Shown here: positions 1 through 64,000 of the stretch, piece after piece | Layout of the letters: every line of letters starts with the position of its first letter | How positions within the stretch are numbered: position 1 is the stretch's first letter | NCBI GenBank assembly: GCA_040402815.1 | Contig: JBBALV010000004.1 | Coordinates: 81,797 to 145,796 of the forward strand | DNA from: Flavobacterium sp. | GTDB taxonomy: Bacteria > Bacteroidota > Bacteroidia > Flavobacteriales > Flavobacteriaceae | Direction of reading: 5' to 3' | Length of the DNA stretch: 64,000 nt | The notes under the pieces: generated by a model | What the model was told of the DNA's origin: nothing | The model's database searches: none | The model's input: only the letters and a program-made list of their open reading frames with translations | Position numbers and translations under genes: made by a program

Positions 1-1
1 C

Positions 2-1405
2 TTCAATCAAATGATTGGCATCTTTTGAAACTTTAAAATAAACGCCTTCAGGTTCACTATCGGCATCTAAATTGAATTTTACTTCTACTTTATCAAATGA
101 AATAGCGCCATCTGCCATTCGTTTTTTACGCATTATTTTAGCTAAATCATCTAATTTTAAAGTAGCAGCCACAATAGCATCAGAAACTACATAAGCACTT
201 CCTGTAATCGATGTTTCTATCGGAATGGTGTTATCTTTCGTTTCAATTATATATTGGGCTTCTTCGTAAGCAAAACGTTGATTAGAATCAATTACAGTGC
301 GTCCAAACCATTGGTTGATCACTGTTGCTTTTTCGTCCATTTCAAAAATAGCCGAGAACGTATATTTTTCTTCATTTGGTCGAAGCGAGCAAGCAAAATT
401 AGATAAAACTTCAGGTAACATGGGTACGACTCGGTCTACTAAATAAACAGATGTAGCACGTTGATAGGCTTCATCATCAAGGATAGTTCCTTCTTGTAAA
501 TAATGAGAAACATCGGCAATATGTATTCCAATTTCATAATTGCCGTTTTCCAACTTTTTGAAAGACAAAGCATCATCAAAATCTTTAGCGTCTTTTGGAT
601 CAATCGTAAAAGTTAAAGTATCGCGCATATCACGACGCTTCGCAATTTCATTTTCTTGTATCGAAGTATCTATTTTTTGAGCAAAAACTTCAACTTCAAT
701 TGGAAATTCTGAAGGTAAACCATATTCGGCTAAAATAGCATGAATTTCAGTATTGTGTTCTCCAGGTTTTCCAAGGATTTTTATAACGGAACCAAAAGGA
801 GAATCGGCTTTTTTAGGCCAATCTTCAATGTGTACTAAAACCACATCACCATTTTCTGCTTCACCAATTTTATCTTTTGGAATAAAAATATCAGTGTACA
901 TTTTTGGATTTGCAGTGGAAACAAATGCAAAATTAGCATGAATAGCAATCACTCCTACAAAATCAGTTTTGGCACGTTCTGTAACTTCAATTACTTCTCC
1001 TTCAGGTCTTTTTCCTTTTCTTCTATTATAAACATAGACTTTTACGCTGTCTTTATCTAAAGCATGATTCAAATTATTGGTTGGAATAAAAACATCTTCT
1101 TCTAGTTCAGGACAAACAAAATAAGCTGTTTTTCTAGATGTCATATCTATTTTTCCTTCATAATAATCTTGTGACATGGCTTTTATTAGAAACTTACCAG
1201 GTTCTGATTCTATAACTACTTTTTGAGCTGCAAGAATTTTTAAATCTTTAATAATTTCATTGCGAGATTTTGTATCATTCAATTCGAGAATGGCACATAT
1301 TTGCTTGTAATCAAAAGGTTTATTGGAATTTTTAGATAATATTTTTACAATTTTTTCAGAGAATGTTTTATTATTCTTAACTGGTTTTCTTAACTTCTTA
1401 CTCAT
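2..1405 (-). CDS. rnr: Ribonuclease R (5' part; runs off the left edge of the window)
   Basis: Not in the ORF track. Manual minus-strand translation from ATG at 1405 gives MSKKLRKPVK..., cold-shock domains, and the RNB motifs TIDPKDAKDFDDALS, GIHIADVSHY and RATSVYLVDRVVPMLP. Confidence 0.95.
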   Translation of the reverse strand, partial: MSKKLRKPVKNNKTFSEKIVKILSKNSNKPFDYKQICAILELNDTKSRNEIIKDLKILAAQKVVIESEPGKFLIKAMSQDYYEGKIDMTSRKTAYFVCPELEEDVFIPTNNLNHALDKDSVKVYVYNRRKGKRPEGEVIEVTERAKTDFVGVIAIHANFAFVSTANPKMYTDIFIPKDKIGEAENGDVVLVHIEDWPKKADSPFGSVIKILGKPGEHNTEIHAILAEYGLPSEFPIEVEVFAQKIDTSIQENEIAKRRDMRDTLTFTIDPKDAKDFDDALSFKKLENGNYEIGIHIADVSHYLQEGTILDDEAYQRATSVYLVDRVVPMLPEVLSNFACSLRPNEEKYTFSAIFEMDEKATVINQWFGRTVIDSNQRFAYEEAQYIIETKDNTIPIETSITGSAYVVSDAIVAATLKLDDLAKIMRKKRMADGAISFDKVEVKFNLDADSEPEGVYFKVSKDANHLIE

Positions 1406-2146
1406 AATCTTTTCTTAATAAAGTTTAAAAATAGTGAATAGTAAGTAGTAATTGGTAATAAGCAGAAAGAATTATCGAAAATATAACTTTTGTAACAAGA
1501 ATTAAAAAAATTGAATACTTTCAACTTAATTAATTTTTTATCTTTTTAAAAGTTTTCAACATGCATTTAAAACAATAAAAAGAAAAGAATTTTAAATTAA
1601 ATTTTTTGTGGTTATTATAGTGTGTTAATAGGTAGTATAACTTTTTTCAGAATTGTTTTTTTTATAAGTTGTAATATGTTATATCTATTTATTAACAACT
1701 ATTTTTGTATTTAAAAGTTTGATTTTTAAGTTTTTTTTACAAGTTATAAACAGTAGTTGATAAGCTAAGAAAAGCATTTTTTGTAAATAACTTTTGTTAT
1801 GAAAATCTGTTAATAAACTACTTTTTTTAGGTGATAACTTTTAAACAAATTCCTAAAACTAAATTAGGTTTTTCAAAGTAGATTTTGGATTACAAATTTT
1901 TTCAACACCACCTAAAAAAACTTCTTATTTTCTATCCAAACTTATCAACATTCAATGTTAACTTAACGTTAACTGATTATCAATTGATTGTGTTTTCTAT
2001 TAACAATGCCTAAAATAAATTTGTTTTAGGTATTGATTTTTAATCACTTATGATTTTTTAAATACTTATTACCTTTATTTTAAAGGTTTTACATAAAGAG
2101 CTAATTGAGTAATAATCCGTTGGTAAAGTCATTTAATTTTATTGGT
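1406..2146. other. Long AT-rich intergenic region with clustered TTATnAACA-like 9-mers; candidate replication origin
   Basis: 9-mers at 1553 TTTTCAACA, 1623 rc CTATTAACA, 1689 TTATTAACA, 1744 TTATAAACA, 1755 rc TTATCAACT, 1782 rc TTATTTACA, 1808 rc TTATTAACA, 1899 TTTTCAACA, 1942 TTATCAACA and 1997 CTATTAACA. IHF-consensus match TATCAATTGATTG at 1978-1990. The oriC call is inference. Confidence 0.45.
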
Positions 2147-4066
2147 TTATTCTTTTACAAATTTTAATTTTTTTATACCAAAATCAGTTGTAATTGTAAT
2201 CAAATGAACTCCAGAAGATAAGTTTGAAATATCCCAAGAAGTAGCCGTTGAGGTTTCAATTAATTTTTGCCCCAATGTATTAAAAATAACTGCTTTTTTA
2301 ATCGCAACACCGTTTGGTACATCTAGAAACAATTTTGTGTTTGTAGTATCAGAATAAATATTTATAGCTTCTAATTCAAAATTTTCTAATCCTAAAGTTA
2401 TCGTGTTATTTTTAGAAATGATATCCTTTTTAGGGTCAAATGTAACGCCTGTAACCACAAACGGAACGTTCATAATAAAAGTTTGCCCATTTGAAGTATT
2501 GTTTAAAATTAAATCTGCTTGTTGTCCACCAACACCCGTAACACGAACCGGAATTGGCATTTCGAAAAAACTAACCGATGGATCTGATTGGGTTTGATTG
2601 ACTACAAATTTCACTCTTCCAGAAGTCCAATTTTGAGCTGTAATGGTATAAGTTGGATAGCCTTGATTGTACACCCAATCATTAAAAAATTCTGTTAAAC
2701 TGCTTCCGTAAACTGCTTCAAGATGCGTTTGTAAATCAGAAGTAGCAGCATATTTATAAGCTAAATTAACATCTGCTAAATAGTTTTTTATACCTTGAAA
2801 AAATAATACATCGCCCATTTTTAAGCGCAACATGTTTAAAACCATTGCTCCTTTATTATAACTTAATCTAGAACTAAAAATTCTATTTACATTTTGAGCC
2901 TCGGTATCCGTTAAATAAACAGCACCATAGGGTTGTGAGGTAATAGAATTAATCATATTTGATTTATCATTTGTAAAGGCGGCTTGCCCATCAAAATTTT
3001 CAATAACCATTGAAGCAACATAGGTTGCAAACCCTTCATTCAACCAGATATCATTCCACGAACCACAAGTAATTTTGTCCCCAAACCATTGATGCGCCAT
3101 TTCGTGTGCAATTAATTGTCTTTCAAAACTCACCATAAATGAAACAGTAGTATGTTCCATTCCGCCCCCCCAACCAAATTGTGCATGACCATATTTTTCA
3201 TTATGAAACGGATATATTTCGAATAAACTACTATATAAATTAAGAATCAAAGGCGTTTGAGCTAATTGTGTTTGAACACTAGCATTAAAAGTTTCAGGAT
3301 AAATATAATTAATTATCGGAAAAGTATTTGGAGCAGTACCTGCGGTTTGATTAAAAACAGTATAATTAGTTACAGCGATTGCTATCAAATACGCTGGAAT
3401 TGGATATCCGTGATGAAAATGTGTGGTTTTGTTATTTCCAGAAATAACGGGAGCGGTAGTTTCAATTCCGTTTGCAACACTGACATATTGTGAAGGAGCA
3501 GTAATATAGACATCTATACTATTTACTTTATCATTCAAATCTTGTTTACACGGCCACCAATCTCTTGCCCCAAATGGTTCAGATAATGTATAAAGTACAG
3601 GATTTCCATTGTGCGTTTGCGTTGTAAAAGCTTGTTCGCCTGTTGAAGGCGCGCCAGAATAGGTAATTTCAACCGTAGCTGATGTTCCTGCTGTTTGAAT
3701 TACTGGTAAATCTATGACCAATTCATTTGTACCTGCTTGGGTAAAGGCTAGTGGAACACCATTTTTTGTTACAGCACTTACATTTAGAACATCGGTTAAA
3801 TCAAAAGTTACCGAAGTCATATCTGATATGGCCGTATATGTGGTTGTGACTACTCCTGATATAAAATAAGCGGATGGATCAACCGTGAATTCTAATTTAT
3901 GATAGGTAATGTCGTAATTTTGAGTATTGGGATTCGTAACTAAATTTATAGTTTTCGAAGCCGTTTTCATTTCGGATTCAACAATTTTATTCAATTCATT
4001 TTGACTTTCTTGAGCTAAAACGGTTGAAAAAGTGAATAAAATAAGAAACAGATAATTATTTTTCAT
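2147..4066 (-). CDS. M1 family aminopeptidase with T9SS type A C-terminal sorting domain
   Basis: Signal peptide, GGMEH, HEMAHQW...NEGFA zinc motif, and a CTD ending IFNTLGQ...KKLKFVKE. Confidence 0.9.
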   Translation of the reverse strand: MKNNYLFLILFTFSTVLAQESQNELNKIVESEMKTASKTINLVTNPNTQNYDITYHKLEFTVDPSAYFISGVVTTTYTAISDMTSVTFDLTDVLNVSAVTKNGVPLAFTQAGTNELVIDLPVIQTAGTSATVEITYSGAPSTGEQAFTTQTHNGNPVLYTLSEPFGARDWWPCKQDLNDKVNSIDVYITAPSQYVSVANGIETTAPVISGNNKTTHFHHGYPIPAYLIAIAVTNYTVFNQTAGTAPNTFPIINYIYPETFNASVQTQLAQTPLILNLYSSLFEIYPFHNEKYGHAQFGWGGGMEHTTVSFMVSFERQLIAHEMAHQWFGDKITCGSWNDIWLNEGFATYVASMVIENFDGQAAFTNDKSNMINSITSQPYGAVYLTDTEAQNVNRIFSSRLSYNKGAMVLNMLRLKMGDVLFFQGIKNYLADVNLAYKYAATSDLQTHLEAVYGSSLTEFFNDWVYNQGYPTYTITAQNWTSGRVKFVVNQTQSDPSVSFFEMPIPVRVTGVGGQQADLILNNTSNGQTFIMNVPFVVTGVTFDPKKDIISKNNTITLGLENFELEAINIYSDTTNTKLFLDVPNGVAIKKAVIFNTLGQKLIETSTATSWDISNLSSGVHLITITTDFGIKKLKFVKE

Positions 4067-4210
4067 TATAAGTAAAATTTTGGTTCAAATGTAATAAATA
4101 ATCTAATATCTTAAAGGAACAGATGAAAACCTTAAGAAATGTTGATACGTTTTTTAAAAACTAAAATACACTAGACCTGATATTGTCGTAGTTTTATAAA
4201 AACATTTCCC

Positions 4211-4218
4211 TAAATTTG
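4211..4218 (+). promoter_or_regulatory. Bacteroidota -7 promoter element of serS
   Basis: TAAATTTG matches TAnnTTTG, 22 nt upstream of the ATG. Confidence 0.7.
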
Positions 4219-4240
4219 CTTCCTTATAAAACAGAAAGAC

Positions 4241-5512
4241 ATGTTACAAATCACCTTTATTAGAGAAAATCAAGAAAAAGTAATTACGGCTTTAGCCAAA
4301 AGAAATATCGATGCCAGAGCTACCGTTACAGAAGTGGTGCAATTGGACGAAAATCGTCGTGCCACTCAAGTAGAACTTGACAACATTTTATCTGAATCTA
4401 ATAAATTATCTAAAGATATTGGTGATTTGATGAAAAATGGCGAAAAATCAAAAGCGGCTATTTTAAAAGAAAAAACCGTTTTATTGAAAGAAAAAAGTAA
4501 AGATTTAGCTATCAAAGCCGATGTTTTTGCTAATGAATTGCTTTTGAAATTATATACTTTGCCAAATCTTCCTGCCGATATCGTTCCTAAAGGAAAAACA
4601 GCGGAAGATAATGTAAATATTTTTCAAGAAGGGGATATTCCTGTATTGCACGAAGGTGCACAACCCCATTGGGAATTAATAAAAAAATACGACATTGTCG
4701 ATTTTGAATTGGGCACAAAATTAACGGCTCCAGGATTTCCAGTGTATAAAGGAAAAGGCGCTAAATTGCAACGCGCTTTGATTTCGTATTTTTTAGACAA
4801 AAACACCGATGCTGGTTACAAAGAATACCAAGTACCTCACATGGTAAACGAAGCTTCGGCTTATGGAACCGGTCAATTACCAGACAAAGAAGGTCAAATG
4901 TATCACGACGCCACCGATAATTTATATTTAATTCCTACAGCAGAAGTTCCGGTCACCAACATTTTTAGAGATGTTATTTTAAACGAAAATGAGTTGCCAA
5001 TTCTTGCCACTGCTCACACACCTTGTTTTAGAAGAGAAGCAGGTTCTTGGGGCGCTAACGTAAGAGGATTGAACCGTTTGCATCAATTTGATAAAGTAGA
5101 AATTGTAAGAATTGAGCATCCTGATAAATCATATCAAGCACTCGAAGGCATGGTTGCACATGTGAAAAATATTCTTCAAGAATTGAAATTACCTTATAGA
5201 ATTCTTCGTCTTTGTGGTGGCGATATGGGTTTCACTTCGGCTTTAACGTATGATTTTGAAGTGTATTCTACTGCACAAGAACGTTGGTTAGAAATCAGTT
5301 CAGTATCAAATTTTGAAACTTTTCAAGCCAACCGTTTGAAATTACGATTCAAAGATAAAGACGGAAAAAACCAATTAGCCCACACTTTAAACGGAAGTTC
5401 ATTGGCTTTGCCACGTGTTTTGGCTGGAATTTTAGAAAACTATCAAACACCAGATGGTATCGAAATTCCTAAAGTTTTAAGAAAATATACAGGGTTTGAT
5501 AGGATAGATTAG
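4241..5512 (+). CDS. serS: Serine--tRNA ligase
   Basis: N-terminal coiled coil, LIPTAEVP, motif 2 FRREAGSWG...RLHQFDKVE, EISSVSN, HTLNGSSLALPR. Confidence 0.98.
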   Translation: MLQITFIRENQEKVITALAKRNIDARATVTEVVQLDENRRATQVELDNILSESNKLSKDIGDLMKNGEKSKAAILKEKTVLLKEKSKDLAIKADVFANELLLKLYTLPNLPADIVPKGKTAEDNVNIFQEGDIPVLHEGAQPHWELIKKYDIVDFELGTKLTAPGFPVYKGKGAKLQRALISYFLDKNTDAGYKEYQVPHMVNEASAYGTGQLPDKEGQMYHDATDNLYLIPTAEVPVTNIFRDVILNENELPILATAHTPCFRREAGSWGANVRGLNRLHQFDKVEIVRIEHPDKSYQALEGMVAHVKNILQELKLPYRILRLCGGDMGFTSALTYDFEVYSTAQERWLEISSVSNFETFQANRLKLRFKDKDGKNQLAHTLNGSSLALPRVLAGILENYQTPDGIEIPKVLRKYTGFDRID

Positions 5513-5645
5513 TATTCAGTGTTCCGGTTGGAATAGAATTATAGCTCTTGAATTATTAATTTTAATATGTTGATTGTATAAAAAAACCCTCTGTAGCACA
5601 AAACACCTCAAAAAGGAATTAACCTTTTTTTAGTACACTTTTCAA

Positions 5646-7424
5646 ATGAAAAAAGTCATTTTAATTTTAATTGTTTTATTTGCCTTTCCAGTTTTCGCGC
5701 AAAACGAACAATTGGCGCAAAATTATTTTGACAAAGGCGATTTTGAAAAAGCATTAATCAGCTATGAAGATTTGTTGAAATCGCAACCTGGAAATGCCTT
5801 TTATTTTCAAAAGCAAATAGAATGTTTGCAACAATTATCACAGTTTGACAAAGCCGAGAAAGGCATTCAAGATCGATTGGACAAATACAAACAACCCAAT
5901 TTATTAATTGAATTAGGATTTAATTTTCAGTTAAAAAAAGACCAAGAAAAAGCTAAAAAAAACTACGAAAAAGCATTAGAAAAAATCAAAGATAATGTTT
6001 CTAATGTGTATCAAATTGCTGCTACATTTGAGAAAAAAGTTTTGTTAGAATATGCTTTGCGCGCCTATCAAATGGCAATTGTAATAGAGCCAAAAATGAA
6101 TTTTAATATTCAAATGGCTATTCTTCATGGGCAAATGGGCAATACCGATTTGATGATTGAAACTTTTTTGAATGAAGCTGTTACTAATCCACAAAACTCG
6201 CCAATGATTCAAAGTCAATTGTCCTATTTCATGAACGACAACAGCTCTGAAACCTTTGTTTTATCGCTGAAAAAAGCCTTGTTAACACGAGCTCAAAAAG
6301 ATCAAAATATTTTTTGGAACCAATATTTAAGTTGGTTTTTTGTGCAACAAAAAGAATATGGAAAAGCCTTTATTCAAGAAAAAGCCATTTACAAACGCGA
6401 GCCCGAATCCCTTTCAAACATTGTGAATTTATCTCAATTGGCAATAGAAGAACACGAATCCGAAACGGCCAAAGAAATTTTGACTTTTGTTTTAGAAAAC
6501 ACCCAAGACACCGATTTAAAAATCAAAGCCAATGTGTTGTTAATGAACATGAAAATCGAGAATGTCATAGAAAAAGACTACCCGATTTTAACTTCAGAAA
6601 TTGAAATATTAGTCAAACAATTTGGCGTAAGTCCTTATTCCTTATCGTTACAAATCTTACAAGCTCATTTTACCGCTTTTTATTTAAAAAATCCAGAACA
6701 AGGCAAGACTATTTTAAAAACGGCTTTGGCATTGCCACTCAACAAATACCAAGAAGCCGATCTTAAGATGGAATTGGCCGATATTTTTCTTTTCGAAGAA
6801 AAATTCAATCAAGCATCCATTTATTATTCCCAAATAGAAGAAGATTTAAACAGTGATGAAGTAGGTCACGAAGCCAGTTTAAAAGCGGCTAAAACCAGTT
6901 ATTTTAAAACTGATTTCGAATGGGCGTTAAAGCAATTTAAAGCATTAAAATCGGCATCAACGCAACTGATTGCCAACGATGCCTTAGAACTTTTTTTATT
7001 AATAAATGACAATACGGTAGCCGATTCAACACAGGTTGCTTTAAAAAAATTTGCCAGAGGTGATTATTTGTTATATCAAAACAAAACCCAAGAAGCTTTG
7101 GCGCAATTTCAAGCAATTTTAAAAGAAAACAAAGGAAACGAAATAGAAAGTATAACCTTATTCCGATTGGGGAAAACCTATGAAAAGCTAGGCGATTTTA
7201 CTTCGGCTTTACAACATTATCAAGAAATTATTGACCATCATTCCGAAGGTATTTATATTGACGAAGCCCTTTATTTTTCAGCAGAAATCTATAAAAAACA
7301 GCTCAAAGACGTTGAAAAAGCCAAGGCGCTTTATGAGAAAATATTGTTTAAACACGAAGACAGTATTTATTTTATTGATGCTCGAAAAAAATACAGACAA
7401 TTGCGAGGGGATAAAGAATTATAG
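5646..7424 (+). CDS. Secreted tetratricopeptide-repeat protein
   Basis: Signal peptide and repeated helical TPR-like units (e.g. LFRLGKTYEKLGDFTSALQHYQEII). Confidence 0.85.
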   Translation: MKKVILILIVLFAFPVFAQNEQLAQNYFDKGDFEKALISYEDLLKSQPGNAFYFQKQIECLQQLSQFDKAEKGIQDRLDKYKQPNLLIELGFNFQLKKDQEKAKKNYEKALEKIKDNVSNVYQIAATFEKKVLLEYALRAYQMAIVIEPKMNFNIQMAILHGQMGNTDLMIETFLNEAVTNPQNSPMIQSQLSYFMNDNSSETFVLSLKKALLTRAQKDQNIFWNQYLSWFFVQQKEYGKAFIQEKAIYKREPESLSNIVNLSQLAIEEHESETAKEILTFVLENTQDTDLKIKANVLLMNMKIENVIEKDYPILTSEIEILVKQFGVSPYSLSLQILQAHFTAFYLKNPEQGKTILKTALALPLNKYQEADLKMELADIFLFEEKFNQASIYYSQIEEDLNSDEVGHEASLKAAKTSYFKTDFEWALKQFKALKSASTQLIANDALELFLLINDNTVADSTQVALKKFARGDYLLYQNKTQEALAQFQAILKENKGNEIESITLFRLGKTYEKLGDFTSALQHYQEIIDHHSEGIYIDEALYFSAEIYKKQLKDVEKAKALYEKILFKHEDSIYFIDARKKYRQLRGDKEL

Positions 7425-7477
7425 TTTCAAATCTGTAATTTTTATCTAAAACCATCACCTAAAACCTAAAATCTAAT

Positions 7478-7789
7478 ATGATTATTTATAATGTTACAAC
7501 AAATATTCACGAAAGTGTTCATGACCAATGGTTGCATTGGATGCAGCAAAAACACATTCCAGAAATTTTAGCTACTGGAAAATTTTCAACTGCACGATTG
7601 GTAAAAGTGCTTATTGAAGAAGAAATGGGTGGAATTACCTATTCTGTTCAATATACTACGGATAGTAAGGCTACTTTAGAGAAATATTACATCGAAGACG
7701 CACCTAAATTAAGAGACGAAGCCTTGCAATTATTTGGCGATAAAATGTTGGCTTTTAGAACAGAATTGGAATTGATCTCAGAGCATTAA
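7478..7789 (+). CDS. DUF4286 family protein
   Basis: MIIYNVT...W..WM...HIPE.LATG.F pattern typical of this Bacteroidota family. Confidence 0.8.
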   Translation: MIIYNVTTNIHESVHDQWLHWMQQKHIPEILATGKFSTARLVKVLIEEEMGGITYSVQYTTDSKATLEKYYIEDAPKLRDEALQLFGDKMLAFRTELELISEH

Positions 7790-7939
7790 AAAGTATTCTG
7801 TGTTCGGTATTTTTTTACAAGTTGAAATTAAAAATTTTAATTGTTTTGATTAGCGAAAAGCCTTTTGGACTAATTTACAATAAATAAACCAGTAACCCTC
7901 TTTACAATTTTTTGCCTTAGTTGCAAAATAATACTATTT

Positions 7940-8719
7940 ATGGAAAAAGTAAAAGCAAAAAAACACCTTGGACAGCACTTTTTGAAAGACGAAAGTATCG
8001 CAAAAGCGATTGCCGACACTTTAAATTTAGAAGGCTATAGCGATGTTTTAGAAATAGGACCAGGAATGGGGGTTTTGACTAAATATTTATTAGAAAAACC
8101 AATAAACACCTACGTTATTGAAATTGATACCGAATCGGTGACTTATTTGGATGAAAATTATCCCAAACTAAAAGATAAAATCATTTCACAAGACTTTTTA
8201 AAATACAACATCAACGAAGTTTTTGAAGGAAAACAGTTTGCCATAATTGGGAATTTTCCTTACAATATTTCTACGCAAATTGTTTTCAGAACATTGGAAA
8301 TGCGCAGCCAAATTCCTGAATTTGCAGGAATGTTTCAAAAAGAAGTAGCGGAACGCATTTGCGAAAAAAAAGGGACAAAAGCCTACGGAATTTTATCCGT
8401 TTTGGTTCAAGCATTTTACGATACCGAATACCTTTTTACAGTTGACGAGCATGTTTTTATTCCGCCTCCAAAAGTGAAATCAGGGGTTTTGCGTTTGCGA
8501 AGAAAGGAAAATTTTACTTTGCCTTGCGGCGAAAAATTGTTTTTTACTGTCGTGAAAACCGCTTTTCAGCAACGAAGAAAAACCTTGAGAAATAGTTTAA
8601 AAACGTTAAATTTGTCCGACAGTTTAAAAGAAGATGCCATTTTTAATCTGCGACCAGAGCAACTGAACGTGGCACAATTTATTGAACTTACCCAAAAAAT
8701 AGAAGCCGATGGAATTTAA
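7940..8719 (+). CDS. rsmA: 16S rRNA m6,2A1518/1519 dimethyltransferase
   Basis: [48 protein letters not shown]. Confidence 0.97.
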
Positions 8720-10058
8720 AATCAGCAAAGCGTTTATATCCGAATTAGAACAATTAATTCAAACCCAAAACGACCCACAACTTGAAGTCGTTTTGAATGA
8801 TATGCACCATGCTGATATTGCCGAAATTCTAGACGAACTTAATTTTGATGATGCCACCTATATTTTCAGGGTACTCGATAGCGAAAAAACGTCCGAAATT
8901 TTATTAGAATTAGAAGATGATTTAAGGGAGAATATCTTGAGTCGCCTTTCGCCAAAAGAAATTGCTGAAGAAATAGACGAGCTCAACACCGATGATGCTG
9001 CCGACATTATTGCCGAACTTTCCAAAAGCCGAAAAGAAGAAGTAATTTCGGAGTTGCTAGACGTAGAGCACGCCAAGGATATTGTCGATTTATTGCGCTA
9101 TGACGAAGACACTGCGGGTGGATTGATGGGAAAAGAGCTTATCAAAGTCAACGAAAATTGGAGCGTACTCACTTGTGTCAAAGAAATGCGTTTGCAAGCC
9201 GAAAACGTATCCAAAGTTTATTCAGTTTATGTGGTCGATGATGAAAATCGGCTAAAAGGGCGGCTTTCGCTCAAAGATTTGTTAACCACTTCTACTAAGA
9301 CGCATATTAGTGATATTTATATTCGAAAAATAAATTCTGTTTCGGTTGACATTGAAGATGTCGAGGTAGCCCGAATCATGCAAAAATACGACCTCGACGC
9401 CATTCCTGTGGTGGACGAAATGGGTTGCCTTGTCGGACTTATTACGATTGATGACGTTATCGATGTAATCAAAGACGAAGCCGATCAAGATTATCAATTG
9501 GCGGCGGGTATCACACAAGATATTGAAACCACTGATAGCATTTTCGAACTTACAAAAGCCCGTTTGCCGTGGCTTATCATCGGGATGTTGATCGAAATTG
9601 TTGCTTCGTTTGTATTAAAAAGCAACCAAGGCGCTTTTCAAAAATATTCCACTTTAATTATTTTCGTTCCCTTACTATCTGCTACAGCAGGAAACATTGG
9701 CGTGCAAGCCTCGGCAATTGTTGTTCAAGGATTAGCGAATGGTACACTAAAAGAATTCAGCCGGCAGTATTTCAGCAAAGAAATTGCTGTAGCAATGATA
9801 TCTGGAACCATTATTTCCTTGTTCTTATTAGGTTATCATTCTTTTATGTATCAACAATATCAGGTAGGTTTAGCCATTTCGATTTCTATAATTGTTGTGA
9901 TATTATTTGCCGCAACTTTAGGCACCTTAGTACCACTTTTTCTTCATAAAAACAAAATAGATCCCGCCATCGCTACCGGTCCATTTATCACAACCACTAA
10001 CGACGTTTTTGGTATTATTTTGTACTTTGGAATTGCGCAGTTGATATTGGGTTATTAA
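8709..10058 (+). CDS. mgtE: Magnesium transporter MgtE
   Basis: HHADIAE N-domain, CBS pair, [23 protein letters not shown]. Overlaps the rsmA end by 11 nt. Confidence 0.95.
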
Positions 10059-10234
10059 ACATATCCTTACAATTCAAATTTACTATAAAAAACGAGTCGC
10101 AATGCGTCTTAACATTAAAAAAAAATAACCTACATTACTAGAAAACTTTTTGCCATACTTAAAAGAAAAGAAAGCATAAGCCACAAAAGCAAGTCTTATT
10201 TTTCTACATTTGCATAGAAAAAAACAAATTTTCA

Positions 10235-10618
10235 ATGAAAACATCCCTACTAATTTGCATTTCAAGTGCTCTAATGTTAGTGTCTTGCAAAAAAGAAAGC
10301 CAAGAATTTCAGGGAAAATCAATTACTCCCGTTCCCGAAGCTTCAATTTCATCAGGAAAAACTATTTTTGAAGGAAAAGGAATGTGTATTTCATGCCACA
10401 AACAAGACGTGAAATTAATCGGACCAAGCCTCCAAGACATTGCAAAAATTTATAAAGAAAAAAACGGAAACATAATTTCGTTTTTAAAAGGGGAGGACGA
10501 AGCATTAGTAGATCCATCACAATACGAAGTGATGAAAACCAATTTAGCTATAACTAAAACCTTTTCTGACGAGGAATTGAAAAGCATTGAATTGTATGTC
10601 AATTCGTTTTCAAAATAA
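10235..10618 (+). CDS. Monoheme c-type cytochrome lipoprotein
   Basis: Lipobox LVSC, CISCH heme motif, IGPSLQDIA, distal Met. -7 element TACATTTG at 10205-10212. Confidence 0.85.
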   Translation: MKTSLLICISSALMLVSCKKESQEFQGKSITPVPEASISSGKTIFEGKGMCISCHKQDVKLIGPSLQDIAKIYKEKNGNIISFLKGEDEALVDPSQYEVMKTNLAITKTFSDEELKSIELYVNSFSK

Positions 10619-10703
10619 CGTTATTTAGTAAAACGAAAGGAAGTTTCAATTTACAAATAGGTATTTGTGACCAACTAGGATTTAATAAGTTACTTTTTCA
10701 AGC

Positions 10704-11951
10704 ATGAATTTACATTTACACCCATCATTTCTATTTCAAAATCAAAAAATCCCCATTACAGGGTCGAAATCAGAAACCAATCGGTTGTTGTTACTTCAAG
10801 CATTGTATCCAAAAATCCGTATAGAAAACCTATCGAATTCAGATGATTCCGAAGTTATGATAAATGCTTTGCAAACCAAAAATGAAGTAATAGATGTGCA
10901 TCATGCGGGAACTGCAATGCGATTTCTGACTGCCTTTTTCGCCGTTCAAGAAGGACGAAAAACAATATTGACGGGTTCTTCTCGAATGAAAGAGCGCCCG
11001 ATACAAATTCTTGTAGATGCTCTTCGGCAACTTGGTGCTCGTATTGAATATTTAGAAAACGAAGGTTTTCCGCCTTTGAAAATCAGGGGACAAAAAATCA
11101 ATACATCCGCTATTTCTTTAAAAGCAGATGTGAGCAGTCAATACATTTCTGCCTTACTTTTAATTGCTCCAAAACTTGAAAATGGCTTGGAACTGACTTT
11201 GGTTGGCGAAATCACTTCATTGCCTTATATTAAAATGACTTTGGCATTGCTAAATAAAATGGGCGTGGAAACCTCTTTAGAATCAAATATAATTAAAATA
11301 CAACCCAAATCGGATATAGATTACCAAACAATAATTATAGAAAGCGATTGGTCTTCAGCCTCTTATTTTTATTCTATAGTGGCTTTGTCCGCTATTGGAA
11401 CACAGATTACCTTATCGAATTTCAAAGAAAACAGTTTACAAGGTGATACAACTTTGGTTGCTATTTTTAAAAAATTTGGGGTAGAAACAATTTTCAATAC
11501 CAATAATTCAATCACGGTTTCAAAAAGTACAACACACGAGCTACAACCCATAATTTGTAACTTGAATAGCTCACCAGATATTGCACAGACAATTTCCGTA
11601 ACTTGTTTTGGGCTTGGTCTGGAGTGTCATTTGTCAGGTTTACATACTTTAAAAATCAAAGAAACGGATCGTTTAGAAGCCTTACAAAAGGAATTATCTA
11701 AATTAGGTGCTACGGTCTCAATAACAACCGATAGTTTAACATTAGCGCCTTCAAAGCAAATAAATTCAAACATTAAAATTGCGACCTATAACGATCACAG
11801 GATGGCAATGGCTTTTGCTCCACTCGCGCTAAAAACAACTATAATCATCGAAAATGCACAAGTGGTTTCAAAATCATATCCTTCATTTTGGAAGGATTTA
11901 AAATCAATAGGATTTCTTGTTTCAGAAATTTCGGAAAAACATAATATTTAG
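10704..11951 (+). CDS. aroA: 3-phosphoshikimate 1-carboxyvinyltransferase
   Basis: GSKSETNR, AGTAMRFL, SSQYISALL, DWSSASY, KETDR, DHRMAMAF, VSKSYPSFW. Confidence 0.96.
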   Translation: MNLHLHPSFLFQNQKIPITGSKSETNRLLLLQALYPKIRIENLSNSDDSEVMINALQTKNEVIDVHHAGTAMRFLTAFFAVQEGRKTILTGSSRMKERPIQILVDALRQLGARIEYLENEGFPPLKIRGQKINTSAISLKADVSSQYISALLLIAPKLENGLELTLVGEITSLPYIKMTLALLNKMGVETSLESNIIKIQPKSDIDYQTIIIESDWSSASYFYSIVALSAIGTQITLSNFKENSLQGDTTLVAIFKKFGVETIFNTNNSITVSKSTTHELQPIICNLNSSPDIAQTISVTCFGLGLECHLSGLHTLKIKETDRLEALQKELSKLGATVSITTDSLTLAPSKQINSNIKIATYNDHRMAMAFAPLALKTTIIIENAQVVSKSYPSFWKDLKSIGFLVSEISEKHNI

Positions 11952-12011
11952 CCTTAAATTCTATATCTAAAATAAATTTCTCTATTAAATAAATTTCGGT
12001 AAATTTAAAAA

Positions 12012-12365
12012 ATGAACACTATCTATTATCTTGCATCCTGCGACACCTGTCGAAAAATTATTAAGGCTTTGCCAAAGAACAATAATTTAGTCTTCCATGA
12101 CATCAAGCAAAATCCTATTTCAAATGTCGAATTAGAAGAAATGCGACGCCTATCAGGAAGTTACGAAGCTTTGTTTAGTAAAAAAGCCATCCTATACAAA
12201 ACGTTGAAACTAAAAGACAAATCATTGACCGAAGACGATTATAAAATATATATTTTAGAGCATTATACTTTTTTGAGCCGCCCCGTTTTTATTATTGACG
12301 ATAAAATTTACATCGGAAACAGTCAAAAAAATATAATTGAAGTAATGAAAGTTTTAAACAAATAA
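12012..12365 (+). CDS. ArsC/Spx family protein
   Basis: IYYLASCDTCRK CxxC motif and L.RP.FI motif. Confidence 0.8.
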   Translation: MNTIYYLASCDTCRKIIKALPKNNNLVFHDIKQNPISNVELEEMRRLSGSYEALFSKKAILYKTLKLKDKSLTEDDYKIYILEHYTFLSRPVFIIDDKIYIGNSQKNIIEVMKVLNK

Positions 12366-12377
12366 AAGTAAATCAGC

Positions 12378-12764
12378 ATGCGATTTCATACTAGAAAATG
12401 GGTAAAACCTGAAGATTTGAACCCAAATAGTTCATTGTTTGGAGGTAAATTATTGGCTTGGATTGACGAAGAATTGGCTTTATACGCCATCATTCAATTG
12501 GAAAATTACAGAATTGTTACCAAACACATGTCTGAAATTAATTTTAGAAGCTCAGCACATCAAGGGGATATCATAGAAATAGGCATTGATGTGGTCAAAT
12601 TTGGCAATACCTCCATCACTCTAAAGTGTGAAGCTAGAAACATTATGACTCGTGAAACTATTATCACTATAGACGCTATAACAATGGTGAGTTTGGACGC
12701 AGAAGGCAAACCTCATGCACATGGAAAAACAAGTATTGAATTCATTAAAGACCGAATGAAATAA
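12378..12764 (+). CDS. Acyl-CoA thioesterase (hotdog fold)
   Basis: VKPEDLNPNSSLFGGKLLAWIDE hotdog motif. Confidence 0.9.
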   Translation: MRFHTRKWVKPEDLNPNSSLFGGKLLAWIDEELALYAIIQLENYRIVTKHMSEINFRSSAHQGDIIEIGIDVVKFGNTSITLKCEARNIMTRETIITIDAITMVSLDAEGKPHAHGKTSIEFIKDRMK

Positions 12765-12765
12765 T

Positions 12766-14562
12766 CTATTTTTCGGCTAATTTCCGTTCTAATTCTGCTT
12801 GAAATTCTTCCATTACAGGTTTCATTGTACTTTCAGGAATGTCCGAAATTCTAATGTACATGAGACCATCAATAGCATTATTAAAAAGAGGATCAACATT
12901 AAAAGCTACCAAACGAGCATTTTGTTTGATATATTTTTTTATTAAAACTGGCAAACGTAAGCTACCCGGTTCAAGTTCATCAATAATTTTGTCGAATTTA
13001 TTCAAATCGGATTCTGCTTCATCAAAAATAAAATCTTTGTCGGCATCTTTTAACTTCACTTTATACTCCTTTTTAGGACGTACATATTGCGCAATGTAAG
13101 GATCATAATAATTGGATTTCATAAATTCAATCATTAATGATTTAGAGAAATTAGAAAATTGATTACTAATACTAACACCGCCTAACAAAAATTTATGCTC
13201 CGGAAACCGTAATGTAGTATGCATAATTCCCCTCCATAAAAGAAAAAGCGGCATAGGTTTTTGTTGGTATTCTTTAACAATAAATGCCCTTCCCATTTCG
13301 ATAGAATTACTCATCATATCATGTAACTCCTTGTCAAAACGAAATAATTCATTTAAGTAGAAACCCTCAATTCCTTGTTTTGGATAAATCTCAGAACCCA
13401 ATCCCATACGGTACGCACCTGCCAATTGATTGGTATCGGCGTCCCACAAAAACAGATGATGGTAATACGCGTCATATTTATCAAGGTCAATAGATTTGTT
13501 GGTACCTTCACCAATTTCACGGAAAGTAATTTCGCGTAATCGCCCTATTTCATGCAGGATGTTAGGAATCTTTGTTGCTTCCGTAAAAAAAACCTCATAG
13601 TTTTTACTTTGAAAAAAGCGGGAATCGCTATTTCGTAAGGTATTTATTTCCGAAATCATTTTTTCTTGACTTGCCGGAGTAACAATTTGCTTAGGACTTT
13701 TCGGAATTTTTAAAGTTGTAGTTGATAACAACGGATTTGATTTATCAAATGGATTGGCCAACATATAGGTTTTTTTTCTCAAAAATTCTGCATATTCTTC
13801 TATAGACACGTGCTCATTTTGCTCTGTAACCGAAATGGGTTTTCCAATGCGCACTTTAATTATTCGGTCTTTTTGAGAAAACACTTCCGAAGGCAATTTG
13901 GCCGTTCGTAGCGTGTCGTCTAATTTGGAAAGTAAGTAAAAAAAGCGACTATTTTTAGCATGAAAATAAATTGGTACTACAGGAACTTGCGCTTTTCTAA
14001 TTACTTTTATTGCGCCTTCTTCCCACGGTTTATCAACCATTAATTTTCCGTCTTTATAAGTAGAAACTTCGCCAGCAGGAAACATTCCTAAAGGCTTTCC
14101 TTCTTTTAAATGTCGGAAAGTTTCTTTAATACCAATTACGCTAGACTTTGCGTCTTTGTGATTTTCAAAAGGATTTACGGGCATAATGTAAGGCTTCAAA
14201 GGCTCGATTCTATGAAGCAAAAAATTAGCGATAATTTTAAAATCAGGTTCTCTTTCGAGCATTAATTTCAACAATAAAACTCCATCAATTCCACCAAGTG
14301 GATGATTGGAAATAGTGATATAAGCGCCATCTTTAGGCAATCGTTTAAGATCTGCTTCTGGAATTTCAAACTTTATTTGGAGTTGGTCTAAAATGGCATT
14401 TAAGAAATCAACATCTTTTAAATGTTTGTTTTTGTCATAAATGGCATTTAGTTTAGAAATTTTAAGCACTTTCATCAACAACCAACCAAAAAAAGTTCCA
14501 AACACCCCATATCTGGTTGCATTTATTGCTTTAGCGACTTCTTTTGCAGTTACTAATCCCAT
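12766..14562 (-). CDS. Bifunctional PlsC-like acyltransferase + GNAT N-acyltransferase (OlsF-like amino-lipid synthase)
   Basis: N-half has NHPLGGIDG and FPAGEV. C-half has GRLREITFR.IGEG, DLDKYD.YY.HL, GAYRMG and ELGR-like EMGR. Confidence 0.8.
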   Translation of the reverse strand: MGLVTAKEVAKAINATRYGVFGTFFGWLLMKVLKISKLNAIYDKNKHLKDVDFLNAILDQLQIKFEIPEADLKRLPKDGAYITISNHPLGGIDGVLLLKLMLEREPDFKIIANFLLHRIEPLKPYIMPVNPFENHKDAKSSVIGIKETFRHLKEGKPLGMFPAGEVSTYKDGKLMVDKPWEEGAIKVIRKAQVPVVPIYFHAKNSRFFYLLSKLDDTLRTAKLPSEVFSQKDRIIKVRIGKPISVTEQNEHVSIEEYAEFLRKKTYMLANPFDKSNPLLSTTTLKIPKSPKQIVTPASQEKMISEINTLRNSDSRFFQSKNYEVFFTEATKIPNILHEIGRLREITFREIGEGTNKSIDLDKYDAYYHHLFLWDADTNQLAGAYRMGLGSEIYPKQGIEGFYLNELFRFDKELHDMMSNSIEMGRAFIVKEYQQKPMPLFLLWRGIMHTTLRFPEHKFLLGGVSISNQFSNFSKSLMIEFMKSNYYDPYIAQYVRPKKEYKVKLKDADKDFIFDEAESDLNKFDKIIDELEPGSLRLPVLIKKYIKQNARLVAFNVDPLFNNAIDGLMYIRISDIPESTMKPVMEEFQAELERKLAEK

Positions 14563-14735
14563 AATTTAATCTTTAATAATGGAAACAAAGATAGAAAAAA
14601 GGGCGATACATTGACAAATTGTTTGTGTCAATAAACGATATTTCAATATTATGCGTTAAAGCAAAAGTAATTTCATTTTCATTTCCATTATATTAAATAG
14701 TTTTAAGTATTTTTGAAAAATAAAGCAACCAACGC

Positions 14736-15497
14736 ATGAAAATTATTTCTTATAATGTAAATGGTATTAGAGCAGCCATTTCAAAAGGGTTTATCGAATG
14801 GCTCACCCAGGCCAATCCAGATGTTATTTGTTTACAAGAAATAAAAGCAACTGAAGACCAAATTCCAGTAGAAGACATTGAAAAAGCAGGATATCCCTAT
14901 CAGTATTATTTTTCCGCTACCAAGAAAGGCTATAGTGGCGTAGCTATTTTATCCAAAACAAAACCGAATTCAATTGTTTTTGGTACCGGAATCGAACACA
15001 TGGATTTTGAAGGTAGAAATTTACGTGTCGATTTTGACGATGTATCTGTAATGAGTTTGTATTTGCCTTCAGGCACCAATTTACAACGATTGGATCACAA
15101 ATTCATGTATATGGATGATTTCAAAAATTACATTACTCATCTAAGACAAGAAATTCCGAATTTGGTTATTTGTGGCGACTACAACATTTGCCATGAAGCT
15201 ATTGACATTCACGACCCCATTCGCAATAAAAACACATCGGGTTTTCTGCCGGAGGAGCGTTTGTGGTTGGATGTATTTATAAAATCGGGTTTTATCGATA
15301 GTTTCAGGCATTTCAACAAAGACCCGCATCATTACAGTTGGTGGAGTTATAGAGCTGGCGCTAGAAACAATAATAAAGGTTGGCGTATTGACTACATTTT
15401 GGTAACAAAAACCATGGAAAACCGACTTACCAGAGCATTGATTCTTCCTGAAGCCAAACATTCAGACCATTGTCCTGTTTTGGTTGAATTGGAATAA
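14736..15497 (+). CDS. xth: Exodeoxyribonuclease III
   Basis: SYNVNGIR, LQEIK, GYSGVA, GDYN, GWRIDY, SDHCP. -7 element TATTTTTG at 14708-14715. Confidence 0.96.
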   Translation: MKIISYNVNGIRAAISKGFIEWLTQANPDVICLQEIKATEDQIPVEDIEKAGYPYQYYFSATKKGYSGVAILSKTKPNSIVFGTGIEHMDFEGRNLRVDFDDVSVMSLYLPSGTNLQRLDHKFMYMDDFKNYITHLRQEIPNLVICGDYNICHEAIDIHDPIRNKNTSGFLPEERLWLDVFIKSGFIDSFRHFNKDPHHYSWWSYRAGARNNNKGWRIDYILVTKTMENRLTRALILPEAKHSDHCPVLVELE

Positions 15498-15553
15498 AAA
15501 CATAACAACAAAAGACAACACCATTAAATAATTTTATAAACAAACAAAAACAA

Positions 15554-16516
15554 ATGATTAAGAAAATTTCCTTAGGATTGTTGGTAATAGCATTAGCATC
15601 ATCCTGTGTTTCAAAAAAAGTATATACAGATTTAGAGAATAAATTTGCCGATTTAAAGAAAGAAAATCGGGAAATTTCAGACAAAAACGAAGAGCTTACC
15701 AAAGCAAAAAACAAACTCGAACTCGATCAGGCCACTTTGCAAAAAGAGTATGACAAAATCAAAGCCGAACGCGACAAACTGCAAACTGATTATGCTGCGG
15801 CAAGCAATAATCTAAAAACATTACAAGCATCGTATAGTGCTTTAGAAAAAAATAGTGATGAAGCATTACAAGCCAACATGACTAAAAACAGAGAGTTATT
15901 GGCCAAATTAGAAGCGAAAGAAAAAGCGTTAGCTACCGAGCAAGACCGTTTAAATAAATTATTGGGCGACTTTAAAGAACGCTCTCAACGCGTTGCTGAA
16001 TTAGAGCAAATCATGGCAGCTAAAGAAGCGGGAATGAAAAAACTGAAAGAAACCCTATCAAAAGCATTGAATGGTTTTGAAGGAAAGGGCTTGACCGTGC
16101 ATCAAAAAGACGGGAAAGTATATGTTTCTATGGAAAACAAATTGTTGTTCAATTCAGGAAGTTATGCTGTAAGTCCTGAAGGGAAAAAAGCAGTAGTGGA
16201 AGTTGCCAAAGTATTGGCAGCCAACCCTGATATTGCGGTGCTGATTGAAGGGCATACCGATAACGACAAATTTGCAGGAGCTGTAGGTCAAATTGAAAAC
16301 AACTGGGACTTATCGACCAAAAGAGCCACCGCCATTGTAGCGATTATGGAAGAAAACAAAGGCATTAACAAACAAAACTTAACCGCTGCTGGCCGTGGAG
16401 AATTTGCACCTTTAATGGCAAATGATACTCCAGAAGGAAAAGCAAAAAATAGAAGAATCGAAATTATTCTAACACCAAAATTAGATGAAATTTCAAAAAT
16501 GTTAAACGAAATTTAA
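15554..16516 (+). CDS. OmpA/MotB-domain lipoprotein with long coiled coil
   Basis: Lipobox LASSC, heptad coiled coil, IEGHTDN, NWDLSTKRA, NRRIEIIL. Confidence 0.9.
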   Translation: MIKKISLGLLVIALASSCVSKKVYTDLENKFADLKKENREISDKNEELTKAKNKLELDQATLQKEYDKIKAERDKLQTDYAAASNNLKTLQASYSALEKNSDEALQANMTKNRELLAKLEAKEKALATEQDRLNKLLGDFKERSQRVAELEQIMAAKEAGMKKLKETLSKALNGFEGKGLTVHQKDGKVYVSMENKLLFNSGSYAVSPEGKKAVVEVAKVLAANPDIAVLIEGHTDNDKFAGAVGQIENNWDLSTKRATAIVAIMEENKGINKQNLTAAGRGEFAPLMANDTPEGKAKNRRIEIILTPKLDEISKMLNEI

Positions 16517-16533
16517 TACCGTTTCAAATATAT

Positions 16534-16570
16534 AAAAAGGGTGTTAGTTATTTAGCTGACACCTTTTTTT
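16534..16570 (+). terminator. Intrinsic terminator
   Basis: AAAAAGGGTGTTAG...CTGACACCTTTTTTT stem with U tract after the ompA-like gene. Confidence 0.8.
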
Positions 16571-16593
16571 AATGCTAATTGTCAATTAACAAA

Positions 16594-17130
16594 ATGAAAA
16601 AATTATTTATACTTTTTATTTTAATTATTGCTCAATCTTGTCAAATGCGAGGGCTCACAAACGATTTTGGAAAACTTTCGACAAACAATAAAGCTAAAAT
16701 AGTGAAGCTAAAAACTTTCGAAAATTTAAATCTAAATTCCGTCTATAAAATCAATGGGCTTCAATTAAAAGAGGAATTGTTGAAATATAATAATGCCATC
16801 GTATATGAATTTACAAATGGATGCACCTCTAAATTTTGCAGACCACTTTCAGTTTATGAGGATTTTGCGGAAAAGCATCATTACAAATTATTTTTGGTTA
16901 TGAACGGTTTTGGCGCAATAGAAGAAACGATTGAACAACGGCTCAACCAACCTTTGTTTGCCATTGATGGCGATTATTATCACAAATGGTTCAGAGCAAC
17001 TTATACCCGTTATTTTTTGAATGAACTTTTAGGCAAGCCTTTAAAAACCAAAGAAGGTGAATATTTGGGAAGTATTTATTTTTTTACCAAAGGCAAGCTT
17101 GATAAAATTTTTATAGACTTACCAAATTAA
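16594..17130 (+). CDS. Hypothetical lipoprotein
   Basis: ATG at 16594 gives MKKLFILFILIIAQSC (lipobox), preferred over the TTG start at 16579. Confidence 0.7.
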   Translation: MKKLFILFILIIAQSCQMRGLTNDFGKLSTNNKAKIVKLKTFENLNLNSVYKINGLQLKEELLKYNNAIVYEFTNGCTSKFCRPLSVYEDFAEKHHYKLFLVMNGFGAIEETIEQRLNQPLFAIDGDYYHKWFRATYTRYFLNELLGKPLKTKEGEYLGSIYFFTKGKLDKIFIDLPN

Positions 17131-17173
17131 TAATTTTTAAATTTTAATTTTTTTTGAAATTTAAACTATTAAA

Positions 17174-17887
17174 CTAAACATGAATGATTTCGTCGTCGAT
17201 GAGCAAATCTTCTCTTCGTAGTCGTAAGAAAATTTGAGCCACAGCAATGGTGTCCTTTTCGCAATAGGTTACAATGCGGTCAATGTCTTTTTCAACATAA
17301 AAAACATGTCCCACTTGGCTGCCGTCAATATCGCCTTTAGGGGAGGGGATGCCAAGAATTTTGGTTAATAATTTCAAAGAAGTAAAATGTTTATAATCGC
17401 CAAATTTCCATAGTTCGAGCGTGTCGAGATGAGGAATTTCCCAAGGTTTTTTGCCGAAAAGATTTAATTTATTTGGAATAGCAATTTGATTGATAATCAT
17501 TCGTCTCGCTATAAAAGGAATGTCAAATTCTTTGGCATTATGACCACACAACACGTGTTGCGGTTGGTTAAAATGATTGTTTAGCAAATTGATAAAATCA
17601 TGCAAGATTTTCTTTTCCTCACCAAAAAAAGAGGTGACTCTAAAATTTCGGATGTCGCCTTTTAGCGTAAAATAGCCTACAGAAATGCAAACAATTTTTC
17701 CAAACTCGGCCCAAATTCCAGCTCTGTCATAGAATTCGTCCGCCAAAAATTCCTCTTTTCGTTGGTACTGGGTTTTGTGTTCCCAAAGCGATTGCATCTC
17801 GGTGTCGAGTAAATTATAATTTTCTTGCTCGGGAACGGTTTCTATATCAAGAAACAAAATGTGGTCTAATCGTATCTTTTCAATCAT
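17174..17887 (-). CDS. PolB-like 3'-5' exonuclease (DnaQ superfamily)
   Basis: FLDIETVP, GHNAKEFDIPF, HLDTLELW, YCEKDT (DEDD motifs). Confidence 0.88.
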   Translation of the reverse strand: MIEKIRLDHILFLDIETVPEQENYNLLDTEMQSLWEHKTQYQRKEEFLADEFYDRAGIWAEFGKIVCISVGYFTLKGDIRNFRVTSFFGEEKKILHDFINLLNNHFNQPQHVLCGHNAKEFDIPFIARRMIINQIAIPNKLNLFGKKPWEIPHLDTLELWKFGDYKHFTSLKLLTKILGIPSPKGDIDGSQVGHVFYVEKDIDRIVTYCEKDTIAVAQIFLRLRREDLLIDDEIIHV

Positions 17888-17941
17888 AGTAGGTTCATTT
17901 AAAAAAGTTTTTGAATAGGATAAATGTAAACATTTTTCATT

Positions 17942-18412
17942 TCAAAACAAACTTTGCTGCTCACTTGGATTTTCGTGTTCCAAAAGCCATTTTTTGCGCC
18001 ATAATCCGCTAGCATATCCCGTGAGCGAACCGTCAGAACCAATAACCCGATGACAAGGCACCACAATCCAAAGCGGATTCTTACCGTTTGCAGCAGCTAC
18101 GGCACGAATGGCTTTTATAGCTCCTATTTTCTTGGATAATTCAAGATAACTAATCGTAGTTCCAAACGGAATTCCGAGCAGTTTCGACCAAACTTTTTGT
18201 TGAAAAGCAGTGCCTTTTGGATTAATTTTAAAAGTAAATGAGGTTCTTTTTCCATCAAAATAATCTTGCAATTGGGTAGCCGCTTCTAGAAGTTCACTTG
18301 GAATTTCAGCTGTAATTTCGCCACTATCATCAATTGAAATTTCAGACACACCCAGCTCGTCGCCAGTAATATTAGCCATTCCCAAAGGGGTTTTTATAGT
18401 AATGGTTTTCAT
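17942..18412 (-). CDS. ogt: Methylated-DNA--protein-cysteine methyltransferase
   Basis: GTAFQQKVW, RAVAAAN, VPCHRVIG active site. Confidence 0.93.
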   Translation of the reverse strand: MKTITIKTPLGMANITGDELGVSEISIDDSGEITAEIPSELLEAATQLQDYFDGKRTSFTFKINPKGTAFQQKVWSKLLGIPFGTTISYLELSKKIGAIKAIRAVAAANGKNPLWIVVPCHRVIGSDGSLTGYASGLWRKKWLLEHENPSEQQSLF

Positions 18413-18460
18413 CTGCTTTTCAATAATTAGAGTTGCTTAGTCCTGTTTTTTAATAGAATA

Positions 18461-18614
18461 ATATGACTATCCATAACTTGTACCAATGCTTTATTTTTAG
18501 CCACAGATAGCAAGGATTCTCAAGGATTTTAGAATTAAAACTGAGAAAAATCTGTGATAATCCGTGAAATCTGTGGCTAGTTTTTCTTTTGGCATTACTA
18601 ACGGACAGTCATAT
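18461..18614. repeat. Long intergenic inverted repeat with 9-mer (CACAGATT/AATCTGTG-type) core; MITE/REP-like
   Basis: TAGCCACAGAT 18498-18508 pairs perfectly with ATCTGTGGCTA 18569-18579. Outer arms ATATGACTATCC 18461-18472 and GGACAGTCATAT 18603-18614. Confidence 0.7.
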
Positions 18615-18624
18615 AGCATTAAAA

Positions 18625-18951
18625 TTACTTCAATTTTATGTTGTTGTGATGGCGGTCGTGATCTCGATTGGTTTTCACGTCCATTTTTTTGTCGAAAGCG
18701 GCTTGCAAGTCAATTCCTGTTTGGTTGGCGAGACACAATACTACAAAAACGACATCGGCCAATTCTTCACCTAAATCTTTGTTTTTATCGCTTTCTTTTT
18801 CGGATTGTTCGCCATAACGACGCGCAATAATACGGGCTACTTCACCCACTTCTTCCGTAAGTTGTGCCATGTTGGTCAATTCATTAAAATAGCGAACACC
18901 GTGGTCTTTAATCCAAGTGTCAACGTCTAGTTGGGCATTTTTTAAGTTCAT
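18625..18951 (-). CDS. MazG-like nucleotide pyrophosphohydrolase
   Basis: LTEEVGEVAR and LGEELADV motifs. Confidence 0.9.
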   Translation of the reverse strand: MNLKNAQLDVDTWIKDHGVRYFNELTNMAQLTEEVGEVARIIARRYGEQSEKESDKNKDLGEELADVVFVVLCLANQTGIDLQAAFDKKMDVKTNRDHDRHHNNIKLK

Positions 18952-19001
18952 TTATTTAAATTTTTTTAAATATATAAATTATACTTTTTTGTTCAAAAAA
19001 A

Positions 19002-19454
19002 TTACATTTTATTTTTAGAATCCATAATAATCGTTACTGGACCGTCATTTACAAGCGCAACTTTCATGTCGGCACCAAAAACGCCTGTTTGTATTTTTTT
19101 ACCTATTGTTGCTTCCATTTCGGTAATGAATTTTTCATATAATGGAATGGCTATTTCTGGTCTTGCAGCTTTGATGTAGCTCGGGCGATTGCCTTTTTTG
19201 GTCGAAGCTTGTAGCGTAAATTGACTGACAACAATGATTTCGCCATCAATATCTTTTACAGACAAATTCATTACTTCGTTTTCGTCTCCAAATATTCGAA
19301 GATTAGCAATTTTCTGACAAAGCCAATCAATATCTTCCTGCGAATCCGCTTCTTCAATACCCACTAAAACCAAAAGCCCTTGTTGAATAGTAGCTACTAT
19401 TTTTGAATCGATGGTTACCGATGCGGAAGACACTCTTTGTATAACTGCTTTCAT
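19002..19454 (-). CDS. dtd: D-aminoacyl-tRNA deacylase
   Basis: MKAVIQRV, VSQFTL, GNRPS, GVFGADM, NDGPVT. Confidence 0.97.
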   Translation of the reverse strand: MKAVIQRVSSASVTIDSKIVATIQQGLLVLVGIEEADSQEDIDWLCQKIANLRIFGDENEVMNLSVKDIDGEIIVVSQFTLQASTKKGNRPSYIKAARPEIAIPLYEKFITEMEATIGKKIQTGVFGADMKVALVNDGPVTIIMDSKNKM

Positions 19455-19475
19455 TTAATTATGAATTGTGAATTA

Positions 19476-19521
19476 TGAATTATTGTGTGAATTAATAATT
19501 CACCATTTACAATTCACAATT
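19476..19521. repeat. 46-bp heptamer-based direct repeat, left copy
   Basis: TGAATTATTGTGTGAATTAATAATTCACCATTTACAATTCACAATT. Contains the stop codon of the four-helix-bundle gene. Confidence 0.9.
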
Positions 19522-19879
19522 GTTTTTTTAAGTTTTTTTTGGTTGAAATAATTATAGATGCTAGGAGTTTATTAATTTCAACTATATCAGAATTTAAAGA
19601 ATGAAATTGAGATTCATTCAAATACTCGGATTGAAACAACAATTCCAACCAATAATCACTTTCGTTAGCTTCTTTTTGAGCAATTGCAAGTTTATGAATA
19701 AAATCAGGTTTGCTTTCCGCATGCTCGGATTCTCTCACTAATGCTCCTATAGCGGTACCGCTTCTAAGTAATTGTTTGCTTAAAACAAATTCTTTCTTTT
19801 CAACACATAAAAATTGGTACAATTTTACAATTCTTAATGCAAATGCAAATGATTTTAATTTTATAATATTATCTCCCAT
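19514..19879 (-). CDS. Four helix bundle protein (23S rRNA IVS-protein / bAvd-like family)
   Basis: SFAFALRIVKLY, LSKQLLRSGTAIGA..E, S..DFIHKL.IA.KEA.E..YWLELL are the family signature. Confidence 0.9.
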   Translation of the reverse strand: MGDNIIKLKSFAFALRIVKLYQFLCVEKKEFVLSKQLLRSGTAIGALVRESEHAESKPDFIHKLAIAQKEANESDYWLELLFQSEYLNESQFHSLNSDIVEINKLLASIIISTKKNLKKQL

Positions 19880-19911
19880 AATTAACTATTTTAATGATAA
19901 ATTATAAATAG

Positions 19912-19957
19912 TGAATTATTGTGTGAATTAATAATTCACAATTTACAATTCACAATT
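19912..19957. repeat. 46-bp heptamer-based direct repeat, right copy
   Basis: TGAATTATTGTGTGAATTAATAATTCACAATTTACAATTCACAATT, 45/46 identical to 19476-19521. Overlaps the rsgA stop codon. Confidence 0.9.
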
Positions 19958-20933
19958 ATTTCCTCGTTTCATCACTCGCTTTTCTATCTTCGTCATACGA
20001 ATCAATGCGGTAATGTTCCTCATCACCTTCCAAGATTTTCAGATAAGAATTGTATCTTGACCAGGCAATTTGGTCATTGTCTAAGGCTTTTTTAATTGCA
20101 CAATGGGGTTCTTCTTTGTGCAAACAATTATTGAATTTGCATTGGTCTTTCAACTGGAAAAATTCTGGGAAATAGCCTGAAATTTCTGCGGGTTCCATGT
20201 CAACAATTCCGAAACCTTTTATTCCAGGAGTGTCAATTATTTTAGCATTAAAACTCAAATCATACATTTCGGCAAACGTGGTGGTGTGTTGCCCTTGTTT
20301 ACTGGCTTCCGAAATGGTTTTTGTTTTTAAATGCAAACTCGGTTCCATAGCGTTAACCAAAGTGGATTTCCCAACGCCTGAATGTCCTGAAAACATGCTT
20401 ACTTTGTCCACCATCATTGCTTTCAGCGCATCAATTCCTTTATTATCCTTTGCAGAAACACGCAAACACCGGTAACCAATTGTTTCGTAAACGTGTTGTA
20501 TGTACAATTGTTCGTCTAAAGTAATCGTGTCGAAGGTATCAATTTTATTAAAAACTAAAATGGTTTCGATGCCGTAAGCTTCGGCAGTAACCAAAAAACG
20601 ATCTATAAAATTAAAGGTCGTTGGCGGATTATTGATGGTTATTAACAAAAAAACATAATCTACGTTAGAAGCGATAATGTGCATCTGGTGAGACAAATTC
20701 ACTGATTTTCGCACAATATAATTCTTTCTTTCGTGAATAGTATGAATACTTCCTGTAACAACATCAGAGGTTTCGTCGAGCTCATAATCCACCACATCGC
20801 CCACGGCTATTGGGTTGGTGCTTTTGATGCCTTTCATTCGGAATTTGCCTTTCATTCGGCATTCCATAAAATCACCTGCTTCCGATTTCACGGTGTACCA
20901 ACTTCCGGTAGATTTATAAACGAGTCCTGTCAT
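19956..20933 (-). CDS. rsgA: Ribosome small subunit-dependent GTPase A
   Basis: Circularly permuted GTPase: NKID, GHSGVGKST, HTTT, DTPG, C-terminal CKFNNCLH.EP.CA zinc finger. Confidence 0.97.
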   Translation of the reverse strand: MTGLVYKSTGSWYTVKSEAGDFMECRMKGKFRMKGIKSTNPIAVGDVVDYELDETSDVVTGSIHTIHERKNYIVRKSVNLSHQMHIIASNVDYVFLLITINNPPTTFNFIDRFLVTAEAYGIETILVFNKIDTFDTITLDEQLYIQHVYETIGYRCLRVSAKDNKGIDALKAMMVDKVSMFSGHSGVGKSTLVNAMEPSLHLKTKTISEASKQGQHTTTFAEMYDLSFNAKIIDTPGIKGFGIVDMEPAEISGYFPEFFQLKDQCKFNNCLHKEEPHCAIKKALDNDQIAWSRYNSYLKILEGDEEHYRIDSYDEDRKASDETRK

Positions 20934-20978
20934 GCTACAAAATTAAATCTTTTTAAGTTAAAAATCAGGAACTATTAT

Positions 20979-21020
20979 TACATAAAAAAAGTTGCCAAAT
21001 TTGACAACTTTTTTTATGTA
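20979..21020. terminator. Hairpin with A/T tracts on both sides; terminator for the 21034-21555 gene
   Basis: TACATAAAAAAAGTTG-CCAAATTTGA-CAACTTTTTTTATGTA. Confidence 0.75.
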
Positions 21021-21033
21021 AATAAAAAATTAT

Positions 21034-21555
21034 TTAGTATTTAAATGCTATTCCAACCATTCTAGTTTGAGAGCTTCCTAATCCTTTTTGATAAGTTTTT
21101 CCAACTGCATAATCTTTGTCCTCTGTAACTAAAACCACTACACCTCCAGCTTTTAAACAATCTTCTTTTAGTCTATCTTCCGATTTTTTATCTGCACTAG
21201 CGCCAGATCTGTAGCTAATAAAAGCTGTTTTTCCTTTTACCTCACCTATTCTTGTCAATCCTTCTACATCATCTAAGTTTTTAGTTAAGATTACTTTTAG
21301 AAAAGCATCTTCACCTGATAAATCAATTTTTTCGGTTATAATTTGACTTCTACCAGAAGAAAATTTGATTGAATTTATTGCTATTTTAGAGATTTTTTGA
21401 GTTAGTTCTTCTCCTTTGTAAACAAAGGTTATCACCGAACCATCAGTACTAGTGACTTTACAATCAATAACTGTACCGTTGTGAAGTTTTAACAAATCTT
21501 GGGCATTAACACTTAATGCAATAAAAAACAAAAAAGATAAAACGAAATTTTTCAT
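21034..21555 (-). CDS. Hypothetical exported protein
   Basis: Signal peptide then QD.LKLHNGTVI.CKV. No family recognised with certainty. Confidence 0.75.
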   Translation of the reverse strand: MKNFVLSFLFFIALSVNAQDLLKLHNGTVIDCKVTSTDGSVITFVYKGEELTQKISKIAINSIKFSSGRSQIITEKIDLSGEDAFLKVILTKNLDDVEGLTRIGEVKGKTAFISYRSGASADKKSEDRLKEDCLKAGGVVVLVTEDKDYAVGKTYQKGLGSSQTRMVGIAFKY

Positions 21556-21859
21556 ATTAATTTAAAATTTAAAAAAAATACAATAGTATTAAAAATAATA
21601 ATATTTTACAATTTTAGCGCTATTATTTTCTTGACTCGCGACATTAAATGTGACTTAAACGACTTCTATAATAAATTGAGAGTTAACAGTATTTATAAAT
21701 ATTGTACAATAAATTTTTTTAATAAATCGTTAATAATCAATACAATTGAGACAACTTTATTTGTTTCAAACCTTATATTTAAGAATTCAATCAATTCGAT
21801 TTTTTACATTAATATAAGGTCCATTTTAACGTTGTAAATCAAAATTTATCGATTGCTTT

Positions 21860-22513
21860 TTACAACTCACCTTCCCATTCTGCGTAAAATTGCGAAAGAA
21901 AATGTTCCATGAATAGGTGTCGTTTGGCTGCAATTTTCTTTCCAGTTTCGGTGTTCATTTTATCTTTTAGAAGCAACAGTTTTTCATAAAAATGATTGAT
22001 GGTTGGGCCTGAATTATTTTTATAAACTTCTTTGCTCATGTTGGTTAATGGAGCAATATTTGGGTCATAGAGCGTTCTGTTTTTAAACCCGCCATAATTG
22101 AATGTTCGTGCGACACCAATGGCTCCTATGGCGTCCAATCGATCGGCATCTTGAACAATATCTAACTCAATTGAGGTAAATTTTTTGTCGGTATTTCCGC
22201 CTTTAAAAGAAATGTTTTCAATGATTTTTATAACATGAAAGATGGTTTCTTGAGCTACATTTTCGTTTTCAAGGAAACTTTGCGCCAATTTAGGACCAAT
22301 AGTTTCATCGCCGTTATGAAATTTACTATCGGCAATATCATGGAGTAAAGCGCCCAATTGCACTACCAAAAGTTCGCACTTTTCATCATTTGCAATCAAC
22401 AAACTGTTTTTATACACCCTCTCGATATGAAACCAATCATGACCACCTTCGGCGTTTTCTAACTTTTGTTTTACAAAAGCAATTGTTTTTATAATTAGTG
22501 CAGTATGCTCCAT
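21860..22513 (-). CDS. HD-domain phosphohydrolase
   Basis: GHDWFHIERV, ALLHDIAD, VQDADRLDAIGAIG. Confidence 0.9.
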   Translation of the reverse strand: MEHTALIIKTIAFVKQKLENAEGGHDWFHIERVYKNSLLIANDEKCELLVVQLGALLHDIADSKFHNGDETIGPKLAQSFLENENVAQETIFHVIKIIENISFKGGNTDKKFTSIELDIVQDADRLDAIGAIGVARTFNYGGFKNRTLYDPNIAPLTNMSKEVYKNNSGPTINHFYEKLLLLKDKMNTETGKKIAAKRHLFMEHFLSQFYAEWEGEL

Positions 22514-22696
22514 TTAAAATTATTTTTTCAGAAGATTTTGTGTGCCAACTCTTTAAAAAATGGGGAGTAATTTTCTCCAAAAATAAGATTTTAATTTAAA
22601 AAACAAGTCTTCAAGTTAGAATTGGATGCATCTGTTGAAAATTATAATTCGTAAATATCCTTCTAATATCCTTAAATTTGCGCTACATTTATAGCT

Positions 22697-23923
22697 ATGT
22701 TAGAAAAAGAAACAATTAATTTCGAAAAAACAGTTCTTGTGGGTATTGTTACTCAAAAACAAGAGGAAGAAAAATTGACAGAATACCTGGATGAGTTGGA
22801 GTTTTTGACTTTTACTGCTGGAGGAGAAGTGATCAAACGCTTTTTCCAAAAAATGGAACGCCCAAATCCGAAAACATTTTTAGGCACTGGAAAAATAGAA
22901 GAAATCAATCATTATGTAAAAGAAAACAATATTTCTACTATTGTTTTTGATGATGAATTAACGCCTTCTCAACAAAAAAACATTTCCAGAATTATTGATT
23001 GTAAAATCTTGGATCGAACACACCTTATCTTAGATATTTTTGCACAAAGAGCCGAAACTTCTTATGCAAGAACGCAAGTAGAACTAGCGCAATGCATCTA
23101 TCTTTTGCCACGACTTTCGGGAATGTGGACGCACTTGGAACGTCAAAAAGGGGGAATAGGGATGCGTGGACCTGGCGAAACCGAAATAGAAACCGACCGT
23201 CGTATTGTTAGAGATCGAATTGCCTTATTGAAAGAAAAAATAAAAGTTATTGATAAACAAATGGGAGTGCAACGCGGCAATCGTGGCGCTATGGTTAGAG
23301 TAGCTTTAGTAGGGTATACCAATGTTGGAAAATCAACTTTAATGAATGTGGTCAGTAAAAGTGAAGTTTTTGTAGAGAATAAACTATTCGCCACCTTAGA
23401 CACAACAGTCAGAAAAGTAGTGATTGGAAACCTTCCTTTTTTACTTTCGGATACCGTTGGTTTTATCAGAAAATTACCCACTCAATTGGTAGATTCATTC
23501 AAAAGTACTTTAGACGAAGTGCGTGAAGCCGATTTGTTGCTTCATGTTGTAGATATTTCTCACCCAGATTTCGAAGACCACATTGCTTCTGTCAATCAAA
23601 CGTTGATGGATATTAAAAGCAACGATAAGCCTGTAATCATGGTATTCAATAAAATAGATGCTTTTAAAAACCAAACCATAGACGAAGACGATTTAATTAC
23701 CGAAAAAACCAAAAAACATTATACCCTTAGCGAATGGAAATCCACTTGGATGCATCATGTTGGGGAAGAAAATGCGCTATTTATTTCGGCAATTAATAAA
23801 GAAAATCTAGAAGAATTTAAAGAGCGTGTTTATGAAAAAGTGCGACAAATTCATATCACCCGTTTTCCTTACAATAAATTTTTATATCCCGATTATAAAG
23901 ATGTTATCGAAAAAGAAGAGTAA
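22697..23923 (+). CDS. hflX: GTPase HflX
   Basis: GPGETEIETDRR, GYTNVGKST, LFATLDTT, DTVGFI, NKID. -7 element TAAATTTG at 22673-22680. Confidence 0.97.
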   Translation: MLEKETINFEKTVLVGIVTQKQEEEKLTEYLDELEFLTFTAGGEVIKRFFQKMERPNPKTFLGTGKIEEINHYVKENNISTIVFDDELTPSQQKNISRIIDCKILDRTHLILDIFAQRAETSYARTQVELAQCIYLLPRLSGMWTHLERQKGGIGMRGPGETEIETDRRIVRDRIALLKEKIKVIDKQMGVQRGNRGAMVRVALVGYTNVGKSTLMNVVSKSEVFVENKLFATLDTTVRKVVIGNLPFLLSDTVGFIRKLPTQLVDSFKSTLDEVREADLLLHVVDISHPDFEDHIASVNQTLMDIKSNDKPVIMVFNKIDAFKNQTIDEDDLITEKTKKHYTLSEWKSTWMHHVGEENALFISAINKENLEEFKERVYEKVRQIHITRFPYNKFLYPDYKDVIEKEE

Positions 23924-24071
23924 TGGTTTAAAATCTCGATTTTGAAATAAGAAATTATAACAACAAGCATTTTTCTATACCAACACCATAATTAAATACA
24001 ACTTTTTCATATTAAGGGAATAAAGCGATTAATTTTTGCAAATCAATCTCTTTTCCTATTTTTGCACCACT

Positions 24072-25613
24072 ATGGCAAAACAAGACGATTTATTTAAGAA
24101 TGTAGTTTCGCATGCAAAAGAGTACGGATTTATTTTTCCGTCAAGCGAAATATACGATGGTTTGAGTGCAGTTTATGATTATGCTCAAAATGGAGTAGAA
24201 TTAAAGAAAAATATTAGAGAATATTGGTGGAAATCAATGGTGCAAATGCACGAAAATATTGTGGGTCTTGATGCCGCAATCTTGATGCACCCAACTACTT
24301 GGAAAGCTTCTGGGCACGTTGATGCCTTTAACGATCCATTAATTGACAATAAAGATTCCAAAAAAAGATACCGAGCTGATGTTTTAATTGAGGATTATGC
24401 TGAAAAATTAAACCAAAAAGCAGAAAAGGAAATTGAAAAAGCGGCGATGCGTTTTGGCGATGCTTTCAATCGCGAAGAATTTATCACTACCAATGCACGC
24501 GTGGTAGAATACCTTTCTAAAAAGAATGAAATCTTAGCAAGAATGGCCAAATCGCTTGGCGATGAAAATCTAGAAGACGTAAAAGCTTTAATAGAAGAAT
24601 TAGAGATTGCCTGTCCTGAATCGGGTTCTAGAAACTGGACCGAGGTGAAGCAATTCAACTTGATGTTCGGCACTAAATTAGGTGCTTCGGCTGATTCTGC
24701 AATGGATTTATACCTCCGTCCTGAAACGGCGCAAGGAATTTTTGTTAACTTTCTAAACGTGCAAAAATCAGGTAGAATGAAAATTCCGTTTGGAATTGCA
24801 CAAACCGGAAAAGCTTTCCGTAATGAAATTGTGGCGCGCCAGTTCATATTCCGTATGCGCGAGTTTGAACAAATGGAAATGCAATTTTTTGTAAAACCAG
24901 GCGAGGAAATGAAATGGTATGAATACTGGAAAACGACGCGTTTAAACTGGCATTTATCGCTTGGTTTAGGGCGCGAAAATTACCGTTTTCACGACCACGA
25001 AAAATTAGCTCATTATGCGAATGCGGCAGCCGATATCGAATTTAATTTCCCATTCGGATTCAAAGAATTGGAAGGAATTCACTCTAGAACGGATTTCGAT
25101 TTAAAAGCACACGAAAAATTCTCAGGCAAAAAAATGCAGTATTTCGATACCGAAACCAATGCCAATTACACGCCTTATGTTGTAGAAACTTCTGTAGGAT
25201 TAGATAGAATGTTCTTGTCAGTTTTTGCAACAGCATTAAAAGAAGAAACGTTAGAAGATGGTTCTACACGAACAGTTTTACAGTTGCCATCGGTTTTAGC
25301 ACCAACAAAAGCAGCGGTTTTGCCATTAGTAAAAAAAGACGGTTTGCCTGATGTAGCTAGAAGAATCATTGAAGAATTAAAATGGGATTTCAATGTGGCT
25401 TATGATGAGAAAGATGCTGTTGGTCGTCGTTACAGAAGACAAGATGCTTTAGGAACGCCATTTTGCATCACCGTAGATCATCAAACATTGGAAGACGAAA
25501 CCGTTACCATTCGTCACAGAGACACAATGAAACAAGACCGAGTGAAAATAGCCGAATTGAAAAACATTATCGAAAATGAAGTTTCAATGAAAAATTGGTT
25601 GATGAAAATGTAA
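24072..25613 (+). CDS. glyS: Glycine--tRNA ligase (alpha2 homodimeric type)
   Basis: SSEIYDG, LRPETAQGIF, FRNEI...FRMREFEQME, EGIHSRTDFDL, anticodon domain. Start moved to ATG 24072 downstream of -7 element TATTTTTG (24057-24064). Confidence 0.96.
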   Translation: MAKQDDLFKNVVSHAKEYGFIFPSSEIYDGLSAVYDYAQNGVELKKNIREYWWKSMVQMHENIVGLDAAILMHPTTWKASGHVDAFNDPLIDNKDSKKRYRADVLIEDYAEKLNQKAEKEIEKAAMRFGDAFNREEFITTNARVVEYLSKKNEILARMAKSLGDENLEDVKALIEELEIACPESGSRNWTEVKQFNLMFGTKLGASADSAMDLYLRPETAQGIFVNFLNVQKSGRMKIPFGIAQTGKAFRNEIVARQFIFRMREFEQMEMQFFVKPGEEMKWYEYWKTTRLNWHLSLGLGRENYRFHDHEKLAHYANAAADIEFNFPFGFKELEGIHSRTDFDLKAHEKFSGKKMQYFDTETNANYTPYVVETSVGLDRMFLSVFATALKEETLEDGSTRTVLQLPSVLAPTKAAVLPLVKKDGLPDVARRIIEELKWDFNVAYDEKDAVGRRYRRQDALGTPFCITVDHQTLEDETVTIRHRDTMKQDRVKIAELKNIIENEVSMKNWLMKM

Positions 25614-25628
25614 GTTTAGCAACAATTA

Positions 25629-26933
25629 ATGAAAGTATTTAAAATCAGCTTCGCAATACTAGTGCTAATAATAGCACTTGTTTTTGTGAAGTTTTCTTTT
25701 GCGCAAAGCATAACGGTTTTGGACACTACCAATCATGAGTTTAGAAAAAATCTTGAGGCTTTCTATGCATTAAAATCAGAGGAAACAAAATTATTTTGCA
25801 AGAAAATCGAAGATAGAAAAACTCGAAAAGAAGTAGAAGCTGATGTGAACGAGTTTAAAGACGATTTTATCAAGGAAATAAAAGCGGGTTATTTTGTTGA
25901 TGAAAAAAAGTACGCGGATAGAGTTGATGCAACATTTCAAACCATTCAAAAAGCAAATCCTGAAATTCAAAACATGAAATTGCTAGTAAAATTAGGAAAT
26001 GAGGTTAATGCTTATAATTTTGGCGAAGATATAGTTGTTATTTATTTAAAATTTATAGAAGAAATTGGGAATGAATACCACTTGGCATTTACTGTTAGCC
26101 ATGAAATAGCACATCAATTGCTGAATCATGCTAAAAAAAGATTGGTCAAGCAAGCAGCAATCAACAATTCGGACGCGTTGAAACAGGAAACAAAAGCGAT
26201 ACAGAAACAAAAATATAACAAAGCAAAAAGCGCGAGTTTATTGCACAAAAGAATGGTATATGGCAATCGAGAAGAAAGCAGAAAACGAGAAATAGAAGCC
26301 GATTCCCTTGGTTATAAACTGTTCAAAAAAGCCTATCCAAAACAAAGTTATCAAGCCATAAAAGCTTTAGAATTATTTGATATTATTGACAAGGAAAAAG
26401 ATTCATTATCAGAAAAAGAGTATAGCAATTTCTTTAATTCAGAGAAACAACCTTTTAAACCCCAATGGATTATTAACGATGAAATAGACCAATATAAATA
26501 CGACAAAACGCCAAAGTTTTGGCAAATCGATTCGCTGAAATCCCATCCCGATTGCAGTGCTAGAATTGCGATTTTGAAAAAGATTTATAACATCGAAAAT
26601 CAAAACACAAATGGCGAAGAATCGGACTTTAAAGCATTAAAAAAGGCAGCACAGTATGATGGAATTGTTGGATTGCATTATTTAAAAGACTACGGCAACT
26701 CTTTATACCAGACACTTTTGCTTTTAAAACAGGAACCAGAAAATTCTTTTTTAAGAAAAATGGTCTATGAAAACCTAATCAAAATTCAGGAAGCCGAAAA
26801 TAATTATACGCTCAATAAATATTTAGAAACCATTAATCCGCAGTATTCAAACTCTTATAACACCTATCTTTTCTTTATTAGAAAACTTCGCAAAGTTGAA
26901 CTCGAAAATATCATCAATCTATACAAACCCTAA
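25629..26933 (+). CDS. Exported M48-family zinc metalloprotease
   Basis: Signal peptide, VNAY, SHEIAH (HExxH), REIEADSLG, SHPD...RI. Confidence 0.85.
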   Translation: MKVFKISFAILVLIIALVFVKFSFAQSITVLDTTNHEFRKNLEAFYALKSEETKLFCKKIEDRKTRKEVEADVNEFKDDFIKEIKAGYFVDEKKYADRVDATFQTIQKANPEIQNMKLLVKLGNEVNAYNFGEDIVVIYLKFIEEIGNEYHLAFTVSHEIAHQLLNHAKKRLVKQAAINNSDALKQETKAIQKQKYNKAKSASLLHKRMVYGNREESRKREIEADSLGYKLFKKAYPKQSYQAIKALELFDIIDKEKDSLSEKEYSNFFNSEKQPFKPQWIINDEIDQYKYDKTPKFWQIDSLKSHPDCSARIAILKKIYNIENQNTNGEESDFKALKKAAQYDGIVGLHYLKDYGNSLYQTLLLLKQEPENSFLRKMVYENLIKIQEAENNYTLNKYLETINPQYSNSYNTYLFFIRKLRKVELENIINLYKP

Positions 26934-26935
26934 CT

Positions 26936-28498
26936 ATGAAAAAAACAATTGTCTTATTATTTATCCTTTTAGGAAGTGCTTTGAACGCACAAATACAAAA
27001 ACTAAGCGAACTATCCTCAGCAAAACTTTTAGATTCAAAAATCATATATGAAGAAAATGGAGAAGATATTTATGGCTATTTCTTTCTCTTTCAAAAAGAC
27101 CAAACTCAAAAAGAAGAACTTTTATTGGAATATTCCTTATTAGATAAGAATTTGAATAAAATCACTTCTGGAACCTTTTTGCACCCTATTAATTCAGGGT
27201 TTATGTTTAAAACTTCGGTTGCAATAAAATCGGTAGTAAAAAATAAAAACCAACTTTACATTATTACAGGCGAAACAATGACTGTGTTAGGAATGACGGC
27301 AACTATGAATGGTTTCAGCATGGTTATTGGAGCATTTTATCGGACATTAGATTTAACAACATTTAAATTAGGAAATCCATTCTCGTATGTTGATTTTAAT
27401 AAGATTGACGATTTTGTTTTCTCTAAAAAAACATTCAATAAGAATTCAACATATCCTCAATTTTTTGAACCTACAAATTGCAATGGGTTTTTGTTAAAAC
27501 AAACTTTTAAAAGCAGCGATATTCAAGATATTTATAAAGGAGAAACTATCAAATTTCAAGAATTTCGATTTTATGACAAGGATTTAAACGAAAAATGGGT
27601 TTACAAATACAATCAAGATGATAAAGGCAAATCATTTTATAAATATGAATTGATTGCTAGTGAAGGCACTAATTTAATTTTTTGCAAATATTTATACGAA
27701 AAGCCAAAAGACAACAAGCCAAAGTTAAGTCTTGAAGTGATTGATTCTAATACCGGTTTGAAAAAGTTTGAAGCCAATTTAGATGATGCTCAAAATTTAT
27801 TTGCTGTATATGATGTTAAACTGGATGGGAATATACTCACCGTTTATGCCGCTACAAACGACCCAAATCGTAAAGAGGAATTCAAATACAACAAAATCAC
27901 GGGTTACGCCAAAATGGTATTCGACGCCACTTCTGGCAAAGAATTGAACCGAAACTTTTTTAAATGGGATGCGCTAGCCGACAAATTCAAAATAGACGAA
28001 TTTGGAGAAATAAAATCATATGGATTTATAGAATTCATTGATTTCAAAGCTACTAAAGACGGTAAAACCATTGTTATAGGTGAAGGCTATGACCCAGGAA
28101 GTAGTTCAAAAATATTGGATTTATTTGTTTTCGTCTTTGATCAAAAAATGAAATTAATCGATTACAAAAAAGTAGAAAAAGTTAAAAATAAATTTCAAAA
28201 CCTTAACGCTTCAGGTAGAACAATCAATGTTATTGGTGCTTTTGATTATATGTATTCACAAAAACTTCCAGATGATGGTTATGTTTTTTATTATACAGAT
28301 AATGAAAAAAAGGGTTTAGGCAGCAATAAACATCCAGATTGGATACTTGGAATTGTAACTTATGTAGATGGAAAAATCGACACTCAGAAAATTTCTCTAA
28401 AAGCCAAAGAAGACAATATTATTCCTATTAAAGCCAAAAAAGGGTACATTCTTTTGAGAGATGATAATGAATTGCGATTAGAGAAAATCAATTATTAA
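26936..28498 (+). CDS. Exported hypothetical protein (beta-rich; possibly DUF6770-like)
   Basis: Signal peptide and 520 aa of aromatic, beta-rich sequence. Starts 2 nt after the M48 gene. The family name is tentative. Confidence 0.7.
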   Translation: MKKTIVLLFILLGSALNAQIQKLSELSSAKLLDSKIIYEENGEDIYGYFFLFQKDQTQKEELLLEYSLLDKNLNKITSGTFLHPINSGFMFKTSVAIKSVVKNKNQLYIITGETMTVLGMTATMNGFSMVIGAFYRTLDLTTFKLGNPFSYVDFNKIDDFVFSKKTFNKNSTYPQFFEPTNCNGFLLKQTFKSSDIQDIYKGETIKFQEFRFYDKDLNEKWVYKYNQDDKGKSFYKYELIASEGTNLIFCKYLYEKPKDNKPKLSLEVIDSNTGLKKFEANLDDAQNLFAVYDVKLDGNILTVYAATNDPNRKEEFKYNKITGYAKMVFDATSGKELNRNFFKWDALADKFKIDEFGEIKSYGFIEFIDFKATKDGKTIVIGEGYDPGSSSKILDLFVFVFDQKMKLIDYKKVEKVKNKFQNLNASGRTINVIGAFDYMYSQKLPDDGYVFYYTDNEKKGLGSNKHPDWILGIVTYVDGKIDTQKISLKAKEDNIIPIKAKKGYILLRDDNELRLEKINY

Positions 28499-28598
28499 CA
28501 GCTTTAGTTGTCTGCAAAGTTTTGGGAAAATAAATAGGATTTTAAACCGAAACTCGATAAAAGTTATTTTTTTAATTTATTTTAAGACTAAACAAAGA

Positions 28599-29471
28599 TT
28601 ACCCTTTTCTCTGAGCAGAAATATACACCCCGGTTAATACAATAAATGCGCCCATATACTGTATGGGCGTTAGTTTTTCATGGTCAAGCAATCCCCAAAA
28701 GAAAGCTACAATTGGTATTAAATAAGTAACCGACGTAGCAAATACTGGAGATGATATTTGAATCAGTTTGAAAAACAAGATATTCGCTACACCGGTGCCG
28801 ATAACTCCTAAAATTAAAATGTAAGCCATGGCATTTTGCACGCTATCTGTTGACCAAACGCTTGAAAAACTAGTGCTAAATAAAACGATAAGAGAGGGGA
28901 GAAGTAGCACGGTAAAATTTCCTGTAGAGATGGTTAACGGACTCAGGTCTGATAAATATTTTTTAATTAGATTGACATTAGCTGCATAACATATTGAAGC
29001 GATGATGACCAAAAAAGCATAATAATAATTTTGTTCTGGGTGGTTATTTGCGCCACTCAAAATTAAAAGTGCACTTCCAGCAAGACCAATAAAAACGCCC
29101 ATAATTTGATTTCTTTGGACACCCAATCCGAATGCTAAAACACCTAAAAATAATGTGTTTAAAGGTGTTAATGAATTGAGGATTGCCGTAATCGAACTAC
29201 CCAATTGGGTTTCAGCAATGGCAAAAAGATAGGCCGGAAAAAAAGTGCCAAAAAAGGCTGTGAGTATAATGTATTTCCATTGATTTTGTGGAATTTTAAG
29301 CAAGGTTTTATATCCAATTGCCAAGAGAAAAACCGCTGCAAAAATGATTCGAAGTGACCCCAATTGTAAAGGCGTTAGTCCAATTAATCCTTTTTTAATT
29401 AAAATGAAAGAACTTCCCCAAATTAAGGAAAGAATAATTAAGAAAATCCATTTTATATTTTTGGCAAACAC
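28599..29471 (-). CDS. DMT/EamA family transporter
   Basis: IWGSSFILIK, about 10 hydrophobic helices in two repeats. Confidence 0.92.
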   Translation of the reverse strand: MFAKNIKWIFLIILSLIWGSSFILIKKGLIGLTPLQLGSLRIIFAAVFLLAIGYKTLLKIPQNQWKYIILTAFFGTFFPAYLFAIAETQLGSSITAILNSLTPLNTLFLGVLAFGLGVQRNQIMGVFIGLAGSALLILSGANNHPEQNYYYAFLVIIASICYAANVNLIKKYLSDLSPLTISTGNFTVLLLPSLIVLFSTSFSSVWSTDSVQNAMAYILILGVIGTGVANILFFKLIQISSPVFATSVTYLIPIVAFFWGLLDHEKLTPIQYMGAFIVLTGVYISAQRKG

Positions 29472-29597
29472 AACTCCGTTATTTAGTGTGTCAAAATTCA
29501 GTTATTTTTATGATTTATTGATCCTTTTGACTTCTTTTTTTTGCTACTTTTGAAGTATTAAAAAATAAATTATAATTTCACTTTACTACTTTATCAA

Positions 29598-29993
29598 ATG
29601 AAACTTTCAAAATCAATTTTCACTTTACTTTTTATTACTATTCTATCTATTAGTTGCAAAAATAAAACTAAAGAAATCACTACTACTATTGCTGCACCTG
29701 AAGCTAAAGTCGTTACCAAAACCCCTCCTGTCGGAAAAGTAGAAACCGCCACTTTTCATATTAAAGGGATGACATGTGCTGTGATGTGCGCAGCAAAAAT
29801 ACAAGACGAGCTTACAGCAATGGTCGGTGTTCAAAAGGCTACCGTTGATTTTGATAAAGAAACCGGTACCGTTGAATATGATAGCGCCGTACTTACACTA
29901 GAAAAATTAGTTGAAAAAACAGAATCTGTTGCAGACGGAAAAACCTATAAAGTTTCGAACGTAAAAACAACAGCTACAAAAACAGCAATGTAA
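29598..29993 (+). CDS. Heavy-metal-associated (HMA) domain lipoprotein
   Basis: Lipobox SISC, IKGMTCAVMCA metal motif. -7 element TACTTTTG at 29545-29552. Confidence 0.85.
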   Translation: MKLSKSIFTLLFITILSISCKNKTKEITTTIAAPEAKVVTKTPPVGKVETATFHIKGMTCAVMCAAKIQDELTAMVGVQKATVDFDKETGTVEYDSAVLTLEKLVEKTESVADGKTYKVSNVKTTATKTAM

Positions 29994-30158
29994 ATAGTTG
30001 TTGGTTATCAGTTGACCGTTAAAACGGTTTGATTATTTGAACTTTACGCGTCATTTTTAGCGCTCCGACGGTTGTTAAAAACGAATTCAAAAACAGCATT
30101 ATTATCTGTTTTTTAGAACCAAAATATATTTTGTACTTTTGGCGTTTATATTTTACTA

Positions 30159-30893
30159 ATGGAAAAAATAGTATCTTACCCTTTGTCTCTAATCAGCATT
30201 ACTTTGTTTTTGTTGACGTTAGTAGTATTTCACCCCATTCAATGGCTATGTTTCAATGTTTTTGGTTATCAAGCACATAAAAAAAGTGTCGATTACCTCA
30301 ACTTTATACTATTAAGAATTGGTCATTTATTAGGAACCAATTATGTTTTTGAGAACAGAGATACTATTCCAAAAGGAGTGCCTTTAATTTTTGTTTCCAA
30401 CCATCAAAGTTTATATGATATTATTGGAATGATTTGGTTTTTGAGAGCTTTTCATCCAAAATTTGTCAGCAAAAAAGAACTTGGTAGCTGCATTCCGAGT
30501 GTTTCTTATAATTTGACTCACGGAGGTTCAGTTTTAATTGATAGAAAAGATCCAAAACAAGCCATTCCGATTATCAAAGGCCTCTCTGAATATATCGAAA
30601 AACACAATCGCTCTGCTGTGATTTTCCCAGAAGGTACGCGCAGTAAAACAGGAAAACCAAAAGAATTTGCTCACAGTGGATTAAAAATACTTTGTAAATA
30701 CGCCCCTTCTGCATACATAGTTCCAATAACGATAAACAACTCTTGGAAGTTTGTTAAATTTGGGTTTTTTCCTTTTGGACTTGGAAAACATATTACCTTT
30801 ACAGTTAATAATGCTTTTGCTGTAAATCAATATCCTTTTGAAGAACTTATGAAAAAAACAGAACAAGCAGTAATTCAATCCATTAAAAATTAA
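30159..30893 (+). CDS. 1-acyl-sn-glycerol-3-phosphate acyltransferase (PlsC family)
   Basis: NHQSLYD, KFVSKKEL, IFPEGTRS. Confidence 0.9.
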   Translation: MEKIVSYPLSLISITLFLLTLVVFHPIQWLCFNVFGYQAHKKSVDYLNFILLRIGHLLGTNYVFENRDTIPKGVPLIFVSNHQSLYDIIGMIWFLRAFHPKFVSKKELGSCIPSVSYNLTHGGSVLIDRKDPKQAIPIIKGLSEYIEKHNRSAVIFPEGTRSKTGKPKEFAHSGLKILCKYAPSAYIVPITINNSWKFVKFGFFPFGLGKHITFTVNNAFAVNQYPFEELMKKTEQAVIQSIKN

Positions 30894-30956
30894 ATAGTCT
30901 ATCCATTAAAATTTCAGGATTAACTTGAATTTTAAAATTAAAACACTAATGTTAAT

Positions 30957-31943
30957 ATGTCTATAAAAAATATACGCCTAGAAGTAATGCAATTTCTAGA
31001 AGAAAAAGTAGATAGTTTTGTCGATCAGTACCTAATTCCAGTCGAGAAAATATGGCAACCTTCCGATTTTTTACCCAATTCAGAAAGCGATACTTTCTTT
31101 GAAGAAGTAAAAGAGTTACGTGAAATTGCTAAAGATTTACCTTATGACTTTTGGGTTGCCATGGTTGGTGATACGATTACCGAAGAAGCTTTACCTACTT
31201 ATGAAAACTGGTTGATGGAAGTAGAAGGAGTAGATAATTTAGAACGCAACGGTTGGTCAAAATGGGTGCGTCAATGGACCGGCGAAGAGAATCGTCATGG
31301 TGATGTGCTAAATAAATATTTGTATTTATCAGGACGTGTAAATATGAGGGAGGTAGAAATTACGACCCAACACTTAATCAACGATGGTTTTGATATTGGA
31401 ACAGGAAGAGATCCTTATAAAAACTTTGTTTATACCAGTTTTCAAGAGTTAGCAACTTATGTATCACATAATAGAGTATCGCAATTGGCTAAAAGTTATG
31501 GCGATAATAAATTAGCTAAAATGTGTAAAATGATTGCAGGAGATGAAATGCGCCACCATCATGCTTATAGCGAATTTATTAATCAGATTTTTAAGATTGA
31601 CCCAAGTGAAATGATGCTTGCTTTTAACTATATGATGAAACAAAAAATCGTTATGCCAGCTCATTTCTTGAGAGAATCAGGTCAAAAAATAAGCTCCGCA
31701 TTTGATCATTTTTCTGATTCAGCTCAGCGTATAGGTGTATACACTGCAAACGATTATGTGGACATTCTACAGAAATTAATTGATAAATGGGAAATAGATA
31801 AAATTGTAGGTTTAACTGACGAAGCTGAAAAAGCAAGGGACTATTTGATGAAATTGCCTTCCAGAATGGCCAAAATTTCTGAACGGTTGATCATACCAGA
31901 AGATCCTTTTATTTTTAAATGGGTAGAACCTGTAAGAATATAA
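30957..31943 (+). CDS. Soluble acyl-ACP desaturase (di-iron, ferritin-like)
   Basis: WQPSDFLP, TEEALPTY, WTGEENRHG, FQELAT, DEMRHH. Confidence 0.92.
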   Translation: MSIKNIRLEVMQFLEEKVDSFVDQYLIPVEKIWQPSDFLPNSESDTFFEEVKELREIAKDLPYDFWVAMVGDTITEEALPTYENWLMEVEGVDNLERNGWSKWVRQWTGEENRHGDVLNKYLYLSGRVNMREVEITTQHLINDGFDIGTGRDPYKNFVYTSFQELATYVSHNRVSQLAKSYGDNKLAKMCKMIAGDEMRHHHAYSEFINQIFKIDPSEMMLAFNYMMKQKIVMPAHFLRESGQKISSAFDHFSDSAQRIGVYTANDYVDILQKLIDKWEIDKIVGLTDEAEKARDYLMKLPSRMAKISERLIIPEDPFIFKWVEPVRI

Positions 31944-31977
31944 TATAAAAAATAAGTCTTTTTAAAAGCAAAAAAAT

Positions 31978-32301
31978 ATGACACCAGAAATAGATACTGA
32001 TTTGTTAGGAAAAGAAATAGTAGATAAATTAAAAACCATTTTTGATCCAGAAATCCCTGTGGATATATATGAATTAGGTTTGATTTATGACGTAATGGTA
32101 AGTGAAGATTTTGAAGTAAAAATATTAATGACACTTACATCGCCAAATTGTCCTGTAGCAGAAACTTTACCAAGAGAAGTGGAAGAGCGCGTAAAATCGA
32201 TACAAAATGTAAAATCGGCAGAAGTTGAAATTACATTTGATCCGCCTTGGAGCAAGGATTTAATGAGCGAAGTTGCCAAATTAGAATTAGGAATGTTGTA
32301 A
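31978..32301 (+). CDS. DUF59/SufT-like Fe-S assembly protein
   Basis: DPEIPVDIYELGLIY, MTLTSPNCP, TFDPPWS. Confidence 0.92.
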   Translation: MTPEIDTDLLGKEIVDKLKTIFDPEIPVDIYELGLIYDVMVSEDFEVKILMTLTSPNCPVAETLPREVEERVKSIQNVKSAEVEITFDPPWSKDLMSEVAKLELGML

Positions 32302-32365
32302 AATTTGTTTAAAGTTTCAGCTCACACAACTAAGAATTTGAAACCTCAAACTTGAAACTTTTCAA

Positions 32366-32881
32366 ATGGAAGAAATCATAAATAAAGTAGCCAGTAGTGC
32401 ACTCGAAGTTTTTGATTTGGAAGATTATTACCCAACAGGTATTCGTTCGCAAATTGATGTTTCAAAGTGGCTTTTAGAAGGCTTTTTACTAAAAGAAAAA
32501 GACTTTAGGGAAATCTTAAAAAACCATGACTGGTCGCAATATCAAAATCAGTATGTGTCCATTTTTTGCTCAACACAAGCCATAATTCCTGCATGGGCAA
32601 GCATTTTAATTACCGTTTATCTTTCTCCTTATGCTAAAAAAGTTGTTGTTGGAGATTTAATTGATTTAGAAACAGCATTATATCAATCCCTACTTCCAAA
32701 TTTGGATTATTCGATTTACAAAGACAAATCGGTTATTCTAAAAGGATGTTCTAAAAAACCTGTTCCAGAAAGTGCCTATATTTTAGCCGTTCAATACTTA
32801 CAACCAGAAGCCAAAAGTATAATGTATGGTGAAGCATGCTCGGCGGTACCGCTTTATAAGAGAAGCAAAGATCAATCTTAA
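32366..32881 (+). CDS. DUF2480 family protein
   Basis: MEEIINKVASS, LKEKDFR, AIIPAWA, IKGC-like LKGCS, MYGEACSAVP. Confidence 0.8.
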   Translation: MEEIINKVASSALEVFDLEDYYPTGIRSQIDVSKWLLEGFLLKEKDFREILKNHDWSQYQNQYVSIFCSTQAIIPAWASILITVYLSPYAKKVVVGDLIDLETALYQSLLPNLDYSIYKDKSVILKGCSKKPVPESAYILAVQYLQPEAKSIMYGEACSAVPLYKRSKDQS

Positions 32882-33632
32882 TTTATTTACTTTAAATTTA
32901 AACTAATTATATGTTGAATCTATTCACTTGAATAGATCAGCTTCGCCAAATCAATCAATTTTTTAAATTATCAAACATCCTTTTCAAACAGCTTTCTCGG
33001 CTAAACAACAACTCTTATTTTTGTAGTATATTCATTGCAAATTCAACGAGGTAAAGTTTACCCGAATTGGTAGATGTTGCATTTTATTAACTTGCAACAA
33101 CTTGCAACAACATGAAACAAAATAATTCATTTTTTATGAATATTTTTACACATTATTAATTTATGTTAAAGTTTATTGTTTCTATTCGAAGGGGTTTTAT
33201 TCTTTTTTGACAATATAAAAAATAAATAGCAATAAAAGTAGTTCGTTTTTATTAGTTAAAATAAATAAAAAATACCCATTTGTAGGTACTTATTTGTTAA
33301 ACCAAATATAGAGTTTTGCGTTTTAAATAATTATAAGAAATACAAAAGAAAGAATTTCAGCACAATCCAAAGATTGATTTTTAATTCTATTTTTCGATAA
33401 GATTTAACGTAAACATAAACTTCTAATTTTTAATTTAATCGTAAATAAATATACTTTTGTCATTTTTAAAAGATAAATATTTTGAAAATGAACATATTAT
33501 TAATAATAAGTTTTGATTAATAATAAAATAAACAAACAGTTAATTATTATATTTATTTATAAAAATGAGAGTTGAATATACAAACCTTTAAAAATATTTT
33601 GTTTTTGAAGTTTTTGAATTAAATGAAATTAA

Positions 33633-36600
33633 ATGAAAAACAATACAGATCTAAAAAATAAAAAAGGGTCATTGCACTATACAAATAAACTAGAGTTTGT
33701 TTTTATTCTAGCTTTTTTACTTTTTATATCCAATATGAGTCACGGTGCATTAATGAATGATTTTACACCAACAAAATCAATTTATAGTAAATCGATTTTT
33801 AAATCTGAAAAAGAAGGTTTTAATTTTTCAGCTCTAAAAAACGGGAAAATTAAATCGACTTCTACCAATACAATAACATCACCAACACTAGATAGTCCCA
33901 TTTATGCGGAACAAAATTTTATAAGTGGAACAGGTGGAGTAGGCATAATAACAATATATGTTGATGGAAATATTATAGGAACGACAACGGGATCAAATTG
34001 GACTATTTCAGGTTTAAGCGCTACAGATTTGCATAGAGGTTCAGTTGTTATGGCTACAAATACAGACCAAGGCATTACAAGTGATATGTCAAATTCGGTT
34101 ATTGTTCAAGGAGTTGCTAGCTTTTGCATCTCTGATAGCAATGGAAACCCAATAAACACTTCATTATCATTAACTGCGTTTGATATTAAAATTACTGCCA
34201 TGACTGGTCCAGAATGTTCAGGTAGTGTATATACAAATTTTACAGGAACAGTAGTTTTGTCTTGTTCAAATGGACTTTCTCAAGGAGGTGGAATTACGGC
34301 AAATTTTGTATCAGGCATACTAACTAAAACAATTACTATTTCCGGTTACGGAGCAGGAGTTAATTTATCTGTTGTTAATTCTAATGATGCAACTGCTACT
34401 GGTACAACAGTTTTTGACGTCACTCCAATAATTGCAGAGCTCTCATCAAATCAAACGATTTGTTATGGTTCGACACCGTCAACGTTATCATTATCAACAA
34501 ATTTAACAACCATATCTAAGTGGCAAAAAGCTTCTGATTCCAATTTTACTACACCAATAGATATAGTAAATACAACAACTACATTGACTGGTACTGATAT
34601 TGGTAACTTAACAACAACTACTTATTTTAGAGCAATAGGATTAACAGGAAGCGGGAATATCGTAACATCCAACTTTGTTAAAATATCAGTCTTAGCGATA
34701 TCAACAGCTCCAACTGCTGTGGTTGGAATATCAACGATTTGTATAGGCTCAAGTACTACATTAACGGCAAGCGGGGGAATAGAAGCAAATGGGGCAATCT
34801 ATGAATGGGGCACAGGTTCAAATATTGGGAATGACGTTATTTTGGGCGAAAATACAGCATCAATATTAGTCAATCCTAGTTTCAATACAATTTATTGGGT
34901 GAGAAGAAAGGATACTTCCATGTGCAACACAATTACTTTAGGAAAAACCGTTACCGTGTCTGTTAATTTACCTTCTACAGATTTAACAAGTATAGAAGGC
35001 GCTTCTGTTAGCTGTATTGGAACAGGTACAATCCTTTCTGCAACTGGAGGTGATGAGGGAACGAGAATTGCTTATGAATGGGGAACGGGAAGTATAGTTG
35101 GTTCAAATGTAATATTTGGTGCGACTGAAGCTACTCTATTTGTCAATCCAAATATTGAAACAACTTATTGGGTTAGAAGAAAAGATGCAGCACCATGTAA
35201 TACAATTACTTCCGCTGTTTTTAAAACAATTTCAGTCGTGAGTCCATCAACTCCTCCAACAAGTATTTCAGGAGCTGCTACTATTTGTGCAGGAACAAAT
35301 ATTACACTAACAGCCAATGGAGGTTGGGGAAATGATGGTTCCATTTTTCAATGGGGGTGGGGTGTAATAGGTTCCAATGTTATTGTTGGACAAACAGGAT
35401 CTTCTATTATAGTGTCACCTTTGGTTACAACATCTTATTGGGTTAGACGTTATGATGGAGGAATGCCTTGTGAGTATACAGCGGCAGCAACCACAACCGT
35501 TTCAATTATACCTGTTGATGGAAATCCTGCGGCATTCGGAGATAATGTTTGGAATGTATATGGATTTAATCGCGCTGACATAACCTTAGCTACTGCCATA
35601 TATGCAGGTTATTATACTGTAAGTACTTTAGGCGATAGTACGTTGTCAGGAACAAATAGTTGGGCCAACACAGCTTCGCCATCTGCATCTGCGGGATGGA
35701 CAGGTTGCCCTGTAGATTTAGATAATTTCACTATGGTGCATAAACGAAAAGGATTTCCATGTGGCACATATACTCTGACATTATCCGATTGGGACGATGC
35801 TATCCAAGTCTATATTAACGGAACTTTAGCTTGGTCTTGTTTAGAATACGCGGCATCTAATATTTGTAGTGGTGCAATTGGAACGTATACTTTAGATGGA
35901 AATTCAACTATAGAAATAAGGGTTAGAGAAGATGTTGGTTTATCAAGTGTGACATTAAGTTTAACCGATTTAGGTACCTTTGCGAGTTCAACGGCACCAA
36001 CTACCATTTCTGGTACTACAAGTATTTGCCCCGGATCCACGACTATTTTAACTGCTTCCGGAGGTAGTGTGGGAACTATTGGAGTATATCAATGGGGAAC
36101 AGGGACATCCGTTGGTTTAAATAGTATTTCTGGACAAACTGGGGCATCACTAATGGTTAGTCCAGCAATAACATCAACCTATTGGGTAAGAAGAATAGAT
36201 GGAACTTGTAATACAACTAGTGGCATTAGTCAAGAAGTAACAGTAATTCCAATATCTGTTGGAGGAAATGCTTCAAGCAATCAATCCATTTGTTTAGGGA
36301 CAACTCCATTAGATTTAAATTTAGCGAGTTACACAGGGAATATTGTAAAATGGCAAAAAGCATCAGATGTGGGATTTAGTTCCCCTATAGATATTGCAAA
36401 TACATCCGCGACATTGTCTGGTTTAACTATTGGACAAATAAATACAACTACTTATTTTAGAGCAGAAGTTAGAAGTGGTACTTGTGCTAGTAGCTTTTCA
36501 AATTATGTTACTATAACTATTAGTGAATCTTCGATAGGAGGAATACTAGCTTCAAATCAGTCCATTTGTACAGGTACAATGCCTTCTGATTTAACATTGT

Positions 36601-39600
36601 CTGGCAACGTTGGAAGTATAGTAAAATGGCAAAAAGCATCAGATATTGGTTTTACGTCTCCTACAGATTTTTCAGAAACTTCGACTACTTTAGCGGGCAC
36701 AATTATAGGTGCATTGTCAACAACTACTTATTTTAGAGCGTTGATTCAGAATAATGGATGTACAATCGTAAATTCTTCAGTAGTTGTTGTAAGTATCTAT
36801 GATAACTCAGACGGAGGAACGGTTTCAGGAAATCAATCAATATGCTCAGGCACAGCTCCTTCTAATTTAATTTTAAATGGAAATACAGGGAATGTTCTGC
36901 AATGGCAAAAATCGACGGATTCAGCCTTCACTACAGTAGTTGCAATAGCCAATACAACTAATGTTTTGACTGGTTCTGCTATCGGAAATCTAAATACAAC
37001 TACTTATTTTAGAGTATTAATAGAAAATGGAAATTGCTCACCTGTTTTAACTTCTAATTATGTAACTGTTATGGTTAATACGGTTTCTGTTGGCGGAATG
37101 GTTGCCCATGACCAAACTATTGGATTCGGAACGTCGCCATCGAATTTAATATTATCTGGTAATACAGGTGCAGTACTGCGTTGGCAAAAAGCTTTAGATG
37201 TAAATTTTAATTCACCAATAAATATAGCAAATACATCCAACACACTTTTGGGTACAACAATAGGCAACCTTACAACATCAACTTATTTTAGAGCTGAGGT
37301 GCAAAGCGGAGCTTGTTTGAGTGCCTATTCTAATTCTATTTTGGTAACAGTAAATACAATAACTTTAGGAGGTATTATAACACCAAATCAATCGATATGT
37401 ATGGGTACTGTTCCTGGAACACTTACTTTATCGGGATATACTGGGGATGTAAAACGGTGGGAAAGCGCAAATGAACCCACTTTTAGTTCACCAATAACCA
37501 TTACAACTACTTCAGCTACTTTATCTGGACTACCTGCATTAACGAACACCACTTATTATCGAGCAGTGGTTCAAAATGGCGTTTCTACCGAAGAATATTC
37601 TAGCTACGTAACTGTTACCGTAAGCGCAACAACAGTAGCTGGAATAGTTAATTCAAATCAAATGATTTGTATTAATTCTCAACCTAACGACATCACTTTG
37701 TCAGGTTATACAGGAACTATTTTAAAATGGCAAAGCGCTTCTGACGCAACTTTTACTTCTCCGACAGATATTTTGTTAAGTACATCTACAACTTTAACAG
37801 GTGAAAATATGGGTAATTTAACTTCCACTACTTTTTATAGAGCTGTTGTTAAAAGCGGCACCTGTGCAGAAGAAAGTTCCGATTATGTAACGATAACAAT
37901 TACTGCTGAACCAATAGCGGGAACGGTGACTGCAAGCCAAACCATTTGTCATGGTGATACGCCTTCCAATCTAACGTTATTTGGAAATACGGGTTCAGTA
38001 TTGAAATGGCAATATGATTTTCTGTCTGATTTTTCAACGGCTATTGATATAGTTAATTCAAGTACTACTCTTTTTGGTGCGTCTATAGGAAATGTTTTTG
38101 GTGTTACTTATTATAGAGCAGTGGTTCAAAATGGAGCTTGTCCAACTGCTTATTCGTCAGTTGCTTCAATAACAGTTATAAGCACATCGGTTGGAGGATC
38201 AGCAGTAGCATCAAACCAAACGATTTGCACTGGAACTGCACCATCTGATATAGTTTTGTTAGGAAACACAGGAAATGTTCTAAAATGGCAGCGTTCTTCG
38301 GATGCCGCATTTACTTCTCCACTAGATATCAATAATACTTCTAGCATATTATCTAGTACTACTATTGGTAATTTGTCTTCAACAACTTACTTCAGAGCAG
38401 TGGTTCAAAGCGGAAGTTGTGCTATTGCTTATTCAAATTTTGCGACAATTGGCATGAATGATATTTCTGAAGGAGGTTTCGTTCTGTCAAATCAGTCATT
38501 GTGTTCCGGAAGTCAACCTTCAGATTTGACTCTATCAAGTAACATTGGAACAGTAATAAAATGGCAAAAATCAATAGATTCGGCATTTACTTCACCAATC
38601 GATATTGCCAATACAAATACTTCGCTTACAGGTTCAGCGATTGGGAGTTTAACTAATACTACTTATTTCAGAGCAGTGGTTCAAAACGGAAATTGTACAA
38701 CTGCCAATTCTAATTATGTGACCATAACAATCATGGATATAGCTTTAGGCGGAACAGTATCTTCAAGTCAAGCAATATGTTCAGGAAGCACGCCTTCAAG
38801 CCTTATACTAACAGGATATACGGGTAATATAATAAAGTGGCAAAGTGCCGTAGACAATTCTTTTTCAGCTCCTTTAGATTTACTTACAACATCTTCAACG
38901 CTGTCGGGTACTATTATCGGCAATTTAACAAATACCACTTACTTTAGAGCAGTTGTACAAAATGGAGTTTGCTCAATAGCATACTCGGATTATGCAATTA
39001 TCTCAATTAACTTATCTAATGGAGGTACAATTTCGGGAAGCACTACCGTATGTACAGGTACAGAAGCCTCTGATTTAGTGCTGATAAATTATTCAGGCAG
39101 TATAATTAAATGGCAAAAGTCTACAGATTCAAATTTTTCTTCTTTAACAGATATTGCCTCTACTTCAGCTACCTTAAGTGGCGCAACAATTGGAGAAATT
39201 GACCAAACTAATTACTTTAGAGCAATTGTGGAAAATTCCACTTGTGGAATAGTTTATTCTTCAACAGCTTCAATTTTAACCACAGCAACAACTTGGAACG
39301 GTTCGGCATGGAATAATGGTCTGCCAACCACTTTATCAAATGTAATTATTTCAGGGGATTATACTTCGCCAGGCATAAGTGCCAATTTATCCATGTGTAG
39401 TTTAACAGTAAATAATAATGCAGTAGTAAACGTAATTTCGGGGGATAATTTCATTGTTAAAAGGAAAGTAGCTGTAGCATCTGGTGCTATTTTAACTTTT
39501 GAAAACAATGCGAATTTGATTCAAATTGATAATGTTGCAAATTCTGGAAATGCCATTTTTAAACGAGATGCATCGTTGAGAAGATTAGAATACATTTATT

Positions 39601-40862
39601 GGTGCGCACCAGTTGCTAACCAAAATTTATTGGCTTTTTCTCCATTAACACTACCAAATAGATTTTATACTTACAGCGAACAATCAAACACATTTACTTC
39701 TATTGTACCTTCAACAACTAGCTTTGGAGCTTCTGAAAATCAAATAGCAGGAAAAGGGTTTATGATAAGAGCACCTAATATATTTGCAGATTTTCCTGCG
39801 TCTCCGACTGTTTTTCATGGACAATTTAACGGAGTACCCAATAATGGAACATATACTACTGCAATATCCTACTCAGGTGGATCCAGAGGGTACAACTTAA
39901 TAGGAAATCCATATCCATCTCCTATTGACGCTGAATTATTCTTACAAGAAAATCCAGGTTCGTTGTATTTTTGGACTCATACTACTTTAGGAGCTGCCGC
40001 AAACAATTATGCTAGTTACACAACAATAGGAGGTACCGCCGCTATCCAAGGTGGACCAAAACCTAATGGGATCATTCAAACAGGTCAAGGTTTTTTATTA
40101 CACACCACTACAAATGGTAATGCAACATTTACGAACAACATGCGTGTGATTAATAATCAAGGACAGTTTTATAGAAATAGCACCATCGAGAAACATCGAA
40201 TATGGTTAAATTTGAACACACCCACAACAAGTTTAAATCAAATTTTAGTTGGTTATATGGAAGGAGCTACTGATGTTCATGATGAAGCTATTGATGGCAT
40301 ATTATTACCTTATAATTCTAGCGTTTTATCAAGTAGAATCAACGACGACAACTATGTAATTCAAGGCAGAGCATTACCATTTAACCCCAATGAATCAATA
40401 TCCTTAGGTTTCAGCGCGCAAACTGCAGGCGATTTTAATATAGTTCTCGATCATGTAGATGGATTATTTTCAGGAAGTCAAGAAATACATATAAAGGACA
40501 ACTTTTTAGGAATTACACACAATATTAAAAATGCGCCGTATACTTTTACTTCTGACATAGGATTATTTAACAATCGGTTTGAATTAGTGTATAATAACAC
40601 TCCATTAAGTGCGCAAAACCCAATTTTTGATTCGAATAGTGTTGTAGTTTACAAACAAGATGAATTGTTACATCTCAATTCAGGAATTCTAAAGATGAAA
40701 TCAATTAAAATAATTGATATTAGAGGTCGCTTGCTTTTTAAAAAAAATAATATTGATTCCAATTCGGCTATTATCACTGATTTAAAAGCTTCGCAACAAG
40801 TTTTAATAGTCCAAATTACATCTAAAGATGATAAAACAGTGTCTAAGAAAGTCATGTATTAA
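33633..40862 (+). CDS. Giant T9SS-secreted repeat adhesin (Ig-like repeats, PA14-like insert, type A CTD)
   Basis: Twelve ~92-aa repeats (Q.IC.G..P..L.L.G..G....WQ...D..F......T.....L......L..TTYFRA.V..G.C), 11 of them tandem at ~36261-39283. Four ~90-aa repeats with YEWG/YWVRR. A WDD-containing domain at ~35510-35975. CTD ending IIDIRGRLL...VSKKVMY. Confidence 0.85.
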   Translation: MKNNTDLKNKKGSLHYTNKLEFVFILAFLLFISNMSHGALMNDFTPTKSIYSKSIFKSEKEGFNFSALKNGKIKSTSTNTITSPTLDSPIYAEQNFISGTGGVGIITIYVDGNIIGTTTGSNWTISGLSATDLHRGSVVMATNTDQGITSDMSNSVIVQGVASFCISDSNGNPINTSLSLTAFDIKITAMTGPECSGSVYTNFTGTVVLSCSNGLSQGGGITANFVSGILTKTITISGYGAGVNLSVVNSNDATATGTTVFDVTPIIAELSSNQTICYGSTPSTLSLSTNLTTISKWQKASDSNFTTPIDIVNTTTTLTGTDIGNLTTTTYFRAIGLTGSGNIVTSNFVKISVLAISTAPTAVVGISTICIGSSTTLTASGGIEANGAIYEWGTGSNIGNDVILGENTASILVNPSFNTIYWVRRKDTSMCNTITLGKTVTVSVNLPSTDLTSIEGASVSCIGTGTILSATGGDEGTRIAYEWGTGSIVGSNVIFGATEATLFVNPNIETTYWVRRKDAAPCNTITSAVFKTISVVSPSTPPTSISGAATICAGTNITLTANGGWGNDGSIFQWGWGVIGSNVIVGQTGSSIIVSPLVTTSYWVRRYDGGMPCEYTAAATTTVSIIPVDGNPAAFGDNVWNVYGFNRADITLATAIYAGYYTVSTLGDSTLSGTNSWANTASPSASAGWTGCPVDLDNFTMVHKRKGFPCGTYTLTLSDWDDAIQVYINGTLAWSCLEYAASNICSGAIGTYTLDGNSTIEIRVREDVGLSSVTLSLTDLGTFASSTAPTTISGTTSICPGSTTILTASGGSVGTIGVYQWGTGTSVGLNSISGQTGASLMVSPAITSTYWVRRIDGTCNTTSGISQEVTVIPISVGGNASSNQSICLGTTPLDLNLASYTGNIVKWQKASDVGFSSPIDIANTSATLSGLTIGQINTTTYFRAEVRSGTCASSFSNYVTITISESSIGGILASNQSICTGTMPSDLTLSGNVGSIVKWQKASDIGFTSPTDFSETSTTLAGTIIGALSTTTYFRALIQNNGCTIVNSSVVVVSIYDNSDGGTVSGNQSICSGTAPSNLILNGNTGNVLQWQKSTDSAFTTVVAIANTTNVLTGSAIGNLNTTTYFRVLIENGNCSPVLTSNYVTVMVNTVSVGGMVAHDQTIGFGTSPSNLILSGNTGAVLRWQKALDVNFNSPINIANTSNTLLGTTIGNLTTSTYFRAEVQSGACLSAYSNSILVTVNTITLGGIITPNQSICMGTVPGTLTLSGYTGDVKRWESANEPTFSSPITITTTSATLSGLPALTNTTYYRAVVQNGVSTEEYSSYVTVTVSATTVAGIVNSNQMICINSQPNDITLSGYTGTILKWQSASDATFTSPTDILLSTSTTLTGENMGNLTSTTFYRAVVKSGTCAEESSDYVTITITAEPIAGTVTASQTICHGDTPSNLTLFGNTGSVLKWQYDFLSDFSTAIDIVNSSTTLFGASIGNVFGVTYYRAVVQNGACPTAYSSVASITVISTSVGGSAVASNQTICTGTAPSDIVLLGNTGNVLKWQRSSDAAFTSPLDINNTSSILSSTTIGNLSSTTYFRAVVQSGSCAIAYSNFATIGMNDISEGGFVLSNQSLCSGSQPSDLTLSSNIGTVIKWQKSIDSAFTSPIDIANTNTSLTGSAIGSLTNTTYFRAVVQNGNCTTANSNYVTITIMDIALGGTVSSSQAICSGSTPSSLILTGYTGNIIKWQSAVDNSFSAPLDLLTTSSTLSGTIIGNLTNTTYFRAVVQNGVCSIAYSDYAIISINLSNGGTISGSTTVCTGTEASDLVLINYSGSIIKWQKSTDSNFSSLTDIASTSATLSGATIGEIDQTNYFRAIVENSTCGIVYSSTASILTTATTWNGSAWNNGLPTTLSNVIISGDYTSPGISANLSMCSLTVNNNAVVNVISGDNFIVKRKVAVASGAILTFENNANLIQIDNVANSGNAIFKRDASLRRLEYIYWCAPVANQNLLAFSPLTLPNRFYTYSEQSNTFTSIVPSTTSFGASENQIAGKGFMIRAPNIFADFPASPTVFHGQFNGVPNNGTYTTAISYSGGSRGYNLIGNPYPSPIDAELFLQENPGSLYFWTHTTLGAAANNYASYTTIGGTAAIQGGPKPNGIIQTGQGFLLHTTTNGNATFTNNMRVINNQGQFYRNSTIEKHRIWLNLNTPTTSLNQILVGYMEGATDVHDEAIDGILLPYNSSVLSSRINDDNYVIQGRALPFNPNESISLGFSAQTAGDFNIVLDHVDGLFSGSQEIHIKDNFLGITHNIKNAPYTFTSDIGLFNNRFELVYNNTPLSAQNPIFDSNSVVVYKQDELLHLNSGILKMKSIKIIDIRGRLLFKKNNIDSNSAIITDLKASQQVLIVQITSKDDKTVSKKVMY

Positions 40863-41268
40863 ATAGAAAATTATAAAAAAGATTCAAAATTAGTTTTTTC
40901 TAATATTTATAAATCCCTCTATTTTTTTAGCTTCTTTTACATCAAAGAACGGATTAATTAAAAGGGAACACCCATAAAAATGTATAGAACTCTTAGTTCA
41001 CTTTATATAAAAACCGTTCGTTCAATTAAAATTCTAAGCACTATTTAATTTTATACTTTGGTTACGATCAAATATAGAATACGTTACAATTCAAATAAAC
41101 AATAAGCACTACACACCCTACTAATAAATTCATTTTACAGTCAAAAAAAGAACAACTTCATTTTCTACTGCTTATATTTGTCAAAAATGATTTTTGTGAA
41201 ATAATTTATTGTGTTGTCAAATGGGCACACACTATTTCCAAACTCAAAATTTCAACGTAAAACAATAA

Positions 41269-41625
41269 ATGTCAAGAGATATACAACTTAAAGAACGCTG
41301 GGAACAGCTTGTAAAATTATTATCCGATCAGTTTTCACAAGGCGAAGATCTAGATTTGGATGCCATAATTTACCTTATTGGCGTACAAGAACTTGGTAAA
41401 ATCCATCGAGAATATAAAAAAGACGAAAAATTAAACCTCATGCACATTGCTATTTGTCGACTTTTAGAACCTTATGGTTTCTACGAATTTGAGTATTTTG
41501 ATCAAGATGGCTGGCCTCATTATATCGTAAAAGAAGAATTACCTGCGCTAAAAGCTGGTGAACAATCGGTTTTAATGAAAGAAGCAATTGTCACTTATTT
41601 CTTAGAAAAAGAACTTATAGAGTAA
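41269..41625 (+). CDS. Conserved hypothetical protein
   Basis: Clean ORF with GVQELG, EK.NLMHIAICRLL.PYG.Y, DGWPHY. Resembles a common Bacteroidota family of unknown function. Confidence 0.8.
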   Translation: MSRDIQLKERWEQLVKLLSDQFSQGEDLDLDAIIYLIGVQELGKIHREYKKDEKLNLMHIAICRLLEPYGFYEFEYFDQDGWPHYIVKEELPALKAGEQSVLMKEAIVTYFLEKELIE

Positions 41626-41732
41626 GCGAATAGTGATTGGTTATTTTTGCAACATTTATTTTACTAAATACCAATTCCATTTCACTAGTCACTAAAAATT
41701 CCTAAATTTGCACTCTCAATACTAGAATGAAA

Positions 41733-42752
41733 ATGATTGACAAGATAAACGAATATATTGCCGAAGCTAACGCTTTTTCGACCCAAGATGCGGCAGAATT
41801 AGAGATTTTTAGAATTAAATTTTTAGGAAGCAAAGGGCTTTTGAAAGACTTTTTTGCTGATTTTAAAAATGTTCCCAACGATCAAAAAAAGGAATTTGGA
41901 TTAGTAATTAATTTACTTAAAACCACTGCCGAAGAAAAAGTAAAATCGATTCAAGATGTATTAGAAAGCAAAGTAGAAATAAAAGGAGTTTATGGTGATT
42001 TAACTCGTCCTGCTGAGCCTCTAGTAATTGGTTCCCGTCATCCAATTTCATTGGTAAAAAACCAAATTATAGATATTTTTTCGACCATCGGTTTTAATGT
42101 TTCTGAAGGTCCGGAAATCGAAGACGACTGGCACAATTTCACCGCGTTGAACTTACCAGAATACCATCCAGCACGCGACATGCAAGACACCTTTTTTATT
42201 CAAACCAATCCGGATATTTTGTTAAGAACACACACTTCATCCGTGCAAGTTCGCTATATGGAAAACAATAAACCGCCTATTCGAACAATTTCGCCAGGAC
42301 GCGTTTTCCGAAACGAAGCGGTTTCATCCCGTTCGCACTGCATCTTTCACCAAGTGGAAGGATTGTATATTGATAAAGATGTTTCTTTTGCTGACTTGAA
42401 ACAAACGTTACTTTACTTTACAAAGGAAATGTTTGGGAAATCTAAAATTCGTTTACGCCCTTCTTATTTTCCTTTTACGGAGCCCAGTGCAGAAATTGAT
42501 ATTTATTGGGGATTAAAAACCGAAACCGATTATCGAATTACTAAAGGAACGGGTTGGTTAGAGATAGGTGGTTGTGGTATGGTTGACCCTAATGTACTGA
42601 AAAATTGTGGTATAAATCCCGATGAATTTAATGGTTTTGCCTTTGGAATGGGTATCGAACGCATTGCCATGCTATTGTATCAAATTGGTGATATTCGAAT
42701 GTTTTATGAAAATGACATTCGTTTCTTAGAGCAATTTAAATCAAGTATATAA
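41733..42752 (+). CDS. pheS: Phenylalanine--tRNA ligase alpha subunit
   Basis: HPARDMQDTF, LLRTHTS, FHQVEG, FPFTEPS, GFAFGMGIER. The start may be 41727 or 41733. -7 element TAAATTTG at 41703-41710. Confidence 0.97.
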   Translation: MIDKINEYIAEANAFSTQDAAELEIFRIKFLGSKGLLKDFFADFKNVPNDQKKEFGLVINLLKTTAEEKVKSIQDVLESKVEIKGVYGDLTRPAEPLVIGSRHPISLVKNQIIDIFSTIGFNVSEGPEIEDDWHNFTALNLPEYHPARDMQDTFFIQTNPDILLRTHTSSVQVRYMENNKPPIRTISPGRVFRNEAVSSRSHCIFHQVEGLYIDKDVSFADLKQTLLYFTKEMFGKSKIRLRPSYFPFTEPSAEIDIYWGLKTETDYRITKGTGWLEIGGCGMVDPNVLKNCGINPDEFNGFAFGMGIERIAMLLYQIGDIRMFYENDIRFLEQFKSSI

Positions 42753-42859
42753 AATAAATAAAAATTAGATAGATAGCGGAAAGATATTACCCGCCCATCA
42801 TCTATTAATCTAATATCTAGTAGTCTATAATTTATTAGTGTAACAGCTATTATCTCAAC

Positions 42860-43267
42860 ATGAAAAAAGACATTGTCATTCCAGAAGTAGAAAACGTTTT
42901 CCTAGCTGCAGTTCAAGAATGGAGCGACGATTTTATGGAAAAAGTTTGGTATGCCTATCTGGTAAACGATAGTGATTTTAAACTCGACAGTGTGATGATT
43001 GTCTCCAAAGCTTTTGGAACAATTGATGGTGAAATAAAGAAAACCTCGCTTTTACGTCACGCTTTTATGGAAATTCCCCCAGTTTCAGTAGCAAAAGTTG
43101 AAATGATTGAAAAAAGCGTAACTACTTTAAATAATGAATTTATGGTGACTTTCTTTATTGGAAATACCTTATATGACAAGAATTTTATCTTTAAAGCCAA
43201 TTCCATTTCAGAAAAAAATGTTGAAGAAGTGCCAATTTTATTTGTTGATGGCGTAATTGTGAGATAA
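42860..43267 (+). CDS. Conserved hypothetical protein
   Basis: Clean ORF, MKKDIVIPEVENV..., 2 nt before the next gene. Confidence 0.75.
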   Translation: MKKDIVIPEVENVFLAAVQEWSDDFMEKVWYAYLVNDSDFKLDSVMIVSKAFGTIDGEIKKTSLLRHAFMEIPPVSVAKVEMIEKSVTTLNNEFMVTFFIGNTLYDKNFIFKANSISEKNVEEVPILFVDGVIVR

Positions 43268-43269
43268 GT

Positions 43270-44253
43270 ATGAATTCCATTTCAAAAAAAATGCGATGGG
43301 GAATTATAGGTTGTGGAAATGTAACCGAAGTAAAAAGCGGTCCTGCTTATCAAAAGACCGAAGGATTTGAAATTGTAGCTGTAATGCGCAGAAATGCAGA
43401 AAAAGCGGCTGATTATGCCAAAAGACACGGCATAAAAAAATACTATTCTGATGCTGACGACTTAATAAACGATCCCGAAGTTGATGCTATTTATATCGCA
43501 ACGCCACCCGATTCCCATAAATTCTATGGACTCAAAGTCGCTTTGGCAGGTAAACCATGTTGCATAGAAAAACCTTTGGCGCCCAATTATGAAGATAGTT
43601 TGGCAATTCACAATGCCTTTTCAACTAAAAATTTACCATTATTTGTAGCCTATTATCGCCGATCACTTCCTCGATTTGAACAAATAAAAAGCTGGATTGA
43701 TCAAAAAAGTATTGGCGAAATACGACATGTAAACTGGCATTTTATGCGTCCACCATCAACAGTTGATGTTTCTGGTGAATATAATTGGAGAACTGATGTT
43801 TCTGTCGCTAAGGGCGGTTATTTCGATGATTTGGCAAGTCACGGTTTGGATTTGTTTGTTTATCTTTTAGGGGAGATAAAAAATGCTTCAGGAGTGAATT
43901 TAAACCAACAAAATTGGTATTCCGCAAAAGATGCCATTGCAGCAACATGGCTACACAAATCGGGAATTACAGGAACAGGAAGTTGGAATTTTGGCTGTCA
44001 TTTTTTGGAAGATAAGGCAACAATTTATGGTAGTAAAGGAAAAATTACTTTTTCAATATTTGAAGAAAACAACATTTTATTGGAAACTGAAAACAACACA
44101 ACTGAACTTTTTATTCCACATCCAGAAAATGTGCAGCTCTTTCATGTTAAAAAAATGCAAGAACATTTGAGCGGAATTAGTATCTATCCTGCTACAGGTT
44201 TATCCGCAGTGCACACCAATTGGGTAATGGATCAAATTATGGCGGAAATGTAA
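43270..44253 (+). CDS. Gfo/Idh/MocA family oxidoreductase
   Basis: WGIIGCG Rossmann motif, YIATPP..H, IEKP, AYYRR. Confidence 0.9.
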   Translation: MNSISKKMRWGIIGCGNVTEVKSGPAYQKTEGFEIVAVMRRNAEKAADYAKRHGIKKYYSDADDLINDPEVDAIYIATPPDSHKFYGLKVALAGKPCCIEKPLAPNYEDSLAIHNAFSTKNLPLFVAYYRRSLPRFEQIKSWIDQKSIGEIRHVNWHFMRPPSTVDVSGEYNWRTDVSVAKGGYFDDLASHGLDLFVYLLGEIKNASGVNLNQQNWYSAKDAIAATWLHKSGITGTGSWNFGCHFLEDKATIYGSKGKITFSIFEENNILLETENNTTELFIPHPENVQLFHVKKMQEHLSGISIYPATGLSAVHTNWVMDQIMAEM

Positions 44254-44452
44254 AACTAAATTATTGTCAAGATACATGTATGTTGGCCTTGTTATCGTTA
44301 AATAAATTAGTAAATCCCAACACATTACTTAAATTAGCGTTTTCAAAACAGCATCAATTACTTATAAATAAGCTAAGAAAAACAACAAGATATAATTTAT
44401 TCTTATAGAAAAAGGAATTAAATGGGTTTACATACCAATAAAAAACAAAATA

Positions 44453-45313
44453 ATGAAACTGTACGCAATAGAATCCGGAAATTTTAAACTTGACGGTGGT
44501 GCCATGTTTGGGGTCGTGCCAAAAACCATTTGGAACAAAACCAATCCTGCAGACGAAAACAATCTAATTGACATTGCCGCACGATGCCTATTAATTGAAG
44601 ATAGCAACCGCCTAATTTTAATTGACACCGGAATGGGCAACAAACAATCAGAAAAATTCTTTGGCTACTATTCGCTTTGGGGAACCCACTCAATGGATGC
44701 TTCATTGGCAAAATACGGTTTTCATCGCGAAGATATTACCGATGTTTTTATGACCCATTTGCATTTTGATCATTGTGGTGGAAGTGTGCAGTGGAACTCC
44801 AATAAAACAGGATATGAACCCGCTTTTAAAAACGCCAAATTTTGGACCAATGAAAATCATTGGGAATGGGCAACAAAACCCAACGCTAGAGAAAAAGCCT
44901 CTTTCCTTTCGGAAAATATTTTACCTATGCAAGAAAGTGGTCAACTGCATTTTATCAAACGTCTTGAAGGTGATTTTTTACCAGAATCAGAACTTGGTTT
45001 TGGTATTTTCTTTGCCGATGGGCACACCGAAAAAATGATGTTACCACAGATTAAATATCGAGAAAAAACCATTTGTTTTATGGCCGATTTAGTGCCAACT
45101 GCGGGACATTTACCTTTGCCGTACGTGATGGGCTATGATACAAGACCATTATTAACCTTGCCAGAAAAAGCAAAGTTTCTCACTGAAGCGGCAACCAACA
45201 ACTATTATTTATTTTTAGAACACGATGCGCATAACGAAATCATTACTGTTGAAAATACAGATAGAGGGGTGCGTTTAAAAGAAATTTTCACATGTGACGA
45301 TGTCCTAAAATAA
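44453..45313 (+). CDS. MBL-fold metallo-hydrolase
   Basis: LDGGAMFG, LIDTG, THLHFDHCGG, GHT, AD, EHD. Confidence 0.92.
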   Translation: MKLYAIESGNFKLDGGAMFGVVPKTIWNKTNPADENNLIDIAARCLLIEDSNRLILIDTGMGNKQSEKFFGYYSLWGTHSMDASLAKYGFHREDITDVFMTHLHFDHCGGSVQWNSNKTGYEPAFKNAKFWTNENHWEWATKPNAREKASFLSENILPMQESGQLHFIKRLEGDFLPESELGFGIFFADGHTEKMMLPQIKYREKTICFMADLVPTAGHLPLPYVMGYDTRPLLTLPEKAKFLTEAATNNYYLFLEHDAHNEIITVENTDRGVRLKEIFTCDDVLK

Positions 45314-45386
45314 AGTTAATTTGTATCGTTATTGTAATAATCTTAAAGTATTTTTGACCTACTAACTTAATTGAAAAATAAGCAAA

Positions 45387-46964
45387 ATGAAAATAATAAA
45401 ACGCACCTATTTATCGCTAATTACTGCTTTAGCACTATCTTTTTCAGCAAATGCACAAAGCACAACTACATTTACTGCAAAAAAGGCAGCTCTTACTGAA
45501 AACCAATTACAGCGATGGAGTCATTTAGATCTAGCCAAAGATAGTATTCCAGGAATGAGTGTTGACAAAGCTTACGCTGAATTGTTGAAAAACAAAAAAG
45601 GAGTAAAAGTAATTGTAGGTATTGTAGATTCTGGAGTTGACATCGACCACGAAGATTTAAAAGCAGTTATCTGGACTAATAAAAAAGAAATTGCAGGAAA
45701 TGGAATAGATGATGATAAAAACGGTTACATCGATGATATTCATGGATGGAACTTTTTAGGACAATCGAATAACGAAAATTTAGAATTAGTGCGCATGCTG
45801 AAAAAACCAGACGATGGTTCGGAAGTATATAAAAAAGCCCAAGAAGAATTCAAAGTAAAACAAGACGAATGCATGCAAAATAAACAACAAGTTGATTTTA
45901 TTTTAAATGCGGACAAAGCAATTCGAGAATTTTTAAAGAAAGACACTTATTCGCTTGATGATTTAAAAGCCATTAATACAGAGGATTCAAATTTAAAAAG
46001 AAGCACGATGGTGATGCAATCTGTGGCTAGTAAAGCAGGAAGTGATTTCATGGGAGCAATTAATGAATTCAAAGATTATGTATACGAACAGGTTGATTTT
46101 AATTTAAATAAAGATTTTGACGGTCGTAAACTTGTTGGTGACAACCCAGAAGATATTAAAGATAAAAAATATGGTAACAATACCGTATATGCACCAGACA
46201 AAGAAGATTCGCTTCATGGAACCCACGTAGCAGGCATAATTGCACAAGGTAGAAACAACAATTTAGGAGGCGATGGAGTTAATTCGAATGTAGAAATTAT
46301 GGCGGTAAGAGCCGTTCCAAATGGAGATGAGTATGATAAAGATGTTGCGTTATCCATTCGTTATGCGGTTGATAATGGTGCAAAAGTTATTAATGGGAGT
46401 TTTGGAAAAGATTTTTCCCCACACAAAGAATGGGTTTGGGATGCTATCAAATATGCCGAATCAAAAGACGTTTTGATTGTATTTGCTGCAGGGAATGATG
46501 CAAAAGATATAGATATAGAACCAACTTTTCCTACAGATTCCAAAGACAAAAAAACGGAAATTTCAGATAATGTTTTGACAATTGGAGCATTAAATTTTGA
46601 ATATGGAAGTGCTATGGTTGCTGATTTTTCCAATTATGGAAAAAACAATGTAGATGTTTTTGCTCCAGGCGTTCAAATTTATGCTACAGTTCCAAATAAT
46701 AAATACAAATTTGAGCAAGGAACATCAATGGCATCACCAAATGCAGCAGGAGTAGCGGCTTTAGTTCGTTCGTATTATCCAAAATTGTCTGCCAAACAAG
46801 TAAAGCATATTCTTATGGATTCTGGAACTGCCATCACTACAGAAGTTGTTGTTGCTGGAGATCCAAGTAACAAACAACCTTTTTCAAATCTTTGCAAATC
46901 GGGAAAAATAGTTAATGCTTACAATGCGTTGCTTATGGCCGAAAACATGTCCAAAAAGAAATAA
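45387..46964 (+). CDS. S8 subtilisin-like serine peptidase
   Basis: Catalytic triad motifs VDSGVD, HGTHVAG, GTSMASP. Signal peptide. No T9SS CTD seen. Confidence 0.93.
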   Translation: MKIIKRTYLSLITALALSFSANAQSTTTFTAKKAALTENQLQRWSHLDLAKDSIPGMSVDKAYAELLKNKKGVKVIVGIVDSGVDIDHEDLKAVIWTNKKEIAGNGIDDDKNGYIDDIHGWNFLGQSNNENLELVRMLKKPDDGSEVYKKAQEEFKVKQDECMQNKQQVDFILNADKAIREFLKKDTYSLDDLKAINTEDSNLKRSTMVMQSVASKAGSDFMGAINEFKDYVYEQVDFNLNKDFDGRKLVGDNPEDIKDKKYGNNTVYAPDKEDSLHGTHVAGIIAQGRNNNLGGDGVNSNVEIMAVRAVPNGDEYDKDVALSIRYAVDNGAKVINGSFGKDFSPHKEWVWDAIKYAESKDVLIVFAAGNDAKDIDIEPTFPTDSKDKKTEISDNVLTIGALNFEYGSAMVADFSNYGKNNVDVFAPGVQIYATVPNNKYKFEQGTSMASPNAAGVAALVRSYYPKLSAKQVKHILMDSGTAITTEVVVAGDPSNKQPFSNLCKSGKIVNAYNALLMAENMSKKK

Positions 46965-46983
46965 TAATGTTACAATAATATAA

Positions 46984-47026
46984 AAGCTTGTCTTTAATTT
47001 TAAATAAATTTAGACAAGCTTCTTTT
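46984..47026 (+). terminator. Intrinsic terminator-like hairpin
   Basis: AAGCTTGTCT...AGACAAGCTT followed by CTTTT. Confidence 0.6.
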
Positions 47027-47060
47027 ATAAAAATTACTTTCCCATTTTATTGTTTACAAA

Positions 47061-48944
47061 ATGAAAAAACTACTTTTATTTACATTCCTAATTTGCGCTT
47101 TAGCAAAAACAACGGCGCAAAGCAACAAGTATTGGCAACAACACGTGGACTATAAAATGCAGGTGACAATGGATGTAAATACCTATAATTATAAAGGCAC
47201 ACAAGAATTGATTTATGAAAACAATTCGCCAGACACCTTAAAAAAAGTGTTTTATCACTTGTATAACAACGCCTTCCAGCCGGGTAGTGAGATGGATGCT
47301 CGATTGAAAGCCATTAAAGACCCCGATGCACGAATGGTTACGAAAACTAAAAATGCGGATGGTACAATTACAAAAGAAAGTAGAATTTCAAGTTTAAAAC
47401 CTGATGAAATCGGATATTTAAAAACATCAAACTTCAAGCAAGATGGGGTTTTTGCAGCAACAAAAGAAGTGGGAACTATCCTAGAAGTTACATTATCAAA
47501 ACCAATTTTACCACATTCAAAAACTACATTCACACTTGACTTCGATGGACAAGTGCCCATTCAAATTCGTCGTTCAGGAAGAAATAACAGCGAAGGTATT
47601 GCGTTATCCATGGCACAATGGTATCCAAAAATAGCCGAATTTGATTTTGAAGGATGGCACGCCGACCCTTATATTGCAAGAGAATTTCATGGTGTTTGGG
47701 GCAATTTTGATGTGAAAATTACTATTGATTCCAATTATATTATTGGGGGATCAGGCTATTTAGAAAACGCTAATACTATTGGTTTTGGATACGAAGATAA
47801 AAATAAAAAAATAAAAAAAGATGCCAATGCCGAAACCCTAACATGGCATTTTATAGCTCCTAATGTACACGATTTTACATGGGCTGCAGACAAAAATTAT
47901 TTGCATGATGTAGTGCAAGTTCCTGAGGGAGCGACCCTACATTTTCTATATAAAAACAATCCGAAAATCATTGCGAATTGGAAAAAATTAGAACCTAAAA
48001 CCGTCCAACTAATGCAATTTTACAATGCAACGGTGGGCAAATATCCTTACAAACAATACTCCGTAATTCAAGGGGGCGATGGCGGAATGGAATATGCTAT
48101 GTGTACTTTAATTCTTGGTGAAGGCACGTATGAAGGCATTCTTGGAACTACAGCTCACGAAATGGCACACTCGTGGTTCCAACACATTTTGGCTACCAAC
48201 GAGAGCAAACATTCCTGGATGGATGAAGGATTTACTTCCTTTTTAGAAGATTTAGGCATGAATGCAATTGCTGATAAAAAAATTGAAAATCCTTTTTCAG
48301 GAGCCTATTCAGGATATATCAATTTAGCCAATTCAGGAAAAGAGCAACCTTTGTCTACTCATTCCGATAGATACGATGAAAACAGAAGCTATAGTGTTTC
48401 TTCCTACAGCAAAGGCGAAGTATTTTTGGCGCAATTGCAATATATTATTGGGAAAGAAAATCTTTTAAAAACAGTACAAAGATATTTTCAGGATTTTAAA
48501 TTCAAACATCCAACGCCAAATGACATAAAAAGAAGTGCCGAACGCGTTTCGGGAGCCAATTTAGATTGGTATTTAACTGATTTTACTGAAACTACCAATA
48601 CGATAGATTATGCCATTAAAGAGGTTAACGAAGACAACAATCAAACCACGGTTATATTTGAACGCCTTGGCAGAACGCCTATGCCAATTGACGTTACGGT
48701 TGACTATATCGATGGCACAAAAGAAAGTTTTTATATTCCACTACGAATGATGAGTTTTGAAAAAGCAAATCCAAATCCCAACACAAAAAGAACGGTTTTG
48801 TCCGATTGGGCTTGGGCTTATCCTACTTATTCATTTGCGATAGCAAAACCTAAAAACACCATCAAGAAAATCACAATTGATGAGAGTAATTTAATGGCGG
48901 ATGTAAAACCAGAAAATAATGTTTACGAAGTTGTTATTAAGTGA
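47061..48944 (+). CDS. M1 family metallopeptidase
   Basis: Signal peptide, GGMEY, HEMAHSW...DEGFT, YSKG. Confidence 0.92.
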   Translation: MKKLLLFTFLICALAKTTAQSNKYWQQHVDYKMQVTMDVNTYNYKGTQELIYENNSPDTLKKVFYHLYNNAFQPGSEMDARLKAIKDPDARMVTKTKNADGTITKESRISSLKPDEIGYLKTSNFKQDGVFAATKEVGTILEVTLSKPILPHSKTTFTLDFDGQVPIQIRRSGRNNSEGIALSMAQWYPKIAEFDFEGWHADPYIAREFHGVWGNFDVKITIDSNYIIGGSGYLENANTIGFGYEDKNKKIKKDANAETLTWHFIAPNVHDFTWAADKNYLHDVVQVPEGATLHFLYKNNPKIIANWKKLEPKTVQLMQFYNATVGKYPYKQYSVIQGGDGGMEYAMCTLILGEGTYEGILGTTAHEMAHSWFQHILATNESKHSWMDEGFTSFLEDLGMNAIADKKIENPFSGAYSGYINLANSGKEQPLSTHSDRYDENRSYSVSSYSKGEVFLAQLQYIIGKENLLKTVQRYFQDFKFKHPTPNDIKRSAERVSGANLDWYLTDFTETTNTIDYAIKEVNEDNNQTTVIFERLGRTPMPIDVTVDYIDGTKESFYIPLRMMSFEKANPNPNTKRTVLSDWAWAYPTYSFAIAKPKNTIKKITIDESNLMADVKPENNVYEVVIK

Positions 48945-48971
48945 TAAAAAATGGAGTTCAACAAGGGTTAT

Positions 48972-49508
48972 TTAAAACCGATACCCTACCGAAAGTCCAA
49001 ATTTTCCAACAATCTTATAACTTGATGCGTAATTAGAATAATCGTTTAATAAATTTCTTCCAACACCAGAATTAATTTCAAACAAAATTCCATTCCGAGT
49101 AATCCATTTTCCACCTATACCAATACCAATTGCTAAATCAGTAACATTTGAGGTTTCATAAGAATAATAGTAACCATATGAAGTGCGTTTTTCAGCTTTA
49201 AAACTACTTAGCATTGTGAATCCTTCAAAGAAAAAACCAGCTGCTGGTTTGTCTCCAAAATACAAACGATAATAAGGGCTTAAACTAAAAGTGGTATTGA
49301 TTTCACGCCCTGAAGATAATATTAGACCCACTCCTAAACCAGATTCATCATTTATTAGGTGTTCGTAAGACGCATTTAAAGCCCCTGCAAATATTAAATA
49401 AGTGACATCTAATTTTAATTCGTTTTGTTTAAAATCAATTGTTTTTTTCTCTTGGCTATTGCCAAATGAATAAACTAAAATGCAGAATGCTATTACGAAT
49501 TTTTTCAT
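48972..49508 (-). CDS. Outer-membrane beta-barrel protein (DUF3575-like)
   Basis: Start moved to ATG 49508 (MKKFVIAF, signal peptide). Alternating strands and C-terminal GLSVGYRF. Confidence 0.75.
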   Translation of the reverse strand: MKKFVIAFCILVYSFGNSQEKKTIDFKQNELKLDVTYLIFAGALNASYEHLINDESGLGVGLILSSGREINTTFSLSPYYRLYFGDKPAAGFFFEGFTMLSSFKAEKRTSYGYYYSYETSNVTDLAIGIGIGGKWITRNGILFEINSGVGRNLLNDYSNYASSYKIVGKFGLSVGYRF

Positions 49509-49567
49509 TTGTTTAAGTTTTAAGGAACAAATGTAATGCATTTAAAGAATAAATATGCTTAAAAGAA

Positions 49568-50161
49568 TTATTTGTCCCGATTTACATACAAACGAGAAAC
49601 ATACTTTCCTATTACGTCAAACTCTAAATTTATTTTTGTACCTACAACAAAAGTATTGAAATTAGTGTGCTCAAATGTATAGGGGATAATTGCTACACTA
49701 AATTCGTTTTTCTTGGAGTGAACCACGGTTAGACTAACACCATTAACAGTTACAGACCCTTTTTCGATGGTAATATTACCTACACTTTCATCATATTCAA
49801 AGGTATAATACCAACTTCCGTTTGCGTTTTCAACACTTTTACAAATACCAATTTGATCCACATGCCCTTGTACGATATGCCCGTCCAAACGATCACCAAG
49901 TTTCATGGCGCGTTCTAAATTGACTAGACTTCCCGTTTTCCAATCATTTAAATTGGTTTTTTCCAAAGTTTCTCTAATTGCAGTAACCGTATATTGATTG
50001 TCATTTATTGCAACAACCGTTAGACAAACGCCGTTGTGAGCCACACTTTGGTCAATTTTCAACTCCTTTGTGATGGATGACGTAATGGTTATGTGAAGAT
50101 TATCATTGTCTTTTACTAGTGCTGTAACAGTGCCGAGTGATTCTATAATTCCTGTAAACAT
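49568..50161 (-). CDS. ribE: Riboflavin synthase (alpha chain; ribE in B. subtilis nomenclature, ribC in E. coli)
   Basis: MFTGII, SVAHNGVCLT, NLERA, GHIVQGHVD, NLEFD. Confidence 0.96.
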   Translation of the reverse strand: MFTGIIESLGTVTALVKDNDNLHITITSSITKELKIDQSVAHNGVCLTVVAINDNQYTVTAIRETLEKTNLNDWKTGSLVNLERAMKLGDRLDGHIVQGHVDQIGICKSVENANGSWYYTFEYDESVGNITIEKGSVTVNGVSLTVVHSKKNEFSVAIIPYTFEHTNFNTFVVGTKINLEFDVIGKYVSRLYVNRDK

Positions 50162-50223
50162 TTCTTATTTTATTTTTACTAAATTTGCACTTCAAAATTA
50201 GCAATAAATAACCTGAAGTAATA

Positions 50224-51258
50224 ATGAAAAAAGCAGAAAATATAATCGTCGGAATTTCAATCGGAGATTTAAACGGTATTGGAAGCGAAGTTGTTCTAAA
50301 AACATTTGAAGACAATCGAATGTTGGAATTGTGCACGCCTGTTATTTTTGCAAACGTAAAAATACTTTCATTTCTAAAAAAGAGTTTTGAATCGACAACG
50401 GTGCTTCATGGTATAGATCGATTGGATCAGATTGTTACCGGAAAAATCAATGTACTCAATGTTTGGCGTGAAGGATTTACTTTAGAGTATGGTGTAAACG
50501 ACCCAATTGTTGGGAGTTATGCCATCAAATCATTTGTTGCTGCTACAAAAGCCTTGAAAGAAGGATTAATAGATGTTTTGGTAACTGCGCCAATAAATAA
50601 ATATAATGTTCAATCGGACGAATTTAAATTTCCAGGACACACGGATTATTTAAACCAAGAATTAGAGGGCAATGCTTTGATGTTAATGGTTCAGGATAAT
50701 TTGAGAGTAGGTCTTTTAACCGACCATATTCCTGTAAATGAAGTGGCTTCACATCTAACAGAAACCCTAATCCGTCAAAAAATAGAAACGGTAAAACAAT
50801 CTTTAATTCAAGACTTTAGCATCAATAAACCTAAAATTGCTGTATTAGGATTAAATCCTCATGCTGGCGACGGTGGTGTTATTGGAAAAGAAGATGAAGA
50901 AATTTTAAAACCCGTCATAAAAAAAATGTTCGAGAAAGGCACACTCGTTTTTGGACCTTATCCAGCTGATGGTTTTTTTGGAAGTGCACAATATGAGAAA
51001 TTTGATGCCGTAATCGCTTCTTATCACGACCAAGGATTGATTCCGTTTAAAACATTGTCTTTCGGAAATGGTGTTAATTATACTGCGGGTTTGAATAAAA
51101 TTAGAACGTCACCGGATCACGGCACTGCCTACGACATTGCAGGAAAAGGCATCGCCGATTTTAACTCCTTCAAAGAAGCGGTTTATTTGGCAATTGATAT
51201 TTATAACTCTCGAAATGAGTTTGCTGAAATCAGTAAAATGCCACTAAAATCAAAATAA
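50224..51258 (+). CDS. pdxA: 4-hydroxythreonine-4-phosphate dehydrogenase
   Basis: GDLNGIGSE, TAPINK, GHTDYL, LNPHAG, YHDQGLIPFK, RTSPDHGTA. -7 element TAAATTTG at 50180-50187. Confidence 0.96.
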   Translation: MKKAENIIVGISIGDLNGIGSEVVLKTFEDNRMLELCTPVIFANVKILSFLKKSFESTTVLHGIDRLDQIVTGKINVLNVWREGFTLEYGVNDPIVGSYAIKSFVAATKALKEGLIDVLVTAPINKYNVQSDEFKFPGHTDYLNQELEGNALMLMVQDNLRVGLLTDHIPVNEVASHLTETLIRQKIETVKQSLIQDFSINKPKIAVLGLNPHAGDGGVIGKEDEEILKPVIKKMFEKGTLVFGPYPADGFFGSAQYEKFDAVIASYHDQGLIPFKTLSFGNGVNYTAGLNKIRTSPDHGTAYDIAGKGIADFNSFKEAVYLAIDIYNSRNEFAEISKMPLKSK

Positions 51259-51354
51259 AAACACTTATAAACAAAAAAAGGTTAATAACCCTTTTGAATT
51301 TGTAATTAATTTATATCTTTGCACTCCTTAATAAAGGAACAAATTGTTGTTATA

Positions 51355-51891
51355 ATGAAACAATTAAATCAATTTTTAATTTCTTTTATAGGATTAAAAT
51401 TAGGAAAACATCAGTTTGAATATCAAATAAATAAAACGTTCTTTGATACCTTTGATTATGATGAATTTGAAAATTCAAACATCAAAGTAAATTTAGTTTT
51501 TGAAAAGAAAACGACCTTCATGGAACTACATTTTAAGCATAAAGGAACGATTCATGTTCCTTGTGACTTAACAAATGAAATGTTTGATATGCCTATTAAA
51601 GGCAAAATAAGATTAGTAGTTCAATTTGGTGAAGCATTTAATAATGATAATGATGAATTGTTGATTTTGCCTCACGGCGAACATCAAATTGATGTTTCAC
51701 AATACATTTATGAAATGATTGTGCTTTCTATCCCATTAAGGAAAATACATCCTGGAATTAAAGACGGCACTCTAAAATCAGAAGCGCTTGACAAGCTAAA
51801 TGAATTGAAAGTAAAAAAAGTAGTGCAAAGCACAAAAGAAGAAATAGACCCACGTTGGGACAAATTAAAACAACTATTAACGGATAAATAA
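51355..51891 (+). CDS. yceD: YceD/DUF177 family protein
   Basis: Located before rpmF. C-terminal DPRWDKLK. Start moved to ATG 51355 downstream of -7 element TATCTTTG (51314-51321). Confidence 0.88.
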   Translation: MKQLNQFLISFIGLKLGKHQFEYQINKTFFDTFDYDEFENSNIKVNLVFEKKTTFMELHFKHKGTIHVPCDLTNEMFDMPIKGKIRLVVQFGEAFNNDNDELLILPHGEHQIDVSQYIYEMIVLSIPLRKIHPGIKDGTLKSEALDKLNELKVKKVVQSTKEEIDPRWDKLKQLLTDK

Positions 51892-51900
51892 TACAGTACA

Positions 51901-52095
51901 ATGGCACATCCTAAGAGAAAAATCTCCAAAACAAGAAGAGATAAGAGAAGAACACATTATAAAGCAACTGTAGCTCAAATCGCTACTTGTCCAATCACTG
52001 GAGAAGCTCATTTATACCACAGAGCCTATTGGCATGAAGGTAAAATGTATTACAGAGGGCAAGTTGTTATTGACAAGCAAGTTGCTGTTGCATAA
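51901..52095 (+). CDS. rpmF: 50S ribosomal protein L32
   Basis: [19 protein letters not shown]. Confidence 0.97.
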
Positions 52096-52119
52096 TACAA
52101 TATTGCAAAACATTTTTTA

Positions 52120-52146
52120 AACTCTCACCTAGTGAGGGTTTTTTTT
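52120..52146 (+). terminator. Intrinsic terminator after rpmF
   Basis: AACTCTCAC-CTA-GTGAGGGTT then a T tract. Confidence 0.8.
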
Positions 52147-58592: not shown

Positions 58593-59966
58593 ATGAAAAC
58601 AAACCCGTTTTTCCGCATCGTTTTTTTCTTAGTCATTTCTTTTTCTAATGCACAATGCTGGAAATCAGTATCGGTAGGCTATACGCATGCACTTGCTATT
58701 GGAGGCAACAATACACTTTGGGCATGGGGAAATAACAATCACGGGCAACTGGGTATCGGACCAATTGTATCAAATAAGGCGCCAGCACAAGTGGGTACTG
58801 ATTCCGATTGGAAAATGGTGTCTGCTGGGAGTGGACCTTATGCGTTTACATTAGCATTAAAAAACAATGGAACGTTGTGGGCATGGGGCAATAATACTTA
58901 TGGTCAAGTCGGTGACGGCACTTTTGTAGATAAATTGGCACCGGTTCAAGTGGGTACTGATACGGATTGGAAATCAATTTCGGCAGGCTATTCGCATGCT
59001 TTAGCAACCAAAAACAATGGTACTTTATGGTCTTGGGGCAATAGCGAATTTTATGCTTTGGGCAACACCGCAGGATACGGTGATGGCTTTAACAGAAATA
59101 TTCCCGCTCAAGTAGGCACCTTAAGCACTTGGAATATGGTTTCTGCTGGCGACAGGTATTCGCTTGCTTTGCAAACCAACGGAACCGTTTATGGTTGGGG
59201 CTATAATTCTGGCAATCCTATTGGTTTAAATTCTGGACTTTATGTTATGTCGCCTCAAATTCGTTCCTACAATAATACGGGAGTGAAGTGGATATCGGCA
59301 GGCGGAAATCACAGTTATGATGTGAAATCAGCCAACAGTTTATTGGTTACTTGGGGAAGCAATGTATATGGGCAAACGGGTGGCACAACCTGCGCGGGAT
59401 GTCCTGTATATTATGTAAAAGATATGGATTGTGGCGATGATACTTCGGCTATTATCAAAACGGACAATACTTTGTGGTACACGGGTAAAAAATTAGGTTA
59501 TCCTTCTACTTCAACGGTACAACTGACTAACAATTTTTTACAATTTGGCACAGCATCCAATTGGAAATCGGTTTCCGTTGGCAATCAGAGTGGGGCTGCA
59601 CTAACTACCAGTGGTGAGTTATGGACTTGGGGATGGAATTTTTGGGGGAATTTAGGCAATGGTACAACAGTAGATTCTATGGTGCCTATTCCCATCGCCT
59701 GTCCAATGGCTTTAAACACCACAAGCCCAACTGACATTCCAAAATGTAGTATTTATCCGAATCCAGCTACCGAAGAACTTCAAATTAGCGCTCCAGAAAA
59801 TACGAGTGTTGAACAACTTTTGGTAACGGATGTGTCGGGTAAAAAATGCCTTAACGCTACAAACACAAATAACAAACTAAACATTTCACAGCTAAAATCA
59901 GGCCTTTATTTGTTGCACATTCAACTAGAAAACACTACCGAGATTTTAAAATTTATAAAAAAATAA
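58593..59966 (+). CDS. RCC1/BLIP-II-like repeat beta-propeller protein with T9SS type A CTD
   Basis: Start moved to ATG 58593 (signal peptide; -7 element TACTTTTG at 58560-58567). Repeats W..VSAG..H.LA.K.NGTLW.WG.N..GQLG. CTD IYPNPA...TDVSGK...GLYLL...KFIKK. Confidence 0.88.
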   Translation: MKTNPFFRIVFFLVISFSNAQCWKSVSVGYTHALAIGGNNTLWAWGNNNHGQLGIGPIVSNKAPAQVGTDSDWKMVSAGSGPYAFTLALKNNGTLWAWGNNTYGQVGDGTFVDKLAPVQVGTDTDWKSISAGYSHALATKNNGTLWSWGNSEFYALGNTAGYGDGFNRNIPAQVGTLSTWNMVSAGDRYSLALQTNGTVYGWGYNSGNPIGLNSGLYVMSPQIRSYNNTGVKWISAGGNHSYDVKSANSLLVTWGSNVYGQTGGTTCAGCPVYYVKDMDCGDDTSAIIKTDNTLWYTGKKLGYPSTSTVQLTNNFLQFGTASNWKSVSVGNQSGAALTTSGELWTWGWNFWGNLGNGTTVDSMVPIPIACPMALNTTSPTDIPKCSIYPNPATEELQISAPENTSVEQLLVTDVSGKKCLNATNTNNKLNISQLKSGLYLLHIQLENTTEILKFIKK

Positions 59967-60445
59967 AGTAACAATTACTTCATCAAAATTTCAACATTTC
60001 GATCAGGCTAAAGCAAAATAAGAGCTAAATTTATGAGGCAAACCTAATTCAGTTGGACTTTTTTAATTCGATTTATAGCTCGAATATAAGGATTTTAATT
60101 TTCACAAATTTGTTATTTCAGTTCACAATAGTCTGTTATTGAAAGGTATAGTGTTACTTTAAAAATTTATTTGTAGTAAAGCAATCTAAAAACATCGCTT
60201 TTTTGTTGTTAAATGGCACTTTAAAAACCATAATTTTAAACAAGAACTTCTTGATAGCAATGATAAGAGATTTCATATACAAAGGAAACCCACATTCGAT
60301 TATCATTTGATTCTTTTGCAAAAGCAATAACCTTTTTGAACTTTAAACGATAAACCTATATTTAAAAAGTAAAAAAATAATATCTTTACAAACAAAATCT
60401 AATACGAACTTAAGTTGTGCACGTCACAACACTACATATAAAATT

Positions 60446-61807
60446 ATGGCATGTACAAGTTGTTCAACTTCTGATGGTGGTGCACCAAAAGGTTGTAAAA
60501 ATAATGGGACTTGTGGCACTGACAGCTGCAATAAATTAACGGTTTTTGACTGGCTTTCCAACATGAACTTGTCGAATGGCGAAACGCCGTTTGACTGTGT
60601 CGAAATTCGTTTTAAAAATGGCAGAAAAGAATTTTATCGCAATACCGAAAAGTTAACTTTAAGCATGGGCGACATTGTTGCCACTGAAGCATCTCCAGGA
60701 CACGATGTTGGAATTGTAACCCTTACAGGCGAATTAGTAAAAATTCAAATGAAGAAAAAAGGAGTCAATCACAATAGTAAAGATATCCCCAAAGTATATA
60801 GAAAAGCGTCTCAAAGAGATATTGATATTTGGTCGGTGGCTCGAGATAAAGAAGAACCAATGAAAGTAAAAGCCAGAGAATTGGCTATTGCTCAGCAATT
60901 AGAAATGAAAATTTCTGACGTGGAGTTTCAAGGGGATGGTTCTAAAGCTACTTTTTATTATACTGCCGAAGAACGTATTGATTTTCGTATGCTGATTAAA
61001 GATTTTGCAAAAGAATTCAGCACCAGAGTAGAAATGAAACAAGTTGGTTTCCGACAAGAAGCCGCTCGTTTGGGTGGAATTGGCTCTTGCGGGCGCGAAT
61101 TGTGTTGTTCGACTTGGCTTACTGATTTTAGAAGTGTAAATACTTCTGCAGCACGCTACCAACAATTGTCATTAAATCCCCAAAAATTAGCTGGTCAATG
61201 CGGAAAACTAAAATGCTGCTTGAATTATGAGTTGGACACTTATATGGATGCTTTGAAAGATTTTCCGGATTTTGACACGAAATTAGTTACAGAAAAAGGG
61301 GATGCTATTTGTCAAAAACAAGATATTTTTAAAGGATTAATGTGGTTTGCCTATACTAATAATTTTGCCAATTGGCATGTATTAAAAACGGAACAGGTTA
61401 GAGAAATTATTGCCGAAAATAAATTAAAAAACAAAGTGTCTTCTTTAGAAGATTTTGCACTTGAATTGGTAGCTCCGCCTGAAAAAGATTTCAACAACGC
61501 AATGGGACAAGAAAGTTTAACCCGTTTTGATCAACCAAAACGAAAAAACAAGCCCAATAAAAACCGTAAATCTGGCGGTGAAAATGTAATTGTTGCAAAT
61601 GCAAATAAACCGGTAACAGCCAATAACAATGCAATTGCCAGCAATAAAACAGTAAATAACAATCCGAATACCAACAACAACCGACCTAGTAACGGGAAAA
61701 AGAACAAGGGAAATAGAAACAATACAAATCAAAACCGACCACAAGGAGAGCGAAATACGAATGGTAACAAAATAATTCCGAATCAAAAAAATGAACCTAA
61801 GGAGTAG
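60446..61807 (+). CDS. PSP1-domain (RicT/YaaT-like) protein with Asn-rich tail
   Basis: N-terminal Cys cluster, YYTAEERIDFR, GGIGSCGRELCCSTW, GQCGKLKCCLNYE. Confidence 0.9.
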   Translation: MACTSCSTSDGGAPKGCKNNGTCGTDSCNKLTVFDWLSNMNLSNGETPFDCVEIRFKNGRKEFYRNTEKLTLSMGDIVATEASPGHDVGIVTLTGELVKIQMKKKGVNHNSKDIPKVYRKASQRDIDIWSVARDKEEPMKVKARELAIAQQLEMKISDVEFQGDGSKATFYYTAEERIDFRMLIKDFAKEFSTRVEMKQVGFRQEAARLGGIGSCGRELCCSTWLTDFRSVNTSAARYQQLSLNPQKLAGQCGKLKCCLNYELDTYMDALKDFPDFDTKLVTEKGDAICQKQDIFKGLMWFAYTNNFANWHVLKTEQVREIIAENKLKNKVSSLEDFALELVAPPEKDFNNAMGQESLTRFDQPKRKNKPNKNRKSGGENVIVANANKPVTANNNAIASNKTVNNNPNTNNNRPSNGKKNKGNRNNTNQNRPQGERNTNGNKIIPNQKNEPKE

Positions 61808-62276
61808 CATTTTCTTTATTTTGGCACTATTGCTTTTGAATTCTTGCGACAAGAAAAGAGTTTTTGATGAATATAAAACCGTTGGCAACAATTGGAAAAA
61901 AAGTGATATTGTGTCTTTTAGTTTCAAAGAATCCGACACCACAAAAGCCTATAATCTGTTTATCAATCTAAGAAATAACGATAATTATGAATTCAATAAT
62001 TTATATTTAATTGTTGCCTTAGAACAGCCCAACGGACTTGTTAAAAGAGATACATTACAATATGAAATGACCAATCCAGACGGCACATTACTTGGAAACG
62101 GTTTTTCAGACATTAAAGAAAACAAACTTTTTTATAAAGAAAAAATGCGTTTTAACAAAATCGGTACCTACAAAGTGCACATACAACATGCGGTTAGACA
62201 AACAGGAAAAGTTGTTGGCGTCGAAGCATTAGAAGGAGTAACCGAAGTTGGTTTTAGAATTGAATCATTAGAATAA
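61791..62276 (+). CDS. gldH: Gliding motility lipoprotein GldH
   Basis: Lipobox LNSC, VFDEY, LRNN..YEFNNLYLIV, DTLQYEM...G..LG.G, GVTEVGFRIE. Follows the PSP1 gene. Confidence 0.9.
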   Translation: MNLRSSIFFILALLLLNSCDKKRVFDEYKTVGNNWKKSDIVSFSFKESDTTKAYNLFINLRNNDNYEFNNLYLIVALEQPNGLVKRDTLQYEMTNPDGTLLGNGFSDIKENKLFYKEKMRFNKIGTYKVHIQHAVRQTGKVVGVEALEGVTEVGFRIESLE

Positions 62277-62280
62277 AATT

Positions 62281-64000
62281 ATGGCAATTAAAAAAAACAA
62301 GAGTACTGCTGTAAGAGACATCCCTTACTATCAAAAGAAATTTAGGAAAATTTTCTTATATACCCTAGGTGGCACGTTTGTATTTTTTCTTTTCGCATCT
62401 TGGGGCTTATTGGGTTCTATGCCTTCGTTTGAAGAATTAGAAAATCCAAATTCCAATTTGGCAACCGAAGTGATTTCTGCTGATGGAGTAACTATTGGTA
62501 AATTTTACAATGAAAACAGGACTTCTGTTAAGTACAGTGATTTGCCACAGCATTTGGTAAAAGCCCTTGTCGCAACCGAAGATGAACGTTTTTATGAACA
62601 TTCAGGAATCGATGGACGAAGAACACTTGGTGCATTTGTAAAATTAGGCACCAATGGGGGCGCAAGTACTTTGACACAACAATTGGCGAAATTATTATTT
62701 CATGGTGAAGGTTCTAAATTTTTACCTTTTAGAATCATTCAAAAAGCCAAAGAATGGATTATTGCGATAAAACTTGAAAAGCAATACACTAAAAATGAAA
62801 TCATTGCCATGTACTTTAATAAGGTTGATTTTGTTAATACTGCCGTAGGGATTCGTTCTGCTGCAAAAGTATATTTTGGTAAGGAACCCCGCAATTTAAC
62901 TATTGATGAAAGCGCAATGCTAGTTGGTATGCTAACTAACCCATCGGCATTTAACCCAGTAAGAAGACCTGAAAAAGTTCGAGTTAGACGAAATATCGTC
63001 TTAGGACAAATGGTGAGAAACGGCGTTATTACGGAATCTCAAAAGGAGCAATATGCTAAAGAACCTATCATTTTAAAATTTCAACCAGAAAGCCATCAAG
63101 ACGGAATAGCAACCTACTTTAGAGAATATATTCGTGATTTTATGAAAGGTTGGGTCAAAGACAATAAAAAACCCGATGGTTCTGATTATGACATCTACCG
63201 CGATGGATTAAAAATATATACGACTATTGATTCTAGAATGCAAACCTATGCAGAAGAAGCTGTTTCTGCCCACATGAAAAACTTACAAGAAGAATTTTCG
63301 ATACAACAAAAAACGAATAAAAATGCGCCTTTTGTAAATCTTTCGCAAATAGAAACGGATAAACTAATGGCTCGTGCCCAAAAGGCGTCTGAACGATGGA
63401 GAGTTTTAAAAGAGCAAGATAAATCAGATGAAGAAATTATAAAGTCCTTTGATTTAAAAACTAAAATGACTGTTTTTTCATGGAAGGGGGAACGTGATAC
63501 CCTTATGACGCCAAATGATTCTATTCGTTATTACAAAAACTTTCTTCAAAGCGGCGTGATGGCAATGGAACCGCAAACGGGTTTTGTAAAAGTATGGGTT
63601 GGAGGCATTCAATACAAACATTTTCAATACGATCACGTTGGGCAAGGCGCACGACAGGTAGGCTCCACTTTCAAACCAATTGTTTATGCCACTGCCATTA
63701 AAGAATTAGGGATGTCGCCATGTGATTCTATTATTGATTCCAATTTTTCTATTCCAAAAGGGCGTCACAATGTAACTGAAACTTGGACCCCAAACAATTC
63801 TAATGGAAAATATATGGGATTAGTAACCTTAAAATATGCACTTGCCAATTCTATAAATACGGTATCCGCAAAATTAATTGATCGAACAGGACCTGAAGCG
63901 GTTGTAGAGCTAGCCCATAAATTAGGCATAAAATCAGATATACCAGCACAACCATCTATTGCGCTTGGGGCAGTAGAAATCACGGTACATGATATGGTAG
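62281..64000 (+). CDS. mrcA: Class A penicillin-binding protein 1A (runs off the right edge of the window)
   Basis: Not in the ORF track. N-terminal TM helix, transglycosylase motifs ATEDERFYEHSGID and GASTLTQQLAK, transpeptidase RQVGSTFKP (SxxK) and SIN. Confidence 0.92.
   Translation, partial: MAIKKNKSTAVRDIPYYQKKFRKIFLYTLGGTFVFFLFASWGLLGSMPSFEELENPNSNLATEVISADGVTIGKFYNENRTSVKYSDLPQHLVKALVATEDERFYEHSGIDGRRTLGAFVKLGTNGGASTLTQQLAKLLFHGEGSKFLPFRIIQKAKEWIIAIKLEKQYTKNEIIAMYFNKVDFVNTAVGIRSAAKVYFGKEPRNLTIDESAMLVGMLTNPSAFNPVRRPEKVRVRRNIVLGQMVRNGVITESQKEQYAKEPIILKFQPESHQDGIATYFREYIRDFMKGWVKDNKKPDGSDYDIYRDGLKIYTTIDSRMQTYAEEAVSAHMKNLQEEFSIQQKTNKNAPFVNLSQIETDKLMARAQKASERWRVLKEQDKSDEEIIKSFDLKTKMTVFSWKGERDTLMTPNDSIRYYKNFLQSGVMAMEPQTGFVKVWVGGIQYKHFQYDHVGQGARQVGSTFKPIVYATAIKELGMSPCDSIIDSNFSIPKGRHNVTETWTPNNSNGKYMGLVTLKYALANSINTVSAKLIDRTGPEAVVELAHKLGIKSDIPAQPSIALGAVEITVHDMV

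Follow-up and report, generated by a model that had tools for sequence, protein, structure and literature searches.

The closest described relatives of the locus analysed here are the intervening sequences (IVS) of bacterial 23S rRNA. In Coxiella burnetii, the IVS carries an S23p open reading frame (ORF) and a 28-bp terminal stem, with three or four tandem GACAGAT heptamers ahead of the ATG; the copy number of the heptamer varies between strains, and RNase III excises the IVS (PMC4990558). In the ORF-bearing elements of this kind, the ORF often decays, and the element has long been suspected to be a former mobile element (PMC4990558). Heptamer arrays have also been described elsewhere, namely, the STRR of Calothrix and Nostoc, the GGGAATC repeats of Xanthomonas, the heptanucleotide sites of Geobacter, and the TAACTGA repeats of Beggiatoaceae (PMC4692102, PMC2700814, PMC4679880), and these published arrays mostly consist of four or five units (PMC4692102, PMC2700814). 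Our literature search recovered no paper linking genes of the family to which S23p belongs, PF05635, to heptamer arms outside rRNA.

In the Flavobacterium genome considered here, a PF05635 gene is lodged between rsgA and dtd, in the window that was analysed (the whole stretch of 64 kb). Read along the minus strand, the features are as follows:

19956..20933, minus strand: rsgA (ribosome small-subunit GTPase A; Pfam RsgA_GTPase 2.7e-53, RsgA_N 1.4e-15), the upstream neighbour
19890..19961, minus strand: 5' (rsgA-proximal) arm, a 72-nt palindromic copy with its core at 19912-19957
19514..19879, minus strand: four-helix-bundle gene, 121 aa, intact, of the 23S-rRNA-IVS-protein family (PF05635, TIGR02436)
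19454..19525, minus strand: 3' (dtd-proximal) arm, a 72-nt palindromic copy with its core at 19476-19521
19002..19454, minus strand: dtd (D-aminoacyl-tRNA deacylase; Pfam Tyr_Deacylase 2.3e-62), the co-oriented downstream neighbour
18625..18951, minus strand: MazG-like gene (Pfam MazG 1.9e-13)

A first-pass annotation of this DNA had described two 46-bp direct repeats around the gene, each made of heptamers followed by their complement, and both parts of that description are borne out. The repeat search recovers a two-copy direct repeat, 19454-19525 and 19890-19961 (72 nt, 89% identity, spacing 436), with near-identical 46-nt cores that differ by a single mismatch, CACCATT versus CACAATT, and the central 17-mer GTGAATTAATAATTCAC occurs at exactly two sites in the window, both at the flanks of the gene, where 0.02 would be expected by chance. 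The arms are composed of tandem 7-nt units (TRF: period 7, consensus AATTATG/AATTCAC, C4:101253-101753, which is the rsgA-dtd locus). Each 72-nt copy is an inverted repeat in itself, with a predicted RNA hairpin of 27-29 bp and a 9-nt loop (-20.5 kcal/mol for 19890-19961 and -21.5 kcal/mol for 19454-19525), and because each copy is palindromic, the two are inverted repeats of each other as well as direct repeats (66 nt, 77% complementary). In the 5' arm, four GTGAATT-like heptamers, the ancestral arm, are followed by the complement gained in this lineage; in the 3' arm, which reaches as far as the dtd start codon, the array gained in this lineage precedes the ancestral, complementary AATTCAC-like array. 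The stop codons lie within the repeats as had been annotated: the rsgA TAA (19956-19958) adjoins the 5' arm and overlaps its first heptamer, and the TGA of the four-helix-bundle gene (19514-19516) falls within the dtd-proximal copy. A natural strain variant has one additional TGAATTG unit after 19461, a difference of exactly one heptamer. A search of 18400-21000 gave no match to rRNA; an Rfam scan of the hairpin yielded only sub-threshold and meaningless matches to plant microRNA-precursor models; a scan for sigma-70 promoters and terminators, with a consensus that is not that of Bacteroidota, gave nothing over the shuffle expectation; and no terminator-like site was found within the cassette.

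The 121-aa protein is a clear member of its family, with matches to PF05635 at 9.1e-27 (93.8 bits; curated cut-off, 33.8), to TIGR02436 at 1.6e-28 (99.1 bits; cut-off, 24), and to PDB 2RLD at 6.6e-42 over residues 1-116, the PDB entry listing five chains of its sequence. Alignment of the flanks indicates that the ancestral TAA stop has become CAA in this genome, so that the frame now closes at the TGA that lies in the 3' arm. Purifying selection on the protein is strong (dN/dS of 0.03-0.12 against orthologs at the rsgA-dtd site), and the protein is better conserved than Dtd. The motif R-x3-S-x3-N-x2-E is conserved in the family (PMC3936711); here it reads R-SGT-A-IGA-L-VR-E, with R and E retained but A at the S position and L at the N position. 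The orthologs at the rsgA-dtd site retain the S and also carry L in place of N, and the high-scoring paralogs retain the complete motif. Judging by these residues, the rsgA-dtd protein appears to represent a divergent subfamily of PF05635.

With the 23S rRNA IVS (C. burnetii helix 45, Leptospira), the locus shares the PF05635 family and the placement of the ORF in the loop of a stem formed by complementary termini, a stem of 28 bp in Coxiella and the 66-nt pairing described above in this genome. The tandem heptamers of Coxiella, with their strain-to-strain variation in copy number, likewise have counterparts in the period-7 arrays and in the variant with one more TGAATTG. Unlike the IVS, however, this cassette sits between the protein cistrons rsgA and dtd rather than inside a 23S rRNA helix (25 or 45), both of its flanks are fully palindromic, and its protein is intact and under strong purifying selection, in contrast to the Coxiella ORF, which is in decay and is probably not translated; furthermore, excision by RNase III has been shown for the 23S IVS, whereas for the rsgA-dtd cassette we infer it. 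The resemblance to intergenic heptamer repeats is also close, with about four or five 7-nt units in spacers, often by start codons and sometimes in inverted pairs, except that the published studies (PMC4692102, PMC2700814, PMC4679880) tie the arrays to no gene family, whereas here the arrays bracket PF05635 genes. In our view, the locus is best read as belonging to a widespread class of heptamer-armed four-helix-bundle cassettes, of which it is one copy and which parallel, between cistrons, the ORF-bearing IVS of 23S rRNA. That this IVS-like cassette is co-transcribed with its neighbours and that its arms form a long RNA duplex is the explanation that we favour, with a rough probability of 0.6.

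The history of the junction can be followed across the genus. The same gene occupies the rsgA-dtd site in about 27 other species, and in almost all of these (L022, L026, L037, L047, L183-L211), a plain heptamer array lies upstream of the gene and its complement downstream, so that the ORF is placed in the loop of a long stem, with arms of 26-35 bp. Most relatives have the heptamer array alone at the 5' arm position, and at the 3' arm position, a mini-hairpin of one or two units together with the AATTCAC array. The hairpin and direct-repeat flanks derive from this plain inverted-arm form; with plain inverted arms in about 27 species, the 46-bp direct repeat is a derived, lineage-specific feature and not the attachment site of the family, the role that had been proposed for the heptamer hairpin. 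Over 53 species, the insert is patchy (present, decayed, or absent), and in the tree of RsgA and Dtd from these species, it is restricted to a single 33-row clade (support 96/96) within which it is scattered. On the deep branches, rsgA and dtd abut, with 2-9-nt junctions and a TAATG overlap. The remnants comprise an internal ORF deletion (L041) and an arm stub (L031), the empty sites are free of any repeat, and comparison of filled and empty junctions revealed no visible target-site duplication. At the filled sites, the arms start 0-3 nt past the upstream stop and finish no more than about 10 nt from the start codon of the downstream gene, and the ATG of the cassette forms part of the last heptamer. 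Within one genus, the junction thus exists in empty, filled, pseudogenised, ORF-deleted, arm-stub, and palindromised states. The abutting genes on the deep branches, the patchy presence, and a copy at a second site bear out the earlier suggestion that the gene and its heptamer arms form a discrete insert.

Synonymous divergence places this insert far back in time: dS is 0.95-2.0 for the gene and 1.2-2.4 for rsgA and dtd, saturated in the gene as in its neighbours, which argues for vertical inheritance at the rsgA-dtd locus and against recent movement. The insert is old, inherited, and lost or decayed many times, and the cassette shows no sign of still moving. Among the observations that the first-pass annotation had named as speaking against a mobile unit, vertical conservation at the locus is in part what we find, and a lack of flanking arrays around other family members is not. 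Its expectation that members throughout the genome possess repeats of their own holds in so far as heptamer arrays accompany all of them; at the rsgA-dtd site in other species, however, almost none of these are hairpin direct repeats.

The second site is the spacer directly after mazG, where other species of the genus (L196, L198-L200, L202, L204, L206) harbour a paralog of the cassette whose arms are of the same GTGAATT type; in this genome, that spacer has no four-helix-bundle gene. In the protein tree, the copies at the two sites are split by a single branch (support 87/86). Given that the paralog carries the same arms, the unit was copied together with them at least once, and the copying to the second site was one ancient event, arms included.

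Similar organization extends to much of the rest of the family. All 11 paralogs in the genome sit between same-strand genes, for example, groES and groEL, and all are flanked by 6-7-nt arrays that vary in sequence from copy to copy; six of the 11 copies are pseudogenes that nonetheless retain their arrays. The duplex energy between the 5' and 3' flanks of these paralogs averages -32.4 kcal/mol for cognate pairs versus -22.3 for non-cognate ones (sd 6.3). Flanks of the 38 cassettes scored in the genus are far more complementary than those of 457 small genes used as controls (medians 33 versus 18; Mann-Whitney p = 2e-15), with 28 of the 38 above the control 95th percentile, and both neighbours are co-oriented in 32 of 33 cassettes. 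Across phyla, inverted arms, called at z of at least 4, are present at 55 of 79 sampled loci, with a best periodicity of 7 in 47 of these 55. The arms typically consist of four or five units, each with a conserved 4-5-nt core, at 7-nt spacing and with variable linkers; mismatches affect about 19% of the aligned arm positions, mostly the variable positions between the cores. The distribution of mismatches resembles that of binding-site arrays more than that of a stem optimised for pairing.

This 33% G+C genome contains about 96 intergenic short-period arrays; roughly 86 arrays are additional to those of the cassettes, and some of these lack a complementary partner. Many solo heptamer hairpins are present, about nine with the same GAATT-type unit, and at least some look like ORF-less derivatives of cassettes, as suggested by the ORF-deleted remnant L041. 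The heptamer types of the solo arrays loosely resemble those flanking the genome's own four-helix-bundle genes; a matching of the 86 arrays to own and foreign cassettes was dropped, given that one mismatch, all rotations, and both strands proved too permissive in AT-rich 7-mers. A requirement for a plain duplex leaves the 7-nt periodicity and the approximately 86 other arrays unexplained.

At the RNA level, the sense strand is predicted to fold at -113.7 kcal/mol (z = -4.5), with the two copies paired to each other around the ORF in the minimum free energy structure, and the genome encodes RNase III (rnc). For a relative that is probably F. johnsoniae, RNA-seq assemblies include a single contig that covers the upstream gene from its start, continues across the arms and the ORF, and reaches into the downstream genes; a cassette of the same subfamily is, then, co-transcribed with its neighbours in that relative. 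The rsgA-dtd locus itself is represented by only two tiny exact contigs within the ORF in one metatranscriptome (X27). In 38 arm pairs, sense-strand mismatches comprise 44 G.U and 71 A.C, counts for which the register in repeat arrays is ambiguous; with no excess of G.U over A.C, there is no positive signature of RNA-level selection.

The evolutionary and functional scenario that we favour runs as follows. Long ago, a promoterless PF05635 gene was inserted, on the same strand, into the overlapping rsgA stop/dtd start junction. In its ancestral form, the cassette consisted of about four GTGAATT-like heptamers, the ORF from ATG to stop, and the complementary AATTCAC array, with a stem of 26-35 bp enclosing the ORF in its loop. 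In the present lineage, each arm gained a copy of the other, the likely route in this reconstruction being palindrome-templated copying at the locus itself or gene conversion that involved the two complementary arrays; with both flanks turned into full hairpins, they became direct and inverted repeats simultaneously. Read-through from rsgA would transcribe the cassette, and the arms would pair in the RNA, either as a stem in two parts, about 52 bp in all, or as two local hairpins of 27-29 bp. The arm duplex could then be cut by the RNase III of this organism, a step modelled on the 23S IVS, which would free the cassette RNA and part the rsgA message from the dtd message. The direct repeats would have no dedicated role in recombination and, at most, might favour deletion to a solo hairpin.

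The same repeats were central to the model of the first-pass annotation, in which the ORF with a hairpin excises and integrates via the 46-bp direct repeats, without a dedicated recombinase, and leaves a single hairpin behind. The geometry is suitable, and from geometry only, loss of one 436-bp period would delete cleanly and spare rsgA, one hairpin, and dtd; 46-72 bp of near-identity suffices for homologous or slippage deletion, the many solo hairpins of the genome would resemble empty sites, a second site received one copy of the cassette together with its arms, and hairpins on one flank recur (L199, L196, L204, L192, and this genome's own C12 and C5:80499). However, the inverted arms of the approximately 27 same-site species are incapable of such recombination, the single-hairpin allele that the model calls for was not found at this site in 53+29 species, with the remnants L041 and L031 taking different forms, and no contig skipping 436 bp occurs in eight metagenomes that contain the organism (X1-X8), although contigs hide rare variants, which makes this last point weak evidence. 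Saturated dS equal to that of the neighbours and the lack of a visible target duplication point in the same direction. No recombinase was found in association with the cassette: the five PF00589 tyrosine recombinases are encoded elsewhere, none of them near the cassette on contig C4. Excision by direct-repeat recombination, and with it a self-excising unit, is not supported, and we regard this model as improbable. A different possibility, which deserves some attention even if we doubt it, is that the protein acts as a pentamer that binds its own heptamer arrays, in RNA or single-stranded DNA, at about one unit per protomer, with the stem being secondary; a single self-maintaining system would then comprise the gene, its arms, and the heptamer hairpins that lack an ORF. 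Such a partnership is compatible with the conserved cores at 7-nt spacing in arrays of four or five units, a number similar to that in published arrays, with the five chains of 2RLD, and with a Xanthomonas homolog described as a homopentamer in a citation within PMC4990558. The protein being more conserved than Dtd, the coordinated change of arm motif (CTAAG versus CAAAG) in every unit of either arm at one orthologous site, and the loose likeness of solo arrays to own cassette types, permissive as that matching is, also fit. On the other hand, common descent of whole cassettes would account just as well for the similarity of protein and arms, and arrays persist around the six pseudogenes.

A stem could also serve to limit the damage done by the insertion, by rejoining the rsgA stop and the dtd start and thus preserving translational coupling, with the start codon of the cassette sequestered. 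In empty relatives, the two codons overlap (ancestral TAATG) or lie 2-9 nt apart, and at the filled sites, the arms lie near both codons, with the cassette ATG within the last heptamer. Such proximity, though, is unavoidable for any insert in a 2-nt spacer and does not count as independent evidence, and the flanks are able to form two local hairpins in the present genome, in which case the codons are not juxtaposed; we give this explanation little credence. Finally, one might suspect that the repeats are unrelated to the gene and reflect either low-complexity sequence that arose by chance in a spacer rich in A+T or terminators of the ordinary kind, in a genome of such base composition and with so many short-period arrays. 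This suspicion is effectively refuted by the 17-mer core confined to the two flanks, and by arm complementarity far above that of the 457 control genes and recurring across phyla with period 7; the lack of a terminator-like site in the cassette also speaks against it.

Membership in better-known classes of elements was considered and rejected: the integron, RAYT, diversity-generating retroelement (DGR), and MITE classes each fail on a defining feature. Like an integron cassette, the locus combines a promoterless, co-oriented small ORF with an imperfect palindrome conserved in structure rather than sequence, and the hairpin on either side of the ORF in this genome resembles attC-ORF-attC; it differs in being a single cassette and not an array, in having no adjacent integrase and tandem heptamers apparently in place of attC R/L boxes, and in that the half-sites of the relatives lie on opposite sides of the ORF. 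With REPIN-RAYT systems and MITEs, it shares dispersed intergenic hairpins and a "master" copy that contains a gene and has repeats of the same type on its flanks, but the gene is not a transposase, the heptamers vary from copy to copy, and there is no target-site duplication. The RAYT of this genome (C18:18133-18594; PF01797, 1e-30) is flanked by its own TCCCTAAGGGA-type REPs, which are unrelated to the heptamer arrays. The DGR accessory protein Avd binds to nucleic acid as well as to the reverse transcriptase, and one published study reportedly discusses PF05635 together with DGRs. The protein encoded here shares with Avd the related four-helix-bundle fold and pentameric assembly; however, PF00078 has no match in the whole 93.5%-complete genome, so no reverse transcriptase accompanies it, there are no template and variable repeats, and the neighbours are rsgA and dtd.

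A broader and distinctly tentative conjecture, which we hold to be possible at best, is that PF05635 proteins read the sequence of cognate heptamer arrays, with each protomer of a pentameric ring reading roughly one 7-nt unit, so that the cassettes, the ORF-less hairpins, the STRR-type repeats of other phyla, and the 23S IVS would all belong to one system that colonises transcribed junctions and is copied together with its arms; the palindromised direct-repeat flanks might then represent the excision-competent form.

Taken together, the observations on this locus join three loose ends, namely, the origin and purpose of rRNA IVS, which have been in question since about 1990, the function of the large family of four-helix-bundle/S23p proteins, to which the DGR protein Avd is related, and the excess of 7-nt tandem repeats in spacers across many bacteria. 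A single genus provides both a natural series of states at one junction and a second site with the same arms, and a tractable relative, probably F. johnsoniae, has a co-transcribed cassette of the same subfamily. Between them, the genus series and this relative make it directly testable whether the arms are RNase III sites, protein-binding sites, or recombination sites.

The cassette at the rsgA-dtd junction of this freshwater MAG of the genus Flavobacterium (2.69 Mb, 33% G+C) has the layout described in the first-pass annotation, a gene between hairpin-forming direct repeats that contain or overlap stop codons; coordinates, identity, hairpins, and stops were all reproduced. Its components are:

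19514-19879, minus strand: four-helix-bundle ORF, 121 aa (PF05635, 9e-27; TIGR02436, 1.6e-28; PDB 2RLD, 7e-42)
upstream of the ORF, minus strand like the ORF: rsgA
downstream of the ORF: dtd, then a MazG-like gene
19454-19525: dtd-proximal repeat copy, core 19476-19521, containing the TGA stop of the ORF
19890-19961: rsgA-proximal repeat copy, core 19912-19957, overlapped by the rsgA stop

The two copies, recovered by repeat search, are 72 nt long and 89% identical at a spacing of 436, with one mismatch between the cores, and the central 17-mer of the core occurs twice in the 64-kb window, both times in the repeat copies, with 0.02 occurrences expected by chance. The period of the flanking arrays is 7 (TRF), and both copies are themselves inverted repeats (I3, I4), with a predicted RNA hairpin of 27-29 bp and a 9-nt loop. 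As palindromes, the copies also pair with one another, and the lowest-energy structure predicted for the sense RNA places the ORF inside a bipartite stem of ~52 bp (-113.7 kcal/mol, z = -4.5).

We gathered rsgA-dtd junctions from 53 species, and a DNA search of 401 genomes added 22 further species with the four-helix-bundle gene there. In deep-branching species, the gap measures 2-9 nt, often with an overlapping TAATG, which is the empty ancestral state. In the RsgA+Dtd tree, the cassette is restricted to one 33-row clade (support 96/96), within which it is scattered: five rows carry the full cassette and three carry clear remnants. The remnant forms include a degraded ORF (L021), ~50 nt that retain the ORF ends and are enclosed by both arms (L041), and a downstream-arm stub (L031). 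Every full copy has a sister of a different state, and the well-supported branches require at least four state changes. Among the site orthologs, dS is 0.95-2.0, matching that of dtd and rsgA (1.2-2.4), dN/dS is 0.03-0.12, and dN is below that of Dtd. Neighbor-like dS, low dN/dS, and scattered states together indicate that the insert is old and vertically inherited, that selection has preserved it as a protein in part of the lineages, and that it has been lost repeatedly elsewhere; pseudogenes account for 5 of 29 further copies. A paralogous cassette with the same GTGAATT arms lies directly after mazG in other species, three genomes carry both copies, and a single branch of the protein tree (87/86) parts 23 rsgA-dtd rows from seven post-mazG rows; given the common arms and the single separating branch, the unit was copied once, long ago, arms included.

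Apart from the cassette, the rsgA-dtd junction is a hotspot for small palindromic repeats. Other such repeats occupy the spacers of L019, L020, L024, L025, L028, L035, L052, L027, and L071, all loci from other genomes, and include GTCATTGCGAGG...CCTCGCAATGAC, GAGACGCGATTTATCGCGTCT, and TTTACGGATTTCCGTAAA; the L028 spacer holds about seven TTGATTTATCGCGTCTGAATATTAAG-type units in tandem, which go with GAGACGCGATTTATCGCGTCT.

The hairpin form of the direct repeat at rsgA-dtd is, from comparison across species, a derived state, a secondary rearrangement of the arms. The ancestral order runs from the rsgA stop through 4-5 (A/G)TGAATT-like heptamers, the last of which contains the ATG, to the ORF and its TAA, followed by a mini-hairpin of 1-2 units, an AATTCAC-like array, and the dtd start. 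In the present genome, ~50 nt with the complementary array have been gained after the upstream array and ahead of the ATG, and the downstream array is now preceded by four added units that copy the upstream one; the ancestral TAA has become CAA, so that the frame now ends within the repeat. Elsewhere, palindromisation is partial, with a downstream hairpin in L199 and L196, an upstream hairpin in L204, the start of both in L192, and an upstream hairpin with a direct downstream array in two of the genome's own copies (C12 and C5:80499), and thus, this rearrangement recurs.

These observations bear on the earlier proposal of a recombinase-less unit that excises between its repeats. No single-hairpin allele, the expected product of direct-repeat recombination, was found at rsgA-dtd among the species compared. 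The cassette is kept in all eight metagenome assemblies, from several studies, that hold this organism or close strains, and no joint skipping 436 bp was found in them, contigs being a material that rare events could escape. With an old, vertically inherited insert, the proposal is not supported: the hairpin direct repeats are not evidence for a self-excising unit. The genome encodes no reverse transcriptase, none of its five tyrosine recombinases is near the cassette, and its RAYT-type transposase has its own REP hairpins, differing from the heptamer arrays. A strain variant from two runs of one study (X4, X5; ~99.5% identical) carries exactly one extra TGAATTG after 19461, in the dtd-proximal array, which argues that the arrays vary by unit slippage; the heptamer arrays of the Coxiella IVS likewise vary by unit number (PMC4990558). 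In the same variant, A>G at 19516 removes the cassette TGA, so the frame would continue into the hairpin.

The expectation that other family members have their own matched repeat pairs was borne out as to the arrays, although the arms are mostly inverted. The genome contains 11 PF05635 matches, six of them decayed, all in spacers between same-strand genes (one is groES|groEL) and all flanked by short-period arrays, the sequence of which varies from copy to copy; in most, the upstream and downstream arrays are complementary to each other. Mean flank duplex energy over the 11 paralogs is -32.4 kcal/mol for cognate versus -22.3 for non-cognate pairs (sd 6.3). Across the genus, median flank complementarity is 33 for 38 cassettes versus 18 for 457 control small genes (p = 2e-15), 28 of the 38 exceed the control 95th percentile, and both neighbors are co-oriented in 32 of 33 cassettes. 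A prokaryote-wide scan, with one genome per species, yielded 80 loci from Bacteroidota, Chloroflexota, Acidobacteriota, Firmicutes, CPR, Desulfobacterota, Alphaproteobacteria, and one archaeon; inverted arms (z >= 4) were present at 55 of the 79 evaluable loci, with a best periodicity of 7 in 47 of these.

Among the top controls in the flank-complementarity scan were two genes outside the window, a GIY-YIG gene (C34:2573-2857), bracketed by GCTGAACTAGTTTCAGCATCTT / AAGATGCTGAAACGAGTTCAAC, and a RAYT-like Y1 transposase gene (C18:18133-18594), flanked by TCCCTAAGGGA-type REP hairpins. In 12 species (12 loci, L073-L097), a cassette is flanked by one gene ending ...FEENWN and another starting MINLF...; depending on the species, the core of the arms reads CTAAG/CTGAG or CAAAG, a change that spans all units of both arms and is a case of concerted evolution. 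The counterpart in the present genome (C2:147572-147682) is a 95-nt spacer with neither arms nor ORF.

Of the ~96 intergenic short-period arrays in this genome, mostly of period 7 (TRF), ~10 adjoin four-helix-bundle genes; many of the remaining ~86 consist of a heptamer array, a short loop, and a complementary array between co-oriented genes, and ~9 solo arrays have the GAATT-type unit of the rsgA-dtd cassette. The L041 hairpin derives from a cassette through ORF deletion, and in the solo hairpin at C4:2496, the loop looks like a fusion of the initial bases of the ORF with the final bases of the 3' spacer. This match being short, the interpretation is confined to a part of the set: some solo hairpins are likely to be ORF-less cassettes. 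Within the window, a solo hairpin at 53817-53897, between same-strand genes, has AATTATA/AATTATG units, the loop GGTTTTGCCTTTCG, and TAACTTA/TAACTCA units. A CTAAAAC-type array at 7446-7476, directly upstream of a start codon, has no complementary partner in its spacer (fold energy 0); hence, not every array is half of a stem. Between the MazG gene and a 156-aa gene, a solo hairpin at 18500-18577 has 31-bp arms, GCCACAGATAGCAAGG...CCGTGAAATCTGTGGC (-33 kcal/mol). Inverted repeats of this type, GCCACAGAT/ATCTGTGGC, bracket two PF13366 (PD-(D/E)XK, 'GxxExxY') genes elsewhere in the genome (C9:66056-66427 and C2:164735-165130), and these elements look like a second class of small ORFs inside hairpins, with ORF-less copies.

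As to mechanism, no terminator-like sites were found in the cassette, and its promoter signal is not above shuffle expectation under the sigma-70 consensus, which is not that of Bacteroidota. The cassette reads in the same direction as its neighbors. A relative's genome (G248) holds a same-subfamily cassette (L212, 913-1356; 125 aa; arms TTGTTAA.../...AATTAAC) flanked by a Cys-rich 120-aa gene and a tentatively cobU-like gene of 169 aa. In two RNA-seq assemblies of G248, a contig begins 0-13 nt from the ATG of the upstream gene and extends for > 8 kb across the cassette arms and ORF into the downstream genes; the arms are thus present in operon RNA, and this cassette would be a convenient experimental model. 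In RNA, the arms would pair into a duplex of sufficient length for RNase III, which excises the homologous element from 23S rRNA (PMC4990558) and the gene for which is present in the Flavobacterium genome. The arm-pair mismatch spectrum, in arrays of ambiguous alignment register, shows no excess of G.U, and about one-fifth of arm positions are mismatched, at linkers between conserved cores; together with the unexplained 7-nt periodicity, these features count against a purely RNA-structural role of the arms. The same features fit arrays of binding sites, and it is conceivable, if rather unlikely, that the pentameric four-helix-bundle protein reads its own heptamer arrays as candidate sites. Possibly, the stem restores the proximity of the rsgA stop and dtd start for translational coupling; the stop/start geometry lends this no independent support because insertion into a 2-nt spacer yields it automatically.

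The closest known system is the ORF-bearing 23S rRNA IVS, which resembles the cassette in protein family, stem, heptamers, and copy-number variation, whereas the rsgA-dtd cassette lies at an mRNA junction and its ORF is intact and constrained. Heptamer tandem repeats have been described in spacers of Xanthomonas, Nostoc/Calothrix, Geobacter, and Beggiatoaceae, with no linked gene (PMC4692102, PMC2700814, PMC4679880), and PF05635 genes have been noted inside cas operons, with no mention of arms (PMC3936711); our literature search found no publication joining PF05635 genes with heptamer arrays outside rRNA. The rsgA-dtd cassette is, then, a real and well-preserved example of an undescribed form of a known kind of element.
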